Shown here piece by piece: positions 1 through 64,000 of a DNA stretch of 64,000 bases (position 1 is its first letter; each line of letters starts with the position of its first letter). Position numbers and translations under genes: made by a program. This stretch comes from Paramoeba atlantica (taxonomy: Eukaryota; Protista; Discosea): assembly GCA_977017575.1 (NCBI GenBank), contig CDRNVI010000044.1, forward strand, positions 124,001 to 188,000. Reading direction: 5' to 3'. Below the pieces are notes generated by a model. That model had not been told where the DNA came from. It ran no database searches and worked only from the letters and a program-made list of their open reading frames with translations.

Positions 1-590
1 TGAGTTTTGTGTTTAGACACAGCCACTTTTCACCATCGTACGACCTGCGCCGTTACAATGATCAACAATGGTGTGTCTATGTGTTGGACCGTCAGACCCA
101 TGCCCGCAAGTGATGCATCCGCCTTTCAACTTCTATTAAAAGGGGTTATAGAGGAGCTTTACGCCGATCGAATTTTTGTGGCGCACGCAGTTTCAGACGC
201 AGTTGCATTCAGAGCGCAATTGCTACGAGCGAGTAGACTTATCCACTATTTACTAAAAACGGATACTTCGAGTTTGGGCTATATTTCTTTTAGCTTTGGG
301 TAGGCTAAGTGCGGAGGTGGAGTGACGATGGACGTATAAAAACGCGTGTGTGTTACTCACTTACACAAAAAATACCATTTGGAATGCAGCAAAAGTTTAT
401 AGTTTTCTTATAGTTTTATAGTAAAATACAGTAAATACAGGGGTGCGGGTCTAAAGGTGGGGGGGTCTAAAATTCGTAAAAGTTGTCCAATTTTGGAAAA
501 TAATAGCGCATTGGATAGCTCTCACAGAGTTGTATGTTTTAGGCGCATTAAAATCCTGTGATTTTAACGTACATATTTTTTGATACCACA

Positions 591-630
591 TTTCGCTTTT
601 TTCCCTCGCAGGAATTACATTTTTTACTAG
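591..630 (+). promoter_or_regulatory. Putative trans-splice acceptor(s) upstream of the transposase
   Basis: Pyrimidine tract TTTCGCTTTTTTCCCTCGCAG (AG at 610-611) and a second TTTTTTACTAG (AG at 629-630) just before the ATG at 634. Confidence 0.4.
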
Positions 631-633
631 AAA

Positions 634-1755
634 ATGCCCCAAAAGCGCGCTCGCTCGAGGACTTCCCGTGGAGTACTGAGCGATAGATCGTATTCTTCCC
701 CCGCCCCCGTCAAAGAGAGTCACCGCATGCTTTCGGTGGCGGAATACGAGCGCACAGGATCGTACTCCGCTACGGCGCAGCACTTTGGTGTTCATGAGAA
801 CACTGTAAAACGTTGGGTTGAACGTTTTACCCTTACGGGTGACGTGTTAACGGCATCCCGAGAGCGTGTCTCGACGGTGGTTACCCCCGCGTTCCTGGAT
901 GTGGCTCTCAAGCTTGTCGACGAGGGGTATCGCGACCTTGTTTACGGCGTAGAGAGCTGGAGCGATCTTCTGCGAGAGATCCGTAGCCAAGGATTCACCT
1001 GCAGTCGACGGACCCTAGTCGACACATTGAAGAAGCAAGGCGTTGTGCTCCGCACTCTTCGGCGACGACCATCACTCACACTCGAACACAAGGAGAAACG
1101 GTTGCAATTTTGTAAGGCGATGCTCGAGAAGAGCGACGCTCAACTCCTTCATTTTGTTTATTGTGACGAAAAGAAGTTTACTTGCGGTCGTGGGCGTTCC
1201 GGGCGAACTTACCTTTGTCGGAGGACGGACCCCCATAAGGAACAACGAGGCGAGCTAGAATCATGGTACGGCGGAAATGGGATTATGGTTTGGATGGGTG
1301 TGAGCCTCAAACACGGCTTCCATCTCCACATTTTCCCTCCTCGAAATTCAGAAGGCCAGAAACTCACCGTTACGGGTGAAATTTTTGATCAGGCTATGAA
1401 AAAGCCACGGGGCTTTCTTCAATATTTAAAGCGACATCCAGCGGCCACGATTGCCATGGACAACTGCCCGGCCCACAACAAGGCGCGTGCCACGTTCCGT
1501 GATACAGGAATTTCCGTTCTCCCCTGGCCTGCAAAATCTCCAGACCTGAATCCGATCGAAAATTTGTGGTCTGTGATGGACACAGACAAAAATCTTCTTC
1601 GACCCCGAAATCGACAGCAACTGGAAGCCGCCATTGAGGGGTCTTTCCTTAAATTGAAACAGACCCACTCTGCAACGGTTCAGAAAACGTTGAAGAGTTT
1701 CAGGAAGCGTTGTGAAATTGTTATTAGTCGGAACGGGGGGCACTGTGGTTACTAA
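634..1755 (+). CDS. Tc1-like DDE transposase (DD32E)
   Basis: N-terminal HTH (GSYSATAQHFGVHENTVKRW), first Asp in VYCDEKKF, IMVWMGVS, second Asp in AMDNCPAH, Glu in WPAKSPDLNPIENLW. Confidence 0.95.
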   Translation: MPQKRARSRTSRGVLSDRSYSSPAPVKESHRMLSVAEYERTGSYSATAQHFGVHENTVKRWVERFTLTGDVLTASRERVSTVVTPAFLDVALKLVDEGYRDLVYGVESWSDLLREIRSQGFTCSRRTLVDTLKKQGVVLRTLRRRPSLTLEHKEKRLQFCKAMLEKSDAQLLHFVYCDEKKFTCGRGRSGRTYLCRRTDPHKEQRGELESWYGGNGIMVWMGVSLKHGFHLHIFPPRNSEGQKLTVTGEIFDQAMKKPRGFLQYLKRHPAATIAMDNCPAHNKARATFRDTGISVLPWPAKSPDLNPIENLWSVMDTDKNLLRPRNRQQLEAAIEGSFLKLKQTHSATVQKTLKSFRKRCEIVISRNGGHCGY

Positions 1756-2627
1756 TTGTCTTTTGCAATCCAAATTACAGAAATTATTGACATCACTAAA
1801 GTATTGCAATATGTGTTTTTGACCCTTACATGAAAGGGGGGTACCCCCCAAACCCCGGATGCTACCTATCCTAAAACATACAACTCTGTGAGAGCTATCC
1901 AATGCGCTATTATTTTCCAAAATTGGACAACTTTTACGAATTTTAGACCCCCCCCACCTTTAGATTCGCACCCCTGTATAGTACTATATAGTAACTATAT
2001 TCAATAAAAAAAACTATATTTTACTATATTATAGTTTCTGCGAACCCTGCTAATACTTACGATCGATATCACGATACTGCGTAATATATATAATAATCTA
2101 TTATATATAATATACATACATGCAGAATTATAAAAGTATACATTTTAGGCATATAAAGTACGAGAAGCAGTACGTCATCAATGTCCATTTAAGCTCTGAC
2201 GCAGTGAATGATAAATGCGGTGCACGTGCTTGAATGGGAACCATCCTAGTGGGACTGGCACATAGTAGGTATACTATACTACAGAGTGTTATTTGCCACC
2301 AGTGAAGCGCCCCAGGAGAGCCTTGCGTCCCCGTACCCGGATTGAGCCGGGAGCCGGAGTTGGTACTTGCGGCGCTTGCTTGTGGGGATGGCAGGCGCTC
2401 TTGTACCAAACAAACAAACAAATTTACTCGAACATTCGTCCGTGCGCTGCAGTTCTGGGGTAGGCGTCCGACCTCCGCCCGTTGCAGGAAGTGCGCTTCA
2501 CTGCCCTGAGCAGGTGCTGGTGAAACATAGCTTCCAACAAATCGCCCATCGTTGTTCACTTTTTTCACCCAATGTAAGATTTATTTTTTCTCCCTTTTTA
2601 AACGACAATCATGTATTCACTTCACTG

Positions 2628-2906
2628 TCACTCTCTTTGTCTCCACGTATTGAAGGCCTTTCGCTTAGTCTTGCCTGGACACTGTTCACTCCCACATTTG
2701 TGTCCGACCTTCCCTCCACAGGTATAGCAATACGTGGGGCTTTTACAATTTGCGGCATAGTGGCCTTCTTCCAGACAATTGTAACATTTAATTGTCTGAT
2801 GTTGCTTTTTTACAACACTTCCAATCTTATCAGAATGTTCTCCGGAGTTCTCTGATTGTGCCTGTACCTCATAGTTCGGGAAAGAAAGCTCACGCTTTCT
2901 TCTCAC
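2628..2906 (-). pseudogene. Gag/LINE-ORF1-like relic with CCHC zinc knuckles
   Basis: CYNCLEEGHYAANC (CX2CX4HX4C) followed by CYTCGGKVGHKCGSEQC. The ORF is short, antisense to the host genes, and no pol ORF follows. Confidence 0.55.
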
Positions 2907-2969
2907 CCTGCTGGATCCACCCTACCCCGGACAGCATAAAGAAGGGAGAGGCAGAGGTTGTAAACAACC
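2900..2969. repeat. 70-bp interspersed repeat, copy A (inverted copy at 11385-11454)
   Basis: 66/70 identical to the reverse complement of 11385-11454 by manual alignment. Confidence 0.9.
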
Positions 2970-2972
2970 ACC

Positions 2973-3026
2973 GCAATAGTCCTTTACTTATGCAATAGTC
3001 CTTTACTTATGCAAAAGTCCTTGACT
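2973..3026 (+). repeat. 19-bp tandem repeat (about 2.8 copies)
   Basis: GCAATAGTCCTTTACTTAT x2 plus partial GCAAAAGTCCTTGACT. Confidence 0.8.
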
Positions 3027-3854
3027 TTCACCGGTGCCCCCTGGAGAGAATCCCAAAGTTAGGAAAAAACAGAAAAAGTTAGGAAAATGACAAAAATCAT
3101 GTGTGATCGCCGCTTAGCTACAAAGCTTTTTTTCGAGGAATTCGTATTTTTCATGTAACTAACGGTATTTTTAAGGGATTCAGATGAGCATACGTGCCGT
3201 TTCGGCCTCTTCGGGGTGCTGGAAGGAGAAAAAGTCATTAAAAAATAAGCAATTTTTAAATCTATTCAAAAATTTTAGTAAAAAAACGTGTAATTTTCCA
3301 CTATTTCGAAGCGTCTGGCTAAAGGGTAAAAACAGTGGCAAAGTACTTTCCCATGGGAAAGAGATCTCCCGAATGCTGCACAGATGAGCAAAATCGGATA
3401 AAAAAACTAAAATTTCCTGAGGGGGGGATCAATATGACGCGGGTTGTACATGACAAAATTTCGCCGGTTGGACGGGACGACGAGGAAACCTTAGCGCGTG
3501 GTATTTGAAAAAATATGAAATTAGTTGAAGCCTATGTTGTCGCTGAATGTGGGAAGGGCAATCGAGCTTCAAAGTCCATGCTTCGCCTCGAAAAACTCTT
3601 ATACAGATACGGAGCTCTTTACATGATGTTACCATGCTATGCTAGTAGCGGTACTAAAATCTCCTGGTTATCACCTTTTGTTGTTCATTGTGTTCATTGG
3701 TTCATGAACCATCAAGATATAAGATACTGCATCCCTTGTGATATACGAGACCGTTAGAAGAATAGCTACTCATATTAAAAAGGGCTGTGTCCAACCCAAT
3801 TCCCCTAGATTTCCAAAGCTAAGAGGTCGACATCAAAATTTATTTTTAGCGAGA

Positions 3855-3878
3855 ACATGCGAGTACGTACTCGCATGT
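3855..3878. repeat. Perfect 24-bp palindrome
   Basis: ACATGCGAGTAC|GTACTCGCATGT. Confidence 0.9.
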
Positions 3879-3982
3879 ACTCGGCAAATCGTACGTACAC
3901 TCCGTACTCGCTAAGGTATGTAAAAATCGGCTATTTTTGCCTCAAATCCTTCCGGTTTCTTCGGCTTTCCGGGCCGTTTTTC

Positions 3983-4079
3983 AGGCTCTTCGTTAAACGC
4001 GGTGGTAGTTTTCAACGCGAAGCGCGCAACATGAGTGACTTCTAAGTTGAAAACAACCACCGCGTTTAACGAAGAGCCT
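3983..4079. repeat. Inverted repeat, 34-bp arms, 29-nt loop
   Basis: Arms 3983-4016 and 4046-4079 are complementary with one mismatch. Confidence 0.9.
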
Positions 4080-4885
4080 AAACAATGTGCGAGCGCCCCC
4101 CCTGGAACCCCCCTGCAACCCCCCTGCCCCCCCCCCCCGCCCTGGACCCCCCCTGCCCCGGACCCCCCCGCCCCGGACCCCCCTGCCCTCCCCGCCCTGG
4201 ACCTCATAAAATCATACGAAAGTACTTTAAATCCAATTCGATGAAAAACTCATCGAACTGAAGACATAGCCTGATATTCGAACTAGTTCACTTTCTTTGA
4301 TAATATCATTTACCTTCTTTTTTTGCCATTAGGTGACATAATCGCTGTGACACCTGGACTTCCCCCCTAGCCCCCCTGCCCCCCCCTGCCTTCCCCCGCC
4401 CCCGTCCCCCCTGGACCCCCATTCTCATTTTGTTTCAATTTTGGACCACCGGAGCCCCCTTTTATTTTTTTTTCCTTTATTATACTATTGTGTTCCTCTT
4501 TATACACTTCCTCTGTATGTTCACTGTTTTTCAATAATCGAGGGTAGAGCGGTAGTTATACAACCACCGCAACTACAGTGTAAATTTATCGCCACGCATG
4601 TATTATGGTGCGACGAATACGTATAGAACACTCTAATTCGCTTGAAAATGGCGACATTTCGTCTTTTGTACAAAACAGCGACAAAAATCTAAGGAAATCC
4701 CCAGTTAGCTTAATACGGGATGTTACCCGTAAGCTTCGACTATAAGTGGACTTCCATGATTAGCTGCACCACCGTAGCTTACAATACGGGAGGGAATGAT
4801 AGGGAAAGGTCTAAGAGAGTCGTAAATTTCAAGAGTAAATTGAATGACAATTTTAACAACGTGACTTATATGAGCATTACGATTC

Positions 4886-6502
4886 ATGACTAGAAAGGAC
4901 GTGGGGCTAGAAAAAAATGGCGACTCCCAGAAACATGAATTACATTGTACTTGCGCCGAAAGAGGAAATGTGTTTTCTCAAAAACCATATTGTATCACAC
5001 TTGATTCTACGGTTATACTCAAACCGAGCATTGTGCAATCCATGATTACCTCAATTCTGAGCAAATCCCTCGTGAGTACACCGAAGTGGATATCATTTGC
5101 AGATACAACACCAAGGATCGCAGTTTTATTTGTAATTGATGAGATAGAGGAGAATGTGTCAAGAATATGTGACTTGCATCAATTCGACATGAAGCTTCCG
5201 AACAGAATTGCCAATACTCGATTTGAGCTATTCTGCGAAGAATTCTTTTGCAATGGGGTCAAACTTACAAAAATCCTTCGCAAGACGGACTTGGACATGC
5301 CCATAGAACAAATTCAAGTTTCTTCCAACGAAATTCAATTTAACGAGGCTAGGGATCTGCCTTTTCGACTATGTAGCGCAAAACATTTGCTTGCATCGGC
5401 GGAAGATATGCTCATTCTAGGGATTGACTCACATGCTGAAAATCAAAATTTTATTAAAACTCAGCCCCCCACAAGAAGCACAGTACGTAGCGCAGAAAAA
5501 TTGTTAGCCATTGATTGTGAAATGGTGCTAACTCAACATGGGCAAGAGCTCGCGAGAGTCTCGATCGTGGATTGTACAACTCGTTCAGTTGTGTATGACG
5601 AAATTGTACAGCCAGAAAACCCGGTTACAAACTATTTAACGGCTTACAGTGGAATAACAAGAAAAAAATTGCTGGGGGTAAAGACGACCATACATGACGT
5701 GCAATCTTATTTATTGGCGAATTTGATTTTCGAGGATACGATTCTTGTCGGACACAGCATCATCAATGATTTAAAGGCTCTGCGCATCCAACATTCAAGA
5801 ATTGCAGAACTTACCTTGCTTTATCCCAGAGGGTCGAATTCCGAAATAGAAGGTATAAATACGAGGCGCAGTCCGCAATACTCACTAAAAACGTTATGCA
5901 GGGTTCTACTTAATCGTACTATTCAGAATAATCCAGCGCTCGGCCACGACAGCGTGGAAGATGCCCTTGCAACGGCAGATCTTTTTTGTCTTAAATTATC
6001 GAAAGGAATTCACTTCGGGTCCAATTTAAAGCTTGAATGCTCACCTCGAAATAAAGAATTATCTATGAATGCTGTGAAGAGTCGTTTTCTGTGTCATCTA
6101 CAGGGCCAGGGCATTACGACACACTCGTACTGTAGCAACATCGTTGCGTCGTGCAGCAATAATCATTTTTTAGACGACAACGAAAAGAGTATTGATTCTC
6201 AGCCATCTTGTCTGTGTAATGTGTTTCTCCCAAAAAACATCGCAGGATTTCCCTTAGACTCATTTACAACAAGTTTTTGTACACATAAGAGCGTGAATGC
6301 CAAAAGTGATTGGGCAGCTAGCATATTGCAGAAAAAGAAGTCCTTCACCTTTGTGCACATAAATAAGATAATATCTTTGGACCAATTGACTGAGGCATTG
6401 AAATCCCTTTATCAGAATGTGCCCTCACCGGAAAAAAGGCCTTTTGTCACTGTTATAGCATTGGGAGAAAATCGGCGTACCCCCTTTGTATTTTTCGCCT
6501 AG
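4886..6502 (+). CDS. DEDDh RNA exonuclease (REX1/REXO-like)
   Basis: LAIDCEMV, ELARVS, YSGIT, LVGHSIINDLKAL, GHDSVEDALAT motifs. Confidence 0.9.
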   Translation: MTRKDVGLEKNGDSQKHELHCTCAERGNVFSQKPYCITLDSTVILKPSIVQSMITSILSKSLVSTPKWISFADTTPRIAVLFVIDEIEENVSRICDLHQFDMKLPNRIANTRFELFCEEFFCNGVKLTKILRKTDLDMPIEQIQVSSNEIQFNEARDLPFRLCSAKHLLASAEDMLILGIDSHAENQNFIKTQPPTRSTVRSAEKLLAIDCEMVLTQHGQELARVSIVDCTTRSVVYDEIVQPENPVTNYLTAYSGITRKKLLGVKTTIHDVQSYLLANLIFEDTILVGHSIINDLKALRIQHSRIAELTLLYPRGSNSEIEGINTRRSPQYSLKTLCRVLLNRTIQNNPALGHDSVEDALATADLFCLKLSKGIHFGSNLKLECSPRNKELSMNAVKSRFLCHLQGQGITTHSYCSNIVASCSNNHFLDDNEKSIDSQPSCLCNVFLPKNIAGFPLDSFTTSFCTHKSVNAKSDWAASILQKKKSFTFVHINKIISLDQLTEALKSLYQNVPSPEKRPFVTVIALGENRRTPFVFFA

Positions 6503-7179
6503 GCACATTCCTGCAATGCTAGATCCGAGAAGTTAGGTAAAATTTTTACCCATTTTTAAAAAATGTACTACGTATTTCATTTCCCTGGCTGTACATTCCC
6601 TTGTAGTCAGGGAACAGGGATGCCCGAGTTTATAATAAAGGAAGGACACATTTTATGCTAAAGGAAGGACATCCGCTAAGAAGTTCTTCATTTTCCTCAC
6701 TCAACTTCATCGCCCTACGATACCTTTTGACTGATCCTCTTCCACAGGTCCCTCGTGGCTTCGTACAAAACGGACAGTCTCTTACGCTCCACTGTTTCAC
6801 TGTACAGCGAATTGTCGACCAAAATATTTTGGATCCAAAAAAACGAACTTGTGAATGATATTCCCTTTTTATACATTATTGTTTAGAGATTACGTGAGAT
6901 TACGTTTTAAATCTTACAAAAATTCAATTGTTTTTAATTAAAATGATTTTATTGCATAAAATTGTTTGCTATTTTGTACTCAAAAAGGTGGAAGGGGAAG
7001 AGAGAGAAACACTTGAGGGGCTGTGCAAACATGCGCTTATAGCGTTGTCCTATGCATTTATGGACTGCACTTGTATCGGTGTCGAGGGGTTTATAAAGGA
7101 TGGTAGGTAGAACGGGTGAACGTCTCTCATTTAAGAAAAATATTATTTGCCTGAAAAGAATATACATATCTCTCCTGTA

Positions 7180-8748
7180 ATGAAAGTGTGTGTTCTACTC
7201 AGCTCGTATGATGAAAGCACCTCGGATAGTGCCCAGTATGATGATTACATTTGTACTCCGGCACATTATTTTCCAGAGTGTGAAACGATTGGGACGCAAG
7301 CGAATGTGAAAGATTTTTTAGATAATCAGAAGCACGGTTCTTTTCAGCATTCTCGTAATCCACAGTATATCTTTGATTTGGTTCAACTGCATAAGGCTAC
7401 CTCGTACCGCGTTATTCGATCTCTGGTCCACAATGGAAATTATGATTGCTTCTTTAATTTGTGCGATGGAGGTAAGGACGAGGACCGGGCTGGCGTAGAG
7501 GTAGTGCGTGCTCTTGAAGAATTTGGAGTTCCCTATACAGGCGCAGACGCGAAACATTTCGATCCAAGTAAACCTGAGATGAAGCTAATTGCACACTTCA
7601 ACAGAATAAAGGTGCCTCCTTACGTTGTCTTTGATGAGACACCTGAAACCATTATTGCCTTGCAGACTGAATTGCATGCGCTAAAATTTCCAATGATTGT
7701 AAAGCATCCCCACGGTTGTGCAAGCGAAGGGCTCACAAAGCAAAGCAAGTGCCGAAACTACGAAGATGTCCTAAGTCAAATAGAAACATTTATATCACGT
7801 TCAAACATTGCAATGGTGGAAGAATTCATTGAAGGAGACGAAGTTACGGTACTCGCTCTTCAGACTCCTGAGGGTACGAAGGTCTTGCCTCCTGCCCAAA
7901 TGAGGTTTCCTGAAGGTGAAGATTTTAAACATTTTAATTTGAAATGGATTAACTACGAAGGTATTGAATGGTTTCCGGTTGAAAAATCAGATACTCTTTG
8001 TCAAGAAATGATGCGCGTAGGCAAAGTAGCATTCGAAAAGATTTTGGGGGGCATAGGCTACGGGAGATGCGATCTCAGAGTGCGCAGAAGCACTGGAGAG
8101 GTTTTCTTTCTGGAGATAAACCCGAATTGTGGAGTGTTATACCCACCAGGTCTAGAAAGTTCTGCGGATTGGATATTGAAATTTGAGTCTGATTTTGGAC
8201 CTCGGCAATTCGCCACAACACTCATTCAAAGCGCCGTTCTGACTTGTAAGAATAGATGTCCTGCATATCAGGCTGTTTACAGCAAAAAAAAAGGATATTA
8301 CTTGAAAGCAACTCGGAATGTTCTTCAATTTGGTCCAGTCTTTGTCGACGAAGGAAGGCCTATGTCTATTGCGACGTTGGCTCACGTCACGAAGCACTGG
8401 AGGGGTGATGATAAGGCCAATTTTGAGCGATACGCTTGGCCTTTGTCCGACGACCGGCATCTCTATGTAGTGCGGGACGAGGACCACACAAAGTGGCGTC
8501 CAATTAGTCATAGTTGCTCCCCGAATACGATGTTTGAGGCACCGAATTCGCTCAATATTATTGCCTCTCGTGACATAGTGAAAGGTGAAGAACTGACTAT
8601 CGATTATGCTACGTTTCGTGATGAAATTATGAAACCTTTTGATTGTGTGTGTGGCGAGGCTGCGTGTCGGAAAAGAATATTTGCCGATCCGTCAATGCTT
8701 GAGCGATACGGTCCAAATGCATGGCATCGTCGTAATTGTAGTGTTTAA
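7180..8748 (+). CDS. D-Ala-D-Ala-ligase-like ATP-grasp protein fused to a C-terminal SET domain
   Basis: FNLCDG, GVPYTGA, FPMIVKHP, MVEEFIEGDEVTV, GYGRCDLR, FLEINPNCG; then SET ISHSCSPN, DIVKGEELTIDY and post-SET CVCGEAAC. First ATG at 7180. Confidence 0.85.
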   Translation: MKVCVLLSSYDESTSDSAQYDDYICTPAHYFPECETIGTQANVKDFLDNQKHGSFQHSRNPQYIFDLVQLHKATSYRVIRSLVHNGNYDCFFNLCDGGKDEDRAGVEVVRALEEFGVPYTGADAKHFDPSKPEMKLIAHFNRIKVPPYVVFDETPETIIALQTELHALKFPMIVKHPHGCASEGLTKQSKCRNYEDVLSQIETFISRSNIAMVEEFIEGDEVTVLALQTPEGTKVLPPAQMRFPEGEDFKHFNLKWINYEGIEWFPVEKSDTLCQEMMRVGKVAFEKILGGIGYGRCDLRVRRSTGEVFFLEINPNCGVLYPPGLESSADWILKFESDFGPRQFATTLIQSAVLTCKNRCPAYQAVYSKKKGYYLKATRNVLQFGPVFVDEGRPMSIATLAHVTKHWRGDDKANFERYAWPLSDDRHLYVVRDEDHTKWRPISHSCSPNTMFEAPNSLNIIASRDIVKGEELTIDYATFRDEIMKPFDCVCGEAACRKRIFADPSMLERYGPNAWHRRNCSV

Positions 8749-9621
8749 AAGTTGTTTTGCGTGTCATGCTGCTAAATTCATGAAATCAATAATAACCTTT
8801 TAATCTACCAATAATCTATTTTGTAGCTAAGATTTAATTGAACACTATTAATACCTTACTCAGAATAGTGTGTTATTTATTAAAAAATGAATCAGAATTC
8901 GATGTTATTTTTTATGAAGAGGAATAATGCACTTTTTTTAAACGCAGCCATTGTGCTGCATTTTATAGAGCTTTTATTCTGCCCCGAAAAATTTGAAGAC
9001 AGGCAGACTAGTAAACTGTATTTACGAGCCTACATACACTGTATACGAGTCAATAAATGTGCAGTGCGCGAACTAGATTTGAATAGCAGCTTTATTTCTC
9101 TATATTTTTGAGTTTTTCTGAAGTTGTTTAGTCAGGGGGTGACTTTTTTCTCCCCTGACTTATCCTCGTTTTTCAGTTTCATGAAAAAGTAAGGCTAACC
9201 CCTTTGTTAACTAAAAAATGTGCTCAAACGTCTTTCTCGTTTTTTAAATGCTTTAAATGCTTTAATAAAATTTAATTAGACATTCAATTTAATTAGACAA
9301 TCTAATTAGACACAAGCTACTTTCTATGATGAGCGAAGACGCTGCAAAAGAATTATAACTTTTGGGTTAGATCTTACTTGGCACGTCCTTACCTAACCTG
9401 TTCTTCGATGCCCTCCCCTACCCTGCCTTTTATTAATATTGATCAATATTGTTGTGTCGGACATCTTCCCTCAGAGGTCGATACTCTTCCCTTTCTCCCC
9501 GCTTCGTAAGCAGTGGAGTGCTCCTGATTTGACGAACTGCGTCGACAATAGTATTGAACAGTATTGAATCGTACAACTCGCGCACGAATCCTTTATCTTA
9601 CTTACAAATAATGTGGACTTA

Positions 9622-9770
9622 CTATGCCCCCCCTACATAATTGTCACCCTCCCACCCCCCTACTTATTTGTCATCTGGGAAAATATAGTGAATTCACCCC
9701 CCCTACACAATTGTCAGTCAGACAAAACAGGAGCCGCGCAGCGGCGCCGATTTTTTTTTCCCGATTTGTG
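9622..9770. mobile_element. Left-end fragment of the CTRT..CCCCCC TIR family
   Basis: TA|CTATGCCCCCCC terminus, three CCCCCCTAC(A/T)(T/C)A(A/T)TTGTCA repeats, and GCCGCGCAGCGGCGCCGATTTTTT. Homologous to the reverse complement of 33260-33357. Confidence 0.6.
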
Positions 9771-9896
9771 TTCAAAAAAATTATTGTCCCATTACACCCT
9801 ATTTAAACCGCGGTTCACTCCAATATCAAAATCAAAGTTTGATATTAAGCTGGCAATTTTGATATTAAAGTGTCCACCCTAAAAAGTTTGATATTA

Positions 9897-10124
9897 CTGT
9901 GCCCCCACCCACTTATAGTGCCGCGGGGTACCCCCCACTTACACTCGCTGTGGGGCTTAACACTCACTGTATAGTGCCGTTTGGTCGAAAACCGCGGCAC
10001 TATAAGTGGGGGGCACAGGAAAATGTGGGCGGGTTACCGGTGAAACTTCAATTAAGGGTAATTAGAATTAAAGCAGTGCCGTTCGGTCGAAAACCGCGGT
10101 ACTATAAGTGGGGGGGGGGCACAT
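9897..10124. mobile_element. Small MITE with duplicated right arm
   Basis: Left TA|CTGTGCCCCCACCCACTTATAGTGCCGCGG. Complementary right arms end at 10018 and at 10124, the latter followed by TA. Confidence 0.6.
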
Positions 10125-10140
10125 TAGTTGATAAGGTACG

Positions 10141-10238
10141 CTCCTGATGTGAGTCTGACAACTATAATATAGGCTCCTGATGTGAGTCTGACAACAATAA
10201 TATAGGCTCCTGATGTGAGTCTGACAACAATATTATAC
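10141..10238 (+). repeat. 33-bp tandem repeat, about 3 copies
   Basis: CTCCTGATGTGAGTCTGACAAC(T/A)ATAATATAGG starting at 10141, 10174 and 10207. Confidence 0.9.
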
Positions 10239-11384
10239 ATGTAGGCTTCTGTTGCGAGCCTTTATCTATTATGGCAAGAAAAGAACTTGCATGGAGAAAA
10301 AGATACCGTGGTCAAAAGGGACTCTTTTTCCCCCCAAAAAAATTAACTTCGTACTTCCCTTAATAAAATATACCAAACAAGAAAATGTATGAGCTCTATC
10401 TTGGTTCTGGTTCTGAGCCTGGACAATAATTTCAAATTCCTTAAACAGCGGATTACAAGAACTCCTTAATTCACATCGTACGGTACAGGCTTCTATCATC
10501 ACTTCATCCAAGGTTCCCAACTACAAAAAGTGATACTGTCATACATTTTACAGCCTGTGTAAAGAAAAAAGATAGGGCGGAGTCGTGTAAGTAGCAAAAA
10601 TACGATGTTTAATCACTCGCTTGGATAATGGTGAGTCTGTAGTTAGTATCTGTAGATATGTGCGGGTTTCTGTGAATCGCTGTGGGCTGCTGTGATTCGC
10701 TGTGAGTAGCTGTGAGTATTTTTCAAGTAGCTGTGAATACTTTCAATGACTTCAAAGAACGCAGAAAAGGTCATGCGGCGTTTCTGCACCACTGAAAATG
10801 GCATCCTTAGCCAAATATAAACGATCGCGCCGAACAGTGTAGCCCTCAAGCAGATGCCCTATCTGGTGGTGTATCATTGCCATTCGTTCATCCCTTTGCT
10901 CTTTAACACTCTTCGATGCAGTTCCCTTAACGTTACCCACATGCGGCGCAACGTTTTCGACAGAACAGGGATGTTGCCAGAGGGAAGCTCACGACGAAAA
11001 TATTCCGCAACAGAAGTTGCCGCACGACGATAAACTTTCGACTTACCCACAGTAAAGCTCCGCTGTATTATGCAGAGCACCTGGGCCACAAGTGCGAATG
11101 TCAGTTTCCGTTGGCATACTGTCCACCCTTCGTAGACACAACATGCTTCTTGGACTCTTTTTTTGGTCTAACCCACGCTTCTTCGGGGCCCAAGGTGTGC
11201 TGATCTTGTGGCTTATTGCAAGAAGGGCAAATGTTGCATCCAACAGGCACACAAGTGAAGTGCATTGCTCACTGGTGTGCTCGTTGCCGCAATCAAGGCA
11301 AAAGGAGGGAGTCCGAGCACGGAACTGCGTCACCTTATCGCAGTGAAAACAGTGTAAACGCACGTATAGTTCAGTCCTTGTGGG

Positions 11385-11454
11385 GGTTGTTTACAACCTG
11401 TGCCTCTCCCCTCTTTATGGTGTCCGGGGGAGGGTGGATCCAGCAGGGTGAGAA
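11385..11454. repeat. 70-bp interspersed repeat, copy B
   Basis: 66/70 identical to the reverse complement of 2900-2969. Confidence 0.9.
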
Positions 11455-11530
11455 AAGGGGGCCCAGCCCCCCCCTCTATCCTCGATTCGGGCACATATCA
11501 CGATGCTTAAACGTAGGTCGCGGGACTCGA

Positions 11531-11603
11531 ACCCAGGTAGCCCAGTTGGTAAGACCTGCCGTTCATAATCTGGTGGTCGCAGGTTCGACTCCGGGCGGAT
11601 GTA
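11531..11603 (+). ncRNA. tRNA(CAT)-like Pol III element or tRNA pseudogene with intact A/B boxes and broken stems
   Basis: Fits 73-nt tRNA numbering without gaps. A box TAGCCCAGTTGG, TT-CAT-AA loop, B box GGTTCGACTCC, TTTT at 11604-11607. Most stem pairs are lost. Confidence 0.5.
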
Positions 11604-12124
11604 TTTTCAGCCATAAGCGGCGTAGTTAGTCGGAAGCAATTTGCGAAGCCGAAGGGGGGTATGGCGAGAGCCCGCGTGAGCGGGCCATACACTGCGTCGT
11701 TAGTGGGAAGCAATTTGCGAAGCCCGTTTACCAACAACTACCGCTTTTTAACGAAGCAGCTAGCACACCGACATTACTTATAAATAAGAAAATCTTCTAG
11801 AAAAAGATTTAGAGAAGGTAAATTCTATTTTTACACCAAATAACTTTTGAACAAGAAGTCTAGAACACAGTGCAATTCTGTATGGAATAGCAGAAACTTT
11901 GAGTACCTGTAGATCGCTGTGAGTCGCTGTGAGTAGCTGTGAGTATTTTTTTGCGACGAAAAATTGCGAACTAGAGACTCACCAATACTGAAATCTTGTT
12001 TGAAAAACCGCCATGAAAACAATTTAAGTTTTTTTCGGGGGAAAAAAAGTCCCCTTTCACCGATGCCGTTTCTGTACTGATTTCCAGGTCGCAAAGTGTT
12101 TCTATTTTGGGCGCGCTCAACGAC

Positions 12125-12258
12125 ACTTACCCCCCTATTATTTGTTATTTGTCACACACCGAACGCCACCCCCCTAGTTATTTGTCACATACCCAACCCC
12201 CCTACTTATTTGTCACTTTTCTCCAAAAAGGGGTGACAAATAAGTACGGGGGGTATAG
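12125..12258. mobile_element. About 135-bp MITE of the CTRT..CCCCCC family
   Basis: Three direct CCCCCCTA..TATTTGTCAC copies and one inverted copy ending GGGGGGTATAG|TA. The left terminus is degenerate. Confidence 0.5.
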
Positions 12259-12533
12259 TATCTATATCGTGGTTTACAACACCTCTTTCGTATCCCATTT
12301 AAAGTAGAAAAAACTTCGCTTGGTATTAAGGAGCTCATCTTCTCGGCACCGCATGTAATTTTCTTTATTCGATCATGGGATGAGAATTCAATCCGCGCCG
12401 GGCTTCGCTGGATAGCGATGTGATCGCCATACAGATGTTTGTTCGAGGAAATTTGGAGCAAGGTCGAAATTGTACCGGATTTAGATGGCTTGCCTAGTGA
12501 TACAGACACTAGCGCACAGGAGCTCACAATATA

Positions 12534-13309
12534 CAGGGGGTGGCACGAAAATATGGGGAGGGTCAAATTTTTTATAACTTATCCAATTTTGAAAAGTAGC
12601 AACGCATTCGAGAGCTCTCGCAGAGATACGTGTCACCTGATAATGCGTTTCCCGTATCCAGGGGGGTAGGTCCCTATGCCAAAGGGGCTGAAAACACCAA
12701 TTGCAAGTTTTAAAATTTGAAAAATATCTCGTTTATATCCATTTAATATCCTCCATATTTTTGTTAATGTAATCTTAATACGAGTTGGAACTGTCCTTAA
12801 AGTGTCTAAAAATGATTTTTTCTGTTCTCCTTTCAACAATCCAATCCCATATGCGATCGCCGATCGCAACTCTGACCGATTTGTGGGGCATAATGAGCTT
12901 TTGTGGGCATCAGTTATCCCACAAATATTTTCTTCATACTTCCTTACTAAAAGTATGTGGTGGGTGACTTTAAGCTGTCCTCGAGTACTGTAACAATTCC
13001 GATCACGGTGCTGTACACCCGTGCTATTGGAATATCCTGTTTCTGTGGGATAACGAAGCGGAAAGGTAAAAAAATAGAAGGAAACTACCCAAAATATCGA
13101 AAAAATCGAAGAATCTGAAGAAAATTGCAAGTTCCAAAAACGTATTTTTTTTGTCCCGAAATAAAAAAATTTAAAACACGGGAAACGCAGTATCAGGTGA
13201 CACGTACATGTGGATATCTCCGCGAGAGCTCTCGAATGCGGTGCTACTTTCCAAAATTGGACAATTTATAAGAATTTTGACGCCCCCCATATTTTTGCGC
13301 CACCCCCTG
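12534..13309. mobile_element. Non-autonomous Tc1-related element (MITE, 776 bp)
   Basis: Imperfect TIRs 12534-12655 and 13178-13309 (10-bp insert in the right arm) begin CAGGGGGTGGC. TA at 12532-12533 and 13310-13311. The TIR core TCCAATTTTG.AAA..GCATT.GA.AGCTCTC is shared with the 438-1976 element. No transposase. Confidence 0.88.
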
Positions 13310-14322
13310 TAAATCAAAGGAAGCTTGAGAGTCGCATCCTTTTATGGTCGGAGACTACTAGGCTGAGGACCATCTCTAGAACCATCTCTAGGATCGGTTG
13401 CAGGAAAACGCAAAAGTAAGCGGTGAAAAGTGTAGAGCCTTGTTATTGTATGTGTGTATAATGCCATTGTTATTGGACTGCTGTTGGACTTGGCCGTTTG
13501 ACTCCGAAGAATTATGACCCCTCGACTCTCTAAGTGGGAAAGCCCGATAAATCGGACGAAGTTAGTCGCAGCAAGCTGTGACTCGCGCCCCACTTGAAGA
13601 GACCATTAGTGAATGCCATTAGTGCTTTTAACGATTCCAGACAAGCGATTGGCAGTGGTCTTGTAGGAAAGTAGCTCGGAGGCTTCCGCGTAGAATAATC
13701 GCTGAAATTTCTTTCGCGCATTTTTCGAAAATTCAGACCCCCTTTTAAACTTCCGAAGTCTATATGCCTCTAAAATAGTACCTTTTCCTGCCTACAGCCC
13801 AAAAAGTAAGACAAAAAAAGAGCCTTTTTTACGATTTTCGGTACTTTTTGCCCCAAATTTCAATGTTTTGTAAATAAAAAGTATCTGATTAGTAGAAGCG
13901 GGCTCTAAATAGCGTAGACACGATATTCAGAGCGAGATCTCTCGTTTGTAAAAAAAATTGGCTCAAACGGGCTCATAAGGCTAAAAGGCAAAGTCATGAA
14001 AAGCTAGTCAGTTTTCGTGGCCCACCATATATACTTCCAAAGGTCAGGTTCCAACGTTTATACTTCTAAAAGCACCGAAACCGGCGGAATTATAAAGGGG
14101 GGGTAACAGTATGATTTTTTATAAATTTGTCACTTTTTAGAACGGTAATTTTTATTTTGCTGTCACGTTCAACAATCTAAAGATTCATCAAACATTGAAT
14201 CAAGTAGGTACCTTAGCTTCAAAGTTCAAGTTAGATCAAGTTCAGACTCAAAATTAACCTATTTTTGTTGCAATATGTAGTATTTTGGATTTTTGTTTTT
14301 GTGCTTGAATTGTCAGGAAATA

Positions 14323-15489
14323 ATGGGTTTCCGGAGAATGAAGATGTATAATCCTTCGACGTTTATTAATTTTTGCACCAGGACAAGGCTGCAAGAAAGG
14401 AGGAATATTCATTGTGGAGGATTGAATTCTTTCAGACAGATAACAACTCCTTTTTTCTGGTGTTTAGGGGATAAGCTAATTATTAGTCAAGGTGCTTTAT
14501 CGACGAGCCACCTGATTGAATCCAAAGACACCAAAAACATGGGACACACACCGCGTTTTCCCGCAAATTTTGAGACTGTCATGCGCAACAAAGCAATCAT
14601 GTCCAGTTTTACACCTTACATCTCGAAGGATATTAAAGTAGGGAATTCATTTGGAAAAGGAAGGGGGCTATTCGCCATGCGCAATTTAGCTTACGATAAA
14701 GAAATCATGCGACTCTGTGCATTTTCATGCCAAGGTGATGGTAGTTCTTTACACAATCAAGTTATGCGTTGTGTACACGATACTCTCAAAGTGTTGAACG
14801 ACCTAATAGATGTCAAGTGTTGCGATGAAAAGTCGAACAAGTCGAACGTCTCATCAAATTTTCTCGTTTTTTGGTATTACATACGTGGCGTACTGAACTT
14901 GCTATGTCAAAAGGAGAGGGTTCCGATAATTACCCAATACGAAGCTTCGCAGATACTGAAAGAGTTTCCAAAATTGGACAACTTTTTGAGCTTAGAGGGA
15001 AATCCCACGGAAGTTGTTCTACGAATCGCGTCTGTGTACGAGTTTTGCCGATTCGATACGCTGTATGCCGGACGAAACGGTCGCGCAATTTTTCCGGAGG
15101 CCTCCCTATTCAATCATTCTTGTTCGCCTAATGTAGGCATTGAAATCATATGCCCTATCGAGGCCGGAATGCTCGATGTAGCAAGCCCGAGGGCTACTTT
15201 TGGGCTTGTTGCCCGTACTCTCCGTCCGATCGACGCGGGTGAGGAACTCTTCGTTACTTATTTGTCTGACTCGAGTCGTCCTATTTCGCTCCAGCAAGAA
15301 TATTTAAAACAACGTTGGCATTTTGAATGCGATTGTTCCAAATGCCGTGCGCGACAAACTAGTTCTACGTTTGTAGTGGTTGTAATTTCTATGTCACTTG
15401 TGTATTGGGGCTACAAAAAACTAGTTTCATACTTTTTGATGTCAAAAGAAAAGGAACTAATTTTAGATCCACATGAAACTGCCACTTAG
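14323..15489 (+). CDS. SMYD-like SET-domain protein with C-terminal hydrophobic segment
   Basis: GKGRGLFA, IFPEASLFNHSCSPN, IDAGEELFVTY, post-SET FECDCSKC, then TFVVVVISMSLVYW. The start could alternatively be the ATG at 14539. Confidence 0.85.
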   Translation: MGFRRMKMYNPSTFINFCTRTRLQERRNIHCGGLNSFRQITTPFFWCLGDKLIISQGALSTSHLIESKDTKNMGHTPRFPANFETVMRNKAIMSSFTPYISKDIKVGNSFGKGRGLFAMRNLAYDKEIMRLCAFSCQGDGSSLHNQVMRCVHDTLKVLNDLIDVKCCDEKSNKSNVSSNFLVFWYYIRGVLNLLCQKERVPIITQYEASQILKEFPKLDNFLSLEGNPTEVVLRIASVYEFCRFDTLYAGRNGRAIFPEASLFNHSCSPNVGIEIICPIEAGMLDVASPRATFGLVARTLRPIDAGEELFVTYLSDSSRPISLQQEYLKQRWHFECDCSKCRARQTSSTFVVVVISMSLVYWGYKKLVSYFLMSKEKELILDPHETAT

Positions 15490-16406
15490 TCCGCTTGTGA
15501 GCGCTGCACTCTGTGGAATAGTGATCGACCGCCTGCTAGGGAAGATAGTGCCAATGTGACCTTTGTATACCCCCTAAAGACATTACTAATCGCTGTCGCA
15601 AATGTTGGGTAACCGGCACTATAAATATAGGTTAAAATCCATTTTTTTCTGATGATTTTTTTCCGCTCGAAAAAACTTTTACGTGACTTTTTAAAACGTT
15701 TCCACTCATACTCATGACGTTCCAACTTATATTTCAATGCCTGGAATACTCAATGGACCGCCCAGGATATACTACATTGGTCTACTACATTGGTCTACTT
15801 GGTATTGGTGACCTGTAAAAAGGATATGGTGCGCTCCCAGGCGCTCCCAGACACTCCCATCCAGTTTGAACCCTCTTGGAAGCCACCACGGCTACCCCCT
15901 TCGCGTTGAGAACTGCTTCCGCGTTTAATGAAGAGACTAAAAAGGAAAAAATTGCGAAACGATCCAGAATAATCCAACTTTTGGTACAAATACCCGATTC
16001 TCCCCATATTTCGTATTCTCCCCATATTTCGGACGTTTTTTGGGGTCTTACCATTAGAGGTAGGGGGCACATCTGATCGAAAAAACGTGTGGTCTGGCAA
16101 GTAAACTAAAAAAATAAATAAGAAAAGAGATCAACGAAAGATCAAAAACTTTTTCCTGAGTCCTTTTGGGCATGATTGTTCAAACAAATTTTACTTGTTT
16201 TCAACCTACATTTATAGTGCCGGTGAACCCAAATGTTTAACAAACATATATTTTGGAAGATTACAAATATTGGAATATGTATCGGGGGTTTATATAATTT
16301 TGTACACATAATAATTTGAAATTATTTATTTCTACACATGACATTTTCTTCTACGCATATTATTTTGTACACACACGTATAAATACGGGCATATGATGTT
16401 AGGTTA

Positions 16407-18827
16407 ATGGACATTTCTTTTTCAAAGCCACACCAAGTTTTAGTGGTACTAGACCTGAACAGTTGTCTTGATAGTGAAACCAAGGACCTGGTTACGTCGT
16501 GCGGGACGTGGAAGTTGTCGGACGTATGGGAAATGTTTCTCAATGAGGTAATGTTAGACGACGCGGGCCAGGAACGTACCAGCATAAGTGTGTGTCTAGT
16601 GTTGTGTGTAACGAATAAGTTATCAAATAATTTAAGAGTGGAAAAAGTGGTCTCGTCGAACGGATATGAGAGCCGTTTTCACTCTTTATTCTGCAGCACG
16701 AACGCTCCTAAGGATGGCATTCGATTCTGGCGTTCCGTCGAAAACACGATCAAAAAACAATGTGCACGCTGGAGCGAAGCAAGAACAATAGGATCTTTTG
16801 ATTGCACAATATTGATTGACGATTTTACTTTACGAGACCGATTTCGATCATTGCAGGAAAAGCGTTCCGTTTCTCTGGGAGAAGCTTTTCTCGAAATCGC
16901 TGCCGCACAAAAGTTCCACGATCGCGTTATTCATGTGCTAACAGCTATGCAAAAGAATGACCAGAGGAACACGAAGTTGTCTGTTAACTTGCGCCAAACA
17001 ACAAGAAAAAGGGACGCCGAGCGTTTCGCGTATGAGAAAAGCAAACAGAAAACGCTTTGTCTTAGCACATGGAAGTCACTCTTTCGTTTTTTAAACAGCC
17101 CTACGAACTTTAGCGACATTGCCTGCCCCTCTTGCTTGCATCGATGTATTGCGCACGATGAACACCAAGGCAGGGTCCATACATATTGGGTATCGTATGA
17201 CCACGGCCTTTCCATCCTTGCTAAATGTATTAAATCTTTCACTCGAACTAAAACCTTGAACCGTTCTATTCGCCTAGACCTCGAAAGGAACCCCACACCT
17301 CTGCATCCCCTCCTCGGTTCCTTAACACGGCTGGTCTGTTCAAGTCGCATCAAGCTCCCCTTCACAAACACAACCCCTGACAACGTGCTCGACCTCCGTT
17401 CCCATTCTCACCTCGTGCGCTCCACCGTCTTTGACGCCTTTCTCTATCTCAACAGCCCTTGCCATCCCCTCACCCCCACCCCTACCCCCGACACCACCCT
17501 CTGGAATCGACTCCGAAACCAACCCCGCTCCACTTTCCTCCCCCCTCCCCTGTTTGTGTGTGCGGACGGAGCCCTTCACACCCCTTTCCTCACACCCCCA
17601 GATGTCGTGGTGGGGGATTTTGACTCCCTAACCTATGCCTCCCTCCCCTCCCCGCCCCCCTCCCACTCCCCGCTCCATTTCGAACACTGTCCCGAACAAA
17701 ACTCTACGGATTTAGAAAAATCTTTATACTATATCTATGAGTGGTATCAAAAGCAACAACAACAACAACAACAAGAACAAGAAGAAGACCGCAACAACCA
17801 AGAACAAAACACCCATCAACAACAACAACAACAGGAAGAACAAACCACACAAGAACGACCACAAACAACTACACAAGAACCACAACAATACTCACGACAA
17901 ACCCGTATCAAAAACATACCACCACAACCACAACCACAAACTTCACAACCACAAACTTCACAACCACAAACTTCTCAACCACAAACTTCTCAACCACAAC
18001 CACAAATTTCTCAACCACAAACTTCACAACCACAAACTTCACAACCACAACCACAAACTTCACAACCACAAACTTCACAACCACAAACTTCACAACCACA
18101 AACTTCACAACCACAAACTTTTCAACCACAAACTTCTCAACCACAACCACAGCCACCACCACAAACTTCACCACCACCACAAACTCTACCCCTCCCCCTC
18201 CCCCTCCCCCTCCCCCTCCCCCCTCCCCGTGTGTTGCTCCTTAACGCGGGCAGCCCCCCCGCCCACGCCCCCCCCACCCGCGTGGACCACACCCTCAACC
18301 TCTACCACGCCCTGCTCGCGTGGTCCCCGTGGCTCTCCCCGCTCGCGTGTGTGGGGCACGGCGCCGCGTACGTCGCCCCGCTGCGCCCCGGCACGCGGTA
18401 CTGGTGGAGGCTCCCGGAGGGGGCGTACTGCGGGGTGTACAGCATGGGGGGAGGGGGAGGGGGGTGTGGGGAAACCGTCGGGGTGGCGAGTACGGGGTTG
18501 GCCTACCCCTTGGATGGGGTGGGGTTTCATTTCGGGAGGTACCGGAGAGGGGGGGAGGGTACGGGGGTGTCGACCTCGAATAGGGTGGAGGTGGGGGCGG
18601 TGAGGCGGTGGAGGAGGTGGACACGGTGGAGGGAGGGGATGAGGAGGAGGTTGGAGCAGGCGGTGGGGGTGAACGTGGAGGAGGAGGGGGAGCGGGAGGT
18701 GGGGGGGTGTAGGCATGAGGGGATGACAGGGGTGGTGTCGGTACAGACATGGCGGGTACCGGTGTTGTTTGTGGTGAGTGCGGGGGATCCGAAGGAAAAT
18801 AAAAAGAAAGAGAAAAAGGAGGGGTAA
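16407..18827 (+). CDS. TPK1: Thiamine pyrophosphokinase with N-terminal extension and Q/P-rich insertion
   Basis: CADGA, PDVVVGDFDSL, EQNSTDLEKSL, RVDHTLN, STGLAYPL, GVSTSNRV motifs. Confidence 0.8.
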   Translation: MDISFSKPHQVLVVLDLNSCLDSETKDLVTSCGTWKLSDVWEMFLNEVMLDDAGQERTSISVCLVLCVTNKLSNNLRVEKVVSSNGYESRFHSLFCSTNAPKDGIRFWRSVENTIKKQCARWSEARTIGSFDCTILIDDFTLRDRFRSLQEKRSVSLGEAFLEIAAAQKFHDRVIHVLTAMQKNDQRNTKLSVNLRQTTRKRDAERFAYEKSKQKTLCLSTWKSLFRFLNSPTNFSDIACPSCLHRCIAHDEHQGRVHTYWVSYDHGLSILAKCIKSFTRTKTLNRSIRLDLERNPTPLHPLLGSLTRLVCSSRIKLPFTNTTPDNVLDLRSHSHLVRSTVFDAFLYLNSPCHPLTPTPTPDTTLWNRLRNQPRSTFLPPPLFVCADGALHTPFLTPPDVVVGDFDSLTYASLPSPPPSHSPLHFEHCPEQNSTDLEKSLYYIYEWYQKQQQQQQQEQEEDRNNQEQNTHQQQQQQEEQTTQERPQTTTQEPQQYSRQTRIKNIPPQPQPQTSQPQTSQPQTSQPQTSQPQPQISQPQTSQPQTSQPQPQTSQPQTSQPQTSQPQTSQPQTFQPQTSQPQPQPPPQTSPPPQTLPLPLPLPLPLPPPRVLLLNAGSPPAHAPPTRVDHTLNLYHALLAWSPWLSPLACVGHGAAYVAPLRPGTRYWWRLPEGAYCGVYSMGGGGGGCGETVGVASTGLAYPLDGVGFHFGRYRRGGEGTGVSTSNRVEVGAVRRWRRWTRWREGMRRRLEQAVGVNVEEEGEREVGGCRHEGMTGVVSVQTWRVPVLFVVSAGDPKENKKKEKKEG
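17920..18185 (+). repeat. Coding 15-nt minisatellite (PQTSQ)n
   Basis: CCACAAACTTC(A/T)CAA tandem units, in frame within the TPK ORF, preceded by CAA poly-Q runs at about 17752-17835. Confidence 0.9.
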
Positions 18828-19058
18828 GATTGGAAATACCGAAAGTACATGCAACGGGGAGGAGGAGTTTCCATCAAAGTCTGGGTTGGGCAATAGGAAC
18901 GCGTTATTTGGAAAACTGTGCGTCGATACTTCATCCTCTTTTCTCCATAACTCTTTCCAAGAATACACCTTATTTTTGTTACTTTCACACATAAACAGAA
19001 TCACTAGCATAACTTTGTCCCTAATGCTACTCTCTCTCCCCCATGAGCATGTTCTGAG

Positions 19059-19847
19059 ATGATGAACGGCCAGACCTCGCCTCAACGGCGACGTGGGATC
19101 TCCTTTCGACAGGAGTACGCCTCAGGGGGTCACCTTGCCCCCCCTCCCCCCTCTACTCCCACTCGCTCCCGAGCGCCCTCCATGGCCCATGATGCCACCT
19201 CGGAGTACATTCTCCCCTCCCCGGAGGCTGCCGATGAGAATAAATACACTGTCGTGCTGGACCTCGATGAGACACTGATCTACGCCCGAGAGGGACCGCT
19301 GTACGCCCGCCCCGGCCTGGAGGATTTCCTCACCGACCTCAGCGAGAACTGTGAGATTGTGGTGTGGACTGCCGGACTGCGGGCCTACGCCCAGGCGATT
19401 ATCCGCCACGTCGACCCGTTAAGTAAGATTCGACACTGTATTTATCGTCATGCCAAGTGGTTTACCGGAAAGGCCGGATACCGGAAGGATTTACGCACCC
19501 TCGGGCGCACCCTGGAGAAGACGATTATTATTGAAAACACCCCGGATTGTATCCGTGGGTATCAGCAAAACGGCGTCCTGGTGTCGGATTACGAAGGTGG
19601 GGAGCACCCGGATTACACTATCCCGGCGCTCTCGTCCCTGGTCTCGGCTTTGATCGAGAGTAGCCTCAGTGTGCAGGACTTTTTAGAGTCCAATGAGATG
19701 CTCGAAAAGATTTCAGTAAAGACGGATGTTGGGGACTACATTCAGTGTTACGCGTTAAACGTTAACGAGTGGAGACCGAAAGCGGAACGTACGAACCGCG
19801 ATCTTGAAAAGAGTACAGAGCAAGAGAAGAATGCTTTCATAGAATAA
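19059..19847 (+). CDS. NIF/SCP-family CTD-like HAD phosphatase
   Basis: VVLDLDETLIY (DxDxT), RPGLEDFL, VVWTAG, KDLRTLGR, IIIENTP. Confidence 0.9.
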   Translation: MMNGQTSPQRRRGISFRQEYASGGHLAPPPPSTPTRSRAPSMAHDATSEYILPSPEAADENKYTVVLDLDETLIYAREGPLYARPGLEDFLTDLSENCEIVVWTAGLRAYAQAIIRHVDPLSKIRHCIYRHAKWFTGKAGYRKDLRTLGRTLEKTIIIENTPDCIRGYQQNGVLVSDYEGGEHPDYTIPALSSLVSALIESSLSVQDFLESNEMLEKISVKTDVGDYIQCYALNVNEWRPKAERTNRDLEKSTEQEKNAFIE

Positions 19848-20133
19848 GAAATATAATCAGAGGTGGTACACCGTTCTTGTGACCTTCTTGTCTTACCATT
19901 TTCTGATAAAACATTAGAGATAACTCTTCTTGATAATTTTTGAAATAAATACGTGACGGACCCCTTGAAAATTTGTATGTGACTGAAGGCCCCGGGACGG
20001 GTTCTTTGAAATCCATCGCTCTGTTTTAATGTTTTAAGTACATCTGTTGCAAATACCTTTTCTATTTTGTTTTTTAACACTTTCCTTCGTCGACGAACCT
20101 TCCACCCATTTCTTTCTTTACTTTCTCACCCCG

Positions 20134-23100
20134 ATGTCGTTTCTCAGCGGTTTTCGACACCGTGACTTCGCCTGTGACGCCTCCCGCTATGAGTCCGACA
20201 TTGTCATTCACGCCATGCAAACCGCACTGATGAGCGATGCCGAAATGCTCCACCTCTCCACCGTGTCCGTGAATACGACCCATTTTGAATGCGACCCCCA
20301 ATTTCCGTGGATGCCGAAACTTCTCACTACGGATCCAAGCCCCGAAAAGAGCGCCTCAGAGCCTGCTGCTGAACGCATCACTCTTTTTGATCCACGAATG
20401 GGGAACATTGACATGGGACGGGACCTGCATAAAGGATGTACGACGTGTGTGGCCTCGTTTTCTTCCTCCTCCACTTCAGGACCCCATAATACTCAAAATG
20501 GTAGTAAATTTTCTACGCTTTCTACTCGAGACGCGGTCCATCCCCGATGTGGGGGCCACTTTGGGATTATCCGTCTTCCCCTCCGTGTGTGTCACCCCGT
20601 CGTGGCCCCGGAGGTGCTTACTCTTCTCCGGGTGCTTTGCTGGCATTGCCAGCGTCTGCGCTGTGGGGAGACGATTACGGCGCTTGCGGTGCAAGCGCTG
20701 CAGTGTGCGGATCACGGCCACACGCAGCAAGGGGAGAGTGTGCTGGAGGATATTGTGTTTCGTACCGCCAAGATTACGGTTTCCGGGGCGAAAAGAGAGG
20801 AGGTGATCATGCCGGAGGAGACGAACCCGGGGTTGTGTTCGAGTGCGACCATGGGGAGTATTCAGAATGTGCTGGAGAAGAGTAACTGCGAGAGAGCGGG
20901 AGGAGGCAAAACGGGTGAGGTGGATAATTATGGGTTATTGTTGCGAGGGAAAATTATACGAGCGGTTTTAAAGCGTTCGATGGCGAATAAATGTGTGCAT
21001 TGCAATCATATGCAGCCCCGGGATATACGACTTTTGGACAACGTGTTGTACTTCACTCTACCGCAGGATAAGAGGGATATTCCTTCCGCAGTTCTGGACC
21101 GGATCTCACGGGAACTCAAACTGTTCCGCAGGTCGTTTGCGTGGCTGTCTCCGGATGAGGCCTTTAAACTGCTTGCGAGTGCGTGGAGTAAGGAGGCGTT
21201 TATCCGCATGGCGTACCCGCCTTCAGGCGTACTCAAGCCATGGATCGAGTCTACAGAGTGGCCAGATCACAAACCCGACGAGTGGGCCTCGCGGTTTTTA
21301 CCTCAACAAGTTCTGGTGCCCCCGAATCACACACGTTATATCCACCCGGAGACAAACCGTCCCGGGTCTACCGTAGACACTGTAACCCAACTTCTGAGTA
21401 ATGTGATTCGGTACAGTAAAGAGTACACGGCCTGTGCTCACTCGGAGGCTGAAAACGTGAGTATTTTAAAGGAGCGCGCCTACAAACAGCTCCAGGCCAC
21501 GGTCAATATGCTCTATGAGGAGAAGATCACCTCGTTCACCAAAAAAGAAGGACTGTTCCGGAGTAACATGATGGGAAAACGCGTGAACCAGGCTTGTCGA
21601 ACTGTGATCACCCCGGACTCGTATATTTTCACCAACCAGCTGTGTCTGCCTCGTCGCATGGCCGTCCGGATGACCTTTCCCGATAGCATGTCGCTATGCT
21701 CGGACTCTCATCGAGCGCTGCTTACGAAATGTATTACGAACGGAACCATGCGGTACCCCGGATGTACCCATGTGGAAATTCAAAAAGATGGACACACCGA
21801 AACCATTGCGCTGGCGGGAAAAGAGCGACATTTGAAGCAAATCGCGGCTCGCATGCTTACCCACGTAGCCATGGGAGGCGATGTCATCCTGCATCGTCAT
21901 TTAATGGATGGCGATGTGGTTTTGTTCAACCGGCAGCCGACCTTACACAAACCCTCTATTGTCGGAAAGCGCATTATTGTCCGAGGAAATGACTACACTG
22001 TGCGGTTTCACTATGCCACCTGCAAAGGTTTTAACGCAGACTTCGACGGGGATGAGATGAATTGTCACGTTCCGCAAAGTGTGGCCGCAAGAGTCGAGGC
22101 GCTCACTCTGATGGATGCTAATCTGCAGTACTACGTCCCAAGTTCCGGACAACCGATTCGGGGTCTTATTCAGGACCATATTGTGGGGGCTTTTCTGCTC
22201 TCCAGTCGTGGTCGTACGGTAACCCGTACTCAATTCGGGGAGTATCTTTATGCGTTCGCTCACCCGATGAAACTCACGATTTCACTCCCCACACCTCATA
22301 TTTTAAAACCTTGTCCATTATGGTCGGGAAAGCAAGTGTTCTCCGAGGCCCTGCGGCTTACGACGTCTGCTCGACACAGTGAGAACGATGGGTTGTCGCT
22401 CCGGAACCGTTCCCATCTCTCCGCCTCATTTCTTCGAATGAATCCAACGGATCAGGAGGATGGGACAATTACGATTCAATCCAGTGAGCTGCTTGCCGGA
22501 GTGCTGGACAAAGCCAACATGGGGAGCTGCGAGAAATCGTTTATTCAGTACGTCGTGGAGACCTACGGCCACTCCGCGGGAGGGATGCTGCTCTCTGGTC
22601 TCGGTCGCATGCTTACGGTGTTCTGTCGCACCCGCGGGTTCTCACTTAATCTGGATGATGTGTTGTTAAAAGATGACCTCGTGGCGAACCCGAAGCTGAA
22701 TAAATCCCGCTCCCACATGCTGCAAAATGTAGATAACTGCTCACGAGGATCCACCGAACGAACGGTACTGCGAAGCATCTCGGAGTTAACTGACGTAATG
22801 AATCGGAGGCTGTTCCCCCATGGGACCTATGTGAGCTACCCGCGGAATAGTCTGCTGTTAATGACGCTGTCCGGTTCTCGTGGATCGGCGTCGAATGCCA
22901 CACAAATGTCGGTTTGCTTAGCCCAGCAGCTGTTTGATCACCAGCGGATTCGTCCGATGGCTTCGGAAAAAGTCCTGCCGTGTGTGTTTCCGCAGGATCA
23001 AAGAGCTCGAGCCAGGGGGTTCGTACGAGGCCGTTTCCTCAGTGGTGTGCATCCCGGGGAGTATTTCATCCACGCAGCTGCCGGGCGGGATGGGATTATT

Positions 23101-25164
23101 GACACGGCGATTAAAACCGCGCGCTCGGGGTATTTACAACGAGGTCTGGTGAAAGGCATGGAGACCACCACGCTGCATTGGGATGAAACCGTGCGTACCG
23201 GTGAAGGGGAGGTGCTGCAGTTTAAATACGGTGGAGATGGTTTGGATCCTTGTAAGTCATCTTCCCTGGCCCATTGGGAGTTTGTCGCGCGAAATGCGAC
23301 GGATTTAAGGCGAAGGTACGCCTCGTTAATTCGTGTGATGAAGGACACTATGCACGTGGGCCTGCGAGGGCTACGCAACGGGATGAAAGGGTTTTCTCCC
23401 AGTGATAAGCTAAAGCCTTTTGTGGATGAGCAACGAAACGAGCGGCAGTGGAAAAAGGAGATTCGTCAGGCGACGTCGTGCCGTCTGCTCCACGCTCGGT
23501 GTGACCCAGGTGAACCTGTTGGTATTATCGCGGCGCAGAGTATCGGTGAGCTGTCCACACAAATGACGCTAAATACGTTTCATCATGCAGGCACGTCGAT
23601 TGCGCATGTCACAGAGGGTATTCCTCGGCTCCGCGAATTACTGACCTACGCCAATGTGAGTGAACCGACGATTGTTCTCCCAATTAAAAACATCGGCGCT
23701 ACCGAGCAATTTGCCTTTTGTTGTCTTCGTGAGATTCTCACCCCTCTTAAGATGTATGATGCCCTTTCCGGAGCCGCACGCGTGCCCTACAGACATCGAA
23801 GTGTTCGTCGTGGAAGTTATTGTGAAATTGAACTCGACATTTTGTTTTCAGTAACGGAATTGGAAAATAGAAGGTCGCTGTTAGGCGCGTCGCCCCATAC
23901 CTTCTGTGAAGACTTTATCTACAGCGCTCAGAATTTGTTTCGAAGTGCTGTGCTTGTGGCTCATCGGGACATTCGTAAATCCGGAATCCTAAGAGAGTCG
24001 TCGGGAGCAGAGGAGGACAACTCAACAGCGGGTGGTAACACGACACACAGTGCTGCCCATCAGAGGAGTCACACAAATGAATCTGCTGAAGAGGCTACAA
24101 GCGACGCAGTGCCACACAGGACAGAATCTCACCAAGATACTGTGGACGACATTGCACAGTTTTTGGAATGTCAATCTTCTGCTTTTTCTGGTAACAGCGT
24201 TCACGGGAATGCAGCAAACACGGAGCGCAGTAAAACACCTCATCCGGCACAGGTCACCCATCCGGCTATCTCTGCCGAAGGCGCAGTACAGGGGGGCGCG
24301 CCTCCTTTCACCCAATGGGCCCGAAGCGCCATCACCATTTCCCTCTCCCGCAGCGGGATCTGTGTTCGCGCAAAAAACTTCCGAGCGCATTCCTACGACA
24401 CCGAGCGTGACTGCTTTGTGCTTTCCGGTTCCCTTACCCTTCCTGTGGACGCTGTGGTTGCTGTGGATGATATTCTTACTCACTCCCTTCGTGAGGTCTC
24501 ACTATCTTCTTCCAAACTAGACTATTCCGGAGAGATTTCCCATATTGATTTGCTTCGTAGCCGAACAGATTCTTCCGGAGAAATTGCCATCAAAGGAACC
24601 GCCGCGAAACTTTCCTTAGCCCTTCGTCTACGTTCCTGGATGGAATCCATTCTCTTCCGTACCCCTGCGGAGCGTATTCTAGAGTACAGCCACAAGAATA
24701 GCCTCGACTGTCCGTGCCCTGATCCGATCGCCCCTTTTTGCGAGCTCTCCACATTGCCTCCTCTCACCCCTGCCTCTATTGAGTGGCACCGGATTTTTTC
24801 CACCGACCCCAACGATATGGCAGAAACGTTTGGGATTGAAAGCGCCACAAATTACTTAGTTACCGATATGGTGCGACTGCTACAGAGTTATAAAGTGGAT
24901 TTACGGCATATTACCGTGCTCGCGGATACAGCCACCCATACCGGGCAATGCCTGGGGTTTCACCGTACTGGGATTGTGAAACAAGCCGTGAGTATGCCGT
25001 TCTATCAAATGACGTTTGAGACCGGAGGAAAGTTCCTGCATGATGGGGTGGTGCAGGCGGTCCAGGATCGGTTGCACTCGTTTAGTGGCTCCCTGATTGT
25101 GGGGAGGAGTCCGAAAGTGGGGACAAATATGGGAGAGGTGATGCTAGAGAGGGAAGGGGGGTAA
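20134..25164 (+). CDS. RPA1: RNA polymerase I largest subunit
   Basis: CGGHFG, KEGLFRSNMMGKRVNQACR, FNRQPTLH, catalytic NADFDGDEMN, LIQDHIVG, TARSGYLQR, TQMTLNTFH, EGIPRLRE. No CTD heptads. First ATG at 20134. Confidence 0.93.
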   Translation: MSFLSGFRHRDFACDASRYESDIVIHAMQTALMSDAEMLHLSTVSVNTTHFECDPQFPWMPKLLTTDPSPEKSASEPAAERITLFDPRMGNIDMGRDLHKGCTTCVASFSSSSTSGPHNTQNGSKFSTLSTRDAVHPRCGGHFGIIRLPLRVCHPVVAPEVLTLLRVLCWHCQRLRCGETITALAVQALQCADHGHTQQGESVLEDIVFRTAKITVSGAKREEVIMPEETNPGLCSSATMGSIQNVLEKSNCERAGGGKTGEVDNYGLLLRGKIIRAVLKRSMANKCVHCNHMQPRDIRLLDNVLYFTLPQDKRDIPSAVLDRISRELKLFRRSFAWLSPDEAFKLLASAWSKEAFIRMAYPPSGVLKPWIESTEWPDHKPDEWASRFLPQQVLVPPNHTRYIHPETNRPGSTVDTVTQLLSNVIRYSKEYTACAHSEAENVSILKERAYKQLQATVNMLYEEKITSFTKKEGLFRSNMMGKRVNQACRTVITPDSYIFTNQLCLPRRMAVRMTFPDSMSLCSDSHRALLTKCITNGTMRYPGCTHVEIQKDGHTETIALAGKERHLKQIAARMLTHVAMGGDVILHRHLMDGDVVLFNRQPTLHKPSIVGKRIIVRGNDYTVRFHYATCKGFNADFDGDEMNCHVPQSVAARVEALTLMDANLQYYVPSSGQPIRGLIQDHIVGAFLLSSRGRTVTRTQFGEYLYAFAHPMKLTISLPTPHILKPCPLWSGKQVFSEALRLTTSARHSENDGLSLRNRSHLSASFLRMNPTDQEDGTITIQSSELLAGVLDKANMGSCEKSFIQYVVETYGHSAGGMLLSGLGRMLTVFCRTRGFSLNLDDVLLKDDLVANPKLNKSRSHMLQNVDNCSRGSTERTVLRSISELTDVMNRRLFPHGTYVSYPRNSLLLMTLSGSRGSASNATQMSVCLAQQLFDHQRIRPMASEKVLPCVFPQDQRARARGFVRGRFLSGVHPGEYFIHAAAGRDGIIDTAIKTARSGYLQRGLVKGMETTTLHWDETVRTGEGEVLQFKYGGDGLDPCKSSSLAHWEFVARNATDLRRRYASLIRVMKDTMHVGLRGLRNGMKGFSPSDKLKPFVDEQRNERQWKKEIRQATSCRLLHARCDPGEPVGIIAAQSIGELSTQMTLNTFHHAGTSIAHVTEGIPRLRELLTYANVSEPTIVLPIKNIGATEQFAFCCLREILTPLKMYDALSGAARVPYRHRSVRRGSYCEIELDILFSVTELENRRSLLGASPHTFCEDFIYSAQNLFRSAVLVAHRDIRKSGILRESSGAEEDNSTAGGNTTHSAAHQRSHTNESAEEATSDAVPHRTESHQDTVDDIAQFLECQSSAFSGNSVHGNAANTERSKTPHPAQVTHPAISAEGAVQGGAPPFTQWARSAITISLSRSGICVRAKNFRAHSYDTERDCFVLSGSLTLPVDAVVAVDDILTHSLREVSLSSSKLDYSGEISHIDLLRSRTDSSGEIAIKGTAAKLSLALRLRSWMESILFRTPAERILEYSHKNSLDCPCPDPIAPFCELSTLPPLTPASIEWHRIFSTDPNDMAETFGIESATNYLVTDMVRLLQSYKVDLRHITVLADTATHTGQCLGFHRTGIVKQAVSMPFYQMTFETGGKFLHDGVVQAVQDRLHSFSGSLIVGRSPKVGTNMGEVMLEREGG

Positions 25165-25469
25165 GGATGGCAAGGATGGGCTGTTCTTCAAAGAGGCGGT
25201 TGAGAACGAGGCATCCGTAGACTCTGCAACACGAAATTTATTGTAGGCAACTTTCCTAAGGAAATATAAATTGCACAGTAGCGTGATCGTCCCGTCTAGA
25301 TAAACGGTAGATCGTAATGCAAAAATAAAAAGAAAACTCTCCTATTTTATCCGTATTGTTCGCCATCGAAATGCATTTTTTTATGGTCTAGCATCCTAGA
25401 AACCACTTTTTTTCACCTTTTTCTTCCCTTTCCCCCACCTTGCGTGTCAACTCTCGCCTCCTCGCCGCC

Positions 25470-27389
25470 ATGACTACCTTCCCCTTTCCCTGTCGCTACC
25501 CCCTCCCCCTCTCCGACCAAAACCCTGCCGCACGTCACGGCGCCCACCCCGAGCTCTGCGCGACCATTGCCAACGAAACCCCCTCCCCGAACCCCACCCC
25601 TTCCCCGGTTTCCTCCCGCATCACCCCCTCCTGGGGTCCAACCTCCCCTCCCCCCGCCTCTCCCCCGCAACCCTCAACCTCAACCCCCCCCTCCCCCCCC
25701 TCCCCCCTCGCCCTCCTCCACGACAACACCCGCAACCACGGCCTCGGCTTCACCCCGCACGAGCGCGACACCCTCCGCCTCTCCGGCCTCCTCCCCGACC
25801 GCACCCTCGCGCTCCCCGCCCACGTCGCGGCGACCCACGCCGCCTTCCTCGCCCTCCCCCCCGGGCTCCCGCGCTACGCCTTCGCCGCGCGCCTCGCCGC
25901 CGCCAACCACACGCTGTTCTCCCGCTGGCTCATCGACCACTTCGCCGCGGTCGCCCCCTCCGTCTACACCCCCGTCGTCGCGGACGCCTGCCTGGGGTTC
26001 GCCCAGCTCTACGAGACCCCCAACGGGCTCTACCTCACCCCGAGGCACCAGACCCGGTTTCTATCGATTCTACAAAACGTCCATGGACGGGACCGAGCGA
26101 ACCAGGTTGTGGTCGTCACCGATGGGGGCCGGATCCTGGGCCTCGGGGATCTCGGCGCCCACGGGATGCCGATCCCGATGGGGAAGTTAGCGCTGTACGG
26201 TGCGATTGGGGGCGTGGACCTCTCGAGGACCCTCCCGGTGATGCTGGATGTGGGAACGAACAATGAGAAGCTACGAAACGATGGCACCTATCTCGGGTGT
26301 GACGCCCCCCGGCTCTCCGGGGAGGAGTACTACCGTATGGTGGATGAGCTGCTGCGGGGGATTCATGCGCTGTGGCCGAGGTGTGTGGTGCAGTTTGAGG
26401 ATTTCAGCAGTTCCCAGGCGTGGATTCTGTTGCGCGCGTACCGGGAGAAGTTGTGTTGTTTCAACGATGATATCCAGGGCACCGGGGCCGTGGTCACCGC
26501 GGGGATTTTGAACGCGATGCGGTTGAAGGAGGGAAAAGGAGGGGAGGGGGTGAGGCAACAGCTCCGGGACAGTAAGTTTGTGATTGTGGGAGGGGGGAGT
26601 GCGGGGTTTGGGGTGAGCTACGCCCTGCACCACGTGATGAAGGCCACCGCAGGACTGTCCGATGAGGAAGCGGCGGGGAATCTGTTCGTAATGGATACCA
26701 AAGGGGTGTTGCCGATCCGTCGGGCGGTCGGGGATAAGAAACCGCTCCGTTTTGTGGCCAAAGATTTGGAGAACCCCTCGACCTGTTGTGGGGTCACGCC
26801 CTCGGATAATCTCCTCGAGGTGATTCGTAAAGTAAAGCCGGCCGGGGTGATTGGGCTTACCGGAGCCCCAGGTACGTTCTCTGAGGATGTGGTTCGTTTG
26901 CTGAGTGAGATCAACCCCTACCCGATTGTGTTCCCGCTAAGCAATCCTACCTCACGTGCGGAGTGTACGTTTCAACAAGCCTTGGAGTGGAGCGCTGGAA
27001 ATTGCATTTTTGCCTCTGGGAGTCCATTTGAGCCGGTAGAATACAACGGCGTGATGCGCTACTCGAACCAGGCGAATAATATGTATGTTTTCCCGGGAAT
27101 CGGGCTCGGGGCGATACTCGCAGACAGTCCAGTGTTAACGGATGAGATGTTTGCAGCCGCAGCCCATGCGCTGGCCAATACGGTGACGACCGAGTCGCTT
27201 TTGAAAACACAGCAGCTGTTTCCGGGCGTCTCGAAGGCACGGAATGGGTCGGCCCCGATTGCACGTGCGATTGTGGAAATTGCAAATCGGGAGAGAGGGT
27301 GTGAGGAGGCTACGCCGAGTGTGGAGGAAATAAGGAAGAGGATGTATGAGCCGGCGTATGGCCCAGTAGAGGGTAAAGGAGAGAACTGA
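25470..27389 (+). CDS. ME: NAD(P)-dependent malic enzyme
   Basis: VYTPVV, TDGGRILGLGDLG, GKLALY, QFEDF, FNDDIQGT, PLSNPT, NQANNMYVFPGIGLG. First ATG at 25470. Confidence 0.95.
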   Translation: MTTFPFPCRYPLPLSDQNPAARHGAHPELCATIANETPSPNPTPSPVSSRITPSWGPTSPPPASPPQPSTSTPPSPPSPLALLHDNTRNHGLGFTPHERDTLRLSGLLPDRTLALPAHVAATHAAFLALPPGLPRYAFAARLAAANHTLFSRWLIDHFAAVAPSVYTPVVADACLGFAQLYETPNGLYLTPRHQTRFLSILQNVHGRDRANQVVVVTDGGRILGLGDLGAHGMPIPMGKLALYGAIGGVDLSRTLPVMLDVGTNNEKLRNDGTYLGCDAPRLSGEEYYRMVDELLRGIHALWPRCVVQFEDFSSSQAWILLRAYREKLCCFNDDIQGTGAVVTAGILNAMRLKEGKGGEGVRQQLRDSKFVIVGGGSAGFGVSYALHHVMKATAGLSDEEAAGNLFVMDTKGVLPIRRAVGDKKPLRFVAKDLENPSTCCGVTPSDNLLEVIRKVKPAGVIGLTGAPGTFSEDVVRLLSEINPYPIVFPLSNPTSRAECTFQQALEWSAGNCIFASGSPFEPVEYNGVMRYSNQANNMYVFPGIGLGAILADSPVLTDEMFAAAAHALANTVTTESLLKTQQLFPGVSKARNGSAPIARAIVEIANRERGCEEATPSVEEIRKRMYEPAYGPVEGKGEN

Positions 27390-27997
27390 ATGGGTATGTG
27401 AGAGTGAAGGGGGGTGGGTTAGCGTGGGTGTGAGTAGGTACTTTGTACTTGGATGGATTGGACATGGACAATGGGAAATGTTTTTACCGAAAAAGAATGT
27501 TTGTTGACCCAAATTGGACGAGAAATTGAAACGAATGAAATGCGGATGTGGTTAGAAGTGGTCTAAATCTCGGAAAAAGGTGACAAAGGTGTTTTTATTG
27601 AGAGCAGAACTTTGAGCACGATCTACTACTTGACGTTTCTATTTAAGCTCTATTCTTAATACTTTTTGGTCCAATACAAACTTAGTAGCACTTAAACATA
27701 AGTGGTTCTTATCAAAAATGTGTCTCTCCATGACAAATAAATGCGACCTATAAAGTCGTAAATGTATAGCATGAGTTGGCTGACTTGAGTGTAAAAATTT
27801 GTGGGTGACGTAAATTGACGGGTCAGACGATTGCAATTTCTTTCTCTTTGTCTTTGAATGCAAACACGCGACTTGCCTTCCTCCGTCTCATGCTGAACTG
27901 CACGCTTTTTGCAACTCCAAGGGCGAAAGATCAAAAGAGCCCTGGTGTCCAATGGGCCCTTGAATACACTCCATTTTGAAGGACAGCGCATCGCAAG

Positions 27998-29338
27998 ATG
28001 GGATCTCCTGATTACTCGGGGGTGTTAAAAAAGCAGTGTGGTACGTTCCGTGGGCTGAAAACGGAACGCTATTTTGAGCTCTATGGTTGCTGTCTCACAT
28101 ATTTTCGAGACTGCGTAAATTGTGGTAAAGGAAAACCAGATGGTGTACTTAACTTAGACCAATCTTTTTGCGAAGACGAGGGAGACCACCGATTCTCACT
28201 CTCAGGACCACAATTGAAGAGGAAATATGTCTTTGAAGCACCAACATTAAAAGAAAAAGTCGCTTGGGTACATAAATTACAATGTGTATTAGAAGACTAT
28301 AGGGATTCGATTTCTCGAAGCAAGAGTTCAATTCTCTACAGCCGTCATGCGACATCGACAGTTGCGTTAGACGATTTCGAAGCGTTAGCGGTGATCGGAC
28401 GAGGTGCATTTGGCAAAGTGATGAAAGTACGCAAGAAGGATACGAACGAAATTTTTGCTATGAAAACGTTATGTAAGAACGTGATTGAGGAGCGAAATCT
28501 GATCGAACATACCATTGCGGAGAAGAGCATTCTTGAGAAGTTGCAACACCCTTTCATTGTGGGTCTTCACTATGCCTTCCAGACGAGCCGCAAGCTACAC
28601 CTGGTGCTCGATTTTCTAAGCGGTGGGGAACTTTTTTATCACATGCAGAACACAGGCCGACTTGGCGAGGACCGTGCACGTTTCTACACGGCCGAAATCG
28701 GTCTTGCCCTCGGGCACATCCACTCACACAATATCATTTATCGCGATCTTAAACCAGAAAATGTTGTTTTGGATAAAGATGGTCATGTTTGTCTGACAGA
28801 TTTCGGCTTAGCCAAGACCAACGTGAGAGGATGTTCTGCGAAAACTTTCTGCGGTACTCCGGAGTATCTCGCGCCCGAGTTTTTAACCGCCACGGCACAT
28901 GGAAAGGAAGTGGACTGGTGGTCACTTGGAGTTCTTCTCTACGAAATGCTACATGGTCTTCCCCCTTTCTACAGCGAGAATGTCTGTGACATGTATGAAC
29001 TGATTTTACACAAGAACTTGGAGTTTTCCTCGGATTGCAGCCCCGAAGCTGAGGACTTATGTCGAAAACTTTTGGAACGAGACCCGACGAAACGTCTCAA
29101 TGACATGAAGACATTTTCCTGCCAACCTTTCTTCTTGAGTTTGGACTTTGAGATGCTGCTGCGGCGTGAGATCAAACCTCCGTTTGTACCAGATCACTCT
29201 CAACTGAATTTTGATCGCCAGTTTACCACGACTTCGCCGAGATTTTCTTTTTGTCCAAGAGACGCTTGTAGCAGTGGTATTAAATACGCTGGGTTCTCCA
29301 TAGCAGGAGAGAGTTCAGGTACTCATTCGAAACATTAA
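27998..29338 (+). CDS. PH-domain AGC kinase (RAC/PKB-like)
   Basis: N-terminal PH domain (RYFEL...WVHKLQ), GRGAFGKV, YRDLKPEN, DFG, TFCGTPEYLAPE, and AGC tail KPPFVP. Confidence 0.93.
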   Translation: MGSPDYSGVLKKQCGTFRGLKTERYFELYGCCLTYFRDCVNCGKGKPDGVLNLDQSFCEDEGDHRFSLSGPQLKRKYVFEAPTLKEKVAWVHKLQCVLEDYRDSISRSKSSILYSRHATSTVALDDFEALAVIGRGAFGKVMKVRKKDTNEIFAMKTLCKNVIEERNLIEHTIAEKSILEKLQHPFIVGLHYAFQTSRKLHLVLDFLSGGELFYHMQNTGRLGEDRARFYTAEIGLALGHIHSHNIIYRDLKPENVVLDKDGHVCLTDFGLAKTNVRGCSAKTFCGTPEYLAPEFLTATAHGKEVDWWSLGVLLYEMLHGLPPFYSENVCDMYELILHKNLEFSSDCSPEAEDLCRKLLERDPTKRLNDMKTFSCQPFFLSLDFEMLLRREIKPPFVPDHSQLNFDRQFTTTSPRFSFCPRDACSSGIKYAGFSIAGESSGTHSKH

Positions 29339-29654
29339 ACTGTAAGATATCCATGTGGCATGCAAGATACTAGGTCTTCGAATAGTACAGTAAACTAGAG
29401 ACATACTGCATGTCTACTGTATGATACAGCAAAAAATTACTGTGTTACGCACCTTCACGCAGACAAATGTTTCACCATTATTGGGCTTTGTTTTGGCATA
29501 TTTTTATCTGCCAGTTTCTCATCGAAAACTCTTTTTATTGAATATAATTAAGAACTTAACCTTCGTTCTCCCTTCCCCACTTCCGGGCTTTTGCGCTTTC
29601 TTACCTTTTTGTATTTTCTTCATTTATTCTCTTTACATCCCGATATAGATGTAA

Positions 29655-30203
29655 ATGAAAATTACCTCACGTAGCTTAAGTACGGTTCCGACCCTTTATC
29701 GCCGACTGTTGAAAACGATCATTAAAAAGTTCGATACAGACCACGAGTTAATAATTCGGGCATGGAAAACCACGAAAGCTGAATTTCTGCGCAGCGGTTA
29801 CGAGAAAGATAAGAAGAAACTTGAAGCATTGAAACAGAAAGCAATTGGCGTCGAGCGTACCATTAGACAAGGAATTATTCCGATTTATCAATCTAGAAAA
29901 GATAAACAGAGACAATATCACAAGGTAGACCACGAAATTCTCAAAGGGAGTGATAACCACGTTGAGCCAGTTGATGGTCAGAGCTTCGTAACCAAATTTA
30001 AGGATTACATTAAGGATGATGATCACACAGCGGTAGAACAAATGTTAAGAAGTGTTGGCAGGTGGAATGAAAACATACATATCGAAAATACGAATTCATC
30101 TTCTAAAAGTAACGCTTCCGCGGAGAGCAACGGACGTGAAAAATCTGCTCCACATAAAGACTTTACAAAAATTAAATCAAGAAGATGGGTTAAAACAATT
30201 TAA
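29655..30203 (+). CDS. LYR-motif-like (mitochondrial) protein
   Basis: LYRRLLK...F N-terminal pattern. Confidence 0.55.
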   Translation: MKITSRSLSTVPTLYRRLLKTIIKKFDTDHELIIRAWKTTKAEFLRSGYEKDKKKLEALKQKAIGVERTIRQGIIPIYQSRKDKQRQYHKVDHEILKGSDNHVEPVDGQSFVTKFKDYIKDDDHTAVEQMLRSVGRWNENIHIENTNSSSKSNASAESNGREKSAPHKDFTKIKSRRWVKTI

Positions 30204-30487
30204 TCAAATCCCGTCTGAAATCTGTCTGCACCTCGTAATAGTGGATGTGAATGACGACGGACGATTTCTAGGTGATGAATGCCCCTAGTGAGTAGAACTG
30301 CAGTAAGCAGAAGACTTGATCCACTCTACAAAGAATATAACCCCCAGTTTTGTACGTCCATCCGGGTTCACGGACTAGGGTGCTAATAATATCATCAGCA
30401 CACTATAGACTATTAATATTTTGAAACAACCTTGATAAAAAAACTATTTCGAATGCTTCTAGTCTTTTACAGTGCGTCTATCGATTT

Positions 30488-31138
30488 ATGAATATGTCGG
30501 ACGGTGTGCCACATCGAGTTCGTGGTGCAGGTTTGCCGCAAGAATACGCTCTCGCCCTCTTCATCAAAGATATTCCGAATCCCCAAAAATCATGGTCTAC
30601 GCACACACCCGCGTGTGAATGGGATCGTGTGATGTGTGATGAGAAAAATAATGTTGAAAGGTTGGAGTGGTATGGTATTGGTCTTTCTGGTGAGTTCCAA
30701 TGGTCTTGTCTACCGAACTCTTTGTTGCATTTGAATTTGAGTTCAGATTATAGCAATGATGGCACTTTCAAGTACTTAAAGGGTGAGATTTCACATGTGG
30801 ACTTTGCATCATTACCGCGAGGTCTCTTGGAGCTATTTCTTTATGACTTGGGTATCTGCGGGTCCCTTGAAGTAAGCGATCTTCCTCCGTCGCTTCGCGT
30901 ATTGGATCTCTATGGAAACAACATACAAGGTAGTGTGGATTTTACCGCTCTGCCAGAAACGATGATCGAGATCTTTCTTCGTGGCAATCCTATTCAAGGA
31001 GTACCTGATTTTTCGAAACTTCCGCATGGCCTACAAAGGCTTACGCTCACCGACACCAAACTAACATTTCCTTCTGGAAAGCTTCCTTTTTGTGTGGAAA
31101 TACCGGATCCTTGTGAAAAAGCCCCCCCTTTCTTATGA
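30488..31138 (+). CDS. Leucine-rich repeat protein
   Basis: W-x-C-x-W-x2-V-x-C cap (WSTHTPACEWDRVMC) followed by LPxxLxxLxLxxNxxxGxxDxxxLP repeats. Confidence 0.85.
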   Translation: MNMSDGVPHRVRGAGLPQEYALALFIKDIPNPQKSWSTHTPACEWDRVMCDEKNNVERLEWYGIGLSGEFQWSCLPNSLLHLNLSSDYSNDGTFKYLKGEISHVDFASLPRGLLELFLYDLGICGSLEVSDLPPSLRVLDLYGNNIQGSVDFTALPETMIEIFLRGNPIQGVPDFSKLPHGLQRLTLTDTKLTFPSGKLPFCVEIPDPCEKAPPFL

Positions 31139-31514
31139 ATGTGAACGTAAAACGATTTATAAAAAGCAAACAAAGAGAATAAAGAAATAACACCGAAAAA
31201 TATCTTACGTCACGAAGAAAGATACTATCCCCCCTATCTAATAGGGCTACGCTCGGCCCTCCTTTTCACAGAGCCATTTTTTTCTAGAAGGCCAAAAACA
31301 ATTTCTGGGAAGGACCAATATTTGTGGAGTCCGCTGCGAAGCGGCGGATTTTTTTTCCCACAGCTACCCAGCCACCAAAAAGAATATCAAAAGGAGAATG
31401 ACCTAGTGTAGCAACGATAAAAAAAGGCGCCACGAAGCGGCTTTTTCCAAGATAATTTTCCATGTACCCCACCCTTAACACGGCTTTTTGCTCAAAATCG
31501 GAGGGCACCCGTTG

Positions 31515-31675
31515 TATTAAAATAATAAAACGAAAAAAAACATTATTTCCTACCCCCCACACTCCATGCCCACCCACCCCGACGGCGACACCCTCTGCGA
31601 CCCCTCCCAACCCCTTCCCCGCCGTATCCGCGCCCTCCACCACCTGCGTGATCCCGACTGCCCTCTCCCCCTCCC
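31515..31675 (+). pseudogene. Duplicated 5' fragment of DOHH
   Basis: 31566-31675 matches 33507-33616 with 4 mismatches in 110 nt, and the upstream A-rich leader is also similar. It is truncated after about 37 codons. Confidence 0.9.
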
Positions 31676-31679
31676 ATTC

Positions 31680-32060
31680 ACAATGACATTAAACTCGCGG
31701 GCTAGTTGCCTTGTCGCAACCCCTTGGCCAAGCCTCATGCGCAATAACACTTTTCCGCCTTCTGCAAGATCACCCCTGGGGAGTCGATACGTGACAAAAA
31801 CGCGTTTTGTCCGCGTCTTCACCTTATAAATCTCTGCAGGCTTACCTGTATGATACAATATACGCACACGGCTCCATTGTCCAAAAACAGAACTGCGCCC
31901 CAACCATCAAGAGATGCATCTGTAAACAAGACCGCTTTCTCTGAAATGAACTTTTGATATTTTCGCCAATGGTTTGGTTGCACCTTCTGGCACCTCTCTT
32001 TTAATTGTCCAAGCGCAACAGAAGGGCGTTGCAGGTCAGTACTGTCGTGTAGCATTCCTT
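31680..32060 (-). mobile_element. Degenerate DIRS-order (TATE/VIPER-like) retroelement fragment
   Basis: The minus strand reads AVLFTDASLDGWGAVLF, a DIRS-type RNase H start motif. A possible tyrosine-recombinase-like segment follows in another frame. Confidence 0.55.
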
Positions 32061-32065
32061 TATTT

Positions 32066-32605
32066 AGAGGGGTGAAACCTGTTAAGTCTTGCCGGGTTTT
32101 GCCAAGTTTTGCCTGGTTTTGCCAGGACACCTATTTTATGGGGCGTCATTTTTAGAGCCGTGTCACGGCTTCAAGAAGGGGTATCTTGTGAAAACAACGG
32201 CGTAGAAAACTAGTATAGGTCCCAAACTCTCAAACTACTATAGTGAAACGATTTTATGAAACTATTTTTCAAGCCATGTTTTTCGCCAAGTTGGCCTTTT
32301 TTCCAATTTCTTTTCAGAAAAAACCGAACTTGGCGGCCCCGTCCTGTTGATACCAGGGGGAGTCGTCCCCGAGTACGGGGGTGGAAAATGTGCGCCAAGA
32401 CCCCCGATACCCTTTCTGGGGGTTTATTTCGAAAAATGGTTTTTTTCAAAATTTTCATTTTTTGTGGCGCGAAAATGTTTTGCAGCGCACGATGGAGACC
32501 ATGTATGTTCTTCACTATTTTTTTGACAAAGTACTTTTCTTTGCCACGTCAATGAGGAATATGCGGGTTTTGCCAGGTTTTGCTTTTCATAGGTTTCAAC
32601 CCTCT
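32066..32605. mobile_element. Candidate MITE with 15-bp AGAGGG(G/T)TGAAACCT TIRs
   Basis: 32066-32080 vs reverse complement of 32591-32605 match 14/15. GTTTTGCC(A/T)(A/G) decamers lie near both ends. No TSD found. Confidence 0.45.
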
Positions 32606-32632
32606 TAGATTGGACACTTGTCGTTTCATGTA

Positions 32633-33357
32633 CTGTACCCCCCCTCCTTAATTGTCTCCGCTTTTCGGGAAAAAGGACAATTAAATAGGGGGGGTGCAAA
32701 ATTTGAAGAAAGTAGGGAGAAAAAAATTAGCCCCGCTTCGCGCCGCATGTTTCACTCTATGCTACTATCTGCTATTATTGTTCTTGTGTAAGCGTAGGTC
32801 CAATGGAGACACTAAAAAATTCGCGATGGGTCCCACTAGAGGATTTTCTAGAGGCCCTACCCGAGGGACAGGAGGCCGTATTCTCACTCAACGCCCCAGA
32901 GGACCAGTAACCCGTTGTTCATTGGAGGTAGTTCCCTTGTCCGATGAATGGGGCTCTGAGGGAGAGTTGCCATTTCCAGGAAGGGGGGAGATGAAGGGTA
33001 ATCACCGGGAGCATTAACGTTTTCCGGAAGAGAGAAAGATGAATGGAAGTCAACTGAAAGGTTACCATTTTCCGGTAGGGGAAGAGATGAAAGGGATTGG
33101 CTGGACGGCTTAGCCATCATACCAATCGGTTCCTACCTCGGAGAACCATCAGTGCAAAAGAGTAAAAAATGAGTCAAATATTGTGTAACAAGATGTAATA
33201 CGGTGCCCGTAGGACGTATATCACATTACACTAGAAAATGAAAAAATGAACAGAAAAAATCGGCGTCGCTTCGCGGCGCCTCGTGCCCAAGGCTCTGTCA
33301 AAAAGGACAATTAAGTAGGGGGGGTAGACGGGTGACAATTAAGTAGGGGGGTTACAG
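32633..33357. mobile_element. 725-bp non-autonomous TIR element (CTRT..CCCCCC family)
   Basis: TA|CTGTACCCCCCCTCCTTAATTGTC ... GACAATTAAGTAGGGGGGTTACAG|TA, with subterminal repeats and CGCTTCGCG motifs near both ends. Confidence 0.8.
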
Positions 33358-33506
33358 TACTTGATGGCCCAGTCCACAATAGCCGATTGCCAACAATATA
33401 TGTCTTTATTCGTTTACCAACAATAGATGATTGCCAACCCTAGACGTACCCCCCCTTTATTAAAATCAAAAAACAAAAAAAACATTATTTCTACTCCCCA
33501 CCCTCC

Positions 33507-34508
33507 ATGCCCACCCACCCCGACGGCGACACCCTCTGCGACCCCTCCCAACCCCTTCCCCGCCGTATCCGCGCCCTCCACCACCTGCGTGAACCCGACC
33601 ACCCCCTCCCCCTCCCCGCCCTCCGCCGCACCCTCCGCGACGCCTACACCCCCTCCCAGGGCGTACTCCTCCAGCACGAGCTCATGTACGTGTTGGGGCA
33701 AATCGGCACCCCCGACGACGTCGCGTTCCTTTCCGATATAGTCGCCGACTCCGCGCTCGATGTCGTCACCCGCCACGAGGCCGCGGAGGCTCTCGGGGCG
33801 ATTGCCTCCGCGGAGGGCACGCGGATGCTGGAGAACGTGAAAGCGGTCTATGCCGTGCGACAGGATCTGGGCCCCGACGCCGCGGCGGAGTTGGATGAGA
33901 TGGGGGTCATGAAAGTTCCCGTGGAGTTACTCCAGACGTGTGAGCTCGCCCTGCGACGTATGGAGGAGGTACGGGAGGGGAGGTGCGCACGGGGTGTGGG
34001 GGAGGGGGAGAGTGCGTACACGAGTATTGATCCCGCACCCCCGCATACGAATAGAAATGTGGAGTGGAATCGGGAGGTGTTGGCGGGGAGGCCAGGGAGG
34101 GAAAGGGAGGAAATCCCCTCGTTGTATGAACGCTACCGCGCCATGTTTCGTCTTCGTGAGGAGAATGATGTCGCGGGGCTTGCTCAGGTGTTGAAGACGG
34201 ATACCTCCTCTGCGTTGTTACGGCATGAGATTGCGTTTGTTCTGGGACAAATGCAAAGTCCTGGGAGTGCGGAGGTGTTAAAAACGGTGCTTCGTCGTTG
34301 TGGGGAACACCCGATGGTGCGGCATGAGGCTGCGGAGGCACTGGGAGCCGTCGCCACAGCCTCGTGCTGGGATACGATTAAGTATTTTGCGAACCCGAAA
34401 CATGAGAAGTGTGCGCTCGTGCGTGATTCGTGTGTGCTAGCGCTTGACATGTATGATTACTACACGGAATGGAAGAATACACACACCGCGTCCACCCGTG
34501 TGTCGTAG
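33507..34508 (+). CDS. DOHH: Deoxyhypusine hydroxylase
   Basis: Four HE motifs in HEAT-like repeats: QHELMYVLGQ, RHEAAEALGA, RHEIAFVLGQ, RHEAAEALGA. Confidence 0.95.
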   Translation: MPTHPDGDTLCDPSQPLPRRIRALHHLREPDHPLPLPALRRTLRDAYTPSQGVLLQHELMYVLGQIGTPDDVAFLSDIVADSALDVVTRHEAAEALGAIASAEGTRMLENVKAVYAVRQDLGPDAAAELDEMGVMKVPVELLQTCELALRRMEEVREGRCARGVGEGESAYTSIDPAPPHTNRNVEWNREVLAGRPGREREEIPSLYERYRAMFRLREENDVAGLAQVLKTDTSSALLRHEIAFVLGQMQSPGSAEVLKTVLRRCGEHPMVRHEAAEALGAVATASCWDTIKYFANPKHEKCALVRDSCVLALDMYDYYTEWKNTHTASTRVS

Positions 34509-34787
34509 TTTTTTAGGTGATGGGATAGAGAGGTAGAGGGGAAAGGACATTGGGATGAAAAAAATCTTACCATTAAACTGTAGGAATTACAACAAGCAAA
34601 GCTGCATACAAATTCATAGAACACTGATACAATACGTGACTCTTGTACAAATTTAACATTATTTACAGTACAGTTTCTCGTTTGAAGGATACGCTTTCAA
34701 TATGGTTGCTTTGACGAAAGCGTAATGTAATCCTTATAGGAACGTAGGACGCGACTCCACAAAAGCAGATCCCGAAAATTCGAACAC

Positions 34788-37526
34788 ATGGAGGCAGTAT
34801 CGCCGAATTACGTGCGCAATTTTTGCATGTTAGCCCATGTGGATCACGGAAAGACAACCTTATGTGACTACCTTGCAGCGCACTGCGACATTGTCTCCCC
34901 CGCCATGGCGGGTAAGGTACGATACCTTGATGTCCGCAAGGATGAACAAGAAAAACTGATTACGGTAAAGACATCCTCTCTTGCTCTTTCCTTTCAAGAT
35001 GACATGTATAATCTGGTTGACTCTCCTGGGCATGTTGAGTTTGGTGTGGAGGTTAGCATTGCTCTTCGACTCTGTGACGGGGCTCTGGTGGTCGTTGACG
35101 TGATTGATGGAATTACGTCGCAGACACAGAGTGTACTCCGGCATGCATTCGAGGAAAACATTTCTCTCTGCCTCGTGTTAAATAAAATTGACTTACTCTA
35201 CAGTTCATTACAATTATCCCCGACTGAAGCAGAGTCCCATCTGTGCACGATTGTGGCGAATGCGAATACGTTTATGGACACACTGTCGGAGGAAGCTGCA
35301 ACGTTTGATGCGCTACCTCAAGTAAGATCGACAGATATTCAAGACAATGCAACCTCCGAAGAATGGTTCTGCCCAATCAAAGGTAACGTTGTTTTTACTA
35401 GTGGACTATGGGGATTCGGGTTCTCTCTTCATGATTTTGCAACGCAGTACGAATCCAAATTTGGATGGAAAGCAGAGAAACTACTCAAAGGGCTATGGGG
35501 GCCGTACACGATCGATAAGAACAAGCAAACAATCGTTCCAACCGATCCGGGGCGTAGATCTCTTTTTGATCGTCTTATAATTAGTACAATGTGGAGAATG
35601 TTTGACTGTACGTTTTCCACACCCTTCAACGAGAAGGCTCTGACGGATCTCTTGGTTTCTATAAAAGCGGTCGACCCGAGCACCTCGCTTATTTTTAAAA
35701 AAGACAAGGATGAGTTGACGAAGCATATCATGTATTCATGGCTGCCATTGGCTCGTTGTTTACTGGAGGCCGTTAAGATGCAATTGCCAAGTCCTATACA
35801 TTCCCAAAGACATAGATTAGAACGACTTTTTCCATCGTACACGTTTTCAAAAGATTTAGCATCTGATGAAAGTGCGCGCTTTTCGGAAGCTCATCAAGGA
35901 AGCTCTTCAAAAGACATTTTGAGACACATTGGAAGATGTGACGACTCATCGTTGTCTCCAACCTTTGCCTACGTTGTAAATTTAGTAGAGATTCAAGAAG
36001 AAAATGAGGCAGTCCTATTTGGCCTAACCCGAGTTTTTTGTGGGGCAATACGCAAAGACCAACGACTGTATTTTCATTCAGATGAAAAACAAGCAAGTTC
36101 CGACAATACTGAATCAGATTCTAACTTAGTTTCACGGGTTGCTTTTTTCTGTGGGGGGAGCCTGCACAATGTAGAGTCGGTCTCGGCGGGTTCTATTTGC
36201 GCAATCGGTGGACCAATTGTTTCACGCCTTTGTAAATGTGCTACGCTATGCTCGGAGCCGTCATTCCCTTCCATGCGTAGCATTGCTCGACCAGTAGAGA
36301 GTGTCATGCAGACGGTCATTCGAGCCAAATCTGTAAAGGATATTAACACACTATCGTCTGCGTTGCATAAACTAAATCGTATGGACCTTCAATTGGATAT
36401 TCATGTCCGTGACTCAGGCGAATACATCATGAGTACCGCCGGTGAGGTGCACAACGAAAGATGCGTGACGGACCTTTTATCTCTCACTCAAGAGATAGAG
36501 TTAAACATTGAAGAACCCACCGTTTCCTTTAGAGAGACTTTGACAAAAGGAAGCGTCACTTATTTGTCTGAAGAGGTGACGTGTGTTTTGGTGGAAGGCA
36601 TAACGATCAGTCTCCTTGCCATACCTATGCCATGCATTCCGTCACGAACTATGGAAGACTACATCAAGCAATATGACTATGTCAGCTCCGATATTCTAGA
36701 ACCTTTGAAGGAGAAGCTGAAAAAGAGTTTGGAAGACGAACAAGGAATGAAAAAACGAGAGCTCAGATTCTGGACAGAGGCCATTTCCAATCTTACTTGG
36801 CTGGGACCGCCACAAAGCCATTTTTCAAACGCGCTTTTCATCAGCCCTACTGTCTCTGAGGTACTAACGAAAACAGGCACTGTCGGCTCCTTTTGCTCTG
36901 GCTTTAATCTTGCTATGTCCTCCGGACAACTTTGTGGAGAACCCTTGACCGGCATTGCGACAATTGTTTCCGACCTTACTGTGCCGGATCAGTACCTTGG
37001 ACATGAGAATAAATTATATGAGTTGCTTACAGGATCTAATATTGGAACTGCAATGCGTCGTGCATGTGAGTCTGCTATCGCACAAGGAGCAAGTAGTCTC
37101 GTAGAGCCTGTTTACAAATGTGAGATCAGATGGTTTGGCGAGGGCATCCAGGGAGCCATCACTTCACTCATCAAACAGCGTCGAGGCTGTATAACAGATG
37201 TGGAAGTATTTTACGGGGAAAGTACTTTTTCTCAAAGGTTCATAATGCAGTGTCGTATTCCTATTGTTGAAAGCATCGGTTTGGTGCAGTCCCTGCGCGA
37301 GTGCACAAGTGGGAAAGCAACTTGTTCTTTTTCCACTGCTGGGTGGAAGATTGTTAATAACGCCCAACAATGTACATCCCCAGAGAGGGGTTCTTTTCTG
37401 TCTGATTCCAATGATGACATTATTCGAAAACTCCTCAGTAAAATTCGAATAAGCAAAGGAATATCTTCTGAGATCCAACTTCCAGTCGAAGTAGAAAAGC
37501 AGAAATTTTCTACCCGTGGCACATAA
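34788..37526 (+). CDS. EFL1: Elongation factor-like GTPase 1 (Ria1)
   Basis: RNFCMLAHVDHGKTTL, RYLD..EQ..ITVKTS, LVDSPGHVEF, NKID. EF2-like domain order but no diphthamide loop recognised. Confidence 0.88.
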   Translation: MEAVSPNYVRNFCMLAHVDHGKTTLCDYLAAHCDIVSPAMAGKVRYLDVRKDEQEKLITVKTSSLALSFQDDMYNLVDSPGHVEFGVEVSIALRLCDGALVVVDVIDGITSQTQSVLRHAFEENISLCLVLNKIDLLYSSLQLSPTEAESHLCTIVANANTFMDTLSEEAATFDALPQVRSTDIQDNATSEEWFCPIKGNVVFTSGLWGFGFSLHDFATQYESKFGWKAEKLLKGLWGPYTIDKNKQTIVPTDPGRRSLFDRLIISTMWRMFDCTFSTPFNEKALTDLLVSIKAVDPSTSLIFKKDKDELTKHIMYSWLPLARCLLEAVKMQLPSPIHSQRHRLERLFPSYTFSKDLASDESARFSEAHQGSSSKDILRHIGRCDDSSLSPTFAYVVNLVEIQEENEAVLFGLTRVFCGAIRKDQRLYFHSDEKQASSDNTESDSNLVSRVAFFCGGSLHNVESVSAGSICAIGGPIVSRLCKCATLCSEPSFPSMRSIARPVESVMQTVIRAKSVKDINTLSSALHKLNRMDLQLDIHVRDSGEYIMSTAGEVHNERCVTDLLSLTQEIELNIEEPTVSFRETLTKGSVTYLSEEVTCVLVEGITISLLAIPMPCIPSRTMEDYIKQYDYVSSDILEPLKEKLKKSLEDEQGMKKRELRFWTEAISNLTWLGPPQSHFSNALFISPTVSEVLTKTGTVGSFCSGFNLAMSSGQLCGEPLTGIATIVSDLTVPDQYLGHENKLYELLTGSNIGTAMRRACESAIAQGASSLVEPVYKCEIRWFGEGIQGAITSLIKQRRGCITDVEVFYGESTFSQRFIMQCRIPIVESIGLVQSLRECTSGKATCSFSTAGWKIVNNAQQCTSPERGSFLSDSNDDIIRKLLSKIRISKGISSEIQLPVEVEKQKFSTRGT

Positions 37527-37761
37527 ATCTTTGTAAAATGACAACTAATAAGTGAGTAAATTACAGGTGGAATTTCCAAAGCTTGTCTCTGGGAGGCAGT
37601 ACAGTTTCTTATGATACACCTACCACAGTGACACTATACCGAAATATATCATTTTCTATCACATACTACCACTTACTACCACAGTACCAGCACTACTTAC
37701 GTGGTATTTCGTGTGCATTTCGAATTTTAGTTTCACCAATCTACATAACACTATTTGCGCA

Positions 37762-37935
37762 ATGTACAACCCGTTTAAGGCTATGTATAACCCCTTCAAG
37801 GCTAGACCCACGGCAGCGAAAATGATATTTGGAACCTATGCCTTAATGTTGGTGCTATTTTCCATCAATCGGTTTATCGTTGCTCCTCGATTTCGAGAGG
37901 CAGCTCAACGGCGGGAAAATACATCTCAAAGGTAG
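37762..37935 (+). CDS. 57-aa single-pass membrane microprotein
   Basis: MYNPFKA x2, where the two 21-nt copies differ only at three synonymous third positions. One hydrophobic helix (MIFGTYALMLVLFSI) and a basic tail. Same strand as its neighbours. Confidence 0.65.
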   Translation: MYNPFKAMYNPFKARPTAAKMIFGTYALMLVLFSINRFIVAPRFREAAQRRENTSQR

Positions 37936-38311
37936 AACTGTTTTAATGGTGCATCGTCGTTCTGCATAGATTGGATTTGTCAGTTAACCTTACTTCTTGG
38001 ACACTGTCTTTTTTTCTTGCTGATCTTCTATCGAACACCATTTCATTGAGATTCAAATCCAAGCGATATGTATTAAAAAGGACCATGAGACGTCGTAAAG
38101 AAATTCACAGCGTCTACATACAAAACACTATGCATACAACTCCTTTAGTATGACGGATGAATTCGCGTATGCGCTAAAATGTATTACATTATTATGTAAT
38201 TGTGAGAATTTTTACCTTGTTCTACTTGAGACTATTAATCCATGCAACTCTAAGCAAGGAATAGAAACGTGCAACGAATCATCACACGGGTGTTGAATTC
38301 ATAGATTAAAA

Positions 38312-41300
38312 ATGTCGTGGTTAAAGGCCGCTCACGTAATGTGCCACTTTTCAGGTTGCCTACATGACAATAGTAGAAGTCGTGACGCTATTGCGGAAAC
38401 AAGCGATTTATCACACAGCACACATGGATGCTTTTGGACAGAACAGCGTCACATCATCCTTATTGCACTTACAACGTGTATTTCAAATTCTATATTCAAC
38501 TTTACGGGTGTGAACGCACGCTCAATACATAGCTTGTCACGAAAATATTCACACGCCTATCACCTTCAATCATTTTTCAATTTTGCACAGAAATTTCATC
38601 AACCACTCTCAGTACGGGGCAGTGCCATTCAACACATTAAATCACAAAGATTTCATTATTCTTTAATCCCTTGTGGCAATCTAACGTTAGCCCTTGCTTC
38701 GAATTTCAAATCTCAGGCCGGAAAAGTGACATGCAGTGATGTTGGCTTAGAGAGATTTGTTTCGGAGTGGGACGAACATGAACCAAGTTCCGCTTTGTTT
38801 AGATGTGACCTCTATGCTGACGCAGGGGGGGCTGTTTTTCGAGATGAAAAGACTGGTTCGTGGTTGTGTGCTCTCCTCGCAACTAGACGCGTGTCAGCAC
38901 GCAGTGTTCCAATCTCACAAACCCCAGCGCAGTATTTCCTTAGTATCTTAAGTACTTGTAATATTGAACAAAATCGCAACCTCCTGCAGTCTTCCCGGCA
39001 CTCAACTGAAACACAAAAACCTTTCTGTACCTTTTTGCCCCCATTTCCGATTATCTTGCAAACCTACCACGTCCATCACTCACGGGTCCGATCCTTGCAA
39101 CATGTTGCTTCAACGCAGTGTTGTACCTCGAGTGCCCATGATGGGGAATCTTACAAAGACGGTGTTCTATGCGATACCTCGAAGCTTGCGGCAGGACTGC
39201 AAACATCTCGAAGAATGCAATCCCCTGACAAGCAGAGATATTTGGCTCCGTCACAAATCTCTGAAGACATGATTGATTATTCACATTTACGACTTACTCC
39301 AGTTTCTGACCCACGTCCATTAAATTTCGACCACTCTATTCGAGAAACTTCGCAGGCATGTAGGCTACTCATCCAATATAGTGCTCATCTACATGTGACA
39401 GAAAGGCTTCCTTTCAGTCAGAGCACTTTCGTAAGCGACAACCTCGATTTAGGAGATACTTCCGATGGGCACGCGAAAAGCCGTGATGAAGAGGAAACGT
39501 TTCCTGATATTGCTGCGTTTTATCTTGAACTTCAGGAAACTATTTTGCTACGTGCACGTTTTAGCACTTCTCGGAGTGTTTATAAAATCGAGTTCTTCAA
39601 CACCCGGACGGCAAAATCATATTCACACATCGTCATGCGAAATCACCATACATTACAACGACTTCTAATTGAGACTTCAAACTACCCAGTTTTACTCCTC
39701 TTGGCTGCGGACAGTGCGACTGAGACGACCATACGCAATCTCTTTTTAAAGGAAAAGCAACCCAAAAGTAGTGTACTGGATTTTTTTGTAGTCCACGGTC
39801 AGAAAAAGTTTGGCAAATTAGTATACACGCTATCTGCTACCGAGTGTCAATTGCTTCCGCTACCTACAGAATATGCAAACGCAGCTGCACCTTGCGCGAT
39901 GCCTTCGGACATTACGATTGGCAAGTATAGCAAACTTTGCGATACCTGGAACACATGGGTGGCACGATTTCAGACGGACCTGTCTCTAAAACGGTATCTA
40001 GTACATTGCCTAAGTCTTCAAATAATGCAAAAGAACGACTGCAAAAGAAGTCCGGTTCCTGACTATCATTTAGTGGACAATCATCAAGGGCATCTGACAA
40101 GCACTTACTCCACAGGATGTAATCCCCACATCCAACCTATGTTTTCGGCGCCTTTTTCCCAAGCCGAACTGCATTTGTCACTCTTGCCATCCGGTATTTT
40201 AAGTAAAATCAGTGGATACACATCTTCAGTAATACAACAGCCTTTCATTCAAATCGATAGCACATCAATGCAAAAGCGTGCTACTAGCCTTATTAAAGAT
40301 CAGTTACAAGATTGTTGGTGTTCTTTCAAAGAAAAGGGCTCTTGTGTTAGTGGAGCAAGGAAACGATTTTCTTCGTATTGGAGCGCTTTGAGTCAATTAC
40401 CTGAGAGACGTCAAAAAGAGGATTCGCTGAAAGACGCATACTTACGACGTGTGTGTTTTGTTTGGGTATCACACAGCTTTCGCCTTGGATTGTGGATTTA
40501 TCAATTTCCTGAAAAAGACCTCACACCAGCCGAGAATGAAACGTCTGGTTTTCTCAAGTCTATTCTCCCTATAGCGTTTTGGCTCAACAACAATTATTCA
40601 GGTGAAAGCTTTACTATGCACATGACACGTAATTCTTGTCTTCTTCATCAGCTTGGCGCGATTGGACAATCTGATTTTGAGTACTTCTGCTATAATATAG
40701 AAGATTTATTGGAAAACACTCTACAAATTGACTTACTTCAAGAAATCCTTGCAAATGTGGATGTCATTGTGGGGCACGATTGGACGAGAAAAGAGCGTAT
40801 CCCAAGTAAAATTCCGCCACGGGATGGCATAGAAAAAAGCGTGCATGATTCAGAGGTTTCTATATTAAAGCTCATTCTATCAAAGCTCTATTTTCGAATA
40901 CCGCCTCGGTTGTGGTGCATAAACTACGCAACACAAATACTATCCGGCCATTTATGCGCTGCACCGCTTCCTTTTTCGGGTATTTATCATAACGATCACA
41001 CCATCGGTCCGAAATTGGTCCCTTTAGAGGCACAGTTTCTTGTTGAAATTTTCTACCATCAAGTGTCCTGTGCAACCCAAGGTCAATGCCTCATTCATCT
41101 GTCTCAAATGATGCTGGGATTGTTCCTGAGTATTAGGATAGCGGGGAACGGTGTTCGTTGTCTGTATGAAAATGGGGAGCACACGAGAGCTTCGTCGATG
41201 CTAGCACTGGAAAAGGAGGTGAGGGATGAACAAATTAGTGCTGAAACATCTGCAAGTGAATTACTGAAAGATTCCGCGATATTTCCTGATCGTTTGCTTC

Positions 41301-44300
41301 CGCAGTTAAATTGGACTAATATCTCGCATATTCAAACCGTTCTGCTTGGTGGTGACTTAGTTCTTCAGGATACATCTTTATGTACTGAAAAAGCAGCAAA
41401 ACCTATTACAGAATATATCAAGGAGATGCCACAAGAGGAGCAAGTCTTTGAGAAACGTTCGTCAGAAAGTTTGGTGGCACAACAAGCTCTGGATATGGTT
41501 ATGCATTCGCTTACTTTGGCTGTGTGTCTTGGTTGTCTTGATCTAAAAAACATCATGCATTCGAGGTCTGGAGAGATACCAATTGTTCCGAAGACCACGC
41601 TTATGCCTATTCGCGTAAAGAATCCAAGAATACGTTTGAACAAATCATTTTGGAGAGAATACTTCCAGTCATATGCGAACACGCGAAGCATTTCAGCACC
41701 GGAGAATTTCCCAATTCCTTCAGGTTCACCATTTGAAAAGATGATAAAACGCCGTGAATTTGAATATGCACTCGCCAGGAAATTGCTTTACGACTCAGCA
41801 TTATCAAAATGTTCTTCAGGTCGGTCATGTAATTCAGCAGGTGATACGAAGTTAAATGAAATTATGGATTCCCCCACTATTTTAACAAGGTTTCCGTACG
41901 AAATTTTGATTATGGTCAGTAACGCAGACTCCTCAGTATTGATAAGTCTTAGCGAACACTTACCTGCCAGGAACATAGAGGAACGAATCGTTCTCTTTAA
42001 CGTTGCGACAAAAACCTTTTGCAACTGTGAGTCGGAGAATAGCATAAAGAAGTTTTTTCGAGTTTCGAATACGTCATCAACACAGAACGATACTCCCGAT
42101 TCACGCAACATGGAAGTGGCAGACAAGCAGATAATACTACCACGTAGTGCTCTGAGTCAAAAGAACGTACAGGACATTCTGCATTTATCGCCGTCTAAAA
42201 ACATAGACTCCATAAGCTCGAAGCTTCCTCCGACCGCTGTCATTCTTTCGTTTTTCCCCTGCCTAGCGGAAACCCTATTTTTTGATCGTTTTCCACAACT
42301 GCGAAACAGCTTGTCTCCACATTTACTCTTTGCTAATCTTCGACATTTCGTACAGTCACGTAGTTTCGCTGCTACATTGGGTGGCACGCATTCCTTCACG
42401 CTTTCTCCACCTTATAAATACAGCAATGCCACTGACTGTGTGGAAAATACAGAATCAGCCATTTCAGTAGCGAACGCGAAATGTAGTACGAACCATGATA
42501 CTCCGAGAACTTATAAAAGTCTTCAGGATGAAGCGGTTCATATTTGGAATTTCCTTTCAAGCCATCCTCCACATCTTATGCGTCATGATATTTGGGAGGC
42601 ATTAAGAACCGGATTTGATGTTAAGGAATGCCACAAAGTAAACACGTCTTGGCTTTTCAACACTGACAGGGTAGCCAGTTCACGTACCCTTTCCATATTC
42701 GTAGAGCTTGGAATTCATGTTTTTCTTGGCTTTCGTAAAGTACTTGTGCTTTCTCCGAATAGCGCAGTTAATCGCGAGTTAAAAGGTGGAAATAGCACAA
42801 TAGCTGGGACACCAACTAGACAAATTCATGAGGGACAAAAACTGGATAATGAGCCACTTAAGGAGACAAAAGAAAATTTAGTCGGTAAAGTACCTTTTTA
42901 TGTAGAATCAGTGGAATCTGACCCGATTATTAGTGATCGCTCAGCAGGACGTAATGATACGTCTTGTATTAAAGAGGGTGCACAAACAAGCGGGACTCAG
43001 ATCAACGACGCTCCCAAGAATGGATGTATCACGATATCGAAGGGCTATCTTACTCAATTATTGAAAAGCATAGGGAAGAATGGTCTCAACTTCCCAAAGA
43101 TCACTAAAAGTAATTTTAACAATGATATAGGCGTGTTTAATTCTTGCCTTGAACTGGAATCAGAAGGGTTATTGTTAGCTCATTACCTTGTTCATATTTT
43201 TCGCTGTGCTGGAACTGCAAAGCGCCTGTCAATAGTAAAATCCTGTTGTGTTTCTCAATCTGATGAATTTGCCTTGATCGCAGGACGCAATCTTGTTCGG
43301 GGGAACGTGAAATGGTTAAGCGTAGATTTTCGTTGCGGAAAACCGCAAGAAGGTGGACCCTTGAGCTGTTCCTCTCACCATTTAAGCGCGTATGAAAAGG
43401 ATCCTATTAGAAAAATATTTGCTCCTCGACCGAAAAGCAACGTTGAACATCTTGACGTAGGCCTTCACAAAACTCCTACGGGACTTTTAGCGGAGCTTCG
43501 AATCGACTTCGAATCTTTTAGGAAAATGGCATTAAGGATAATGTATTACACCATCTGTGTCATCTTACTACGCACGAGACATAACGCAGGGCTTATTACT
43601 TGTCCAGTATCATTGAGAATATGGAAAGAAACTATGGATTCGCTCAACTGCAGTGAAGAATTAACGCGTCAAGTCTATTTATTTCGAGCTCATTTACAGC
43701 AGTCTAGAGACCCGGAGACACGAGCTCATGGTACGCTCTACGTGGGAGAAGTTGCTATACCACCATCGGGGCAAAGATTTCGTTTCCGTGAAGAAATATA
43801 TCAAGAGTCGCGACAAGATTGTGAAAGTGGAGATTATGATAATGAGCGTAAATCTGAGAGAACGCCGTTCATATATTTTCATCGCCCACAATATCTTGAT
43901 GCATGCTTAAAAGGATTTCAAAACGAAATGTTTCTGATGCTTATGACGCGCATACATTCGCAAATTCAAAAACTTGCGAACTTGTCAAAGTCCACTTGTT
44001 TTCCTAATATTAAAATGATTTATGCATCCCAATTCGAAAGTGTGCACCAGGGAGCAGTGCGCAGTCCCATTATGTGGTTTGATACGAGTAGCAAAGATGA
44101 GTTAAAATCCTTAGTCGGAATTATTAAGGAAGCAGTGAATTACCTGGAACACTACGGCGAGTGGCTAAATGAAGTATATGGAATCGACCCTTCCGCTTTA
44201 TTCGATGAGTCGCAGCCTGAAGCGTTCCGCCCAAGTGCGACATTTAAAAACGGTGTAGGATGGAAACTTTCATATGGAGAAAACCTGTATGACACAATAC

Positions 44301-44314
44301 TATGGACCGATTAA
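38312..44314 (+). CDS. Hypothetical 2000-aa protein
   Basis: 6-kb uninterrupted ORF on the polycistron strand. No domain recognised by eye. Confidence 0.8.
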   Translation: MSWLKAAHVMCHFSGCLHDNSRSRDAIAETSDLSHSTHGCFWTEQRHIILIALTTCISNSIFNFTGVNARSIHSLSRKYSHAYHLQSFFNFAQKFHQPLSVRGSAIQHIKSQRFHYSLIPCGNLTLALASNFKSQAGKVTCSDVGLERFVSEWDEHEPSSALFRCDLYADAGGAVFRDEKTGSWLCALLATRRVSARSVPISQTPAQYFLSILSTCNIEQNRNLLQSSRHSTETQKPFCTFLPPFPIILQTYHVHHSRVRSLQHVASTQCCTSSAHDGESYKDGVLCDTSKLAAGLQTSRRMQSPDKQRYLAPSQISEDMIDYSHLRLTPVSDPRPLNFDHSIRETSQACRLLIQYSAHLHVTERLPFSQSTFVSDNLDLGDTSDGHAKSRDEEETFPDIAAFYLELQETILLRARFSTSRSVYKIEFFNTRTAKSYSHIVMRNHHTLQRLLIETSNYPVLLLLAADSATETTIRNLFLKEKQPKSSVLDFFVVHGQKKFGKLVYTLSATECQLLPLPTEYANAAAPCAMPSDITIGKYSKLCDTWNTWVARFQTDLSLKRYLVHCLSLQIMQKNDCKRSPVPDYHLVDNHQGHLTSTYSTGCNPHIQPMFSAPFSQAELHLSLLPSGILSKISGYTSSVIQQPFIQIDSTSMQKRATSLIKDQLQDCWCSFKEKGSCVSGARKRFSSYWSALSQLPERRQKEDSLKDAYLRRVCFVWVSHSFRLGLWIYQFPEKDLTPAENETSGFLKSILPIAFWLNNNYSGESFTMHMTRNSCLLHQLGAIGQSDFEYFCYNIEDLLENTLQIDLLQEILANVDVIVGHDWTRKERIPSKIPPRDGIEKSVHDSEVSILKLILSKLYFRIPPRLWCINYATQILSGHLCAAPLPFSGIYHNDHTIGPKLVPLEAQFLVEIFYHQVSCATQGQCLIHLSQMMLGLFLSIRIAGNGVRCLYENGEHTRASSMLALEKEVRDEQISAETSASELLKDSAIFPDRLLPQLNWTNISHIQTVLLGGDLVLQDTSLCTEKAAKPITEYIKEMPQEEQVFEKRSSESLVAQQALDMVMHSLTLAVCLGCLDLKNIMHSRSGEIPIVPKTTLMPIRVKNPRIRLNKSFWREYFQSYANTRSISAPENFPIPSGSPFEKMIKRREFEYALARKLLYDSALSKCSSGRSCNSAGDTKLNEIMDSPTILTRFPYEILIMVSNADSSVLISLSEHLPARNIEERIVLFNVATKTFCNCESENSIKKFFRVSNTSSTQNDTPDSRNMEVADKQIILPRSALSQKNVQDILHLSPSKNIDSISSKLPPTAVILSFFPCLAETLFFDRFPQLRNSLSPHLLFANLRHFVQSRSFAATLGGTHSFTLSPPYKYSNATDCVENTESAISVANAKCSTNHDTPRTYKSLQDEAVHIWNFLSSHPPHLMRHDIWEALRTGFDVKECHKVNTSWLFNTDRVASSRTLSIFVELGIHVFLGFRKVLVLSPNSAVNRELKGGNSTIAGTPTRQIHEGQKLDNEPLKETKENLVGKVPFYVESVESDPIISDRSAGRNDTSCIKEGAQTSGTQINDAPKNGCITISKGYLTQLLKSIGKNGLNFPKITKSNFNNDIGVFNSCLELESEGLLLAHYLVHIFRCAGTAKRLSIVKSCCVSQSDEFALIAGRNLVRGNVKWLSVDFRCGKPQEGGPLSCSSHHLSAYEKDPIRKIFAPRPKSNVEHLDVGLHKTPTGLLAELRIDFESFRKMALRIMYYTICVILLRTRHNAGLITCPVSLRIWKETMDSLNCSEELTRQVYLFRAHLQQSRDPETRAHGTLYVGEVAIPPSGQRFRFREEIYQESRQDCESGDYDNERKSERTPFIYFHRPQYLDACLKGFQNEMFLMLMTRIHSQIQKLANLSKSTCFPNIKMIYASQFESVHQGAVRSPIMWFDTSSKDELKSLVGIIKEAVNYLEHYGEWLNEVYGIDPSALFDESQPEAFRPSATFKNGVGWKLSYGENLYDTILWTD

Positions 44315-44905
44315 GTTATTTCAACAATCACATTTACTATAACTCGCTTTCTGGATTTTTGGTTTTCTTTTTCTTTTTCTTTTTTAAACGTTTAAAAAAG
44401 AATATCTTGTTTGTAATATGATATTACAAACAATGATATCTTGTTTGTAAGTAATACATGTAAGAGCTTTTTTTTCCGAAGAAACTACTGAATGCGCTTA
44501 TTACCAAAGGTGTTTTTTATTGTTTTTCCTTTCTTACTCTTTTTGTACTAGTTTTTCCAGTGTTCTATACTGCATATTTATACGCTGACACGAGGTTTTC
44601 TTGCCATTTTATGGTTTTTATAAAGGAGTTTGTTTTAATATGCTTTTATTCGTTATGGGTATCTCACTTAGTTTTGAATAAAGTTTAATATCTTTGAACG
44701 ATTTTTTTGCATCTCACATTCACAAACTGGTGGAGCGTCCACACCTTTTGCTCCATGTAAAATTTATATGCAGGTATGCGATGCTGTAGTATTATTTTAC
44801 AGATCATACTCTCACGTTGAGACCACCCAGAGAATTAGCTTTTGAGCAGTTCTAATTACCTCGAGTCGTCGTTTTTTCAACACCCCTCTCTCCTCTACCT
44901 CCATT

Positions 44906-46249
44906 ATGTCCGAGTCCGCAACCGTACACGTTCCTCTCCGTACGGAACACGTCAAACGCACTGGTACCGTCACCACCTCCATCAACACCATTCTGTGCAA
45001 CATCATAGGAGGTGCCATCCTTGCCCTTCCCGCCTCCCTCCACCATGCCTCCCTCGTATACGGTTGTCTTCTGATTCTCTATGTCGGCATCCTCAGCGGT
45101 GCGGCCCTTGTCGTACTCACGCGGCTTACCCATCACACCCAGGAGTGGTCCTATATTCGGTTATTTCGACATGCTTTCGAAAAGCATGCCCCTCCTGGGG
45201 AGGATAAAAACGACAACAATAACAAGACTAACAACAATACCCAAACCCGCAAATCCCTTCGATCTCGTTCCCTCCAATGGTTCATCCAGGCCATTGTGTT
45301 CTGGTACACCTTCGGGGTCTCCGTCTCCTTTGTGGTGATCATTGCGGACTCCATGCAACCCCTAGCCTCCTCCTGGATGAGACTCTCCGGGTTCTACGCC
45401 TCCGCCCCTTTCTGGATTCTCCTCAGCGCCCCTCTTCTTTTTGCCATCTCCTGTACCGAGCACATCTCCGAGCTTCACTGGTTCTCCTTCCTCTCCGTGG
45501 CCACGATGATTTATGTGGCCATTGGGGTCGCGATACGATATATTGGTGCGGCTGTGGGAATTCAACAAATTGTGCCTTCAGTAGCCCCGTTAAGGGTCGC
45601 TAATCCCTCGACCGATTTCTTCCAGGCCTTTCCCGTACTCACGGTAGCCTACGCGATGCATTATAACCTCCCGCAGCTGTATGCGGAGCTGGAAGATCGA
45701 CGACCCGCCACCATGTATAAAGCCATTCTACCCGCCATGGTGATTATTATGGCGCTCTATCTGCAGGTAGGGATTATGGGCTATTTACAGTTTGGACCTC
45801 AGACCCACACTCATGGAGGGGATATTCTATTTCTGTATGCAGAAAACGATATCCTGATGAATATTGGGCGGTTTTTAATGCTGTTTCACTTCGTGTTAGG
45901 GTACCCGATGGTCTCGATTGCGTGTCGTCGTACGGTGAATCTGCTGTTCTTTCATTGTGAAACGCAGAGTAATTTGTGGATACGGACAGCGCAGACTTTT
46001 CTGATTGTCGCGACCTCGTGTGCGTTGGCTGCGGTCGCTAGCGGGATCACGGAGGTCTTCGTATTTAACGGGGTACTGTTTGGTATTCCGTTGGTGATGA
46101 TTATCCCGGCGTGGATGTACTGGAGAGTGTTCCGAGAGAGTATGCGTTTATGGGAAAAGGCAGGGATCCTGCTTCTGGGCATATCAGGGTGTTTTTTCGC
46201 AATCTGTGGGTTTGTCGTTCAGCTACGACAGACCATTTTGAAGGAATAG
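44906..46249 (+). CDS. Amino-acid permease (AAAP/Aa_trans family), paralog 1
   Basis: NIIGGAILALP, about 11 hydrophobic segments, YTFG..IIADSMQPLA, AYAMHYNLP. Confidence 0.92.
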   Translation: MSESATVHVPLRTEHVKRTGTVTTSINTILCNIIGGAILALPASLHHASLVYGCLLILYVGILSGAALVVLTRLTHHTQEWSYIRLFRHAFEKHAPPGEDKNDNNNKTNNNTQTRKSLRSRSLQWFIQAIVFWYTFGVSVSFVVIIADSMQPLASSWMRLSGFYASAPFWILLSAPLLFAISCTEHISELHWFSFLSVATMIYVAIGVAIRYIGAAVGIQQIVPSVAPLRVANPSTDFFQAFPVLTVAYAMHYNLPQLYAELEDRRPATMYKAILPAMVIIMALYLQVGIMGYLQFGPQTHTHGGDILFLYAENDILMNIGRFLMLFHFVLGYPMVSIACRRTVNLLFFHCETQSNLWIRTAQTFLIVATSCALAAVASGITEVFVFNGVLFGIPLVMIIPAWMYWRVFRESMRLWEKAGILLLGISGCFFAICGFVVQLRQTILKE

Positions 46250-46965
46250 TTCTTTACACAATAGTTTAGGTTAGCAAAGTTGGAGTGATCAAAGCATGGT
46301 GACATCATTATTTAGTTAAAAAAGGCGTAGTTTTATGAAAGAATTTGTTTTGCTCGTTCATCCTATAAATCCACCGAATGGAAAGTAACCCCACTCTTAT
46401 TTGACAATGTGCCCGTTTCGGATAATTCTTGTTGCATTTTTCAGATCTCAAGGTGTCGTAACTTTCCTTTGTTCAGTATACCGCTTGTACTGCATTGAAT
46501 ACATGTCCACTTGCGTCACATAATTTGCGCCTAAGTCTGAGGCAGTCACACCATCATCATTTGGCCTGTAAAAGGATAATCCCCATTTCTCGTGCCCATT
46601 GTAGAACATCTTGAGGTACGTAAGAACTACAGTAAGTCTGAAAACTTAAGTTAGGAACGTACATGTATATCTGTATGTCTGTTAGGAACGTACATGTATA
46701 TCTTTAGTTAGGAACGTTTGCATGAGAATGCATGCCGCCTTACCGCCCGCTACCTATCAGACTTAGAGGGTTGAAACTAGGTGAGAGTGCCTGGGAGCGC
46801 TCCTCATCTTTTTTGCCGGTCTTCCACTGTGGCTAAAAGAGTTCATCTGCACTCCAAAAAATACACCAAAAAACAAATTTTGTTTTCATAAAAAGTAACA
46901 ACTCTGTAAAAAGTACAGTGTAGTTAGCGTTATTTGTTCACCTCGGATTTCCCATTCGATATTTG

Positions 46966-48206
46966 GGTTAAAGTAAAGAAAAATTCGCCTTTTTTAAAAA
47001 AAAAGGTTTATGTCGGTAAAGCAAATTAAGTATGCTTATATTGTTTTCATAAGTAAAAAATCGCCACGACTTCGCACTCTTCACTTTTATTACTTCCTCA
47101 ACTTTCTTTCTTGGACTCTTAGATATGAACACAATCACAAAAATCATGAATGTCTTCAAACATTCTTAGCAGAACATCATTCCCGTTCACCTTCAACTTC
47201 CCGTTACACTTCTCCGCCAAAGAGCGTACCCGGTGACACCGCTTCTCCGCCTTTCTCCCGAGAACACTTCCCTCGCGTTTCAAAGCTTTCTTAACGAGAG
47301 AGTTAGCTCCCTCTACCGTGTTTGTGTGAACACTCCCCGAGGTCACCCATTCCCGGCGGTGAACCACACTTTCCCACTTGTACTGCCCGTTTAGCTGTAG
47401 GTTATGTCGAGTCGAGTCAGTCCAGATCTTAGTGCGTGGACCTGCAGCTAAGGTCGTTATACCTGGAAGTAGTGAATCTGCACTACGATCAGGGACGATT
47501 TCCATAAAAATGTTTCGTAATTTATTGTCCCTAGTTGTTTCAACAATGGTTTGAGCCAGCTGGGTTCCTGCCTGTCGCACCCGCCTGGCATGGTTGTTCC
47601 CACCTCGCTTTCGTACCGAGAAAAAAGTTTCGTCGCACTGCATGGAATTAACAGTGCCGCGCCGTCGAATCTTCCGACGAACGTGAGCGGTGCTCATGAT
47701 CGCATCAATCTTTTGCTTAAGGCTGACAATAATTTGATGGCTTAGGTCGGTCTCTGCCTCGGAAACCGGGTGAGCTTCGCCACGAGAGTACAGCAGGATG
47801 AACTGCAGAGTTTGTCTTGCACTTTTTTTCGCCTTCCCAGTCAAAAGAGGCCCCATGGCACCGTATCTACCCTTGCACTTCTTAGTACAGTGCCACGCAC
47901 CACCCTCTAATTCCATTTCTTTTGGTGATGAATGTGCCCGTTTTCCACAGACAACCCTTCTCGCGACAAGCCCGTGGCTTCGAAGCCACTGCTCGCACTG
48001 TGCTTCGGTCCAGCGTGATATACGGCTGAGGGTGAACTTTTTTCGACAAGCAAACCCCCGACACCCCTGGCATACCATGGAAAATAACGGAAAAAGGGTG
48101 TAAAATAGTCATACAGTATATGTACATGTAGATAATGTCTTTTTGTTGAAAAGGAAAATGTCAAGCTAAAAAGTCATAAAAAAGCGAATTTTCCTTTACT
48201 TTCACC
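46966..48206 (-). mobile_element. Full-length Merlin (IS1595-like) DNA transposon (1241 bp)
   Basis: GG...CC termini, about 23-bp TIRs with 2 mismatches (GGT(T/G)AAAGTAAAG(A/G)AAAATTCGC), and 8-bp TSD GATATTTG at 46958-46965 and 48207-48214. Confidence 0.93.
47119..48078 (-). CDS. Merlin/IS1595-family DDE transposase
   Basis: MQCDETFF, RKRGG, VPDRSADSL, IWTDS, VVH..W...VHTNTVEG motifs in an intact 319-aa ORF. Confidence 0.92.
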   Translation of the reverse strand: MVCQGCRGFACRKKFTLSRISRWTEAQCEQWLRSHGLVARRVVCGKRAHSSPKEMELEGGAWHCTKKCKGRYGAMGPLLTGKAKKSARQTLQFILLYSRGEAHPVSEAETDLSHQIIVSLKQKIDAIMSTAHVRRKIRRRGTVNSMQCDETFFSVRKRGGNNHARRVRQAGTQLAQTIVETTRDNKLRNIFMEIVPDRSADSLLPGITTLAAGPRTKIWTDSTRHNLQLNGQYKWESVVHRREWVTSGSVHTNTVEGANSLVKKALKREGSVLGRKAEKRCHRVRSLAEKCNGKLKVNGNDVLLRMFEDIHDFCDCVHI

Positions 48207-48363
48207 GATATTTGCATGAGTCTTGTACCTGAATTCATTGTAAATATTTTCCAGAAAAAAATCAACATTGTCAAGCTTCATTTATGGACGCAAGTCTTTA
48301 GACCACTTCACTATTGCTCCGTAACTCTTCAAATTTCCCGCTCCGTAATTATTCAACTCAGAA

Positions 48364-49986
48364 ATGGAGCCAACTCTACCACCGAAAAGTCAGTCTCCTC
48401 TTTGGACCGATGAGACGTTATCGCAGTCCTCTTCTTCAGACTACACGGACACTGATTCCTCCTCCAGTAAGATTACCACGCACGTGGGTGTGATGTTGCG
48501 TGCCCTCGAAGACAGCACTGGTCATGGTACGATATACAGCACGATCATCTCTATTCTATCCACCGTGATAGGAGGCGGAGTGTTTGCCCTCTCTGCGGCG
48601 TTCCACTACTCTTCTCTGTTTCCCGGAATTCTTATGCTGCTCTACGTGGGAGCTCTCAGCTTTGCGAGCATGAAACTCATTGTCAAAATGTCGGAGTACA
48701 CGCAAGAGTTTTCCTACATGGGCATTTGCCGCGCCGCGTTTCAGCATGATACGGAAAATCCGATTGTCACGCTCAAGGAACATGATCATGAGAATGCTCC
48801 AGCAAGGAGATTTACCCCTATTGCCACTCGTGATGCCTCTATTCAAGAGGACTCCATCACAGAGATTCCCCCATCGGAGACACACCTGACCACACCAAAG
48901 ACATCGATAAAGGGCACCGCTACGACACTCCGAGAACTGCAGGCACATCAAAGCGCAGCACTGCGCTCTCCACAATCTCACTCACTTCGTCGTAGCTCAC
49001 CACGAAAAGAGTACATGAGCTACATCGCCGAGGCTACCATCTTACTCTATACCTTTGGAGCATCCGTGATGTTCGTTCTCATCATCGCTGATTCCATGCA
49101 ACCACTGGCCGCACAATGGATGCACTTCTCTGGTTTCTTCGCGGATGGCCGGTTTTGGATTCTTGCCACTTTCCCCCTGCTCTTCGCGTTGACCTGTGCA
49201 AGACATCTCACCGAGCTCCGCATTAGTTCCCTGCTCGCGTTCGTCACGGTTCTCTACGTCGGGTTTCTTGTGTTAGTTTACTACGTCAAACGCGCAGTTG
49301 AGCTTCAGCACTGCCTGATCGCAGACGCCCCTACCCGGGTGAATCAGTGGACTGCGGACCTTAGCAAAGCGATTCCGCTACATGCGGTAGCCTACGGGGT
49401 CCACTACAACCTCCCCGCGCTGTACCATGAGCTCCGGCACCGCTCGGTGGCTCGTATGGATCGGGCGCTCTACCCCTCCATGGTGATTATTGTGCTTTTT
49501 TACCTCCAAATCGGTATCTGCGGGTATCTTTACTTTGGGGAGACAATTCTCTCCCATGGTGGGGATTTGCTCGCGCAGTACCCCGCCGATGACACCTGGG
49601 TGAATGTCGGGCGGCTGATTATGTTGCTGCACTTCGCGTGTGTCTACCCGCTGTGTACGGTGAGCTGTCGACGCTCACTGAACACGTTTTTGTTTGGAGG
49701 GGATCAGCATGTCTCGACACCGTTACGGGTGCTGGAGGCATTTCTGATTGTTGGGGTCTCCTGCGGGTTGGCGGTGGCGGCCAGTAGCATATCCGTGGTG
49801 CTGGGGTTCTGTGGGTCCCTGTTTGGGGTGCATATTATCATGACTTATCCAGCGTTGATGTACTGGCGTCTATTCCGCGGGAGCCTCCGTCCCCATGAGT
49901 ATGTGGGGCTTTCGGTGCTTATTGCCTCCGGGATTTTGTTTTGTATCGCGGGCACCGTGGTACAGATAAAAGATCTCGGCGGGTGA
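48364..49986 (+). CDS. Amino-acid permease, paralog 2
   Basis: TVIGGGVFALS, YTFG..IIADSMQPLA, AYGVHYNLP. Has a Ser-rich N-terminus and a long loop insertion. Confidence 0.92.
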   Translation: MEPTLPPKSQSPLWTDETLSQSSSSDYTDTDSSSSKITTHVGVMLRALEDSTGHGTIYSTIISILSTVIGGGVFALSAAFHYSSLFPGILMLLYVGALSFASMKLIVKMSEYTQEFSYMGICRAAFQHDTENPIVTLKEHDHENAPARRFTPIATRDASIQEDSITEIPPSETHLTTPKTSIKGTATTLRELQAHQSAALRSPQSHSLRRSSPRKEYMSYIAEATILLYTFGASVMFVLIIADSMQPLAAQWMHFSGFFADGRFWILATFPLLFALTCARHLTELRISSLLAFVTVLYVGFLVLVYYVKRAVELQHCLIADAPTRVNQWTADLSKAIPLHAVAYGVHYNLPALYHELRHRSVARMDRALYPSMVIIVLFYLQIGICGYLYFGETILSHGGDLLAQYPADDTWVNVGRLIMLLHFACVYPLCTVSCRRSLNTFLFGGDQHVSTPLRVLEAFLIVGVSCGLAVAASSISVVLGFCGSLFGVHIIMTYPALMYWRLFRGSLRPHEYVGLSVLIASGILFCIAGTVVQIKDLGG

Positions 49987-50303
49987 TGTGGAAAACGAGA
50001 CTGTAGCATTTTCGTTTTCAAAGATGTAGTCGACTCTTGCTTTTGGAGTCATAGAACCGCTAGAAATAGCTCTTGAACCACTAGACGTAGAGCTAGAGTG
50101 CATACAGCTAGAGTATAACACACATGTTCCTACGTTACTTTATGAGAATAAAAATATATACCATCGAAAAATTGAACCTATCACGACCTCATACGTAGGT
50201 TTGTTTTTCGCACACGAATTTACCTTTTCAACTTTACCGTTCTTCAACTTGTTCTCAGAGTGTCGTAAATAGATTTTAACTCCTCTTTCGTACTACTCAA
50301 CCC

Positions 50304-51716
50304 ATGACGAAACACGATCCTCACGCTACACAAATCGAGGACGATGACACTTGTGGTATCATTGAGAACTGCAACGTCTCCGAGGCCCCTGAATCGGAAG
50401 TCGTCAAGGTTCCTGTGCACAACGAGGGCCACGGTACAGTCGCGACGACGATTATCACCGTACTGTGCAACGTCATCGGAGGTGGTGTCCTTGCCCTCTC
50501 CGTCGCGTTCCACTTTGCCTCCCTGATACCCGGAATTTTGCTCCTGTTGTACACTGGCTTCCTTAGCTTCTCCGCGATGCGCTTTTTGGTTCGCCTCGCG
50601 CAGCACACCCAGCAGTTCACCTACATGGGTCTCTGCCGCTATGCCTTCGAGGGAGGAAAGCCCCACTCGTTGACGGACTCTCCCGACACCCCAGCGGAGA
50701 TCGTCACCGACGGCAAACCCTCCAAGCTCCGTTTCATGCGCATCGTCGCCGAGGGTACCATCCTGCTCTACACCTTTGGGTGTGCCGTGATGTACATCGT
50801 GGTCATCGGGGACTCCATGCAACCTCTCGCCGCATCCTGGATGAGCCTCACCGGGTTCTACGCCGACGCCCGTTTCTGGATCATCTGCACCGCCCCCCTT
50901 CTCTTCGTCCTCTCCTGCGCCAAACACATCACGGAGCTTAAATTCAGCTCCATCGTCGCCTTCGGCACCATCTTCTACGCCGGGGTCGCGGTGGCGATTC
51001 GTTACATTGCCAGCGCACACACCCAAGGCGCCCTCATCACCGCCGCCGTCCCCGAGAGTGTCCGCGTCGCCTCCATCACCTCCGACTTCTGCCGTGCCAT
51101 CCCGCTCCTCACCGTGTGCTTCGGCATGCACTACAACATCCCCCCGCTGTACCACGAGCTCCAGAAGCGCTCCGTGAAGCGCATGGACCGGGCCCTGATC
51201 CCCGCCTTCTCCACGATCACGCTGTTCTACCTCGTGCTCGGGACCATGGGGTACCTCTACTTCGGCGCCGACGTGCGCAACCACGGGGGGGATCTGCTAG
51301 CGCAGTACCCGCAGAACGACCTGCTGATTAACATTGGGCGGCTGGTGATGCTGCTGCACTTCGCCTGTGTGTACCCGTTGTTGGCGGTGGGGTGTCGTCG
51401 GTCGTTTAACCTGTTCATGTTTGAGGGGGATAGCCATGTGTCGATGTGGACCCGGGTGGCGGAGGCGTTTACGATTGTGGCGCTTTCGTCGTTGCTGGCG
51501 GCGTTGTCGAGTGGGATTTCCCAGGTGCTGGCGTTTATTGGGTCGTTGTTTGGGCTTCATATTATTATGACGTTTCCTGCGGTGATGTACTACCGGGTGT
51601 TTAAGAACACAATGAGTACGTGGGAGCGCGTGTTGTGCTGGGTCACGATTGTGTCTGGGATTGTGTTCTCGATTGCGGGGTTCACGACGCACTTGGTTTG
51701 CACGATCACAAAGTAA
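50304..51716 (+). CDS. Amino-acid permease, paralog 3
   Basis: NVIGGGVLALS, YTFG..VIGDSMQPLA, CFGMHYNIP. Confidence 0.92.
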   Translation: MTKHDPHATQIEDDDTCGIIENCNVSEAPESEVVKVPVHNEGHGTVATTIITVLCNVIGGGVLALSVAFHFASLIPGILLLLYTGFLSFSAMRFLVRLAQHTQQFTYMGLCRYAFEGGKPHSLTDSPDTPAEIVTDGKPSKLRFMRIVAEGTILLYTFGCAVMYIVVIGDSMQPLAASWMSLTGFYADARFWIICTAPLLFVLSCAKHITELKFSSIVAFGTIFYAGVAVAIRYIASAHTQGALITAAVPESVRVASITSDFCRAIPLLTVCFGMHYNIPPLYHELQKRSVKRMDRALIPAFSTITLFYLVLGTMGYLYFGADVRNHGGDLLAQYPQNDLLINIGRLVMLLHFACVYPLLAVGCRRSFNLFMFEGDSHVSMWTRVAEAFTIVALSSLLAALSSGISQVLAFIGSLFGLHIIMTFPAVMYYRVFKNTMSTWERVLCWVTIVSGIVFSIAGFTTHLVCTITK

Positions 51717-52230
51717 GATTATGAAATGGAAAAGAAAAAGGAAAGTGGGAAAGTGATGGAGATAAGACCGGGTGGTGTAGCCCGTATGGGATACGTATTT
51801 TGTAAAGGAGATAAATTGTTTTGGGCGTTTTAGTCTTTTTGTAGTTGGTAATGCAGAAAATGGTTATAATGGAGTCTTTTTTGATGGACACAAGTAATGC
51901 GAAGGATGATTAAGAAATAATTCTCTTTGTTTAGCCTGTCACTTGATTTCTGCTTAGCCGGTGTTTAGAATTATAGGCTAAAGGAGACTCATGAGCGCTG
52001 GGCTTTTCGTGGATGGCTAAAGGATTTCTTAGGTTTACATTCAAGGAATATATTCCTATTCTTTGCTTATTACCTTGGGAGGAATTATTTATTGAAAAAA
52101 TATATGGATTCTTGAGATTAGGTGCACGTAAGTTAATGTTTCGTTCGTGGTACAAGAACCCTTTGTTGACGTGCATATTCGTTTAATATGTATTATAGCA
52201 TACCATAGAGTATACTCACTACTCGCATTA

Positions 52231-52791
52231 ATGGGACAATCACAGAGCCACAATAAGGACCTCGCCGATGGATCGTCACTTGTCGTGAAACTTCCCCCTA
52301 GAAACCTTACCGATGGAAGCGACGTGAAAATTCTTCTTAGTGGCCAAGTAATCTCATTTATTCCTCTTGAAGATTTATGTCGTGCGGAGGAAGTTTGTTT
52401 TGAATGGCATAAATGGATTCGACATCAACCCAGCTCTCAGTTTCGGCACTACGAGCACACTCAACGCCTGATGTGGGGTCCAGACTGGAGCACGAAACGA
52501 ACCACATTAACGAAATCTGAAAAAGCCAAAGACTGGAAAATGGAGCACTTAAAGGAGTATCGGAAGCTGCATACCGTCTCAAGAAGCCCTGGGCGCGTTG
52601 CTGCCCCTGTGCTGTCCAATGTTCGTCCATTGAACGAGAAGAAACTGCCCCCAACTCATTTTCAGAATGTAACTCCAGTACGTGAGGTATCCAGTCCAGG
52701 ATTTCGAACACCCAAGGCAAAGGGAAAGGTGCAAAAAGGGAAGGTGAATCGATGGATCAGAATGGCACTAGGAACTTCGAGTGAGGAATGA
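52231..52791 (+). CDS. F-box-like protein with possible N-myristoylation motif
   Basis: First ATG gives MGQSQS (MGxxxS). VISFIPLEDLCRAEEVCFEWHKW resembles an F-box. Confidence 0.55.
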   Translation: MGQSQSHNKDLADGSSLVVKLPPRNLTDGSDVKILLSGQVISFIPLEDLCRAEEVCFEWHKWIRHQPSSQFRHYEHTQRLMWGPDWSTKRTTLTKSEKAKDWKMEHLKEYRKLHTVSRSPGRVAAPVLSNVRPLNEKKLPPTHFQNVTPVREVSSPGFRTPKAKGKVQKGKVNRWIRMALGTSSEE

Positions 52792-53323
52792 AATATCTGT
52801 TCGGAATTCCCAATTTGTAGACTCATGTAGCATTTCGTTCTAGGAGACCCAACAAATTTTGTACAAATACTTTAGGTTAGTCTTAGAAGAAGAATCTTTT
52901 AGATTCTTGTAAACTTTATTGTTCTAACGAGTAACGAAGAAGGCGAATAAGTAGAACGAGTAAGTAGCGAATAATAAGAAGGCAAGTATATTAAATACTT
53001 GCACTGACCATAATCATAATAAAATATTAAGGTTAATTGAATTATAATGGTGCCCAATGACCATATTTTTAAGAGCATTGCGAGCGCTACATTAATTAAA
53101 CAGAATAGCGTATCTGATCTTCCATCAATCAATCTGTTTAGAGATTTTATTTGTTTTATCCAATGATCACGACACGCACAGCAGATACTACGGCTAGACC
53201 CTGTCTGCGTTACGTTGAATAATTCACAGAATGCAGTACGTAATCCACGTGAAATTGTTTTTGTACATATCCCACATGTGAAAATACATGTGGGAAAAAT
53301 GCGCGTGAAAATAGCACTCCCTG

Positions 53324-56092
53324 ATGCACTTTGCGTCTCACTATAGTGAAATTCTAGAAAAAGCTATTGGTCGAAGCAGCTTGCTTATCACGGCTCGGGG
53401 GATTGGCGTCGAGCACGTTGTATGCCACTTATGCCGCGGCTATCAAGATGCGCGCCACTTTCTGGTCGTTTTAGGTCTCTCCGATGAGGAGCGTATACTT
53501 CACTGTGTGGCTAAATACATTCGAGAAGAGGACTCCAAGGCACTGGTGCATGTGATTACGTCCACTTCCAGCATTCGCGATCGGGTGGATATGTATCTTA
53601 AAGGAGGAATTTTTGTTTTGTATAGTGCGAAACCTATTCTCATGGATATTTTGCATGAGCGCATCTCACCACTCCGGGTGCAGGGAATTGTAATGCTACG
53701 TGCGCATTCCCTCGTTAATGCCGACAGCGGATCGGAGCTCTTTTTACTTCACTATTTACGTCAAATCAGCGGAAATCGTGTTTTTTTCTGTGCTCTATCT
53801 GAGACCCCAGAGGCATTCATCGGTCCAGGTCGTCTGGCCCAGATCATGTCCTCCGTGTTACACTGCTCGGAGGTGTATCTCTACCCACGTTTTCACGTCT
53901 CGCTGAAGAAATCGTTAGAGAAAAAGCCTATTCTATTCACAGAGGTTCGAGTCTCAATGCCTCCTGCCATGCGAGCCGTACAAACGACTTTGCTCTCTAT
54001 GATTACGGAACTGATTCACGATCTCAGGACACGGACAAGTTCAAGTGGTTGTTTGAACAACGAAGAGTTGTCGATTGAACACGCAGTGTCCGGTGTCCTC
54101 TTCAGGAGCTGTCGGAAAGCCATGAATGCCTCGCGCGGGCGAGCAAAAAGTATGAAAGGCATTTGGTCGAGCGCGATGTACTCACTGCTGGAGTCCCTTG
54201 AAGATATCGTTAGTTTGTTGCACAAACTTTATCTTTTGCCACCACCTCTTTTTCAAAGATACTGTGAAAACTTTTTGTCTATTGCGCGACAAGACGGTGT
54301 TCATGTCGCCTCGTGGCTTCATTGCAAACAAGCTCACCGGCTCATACCTGCTGCACATGACTGGAAACGTGCGTATGAGCAAAATCAACAAAAGGAGGAA
54401 GACGACGGCACGGTAGCAAAACGGCTCAAAACATCGAAGGACGAGGATCCTTCACAGGATAGATTTCAAGGCGACTTTGTTTCAAAAGAGCACGCCGTTC
54501 TCTCTATCTTGCGTAAACTTGAGAGGCAGGGACGACATAGCTTGGTCGTGTTATCAGGTTGGTCCGGGACAAGCCCGATGGTTTCATCCTCAGTTCAGGA
54601 TGGTAACATGGAGGGCGACTATGACGGGGATTGGAGTCCTGCATACGCTCTTCAGAAGTTTACTTCCTCCTCTGCGTGTTACGGTGTGTGTCGGGAACTC
54701 CCGCTCACTTTTGGATGGAGACAACATAATAAACATATTTTCTATGATATTGCAGAATATGCCGACACTAATCTACTCAGTGTAAACAAGAGTTCTTTGT
54801 TGGAAAACAATAAAAAAGGAATCTCTAGTAGCTCTTTATCGTCTCAGAATAAGAATCTTGCCCTCGTCGATAGTATTATTCTTTGCGGGATCGATCTCGC
54901 AACAGTACGACGCCTGGAAGTAGCCCAGGCATTAGCCCCTGCAATGGAACTCCATGTGTTCGCCGTGTCTTACGATGGAAGTATAGAGCAAATGTTATAC
55001 CTTCACGCCGTGAAATCGGAACGTGAAGCATTTCAAGAACTTGTGGCATCGAAGTCCAACCTTGTCCTTCCCTCAGTTGACATTCCAGCTTCTTGTGGCA
55101 CAAAAGAGTTGACAACAATTACTCTGGATGGCATGGTGGATACTTCGAGCGAATTTACCGAGAAAACGCCAACAGAACAAGAGGCTGTAGGTGCAGATGA
55201 CGATACACAACCTCAGAAATATTCCTCCACCCAGGATGTGACGAATTCAAATACCAGTCCTTCTGAGAAAAAAAGCTCTGCGTTTCTTGGTAGTGGTATC
55301 ATAATAGTCGATGAGAGAGAATTTCGAAGCAATTTACCCTACCACCTCTGTCGAACCACAAATTTTAAGGTTATTCCCCGAACGTTAAAATGTGGAGACT
55401 ATTTGCTTTCGGGGGACATTGCTGTTGAAAGAAAATCTGCTGTAGATCTGGAAACGTCGCTTTTTAGTGGACGCCTGTATGACCAACTGGTTGAAATGTC
55501 GAAAAGTTATTCGGCCTGCGTTCTGCTAATTGAAGCTGCAGCTAGTTCAGCTGATCGCTGGTACTCAGGATTCCAGAAAGAAACTCTACCGGGAAAACAT
55601 CCTGGCATGACGCAAGATCGTGTGGTTTCTGCTCTTCTTCGAGACGAAAAGATGATTGATCGGCTGGCGTTGCTGGCAGTAAGGTTTCCCACTCTACGCG
55701 TGTTCTGGACTTTGGGAGGTGCTGATTCAGCCCGCCTGTTTCAGGCAATCAAGAAAGGCCTCCCAGAGCCAGCGATCCCCGAAGATAAAGGTATCGTTAT
55801 TAACGAAGCTACATCGACTGCAGCAAAGCAAGTTGCAGGGAGAGTGCTAAGTCTTAAGTCTGTCGACGACAGCGACGCCGAGTCTCCTTCTTCCACTTCC
55901 GCTCTTGAGCTTCTTATGAAACTCCCTGGTGTATCCAGGACGAACGTTTCAGGTATCGTTCGACATTTTCCAACCTTGCGACACCTTGCTAGAGCCTCCA
56001 AAACAGACTTGTGCGCCTCTGTTAGTCAGAGTGACGCAATCATTCTGTATGAGGCTTTGCATACTACTGGGGATGTAAACGAAAAAGATTGA
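53324..56092 (+). CDS. XPF: DNA repair endonuclease XPF (ERCC4/Rad1)
   Basis: Helicase-like N-terminus, IIVDEREFRS, GDYLLS..AVERKS..DL..SLFSGRLYDQ nuclease motifs, C-terminal HhH2 (LMKLPGVS). Confidence 0.93.
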   Translation: MHFASHYSEILEKAIGRSSLLITARGIGVEHVVCHLCRGYQDARHFLVVLGLSDEERILHCVAKYIREEDSKALVHVITSTSSIRDRVDMYLKGGIFVLYSAKPILMDILHERISPLRVQGIVMLRAHSLVNADSGSELFLLHYLRQISGNRVFFCALSETPEAFIGPGRLAQIMSSVLHCSEVYLYPRFHVSLKKSLEKKPILFTEVRVSMPPAMRAVQTTLLSMITELIHDLRTRTSSSGCLNNEELSIEHAVSGVLFRSCRKAMNASRGRAKSMKGIWSSAMYSLLESLEDIVSLLHKLYLLPPPLFQRYCENFLSIARQDGVHVASWLHCKQAHRLIPAAHDWKRAYEQNQQKEEDDGTVAKRLKTSKDEDPSQDRFQGDFVSKEHAVLSILRKLERQGRHSLVVLSGWSGTSPMVSSSVQDGNMEGDYDGDWSPAYALQKFTSSSACYGVCRELPLTFGWRQHNKHIFYDIAEYADTNLLSVNKSSLLENNKKGISSSSLSSQNKNLALVDSIILCGIDLATVRRLEVAQALAPAMELHVFAVSYDGSIEQMLYLHAVKSEREAFQELVASKSNLVLPSVDIPASCGTKELTTITLDGMVDTSSEFTEKTPTEQEAVGADDDTQPQKYSSTQDVTNSNTSPSEKKSSAFLGSGIIIVDEREFRSNLPYHLCRTTNFKVIPRTLKCGDYLLSGDIAVERKSAVDLETSLFSGRLYDQLVEMSKSYSACVLLIEAAASSADRWYSGFQKETLPGKHPGMTQDRVVSALLRDEKMIDRLALLAVRFPTLRVFWTLGGADSARLFQAIKKGLPEPAIPEDKGIVINEATSTAAKQVAGRVLSLKSVDDSDAESPSSTSALELLMKLPGVSRTNVSGIVRHFPTLRHLARASKTDLCASVSQSDAIILYEALHTTGDVNEKD

Positions 56093-56186
56093 TATGTCTC
56101 TTTGTTTCACCACATTTCACGTTTTTCAACACAAATGCTTGAATACTGTAAATGAACAAATAGAACGGATTGAAAACTATTTAGAG

Positions 56187-56211
56187 TTTCTTTTCTTGTA
56201 TTTTTTCTTAG
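56187..56211 (+). promoter_or_regulatory. Putative trans-splice acceptor of RPS8
   Basis: TTTCTTTTCTTGTATTTTTTCTTAG, with the AG at 56210-56211, 6 nt before the ATG. Confidence 0.55.
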
Positions 56212-56217
56212 CTTCAC

Positions 56218-56856
56218 ATGGGCCTTACACGCTCTCGTCTCCACAAGAGACGCGTTTCCGGAGGAAAAATGTCGGTCCACCGCAAGAAGAAGAAGTACGA
56301 ACTTGCTCGACTACCAGCAAACACTCGTCTGCTACCCGAAACTCGTGTCCGTAAAGTACGGGTTCGAGGAGGAAACACAAAGTTTCGAGCCCTGCGACTT
56401 CACGAAGGGAACTTTGCGTGGGGTTCCGAAACTATCACCAGGCGATGCAAAATTCTTGACGTGGTCTACAACGCGACGTCTAATGAGCTCATCCGAACAA
56501 AGACCCTCGTGAAGGGTTGCGTCGTCTCTGTTGATGCCGCCCCATTTCGAGACTGGTACTTCAAGTTCTACGGGGTACACCTGGGTAAGAAGAAGAGCGA
56601 AGGAGAGAGTAAGGATGCCACTCACAAGGAGGAGGCCGCATCTCTCCCGAAGTCTCGTCAACGTGTCCTGTCCCAACACTCCAAGCGCGCTGTTCATCTG
56701 GACAAGACATTGGAACACCAATTTCGCGTTGGTCGTGTGCTTGCAAAGATCACTTCGCGTCCTGGTCAAGTTGGACGTTCAGATGGACAACTCCTGGAGG
56801 GTACAGAGCTTCAATTCTATTTGAAGAAGACCGAGAAGAAGAGCAAGAAAAAATAA
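56218..56856 (+). CDS. RPS8: 40S ribosomal protein S8 (eS8)
   Basis: RSRLHKRR..GGK, RLPANT, VRVRGGN, DVVYNATSNELIRTKTLVK, SRPGQ.GR.DG.LLEG.EL.FY. Confidence 0.98.
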   Translation: MGLTRSRLHKRRVSGGKMSVHRKKKKYELARLPANTRLLPETRVRKVRVRGGNTKFRALRLHEGNFAWGSETITRRCKILDVVYNATSNELIRTKTLVKGCVVSVDAAPFRDWYFKFYGVHLGKKKSEGESKDATHKEEAASLPKSRQRVLSQHSKRAVHLDKTLEHQFRVGRVLAKITSRPGQVGRSDGQLLEGTELQFYLKKTEKKSKKK

Positions 56857-56948
56857 GACGAACTATGTAAGATGAGCTGCAAGTAAAGTAGGCAATAAAG
56901 CATGTACTTCACCAAGTGATAAGAAACATATTGTACTAGATCTCCACT

Positions 56949-58775
56949 ATGATACTGTTTATGAAAGCTCTTAAAAATAATCATATATTAAAATTACGCG
57001 TAAAGACACATTGTGTAACTATGGATTCTTTTTCTTTTGACAAAGAGGCACTCATCTTCTGTATTTTACTCTTGATGTTCAAATATTGTTTCATACACGG
57101 ACGCATCCGCTCCACCGATCGCCTCCACGACCCCGAGGGTACCGGTCGACTGCGTTGTCTCCCCGAACACCACTGTTACCGCGAGGAGACACCTGCGGAG
57201 CCAGAAGAGCTAAAATCCGAAACCACTAACACCACCACCCATACTCAACCTTCCCCACCCAATCTCCTCGACACCATTCTGTGCTCCGCCCACCACATAC
57301 CACGACCCGTTCACGACCTCCAGCTCCAATCCACACCCTACGGCTCTGTCTACACCTGCACCCTTGACAACCCTTGTGCCATTTCTTCCGGTATTTCCCC
57401 TCCCCTCCCCACCACATCTATTGAACGTTCCCCGATCTGTGCGCCCAACCCCCCATCAACTCCTTCCTCACCCCGTACATCCAGCGCTACCCACAAGCAC
57501 CCAGAGCACCCCGACTTTGAACCCCGACGAAACCCATCCCTCTCCTCTCCACAATGTTACACGAACCCATCTACACGATCCATACCCCGACCCAACGATT
57601 CGCACAGGGACCCCCTTCCTTCCCGACACTCCCCGCGTTTCTCCCCGTCCCATCCCTTCCCTTCGGATAACAGAACAGGAAGAGGAAGAAGCGGAAGAAG
57701 CGGAAGAAGCGGAAATCGAAGTCCAAGTAGGGAAACAAGAGGAAGAACCCTCTCTCCCTTCCACCCCCCTACTTCTCACCCTCCTTCTGTGTACTTCACC
57801 ATTGTCCAAGCCCGTGACAGATCCGGTAGTAGGGGAGGCAGGGATCTTCTCATACGGGACTGTGACCGGGTACGGTGTGCGTTCCACGGGAGGGAGCGAC
57901 CGCTACACGTGATGGAGTTCGTGAACCACCGATGGAGGTGTGCGCCCGGGGAGGCGTGTGGGGGTCCTTTGGGGGAGGAGGAGGAAGAGAGAGAGGGGAG
58001 GGGGAGAGGGAGAGGAGGGGGAAGAGGGAGAGGGGGAAGAAGCCCCCCTCGAGGGTGGAGGTTGTCTTCCCCTCCAAGGGGGGAGAGAAGCCCACCCCGA
58101 GGATGGGGTCCGCCTTCACCTCCAAGGGGGGAGAGAAGCCCACCTCGAGGATGGAGACCGCCTTCACCTCCAAGGGAGGAGAGAAGCCCACCGCGAAGAA
58201 GCCCACCACAAGGATGGGGGCCGCCTTCACCTCCAAGGGGGGAGAGAAGCCCACCTCGAGGATGGGGCTTGTGCTCACCCCGACGGGCGGGAAGGGATTT
58301 CCGTAGTCCCCGGAGAAGGCAAAGTGTTGACTCGCGTGTTCCTCGGGAACGACAGTGTCCTCCGTGGGAGGATCAGGAGGAGAGGGGAAGGGGATGGGAA
58401 AGACGAGAGGGAAGGAGTCCACCTCGTGGATGGGGGTGGCCTTCACCTCCAAGGGGGAGGGGGGATTCCCGTAGTCCCAAGAGACAGGATAGTGTCGACT
58501 CTTATAGCCATAGGGAAAGACCTTGTCCGCCATGGGAGGATCGGGAGGAGACGAGGGGGAGGAGGAGAAGCCGACCTCGAGGATGGGGGTTATCACCTCC
58601 AAGGGGGGAGTGGAGGGGGGAGAGAGATTCCCGAAGCCCCTGGAGAAAGGGTGGTGCCCACGCGCGTGGTCGCGGGAAACGACATCACGCGGAGAGTCGA
58701 CAGGCCCGCGGAGGGAAAAGGGGAAATGGAGGTGGAAGGGGGAGAGGGAGGGGAAGAGGACTTTCTGAGGACTAG
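56949..58775 (+). CDS. Protein with two C-x2-H-x17/19-C-x5-C fingers and SPPR/RS-rich repeats
   Basis: Fingers at 57087-57176 and 57876-57959, and 16-aa RSPPRGWxxxSPPRGE repeats. The true start may be the ATG at 57075. Confidence 0.7.
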   Translation: MILFMKALKNNHILKLRVKTHCVTMDSFSFDKEALIFCILLLMFKYCFIHGRIRSTDRLHDPEGTGRLRCLPEHHCYREETPAEPEELKSETTNTTTHTQPSPPNLLDTILCSAHHIPRPVHDLQLQSTPYGSVYTCTLDNPCAISSGISPPLPTTSIERSPICAPNPPSTPSSPRTSSATHKHPEHPDFEPRRNPSLSSPQCYTNPSTRSIPRPNDSHRDPLPSRHSPRFSPSHPFPSDNRTGRGRSGRSGRSGNRSPSRETRGRTLSPFHPPTSHPPSVYFTIVQARDRSGSRGGRDLLIRDCDRVRCAFHGRERPLHVMEFVNHRWRCAPGEACGGPLGEEEEEREGRGRGRGGGRGRGGRSPPRGWRLSSPPRGERSPPRGWGPPSPPRGERSPPRGWRPPSPPREERSPPRRSPPQGWGPPSPPRGERSPPRGWGLCSPRRAGRDFRSPRRRQSVDSRVPRERQCPPWEDQEERGRGWERREGRSPPRGWGWPSPPRGRGDSRSPKRQDSVDSYSHRERPCPPWEDREETRGRRRSRPRGWGLSPPRGEWRGERDSRSPWRKGGAHARGRGKRHHAESRQARGGKRGNGGGRGRGRGRGLSED

Positions 58776-58989
58776 ATTTCACGGTCGATGTAAAGGGGTC
58801 TCGGAGGAAGGCCCCCCGGATAACGCTGTGCCATTGGATAGGAGGACTGGAGATAGGAGATCAGGGCTTCACCGTTTTTCTCACACGAGATTCTCAAGTA
58901 TGATATTTTTCATATTTAGCTACCATGTATGTATGTCACTCGCACTGTTGTGTTTTCTCACTGTTTCGCCAATATGTAGTCGCAGTCTA

Positions 58990-60228
58990 CATACATACAT
59001 ACATACATAAACATTGGCAGATAATACATTATTGTCTACCAATTGGTAAACTCTCTATTCTCCCCAAAAAGTCACTATACTTTCACTTAAACTCAAGGAC
59101 CCTTTCACAATTATTCTTCTGCGACTTACGATTTTGTCGCTCTACGTCTTGCAAAATTCTTCTTTTCCTGCGAATCCGTCGATCTCGATTTTTTCTGATT
59201 TAGGGATTCTACCGCAATAGAATGCGCCTCGTCGATCAGCTTTGTTTTCCGTTTCCGGGATAAGCAAGTTCTTTCTGGAATGGTGCAATTCGGTTGTTCC
59301 ATCATAATCTTTAGGCCCCTGATCCATGAATATTCAGAAAATAGCACTATTTTCCCCTGAGTATTCGGTTTAATTCTCTTGACACGTGGCTCATTTTCAG
59401 TATGTTTTCTTGATAAAGAGTCCGCTTCAGAATTCCACTTATTACCGCAGTGTGCTCGAACCTTAATAATATTGATTGTAATTCCATTGTTTTTCAATGA
59501 TCGTAAGCAAGAGTCAAGAAATTGCAGCAGATCTGAGTTTGACCCATCGTACCCAACAAGTCTCTCCCTTTTTTGACGAATGTGCACAAAATCCCACACG
59601 TAGTAGGAGTCCGTGTGTATGCTGACATGTTTAGAGGTATTTATATGACTGAGGCCAACAAGAATAGCATGCACTTCAGCTCGCTCCGGTGAGTTTGTCT
59701 CTGCGGCCGATAGCATACATGTATATGATTCATTGTGACTTCCTTGTAAAGTAACGCATCCGACGGCTGGACTCCTCGAAGCAATACTCCGATCCGGAAT
59801 CGATGCATCGACATATACATGCAACTCCTCAGGCCTAATTGGAAAGAGTTTTTCACCTTCTTCCACAAATTGAAGCTTACTGGAATCTGGGTCTTTACAT
59901 AGTCTAGCTTGTGTCGTTTTCCATTTTGGGTTCTTGACCCCCACCAGGGATACACTAGGTTCTAAGGACTCTTGAAAATTTTCAAATTTGCTGTAATTTC
60001 CGCCAATGCTCCCTGTCAAAAGCGTAAGCAAACATTTCTTCCATCTCTATACCAAGGTCTTGAGCGCACGCTTCGGCAGGAGACGGGCGCCTAGCTTTTG
60101 AACGAAAGTTCCATTTGATGAGCTCCACGTAAATAGAAGAGTGTCGAATTTGATGTCCAACCAGGCGGGCACGACTTACGCGATGTATGGTTTCGAAAAG
60201 TGGTGTCTTATTGTACAAGGATTGTACA
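58990..60228 (-). mobile_element. 5'-truncated RTE-like non-LTR retrotransposon with RNase H
   Basis: 12-bp TSD AGTCGCAGTCTA at 58978-58989 and 60229-60240, and a (CATA)5 tail at 58990-59009 on +. The minus strand has an RTE-type post-RT segment (ARLVGHQIR...RRP...DL...DREHWR) followed by RNase H. Confidence 0.88.
59126..60031 (-). CDS. Retroelement RNase HI domain
   Basis: VYVDAS, RAEVHAILVGL, IHTDS, KVRAHCG, NSEADSLS: the D-E-D-H-D set is complete. Confidence 0.88.
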   Translation of the reverse strand: MLTLLTGSIGGNYSKFENFQESLEPSVSLVGVKNPKWKTTQARLCKDPDSSKLQFVEEGEKLFPIRPEELHVYVDASIPDRSIASRSPAVGCVTLQGSHNESYTCMLSAAETNSPERAEVHAILVGLSHINTSKHVSIHTDSYYVWDFVHIRQKRERLVGYDGSNSDLLQFLDSCLRSLKNNGITINIIKVRAHCGNKWNSEADSLSRKHTENEPRVKRIKPNTQGKIVLFSEYSWIRGLKIMMEQPNCTIPERTCLSRKRKTKLIDEAHSIAVESLNQKKSRSTDSQEKKNFARRRATKS

Positions 60229-60545
60229 AGTCGCAGTCTATCAGATAGACAACACCTGTGCTCTGTTCTTTCTTGTCTTTAGTAAGTTATTGAAGGCATT
60301 AAAATGCTTATGAAAGTGCATCAGCAATCGCATGAAGCAAAAACAGAAATAATTTGCTCGGTTTGCACGGGAAATTTGCATGTAAGTTTAAGATTGACGA
60401 AACGTTGTCTCAGACTTGTCAAGCAATATTTAGAGTTCTTATTGGTTGAATAATTGGAGTTTGAAAGAATCTGTATTTGGTCACGCCTTAAGAGAAGAAT
60501 TTAAGAAATGTAGCTATTTCCTTTTACTTTACCGAACTCTTTGCC

Positions 60546-61766
60546 ATGAAATTTTATTCGACCAAGCCCTTAAGGTGTTTGTCTACCCTTGCACCTGTAA
60601 AATACGATTATTGTCATATTCTGCGACCGTATTGTACGACGAAATCCAGTATTTCACCAGTGTCTCCAGCCTCTGAAAAAAGTTCCCCCACACGAGCTAC
60701 GAATATACTTGCCGCAGCAGAAAAGATTAGAAACGGTCTAAAAGCAGTGCCGCAAGTGACAGAAGCGGGTAGTACGAATTCACAAGCGGTTTTCCCAGAT
60801 ATTTTGTCAAAGCTTACACCCCAACAATTCAGCAAAGTGGAACGCGAGACGCTTCAACGGACGGAAAGAGAAGAGCGCATACTCAACCAAGACAATCTGT
60901 TTCAAATGGATATTTCCACGAAGGATAGTACTCAGTCAGGTGGAGTTGCCGCAAAAATCTTTTGGAAATCGGTCTCCGTTGTTCCTATCGCTCACAAAAA
61001 TACATCTCAGGAAGAGCTAGGGAATCATAGCAGTTCTTTTCATGGTGTACAGGTGGATGGTCGCTTTGTTAAGGCATTTGAGACAACTCCGAAAGTAAAT
61101 TTATTGCTACCGACAAAGGATTACGCCTTTGCAGTTGCTCGAGAGTGGGCTACTCAGCAAGACATGTTGGACAAAACATTGATGCCTCTGACGGACATAG
61201 CCTCCGCTGCAATGTATCATGTCGGACCCGGTGGGATAGCCCCACGTGTGGACTATATTGCCGGCTTCCTACGCAGCGACAACACATTTTTTAGGTGCTC
61301 TCCATTAGAAGAAGAGCAAGATCGCTGTTTCGCACCGATTCATGACTGGTTTGAACGCACCTTTGAAGTCGCTACCCTCCCTCGGGTTGAAAAGCTGCGG
61401 TATCCGAATATTTCGCCAGAGACTATGTCTAAGGTGCAAGGCGTGTTGCGTGAACTGGATCTTAATCCATTTCAGGCAGTTTCTCTTTGTATTCTGGTGC
61501 AATATACCGCATCTTTGATCCTCCCTCTTGCGGTGCTGTTTACGAACGGCTCACTTCTTTCAACTAATGAAATGTTGCGACTTAGTCACTTGGAGGAGAA
61601 TTTTAACACGAAGCAACAGGGCTCGGTCAAAGGTTTTCATGATATTCGCGAGTCTGACGTACGAGTGAAGGTTGCGGCTGCAGTCTGTGCGTGGAAGCTT
61701 ACTGAAGGACTCTCCACCTCTGCGTGTTTGCCGCCACCTCCCAGAGTCGAGAACGGGCCTGCTTAG
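60546..61766 (+). CDS. ATP12: ATP synthase F1 assembly chaperone ATP12
   Basis: FWKSVSV, VQVDGR.VK, AVAREW..Q, LMPLT motifs with a presequence-like N-terminus. Confidence 0.85.
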   Translation: MKFYSTKPLRCLSTLAPVKYDYCHILRPYCTTKSSISPVSPASEKSSPTRATNILAAAEKIRNGLKAVPQVTEAGSTNSQAVFPDILSKLTPQQFSKVERETLQRTEREERILNQDNLFQMDISTKDSTQSGGVAAKIFWKSVSVVPIAHKNTSQEELGNHSSSFHGVQVDGRFVKAFETTPKVNLLLPTKDYAFAVAREWATQQDMLDKTLMPLTDIASAAMYHVGPGGIAPRVDYIAGFLRSDNTFFRCSPLEEEQDRCFAPIHDWFERTFEVATLPRVEKLRYPNISPETMSKVQGVLRELDLNPFQAVSLCILVQYTASLILPLAVLFTNGSLLSTNEMLRLSHLEENFNTKQQGSVKGFHDIRESDVRVKVAAAVCAWKLTEGLSTSACLPPPPRVENGPA

Positions 61767-62071
61767 CGTCAAATTCTTTCTATTCGAACTATTTTTTTAT
61801 TCGTTTTTCTTTCTTGCGTTTCTCTGCATATCGCACTTGTTTTCTTTAGTTAAGGGCGTACAACGCAGTCGTAGTGATTTTTTCAACTCCCATGTTTTTG
61901 TTGATACTTTTCTGATATTGAAAATGAATGACGGGGAAACAAGTTCCCGCTAAAAGTGCTACAACACAACTCATCATACTATAAACGAAGCTCATACATA
62001 TGGGAGTTACTCCCATCCAACGTTACTCCGAGTAACGTTGGAATACAAGACAGAGATCTCGCGGCTGCACC

Positions 62072-63025
62072 ATGAATAACAACGAAGTATCTTTCAGTTC
62101 CGATGTCGTTGCCTCCGCGTTATCCGGTATATTAGCCGTGATTCCTCTTCATCCGTTCGATACAATTAAAGCGCGAAGTATGTCATGCCAAGTTTCTTCG
62201 TTTACATTATCTCAAATGATACATAGACTCTGGCAAGAGGAAGGCTTGAAGGGCTTTTACCGTGGCTTTGGTATCGCAGCTTGTGGGAGTGCTCCGGGTG
62301 TATGCTTGTACTTGTCAACCTACGAAATATGCCGTCGAACTCTTTTGGAGTATTCACATACTGATTGTAGTCTACAATCATCCCGGTCTGTATACCAGAC
62401 ACATTATGCCAACGCCCTTGCGATCTCACTCGCAAGCGGATGTTTTGCTGAAGCGATTAGTTGTGTATTATGGGTACCTGTTGATGTTCTTAAGGAAAGG
62501 CTACAGTGTCAAACACGCGACACGAAATACGGCTACCGGAGCTCGTGGAACGCTCTCTGTACGTGCATCAAGGCAGAGGGCATCGTCGGTCTTTATAGAG
62601 GATATTGGTCAACTTTACTTTGCTACGCACCAACTTCAGCTCTTTATTTTGCATTTTACGAGACGTTGCAAACCCTTTTTAACGCGAATGATGACCCGTG
62701 TAAGAGCTTTGCATCAAACATGAGAAGTGCTTTGGTAGCGAATGCTTTAGCATCGGGAATCACTTGTCCTTTGGATGTTATCAAGATTCGGCTACAAATT
62801 CAGAGAACCCATCTTCTAGATGGCCGCGGACAAGTGGTACTTTCACAACAGTTTAAGTTCAAATATTCAGGAATTTTCAATGCCCTTCTATCAGTGATGC
62901 ATGAAGAAGGATTCAAAAGATTATATCGCGGCTGGTATGCTCGGGTGTTATTTTCGGCTCCGAATGCCGCCCTTACAATGTCCATCTTTCAAAAATTGAG
63001 AACGACTTTTCATAATCAGGCTTAA
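62072..63025 (+). CDS. Mitochondrial carrier (SLC25) protein
   Basis: Three Px[DE]xx[KR] signatures: PFDTIK, PVDVLK, PLDVIK. Also GLKGFYRG and GIVGLYRG. Confidence 0.93.
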   Translation: MNNNEVSFSSDVVASALSGILAVIPLHPFDTIKARSMSCQVSSFTLSQMIHRLWQEEGLKGFYRGFGIAACGSAPGVCLYLSTYEICRRTLLEYSHTDCSLQSSRSVYQTHYANALAISLASGCFAEAISCVLWVPVDVLKERLQCQTRDTKYGYRSSWNALCTCIKAEGIVGLYRGYWSTLLCYAPTSALYFAFYETLQTLFNANDDPCKSFASNMRSALVANALASGITCPLDVIKIRLQIQRTHLLDGRGQVVLSQQFKFKYSGIFNALLSVMHEEGFKRLYRGWYARVLFSAPNAALTMSIFQKLRTTFHNQA

Positions 63026-63796
63026 TATACGACCCAGTGTAAAACACGCGATTGCCCCCGAGACAGATTTTTACTCGTGCCATGTCTTTCATTCAGTCAG
63101 AAATTCGATACAGCTTAGATGAACCACCTTAGATTTTTGAACCACCTTAGATTCGACCCGCTTTAGATTTGTCCGATCCACTTTACATTTGAGGGGCTGC
63201 GAGTATGATCTCACGCGATCTCTTTTTGAGGTCGTCGAACCACCCTCCCGAGCCAAATCCGCTCGCGAAAGATCTCGCGTCATCTCACTGATCTCGCGTG
63301 ATCTCACGTGATCTCGCCCTGGGCCTCACCCGCAGCCCCTGATTAGTATGACCCATAAATTATTATTTGAACTATGAGCTCAATGAAAATTTTCTCACTA
63401 AACCGCCGGTGAGGAGCCTAGCGTGTCACCCTTGAGAGAAGATGGCAACTTGCCAAAGGAGGCACAACCTCCTGAGGGGGGCAGCGTTTTCAAGAACCCG
63501 GTATACTTCACTTCACTGCACCTCGGGGCAGATTTTGTTATAAAATTTGTTAGAATGATTGGCAGATGGGAGCAAGCGCCGATTGAACTTTATTAATCCT
63601 GGGCAGCGTTCCCCCTGACGACGACTAATGGCGTGCAATATCTTAAAATCTATTATTTGACCATTTGGCATACATGGGGTATTGAAAACCAGTACCTAAA
63701 AAATACCTTTTTTGGGGTACATCTTTATGTCACTTGACCCAGACTTTTTATACTTCCTGCAATGCTGCGCTATTTTTCAATGCTCAATTTTATAGT

Positions 63797-63838
63797 TTTT
63801 TAGATCTACTCAACTCAAGTGTCGAGTAGATCTAAAAA
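63797..63838. repeat. Inverted repeat, 15-bp arms
   Basis: TTTTTAGATCTACTC / GAGTAGATCTAAAAA with a 12-nt loop. Confidence 0.8.
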
Positions 63839-64000
63839 GTATAAAAAGTATCTAAAAGAGTATAAAAATTACAACGAAAATAAGAATTTATAAATTAAAA
63901 TTTATTTATATTACCGCCCCCCCCTATTTACTATTTAGTACCTTGCCCGCCCTATTTAGTGTCTAATTTCAAAGCTTCGTAGAAATTGGGGCCGCGAATT

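Follow-up and report, generated by a model that had tools for sequence, protein, structure and literature searches.

The window analysed here is a 64-kb stretch of DNA, and a LINE insertion of 1239 bp, flanked by a target-site duplication (TSD), lies on its minus strand at 58990-60228. The 12-mer TAGACTGCGACT has two exact matches in the whole window, at 58978-58989 and 60229-60240 on the minus strand, with 0 expected by chance, and this exact repeat bears out the antisense insertion with a 12-bp TSD described in the initial annotation. The features of the locus are as follows.

58990..60228, minus strand: 5'-truncated LINE, 1239 bp (98-99% identity to the copies on contigs C6, C20 and C30; absent at C66)
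60229..60240, minus strand: 5' copy of the TSD, 12 bp, TAGACTGCGACT (exact repeat; single copy at the empty site)
60224..60228, minus strand: five extra bases, TGTAC, at the 5' junction (part of a 10/11-bp duplication with neighbouring bases)
59993..60223, minus strand: remnant of the last part of the RT thumb plus post-RT tail (intact-protein residues ~1018-1102; tblastn and tail alignment)
59986..59992, minus strand: 7-bp insertion AGCAAAT, private to this copy (position uncertain within a few bases; four-way alignment)
59402..59830, minus strand: RNase H domain, type 1, D-E-D-H-D (Pfam PF00075, E 4.7e-13, residues 68-210 of the frame 59126-60031)
59126..59401, minus strand: basic, K/R-rich C-terminal extension and stop codon (read from the sequence)
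59010..59125, minus strand: 3' UTR, 116 nt (predicted terminal hairpin at about 59014-59042, four bases ahead of the tail)
58990..59009, minus strand: (TATG)5 microsatellite tail (also on the C6, C20, C30 and C3 copies)
58978..58989, minus strand: 3' copy of the TSD, 12 bp (exact repeat; empty-site comparison)

An empty site was found in the same assembly at G000:C66:200524-200535, where the LINE is absent and the 12-mer is single-copy. The flanks on contig C66 and in the window are 98% identical, and on C66 the left and right flanks have exactly 12 bp in common. Comparison within the assembly thus supplied the unoccupied site for which a PCR had been suggested, with its flanks joined through one 12-mer. 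Because occupied and empty sites occur together in one assembly, the LINE has been active recently, and this pairing is the main value of an otherwise ordinary dead insertion. The insert aligns to nucleotides 3252-4474 of a 4474-nt full-length copy, i.e., the terminal 27% of a LINE of about 4.47 kb, in agreement with the 5' truncation read from the window. At the 5' junction, the window has the TSD followed by TGTAC and AATCC, where the full-length copies read ..CCACTTG|AATCC... The 11-bp duplication noticed earlier at this junction was also detected by Tandem Repeats Finder, which reported ATTGTACAAGG as an 11-bp unit present 1.9 times at 60210-60230. The TGTAC bases may be a product of microhomology or of a template jump.

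The 78-codon ORF at 59982-60218 encodes VGHQIRH...RRP...DLG...DREHWRKL, and the RTE-type pattern GH..R...RRP...DL...DR..WR, which had been recognised in this first ORF of the insertion, is present in the remnant tail. The 301-codon frame at 59126-60031 matches positions 2-139 of the 141 positions of the Pfam RNase_H model with 50 bits, against a cut-off of 25.8. This match, together with the catalytic D-E-D-H-D residues, all in place in the window copy, supports the earlier description of a complete RNase HI domain. The motifs YVDAS, ERAE, HTDS, H..GN and EAD are kept across the related families described below and align to E. coli-type RNase HI, and a PDB sequence search with the RNase H domain gave weak matches to bacterial RNase HI (E 0.014) with the catalytic motifs aligned. 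The last 100 residues consist of 20-24% K+R in all families.

The tail and the RNase H lie in different frames in the window, and this had been attributed to either a 1-nt mutation or a programmed frameshift at AUU-UGA. Deletion of one A does restore the frame as proposed, but the true lesion, by comparison with the C6, C20 and C30 copies, is the 7-bp insertion. In the four-way alignment, AGCAAAT is missing from these three copies, and the window copy also has a nearby G>T change. The insertion shifts the frame and yields the TGA at 59982-59984, while the intact C6 copy is open straight through the junction (..DREHWRKLLENLQESLEP..). Both the 1-nt lesion and the programmed frameshift were therefore ruled out by the four-copy alignment. 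A functional stop that separates the RNase H from the tail, either as a programmed +1/-1 frameshift or as a two-ORF design, draws on the abutting of the window frames at AUU-UGA and on their fusion by removal of one base. We give this reading practically no credence, since the C6 copy and seven related families have a single read-through frame, the insertion is found in the window and not in C6, C20 and C30, and the 5'-truncated window copy is unable to encode the AP-endonuclease (APE) or RT anyway.

The search for full-length copies recovered an intact APE-RT-RNase H copy on C6, in which a single ORF of 1393 amino acids contains the AP-endonuclease, the RT, the RTE-type tail (GH..R...DR..WR) and the RNase H. 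In the Pfam analysis of this protein, Exo_endo_phos was located at residues 181-378 and RVT_1 at residues 670-902, and there is no separate ORF1. Over 4.48 kb, the copies on C6 and C20 are 98.3% identical. At least seven related families were found in the genome; they agree in protein layout and in having a hairpin near the 3' end, and each has a microsatellite tail of its own. Intact frames of 1350-1535 amino acids are numerous in families whose amino-acid identity is 59% and about 45%, and the intact relatives have a conserved N-terminal module (MADASG...) before the APE and a basic C-terminus after the RNase H. Both the window copy and every one of the seven families exceeded the PF00075 cut-off, and at least 150 RNase_H matches were counted in the genome, many of them within long open frames. 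The RNase H is thus not unlinked from the RTE-like segment: the full-length copies carry APE, RT, tail and RNase H in one ORF, and these intact single ORFs exclude the RNase H as a separate gene. A PDB sequence search with the whole protein matched only the RTs of L1 and R2. At the 5' end, 17-mer tandem head arrays were found in the two families examined there; the array stands directly before the ATG, and at one locus (L041) it begins at the TSD. Searches of Rfam with four full-length loci found no ribozyme and no match at E<=1, and the search over the 64-kb window returned nothing.

At the 3' end, Tandem Repeats Finder reported (TACA)5.5 at 58988-59009, which is (TATG)5 in the sense of the element at 59009-58990; the (TATG)5 end given in the initial annotation was confirmed by this match and by the same tail on the C6, C20, C30 and C3 copies. 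The tails of the families are (TATG)n, (TG)n, (TGGAT)n, (TGAG)n and (ATTAGGAT)n, each with a preceding hairpin, and the length of the 3' UTR ranges from 13 to 190 nt across the families. The equivalent hairpins ahead of the tail in the sister families, like that of the window copy, are predicted from the sequence. Kajikawa and Okada reportedly found in 2002 that the stringent-type RT of the eel LINE UnaL2, of the L2 clade, recognises a 3' stem-loop and short repeats. The present families resemble such stringent-type LINEs in that a few bases separate a hairpin from the short-repeat tail downstream of it, with both varying between families, although the clade differs from that of UnaL2 and the 3' recognition here is a prediction from the sequence. 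The family-specific hairpin and microsatellite probably serve as the recognition and priming site of the RT.

One of the nearest known designs is that of the RTE clade (RTE-1, Bov-B, Rex3, JAM1, SR2 and the lepidopteran RTEs). Named RTE elements have a single APE-RT ORF of about 990 amino acids, no RNase H, simple-sequence-repeat 3' ends, the same type of post-RT tail and frequent TSD-flanked 3' fragments (PMC2887409). Our family shares with this clade the one ORF with N-terminal APE and RT and no ORF1, the post-RT tail of the form W/V-GH..R ... (G)RP ... DR..W near the ancestral C-terminus, the short 3' UTR with a simple-repeat end, and the many 5'-truncated copies of the RT end and 3' UTR with TSDs of 6-12 bp (PMC2887409). 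On the other hand, it has about 290 extra C-terminal residues (the RNase H and the basic extension), a conserved N-terminal module of about 150 amino acids and a 5' head of 17-mer tandem arrays, is 4.5 kb long against about 3.3 kb for RTE, and reads ILQGDV.APYLF at an RT motif where RTE has GVRQGC/GVRQGD..SP.LF.

The RT phylogeny was calculated from 66 rows, among which no sequence is labelled RTE, RTEX, Proto2, RTETP, ingi or L1Tc and the I group is represented by proxies picked by Pfam content only (PF14529 with or without RNase H). The RNase H-bearing group was monophyletic (100/100) and was joined to an RNase H-less sister group with support of 98/93; the whole tail-bearing assemblage had 96/99, while the support of deep branches was moderate, with 90/90 at one key node. 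The PF14529 rows, with or without RNase H, formed a separate group (98/89), so that the RT check suggested earlier placed this family apart from the I-group-like PF14529/RNase H proxies. The AU test rejected the union of the RNase H-bearing group with the PF14529 rows (p 0.0076, for a group chosen for testing after the first tree). The sister group consists of RNase H-less APE-RT LINEs of roughly 1000 amino acids. Two of its proteins, P0036 and P0038, in which the match spans the whole tail, end 7 residues past it, and together with several outgroup rows the end of the protein falls 3-14 residues after the tail. No member of the sister group matched the RNase H profile. A search with an APE-domain profile returned no named RTE-type endonuclease among its matches, and with no named RTE in the tree either, the label RTE-like, which appears to fit, rests on the architecture, the tail motif and unnamed neighbours.

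Since the group sits among RNase H-less LINEs, of which those matched over the whole tail end right after it, a single gain is the simplest history, in which the RNase H was acquired by an RTE-like LINE downstream of its old C-terminus. The initial annotation had proposed a distinct LINE lineage with an acquired RNase H, interrupted by a 1-nt change or a frameshift, and the first part of this proposal agrees with the position of the RT near the RNase H-less APE-RT LINEs, while the second part does not hold. An RNase H ancestral to the whole tail-bearing RTE-like assemblage, repeatedly lost but kept in this group, would accord with the common loss of domains by LINEs and with P0041, a member of another branch of the assemblage that also has an RNase H. 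However, the RNase H of P0041 is located between the APE and the RT and not after the tail, and it reaches 17 bits with the profile of our group; the termini of the full-tail sister members and outgroup rows are as given above, and a single gain takes fewer steps on the tree. Such an ancestral RNase H therefore seems to us very improbable.

A different origin was considered from the side of the kinetoplastids. The LINEs with a published RNase H are the I group (Ingi, I, Nimb, Loa, R1 and Tad1), plant L1, Proto1 and Dualen; the RTE group is not among them (PMC4640811). The family could be a divergent Ingi/L1Tc lineage of kinetoplastids within the I group, with an ancestral RNase H, and its RTE-like placement an artefact of a tree lacking ingi. 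As in the Ingi/L1Tc elements of trypanosomatids, the APE, RT and RNase H follow in this order in one long ORF, as described for ingi (PMC12278014), the host is kinetoplastid-like with a gene layout resembling a kinetoplastid polycistron, and ingi has been reported from Bodo saltans (PMC4728078). The window copy has a TSD of 12 bp, the length that ingi and L1Tc also produce. The 3' end of the element, however, is different, and the 5' end seems to be. The ingi element has a poly(A) tail and a conserved Pr77 head of 77 nt that acts as promoter and ribozyme (PMC12278014), whereas all the families examined here have microsatellite tails and no poly(A). Their 5' end is the 17-mer array with no unique Pr77-type head evident, and the Rfam searches gave no ribozyme. 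The C-terminus also differs. In L1Tc, a C2H2 zinc-finger motif follows the RNase H, but neither a C2H2 nor a CCHC motif was found after the RNase H in any of the seven families, nor a 2A-like NPGP in these LINE proteins. In addition, the RT stands apart from the LINEs having PF14529 and RNase H, the post-RT tail is common to RNase H-less LINEs and the named RTE elements, and the RNase H profile of our group gives hardly any signal with the RNase H domains of the I-group-like rows. No trypanosomatid protein appeared in two word or profile searches whose matches extended as far out as plant L1. Membership in Ingi/L1Tc is accordingly unlikely in our judgement, though it has somewhat more in its favour than an RNase H inherited by the whole assemblage.

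Taking these results together, we consider it likely that the window copy is a dead-on-arrival insertion of a young, low-copy LINE family, that it arose by target-primed reverse transcription, and that the RNase H was gained by an RTE-like LINE. From what is known of LINE biology, the AP-type endonuclease would have nicked the DNA between genes of a same-strand series, to which the element lies antisense, and reverse transcription would have started at the 3' end of the element RNA, i.e., the hairpin followed by (TATG)n. Copying would have halted at 1.24 kb, the 12-bp duplication would stem from a second nick made 12 bp from the first, and the five extra bases would have been left at the 5' join. 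In a complete element, the RNase H presumably clears the RNA template from the cDNA hybrid for second-strand synthesis.

The addition of an RNase H to an RTE-type LINE looks moderately new, and not like a new kind of element. LINEs have acquired and lost RNase H repeatedly over their history. If it is well supported, this RTE-like lineage with RNase H would be one more independent capture, still active and diversified into families with distinct 3' ends. It would provide a system for asking what makes an RNase H of their own necessary to some LINEs and how the RT distinguishes the 3' hairpin and microsatellite of its own family from those of the sister families in one genome. It also bears on the assignment of 'ingi' in free-living kinetoplastids. 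The family belongs to a large RNase H-bearing group with relatives among environmental and assembly proteins; word or profile searches returned almost exclusively unnamed ENA, JGI or Logan proteins, and the ESM Atlas yielded generic LINE clusters alone. A broader proposal, to which we assign an even chance, is that the group represents a branch of the RTE group that has so far gone undescribed and is widespread in the environment, with an independent capture of an RNase H1-type domain downstream of the ancestral C-terminus, a tandem-array head and family-specific hairpin-microsatellite ends. It would then be the main LINE in the genome of this 'euglenozoan', and at least some 'ingi' of free-living kinetoplastids would belong to this lineage.

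Comparable captures are those of plant L1 and the oomycete Utopia elements, in which an RNase H was likewise added to a lineage with RNase H-less relatives (PMC4640811). The RNase H of plant L1 and Utopia is archaeal-like, with R replacing H, and the Utopia domain lies upstream of the RT (PMC4640811), whereas the domain of the present family keeps the H (D-E-D-H-D), matches PF00075 and not RVT_3, and stands after the old C-terminus.

The insert was read in the window sequence on the minus strand. From 60240 to 58978, the 12-mer TAGACTGCGACT is followed by five bases, by 1234 bases of element sequence terminating in (TATG)5, and by the same 12-mer again. This 12-mer occurs exactly twice in the 64-kb window, where the chance expectation is 0. 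The features of the insert are as follows.

Between the 5' 12-mer and the element sequence, minus strand: the five bases TGTAC, from reading of the window sequence
58988-59009: tetramer tail (Tandem Repeats Finder)
60210-60230: 11-bp duplication, 1.9 copies (Tandem Repeats Finder)
59982-60218: 78-codon ORF carrying GH..R...RRP...DL...DR..WR (mechanical ORF list)
59126-60031: 301-codon ORF (mechanical ORF list), Pfam RNase_H near full length, E 4.7e-13

The insertion proposed in the initial annotation is real and lies at the coordinates given there, with its TSD, tail repeat and both ORFs, and we regard this anatomy of the window copy as nearly certain. The insert with 680-690 flanking bases per side was then used as a query against the assembly. 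The left flank matched positions 199864-200535 of another contig, C66, and the right flank matched 200524-201213, both with 98% identity. Exactly 12 bases are common to both matches, and C66:199864-201213 therefore appears to be the unoccupied target with a single 12-mer, the signature of an empty site. The C66 sequence would be either the other allele, with the insertion polymorphic between haplotigs, or a recent duplicate. The TSD and the empty site document the feature in the window well as a dead LINE fragment of the ordinary kind.

Insert-like copies with 98-99% identity were found by a genome search on contigs C6, C20, C30 and, in a rearranged form, C3. The C6, C20 and C3 copies share sequence beyond the 5' end of the window copy, and therefore the window copy is truncated. 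C6 and C20 have 4.48 kb in common with 98.3% identity. The C6 copy has a single open frame of 1393 aa, counted from the first ATG, and the window insert corresponds to nt 3252-4474 of this 4474-nt element. The C6 protein carries RNase H at its C-terminus, after the following Pfam domains.

Residues 181-378: Exo_endo_phos
Residues 670-902: RVT_1

The full-length copies expected from the initial annotation were found, and APE, RT and RNase H lie in one C6 ORF, so that the RNase H is linked to the RTE-like segment.

The interruption of the frame had been ascribed to either a 1-nt mutation or a programmed frameshift. When the window copy was aligned with three others, the intact copies showed ..GGAAATTAC-TTGAAAATTTGCAAG.. 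at this site, and the window copy has seven additional bases, AGCAAAT, at about 59986-59992, with a G>T change a few bases past them. The single-base lesion was thus not borne out. The programmed frameshift was excluded, since the intact copies do not have AGCAAAT and the C6 protein runs through the site (..DREHWRKLLENLQESLEP..), and this continuity also excluded RNase H as a separate unit. Among the aligned copies, the 7-bp lesion is private to the window copy, and it arose either by an RT error during insertion or by a later mutation.

From the linker onward, the C30 copy (L032) is 99% identical to the window family; the 113 nt preceding the linker (L032:5699-5811) are much more diverged and still encode a tail-like peptide. 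This pattern points to a chimeric copy derived from two LINE families, which may have formed via template switch or gene conversion. At L030 (C20:565779-575031), two copies lie head to head with 17-mer arrays between them, one a broken full-length copy of the window family (5 stops) and the other an intact copy of a sister family with 59% identity.

A protein search of the genome, with 1470 candidates initially, detected this one 59% sister family together with several families at about 45%. In many related copies, an intact frame of 1350-1535 aa spans the query through RNase H, and PF00075 has at least 150 matches in the genome, many within long frames that reach or exceed about 1000 aa. Seven families were taken as loci for comparison. 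All seven have an N-terminus of MADASG... with a conserved W-R-Y...W-G-V module, followed by APE, RT, the post-RT tail, a conserved linker (LEP...KWK...LQFVEE..PFP), RNase H with D-E-D-H-D and a K/R-rich C-terminal end, in which no C2H2, CCHC or NPGP motif was found. The 5' features at L029, a full-length copy of the window family, are as follows.

L029:4614-5075, minus strand: N-terminal module, residues 1-154; MADASG..., RG.LF, AKLR and W-R-Y...Y.LW.G.V kept in 7/7 families; no Pfam match
L029:5090-5250, minus strand: 17-mer array of the window family, unit TGTTTAGACCAACTTTT

A 17-mer tandem array starts the element in both families whose 5' end was examined, and the units are related. The arrays head the full-length copies at L029, L033, L041 and L042, with the related unit in the 59% sister family, and their length varies from copy to copy. 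The array begins directly at the 7-8-bp TSD in L041 and extends to about 20 nt 5' of the ATG in L029. No known ribozyme was found by Rfam in four full-length loci. The 3' microsatellite is family-specific, i.e., (TATG)n, (TG)n, (TGGAT)n, (TGAG)n or (ATTAGGAT)n, and six of the seven families have a clear short hairpin located a few bases 5' of it, the fold of L037 being weak.

Relatives outside the genome were collected by a whole-protein word search and by a profile search with an RT-to-C-terminus alignment (A1). ENA, JGI and Logan data yielded about 14 proteins that combine RVT_1 and RNase_H and are closely related (E below 1e-200); some are near-identical to families of this genome and others are 33-41% identical. 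Their names are uninformative, one JGI entry being called only 'ribonuclease HI'. RNase H is missing from the relatives ranking next (E 1e-88 to 1e-70). By the RT and tail profile, seven proteins match through the tail and stop 3-14 residues past it; P0006, P0007, P0038 and P0045 have 940-1044 aa and lie on contigs of 3.3-4.6 kb, and P0036, P0042 and P0046 are shorter (692-825 aa, contigs of 2.2-3.5 kb). Neither RT-containing search, reaching as far as plant L1, returned a trypanosomatid protein, which is weak evidence because the candidates were picked by shared words.

RT trees were made from 385-390 RT-core columns, excluding the tail, as a quick tree of 101 rows and a careful tree of 66 rows (LG+C20+F+G4), from which very long branches and redundant near-copies were omitted. 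The root was assumed and set on L1-like rows, and the rows carry no clade names. The RNase H-bearing group, including the window family, was supported at 100/100 (ultrafast bootstrap/SH-aLRT). Support was 98/93 for this group with five RNase H-less proteins (P0005, P0036, P0037, P0038 and P0040), 90/90 after addition of the DUF6451 pair and the P0041 group, and 96/99 for the whole tail-bearing assemblage. A separate group (98/89) was formed by the PF14529 rows, whether or not they carry RNase H; the domain content of these rows is I/Jockey/CR1-like. Forcing them into one clade with the RNase H-bearing group cost 39 log-likelihood units (p-AU 0.0076), the group for this test having been named only after the quick tree had been seen.

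Every member of the group scored 60-208 bits with the group's RNase H profile, and no protein of the sister group was matched. Elsewhere, the profile matched only P0021 at 34 bits, P0041 at 17 bits and P0020 at 14 bits. P0041 (1605 aa, ENA) is a LINE of the same tail-bearing RT assemblage with the RNase H placed between APE and RT. If real, it would be a second, differently placed RNase H among RTE-like relatives.

In RTE elements, one ORF of about 990 aa encodes Exo_endo_phos and RT but no RNase H, the 3' UTR is extremely short and built of SSR units, TSDs measure 6-12 bp and 3' fragments are frequent (Tay et al. 2010, PMC2887409). The named RTE sequences in its supplement carry a tail ..RW.GH..., ..G.RPRGRP..W.. 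near the C-terminus, a tail type common to them and the present lineage. The published list of RNase H-bearing LINE clades does not contain the RTE group (PMC4640811). Ingi elements combine APE, RT and RNase H with a Pr77 head and a poly(A) tail (PMC12278014), and Bodo saltans is stated to hold ingi, with no details given (PMC4728078). Apart from a TSD of 12 bp, a length also made by ingi, domain order is the one feature common to ingi and the present lineage. The lineage departs from the RTE clade in one defining feature, the absence of RNase H. On comparison of the RTE and ingi descriptions, the lineage would work in the manner of an RTE-type LINE to which RNase H was added. We consider this reading, an RTE-like family that gained a C-terminal RNase H, fairly probable.

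Almost every long ORF of the window is on the plus strand. Those scanned are intronless eukaryotic genes (kinase, EFL1-like GTPase, amino-acid transporters, ERCC4, mitochondrial carrier and ATP12), and the layout fits a kinetoplastid-like polycistron. Just upstream of the insertion, the G/A-rich region 56949-58782 has 48- and 63-bp tandem repeats at 58032-58259 and long overlapping R/G/E/P-rich frames on both strands. At 634-1755 (plus strand), a 373-aa ORF with HTH_Tnp_Tc3_2, HTH_23 and DDE_3 encodes a Tc1/mariner-type transposase in this kinetoplastid-like genome.
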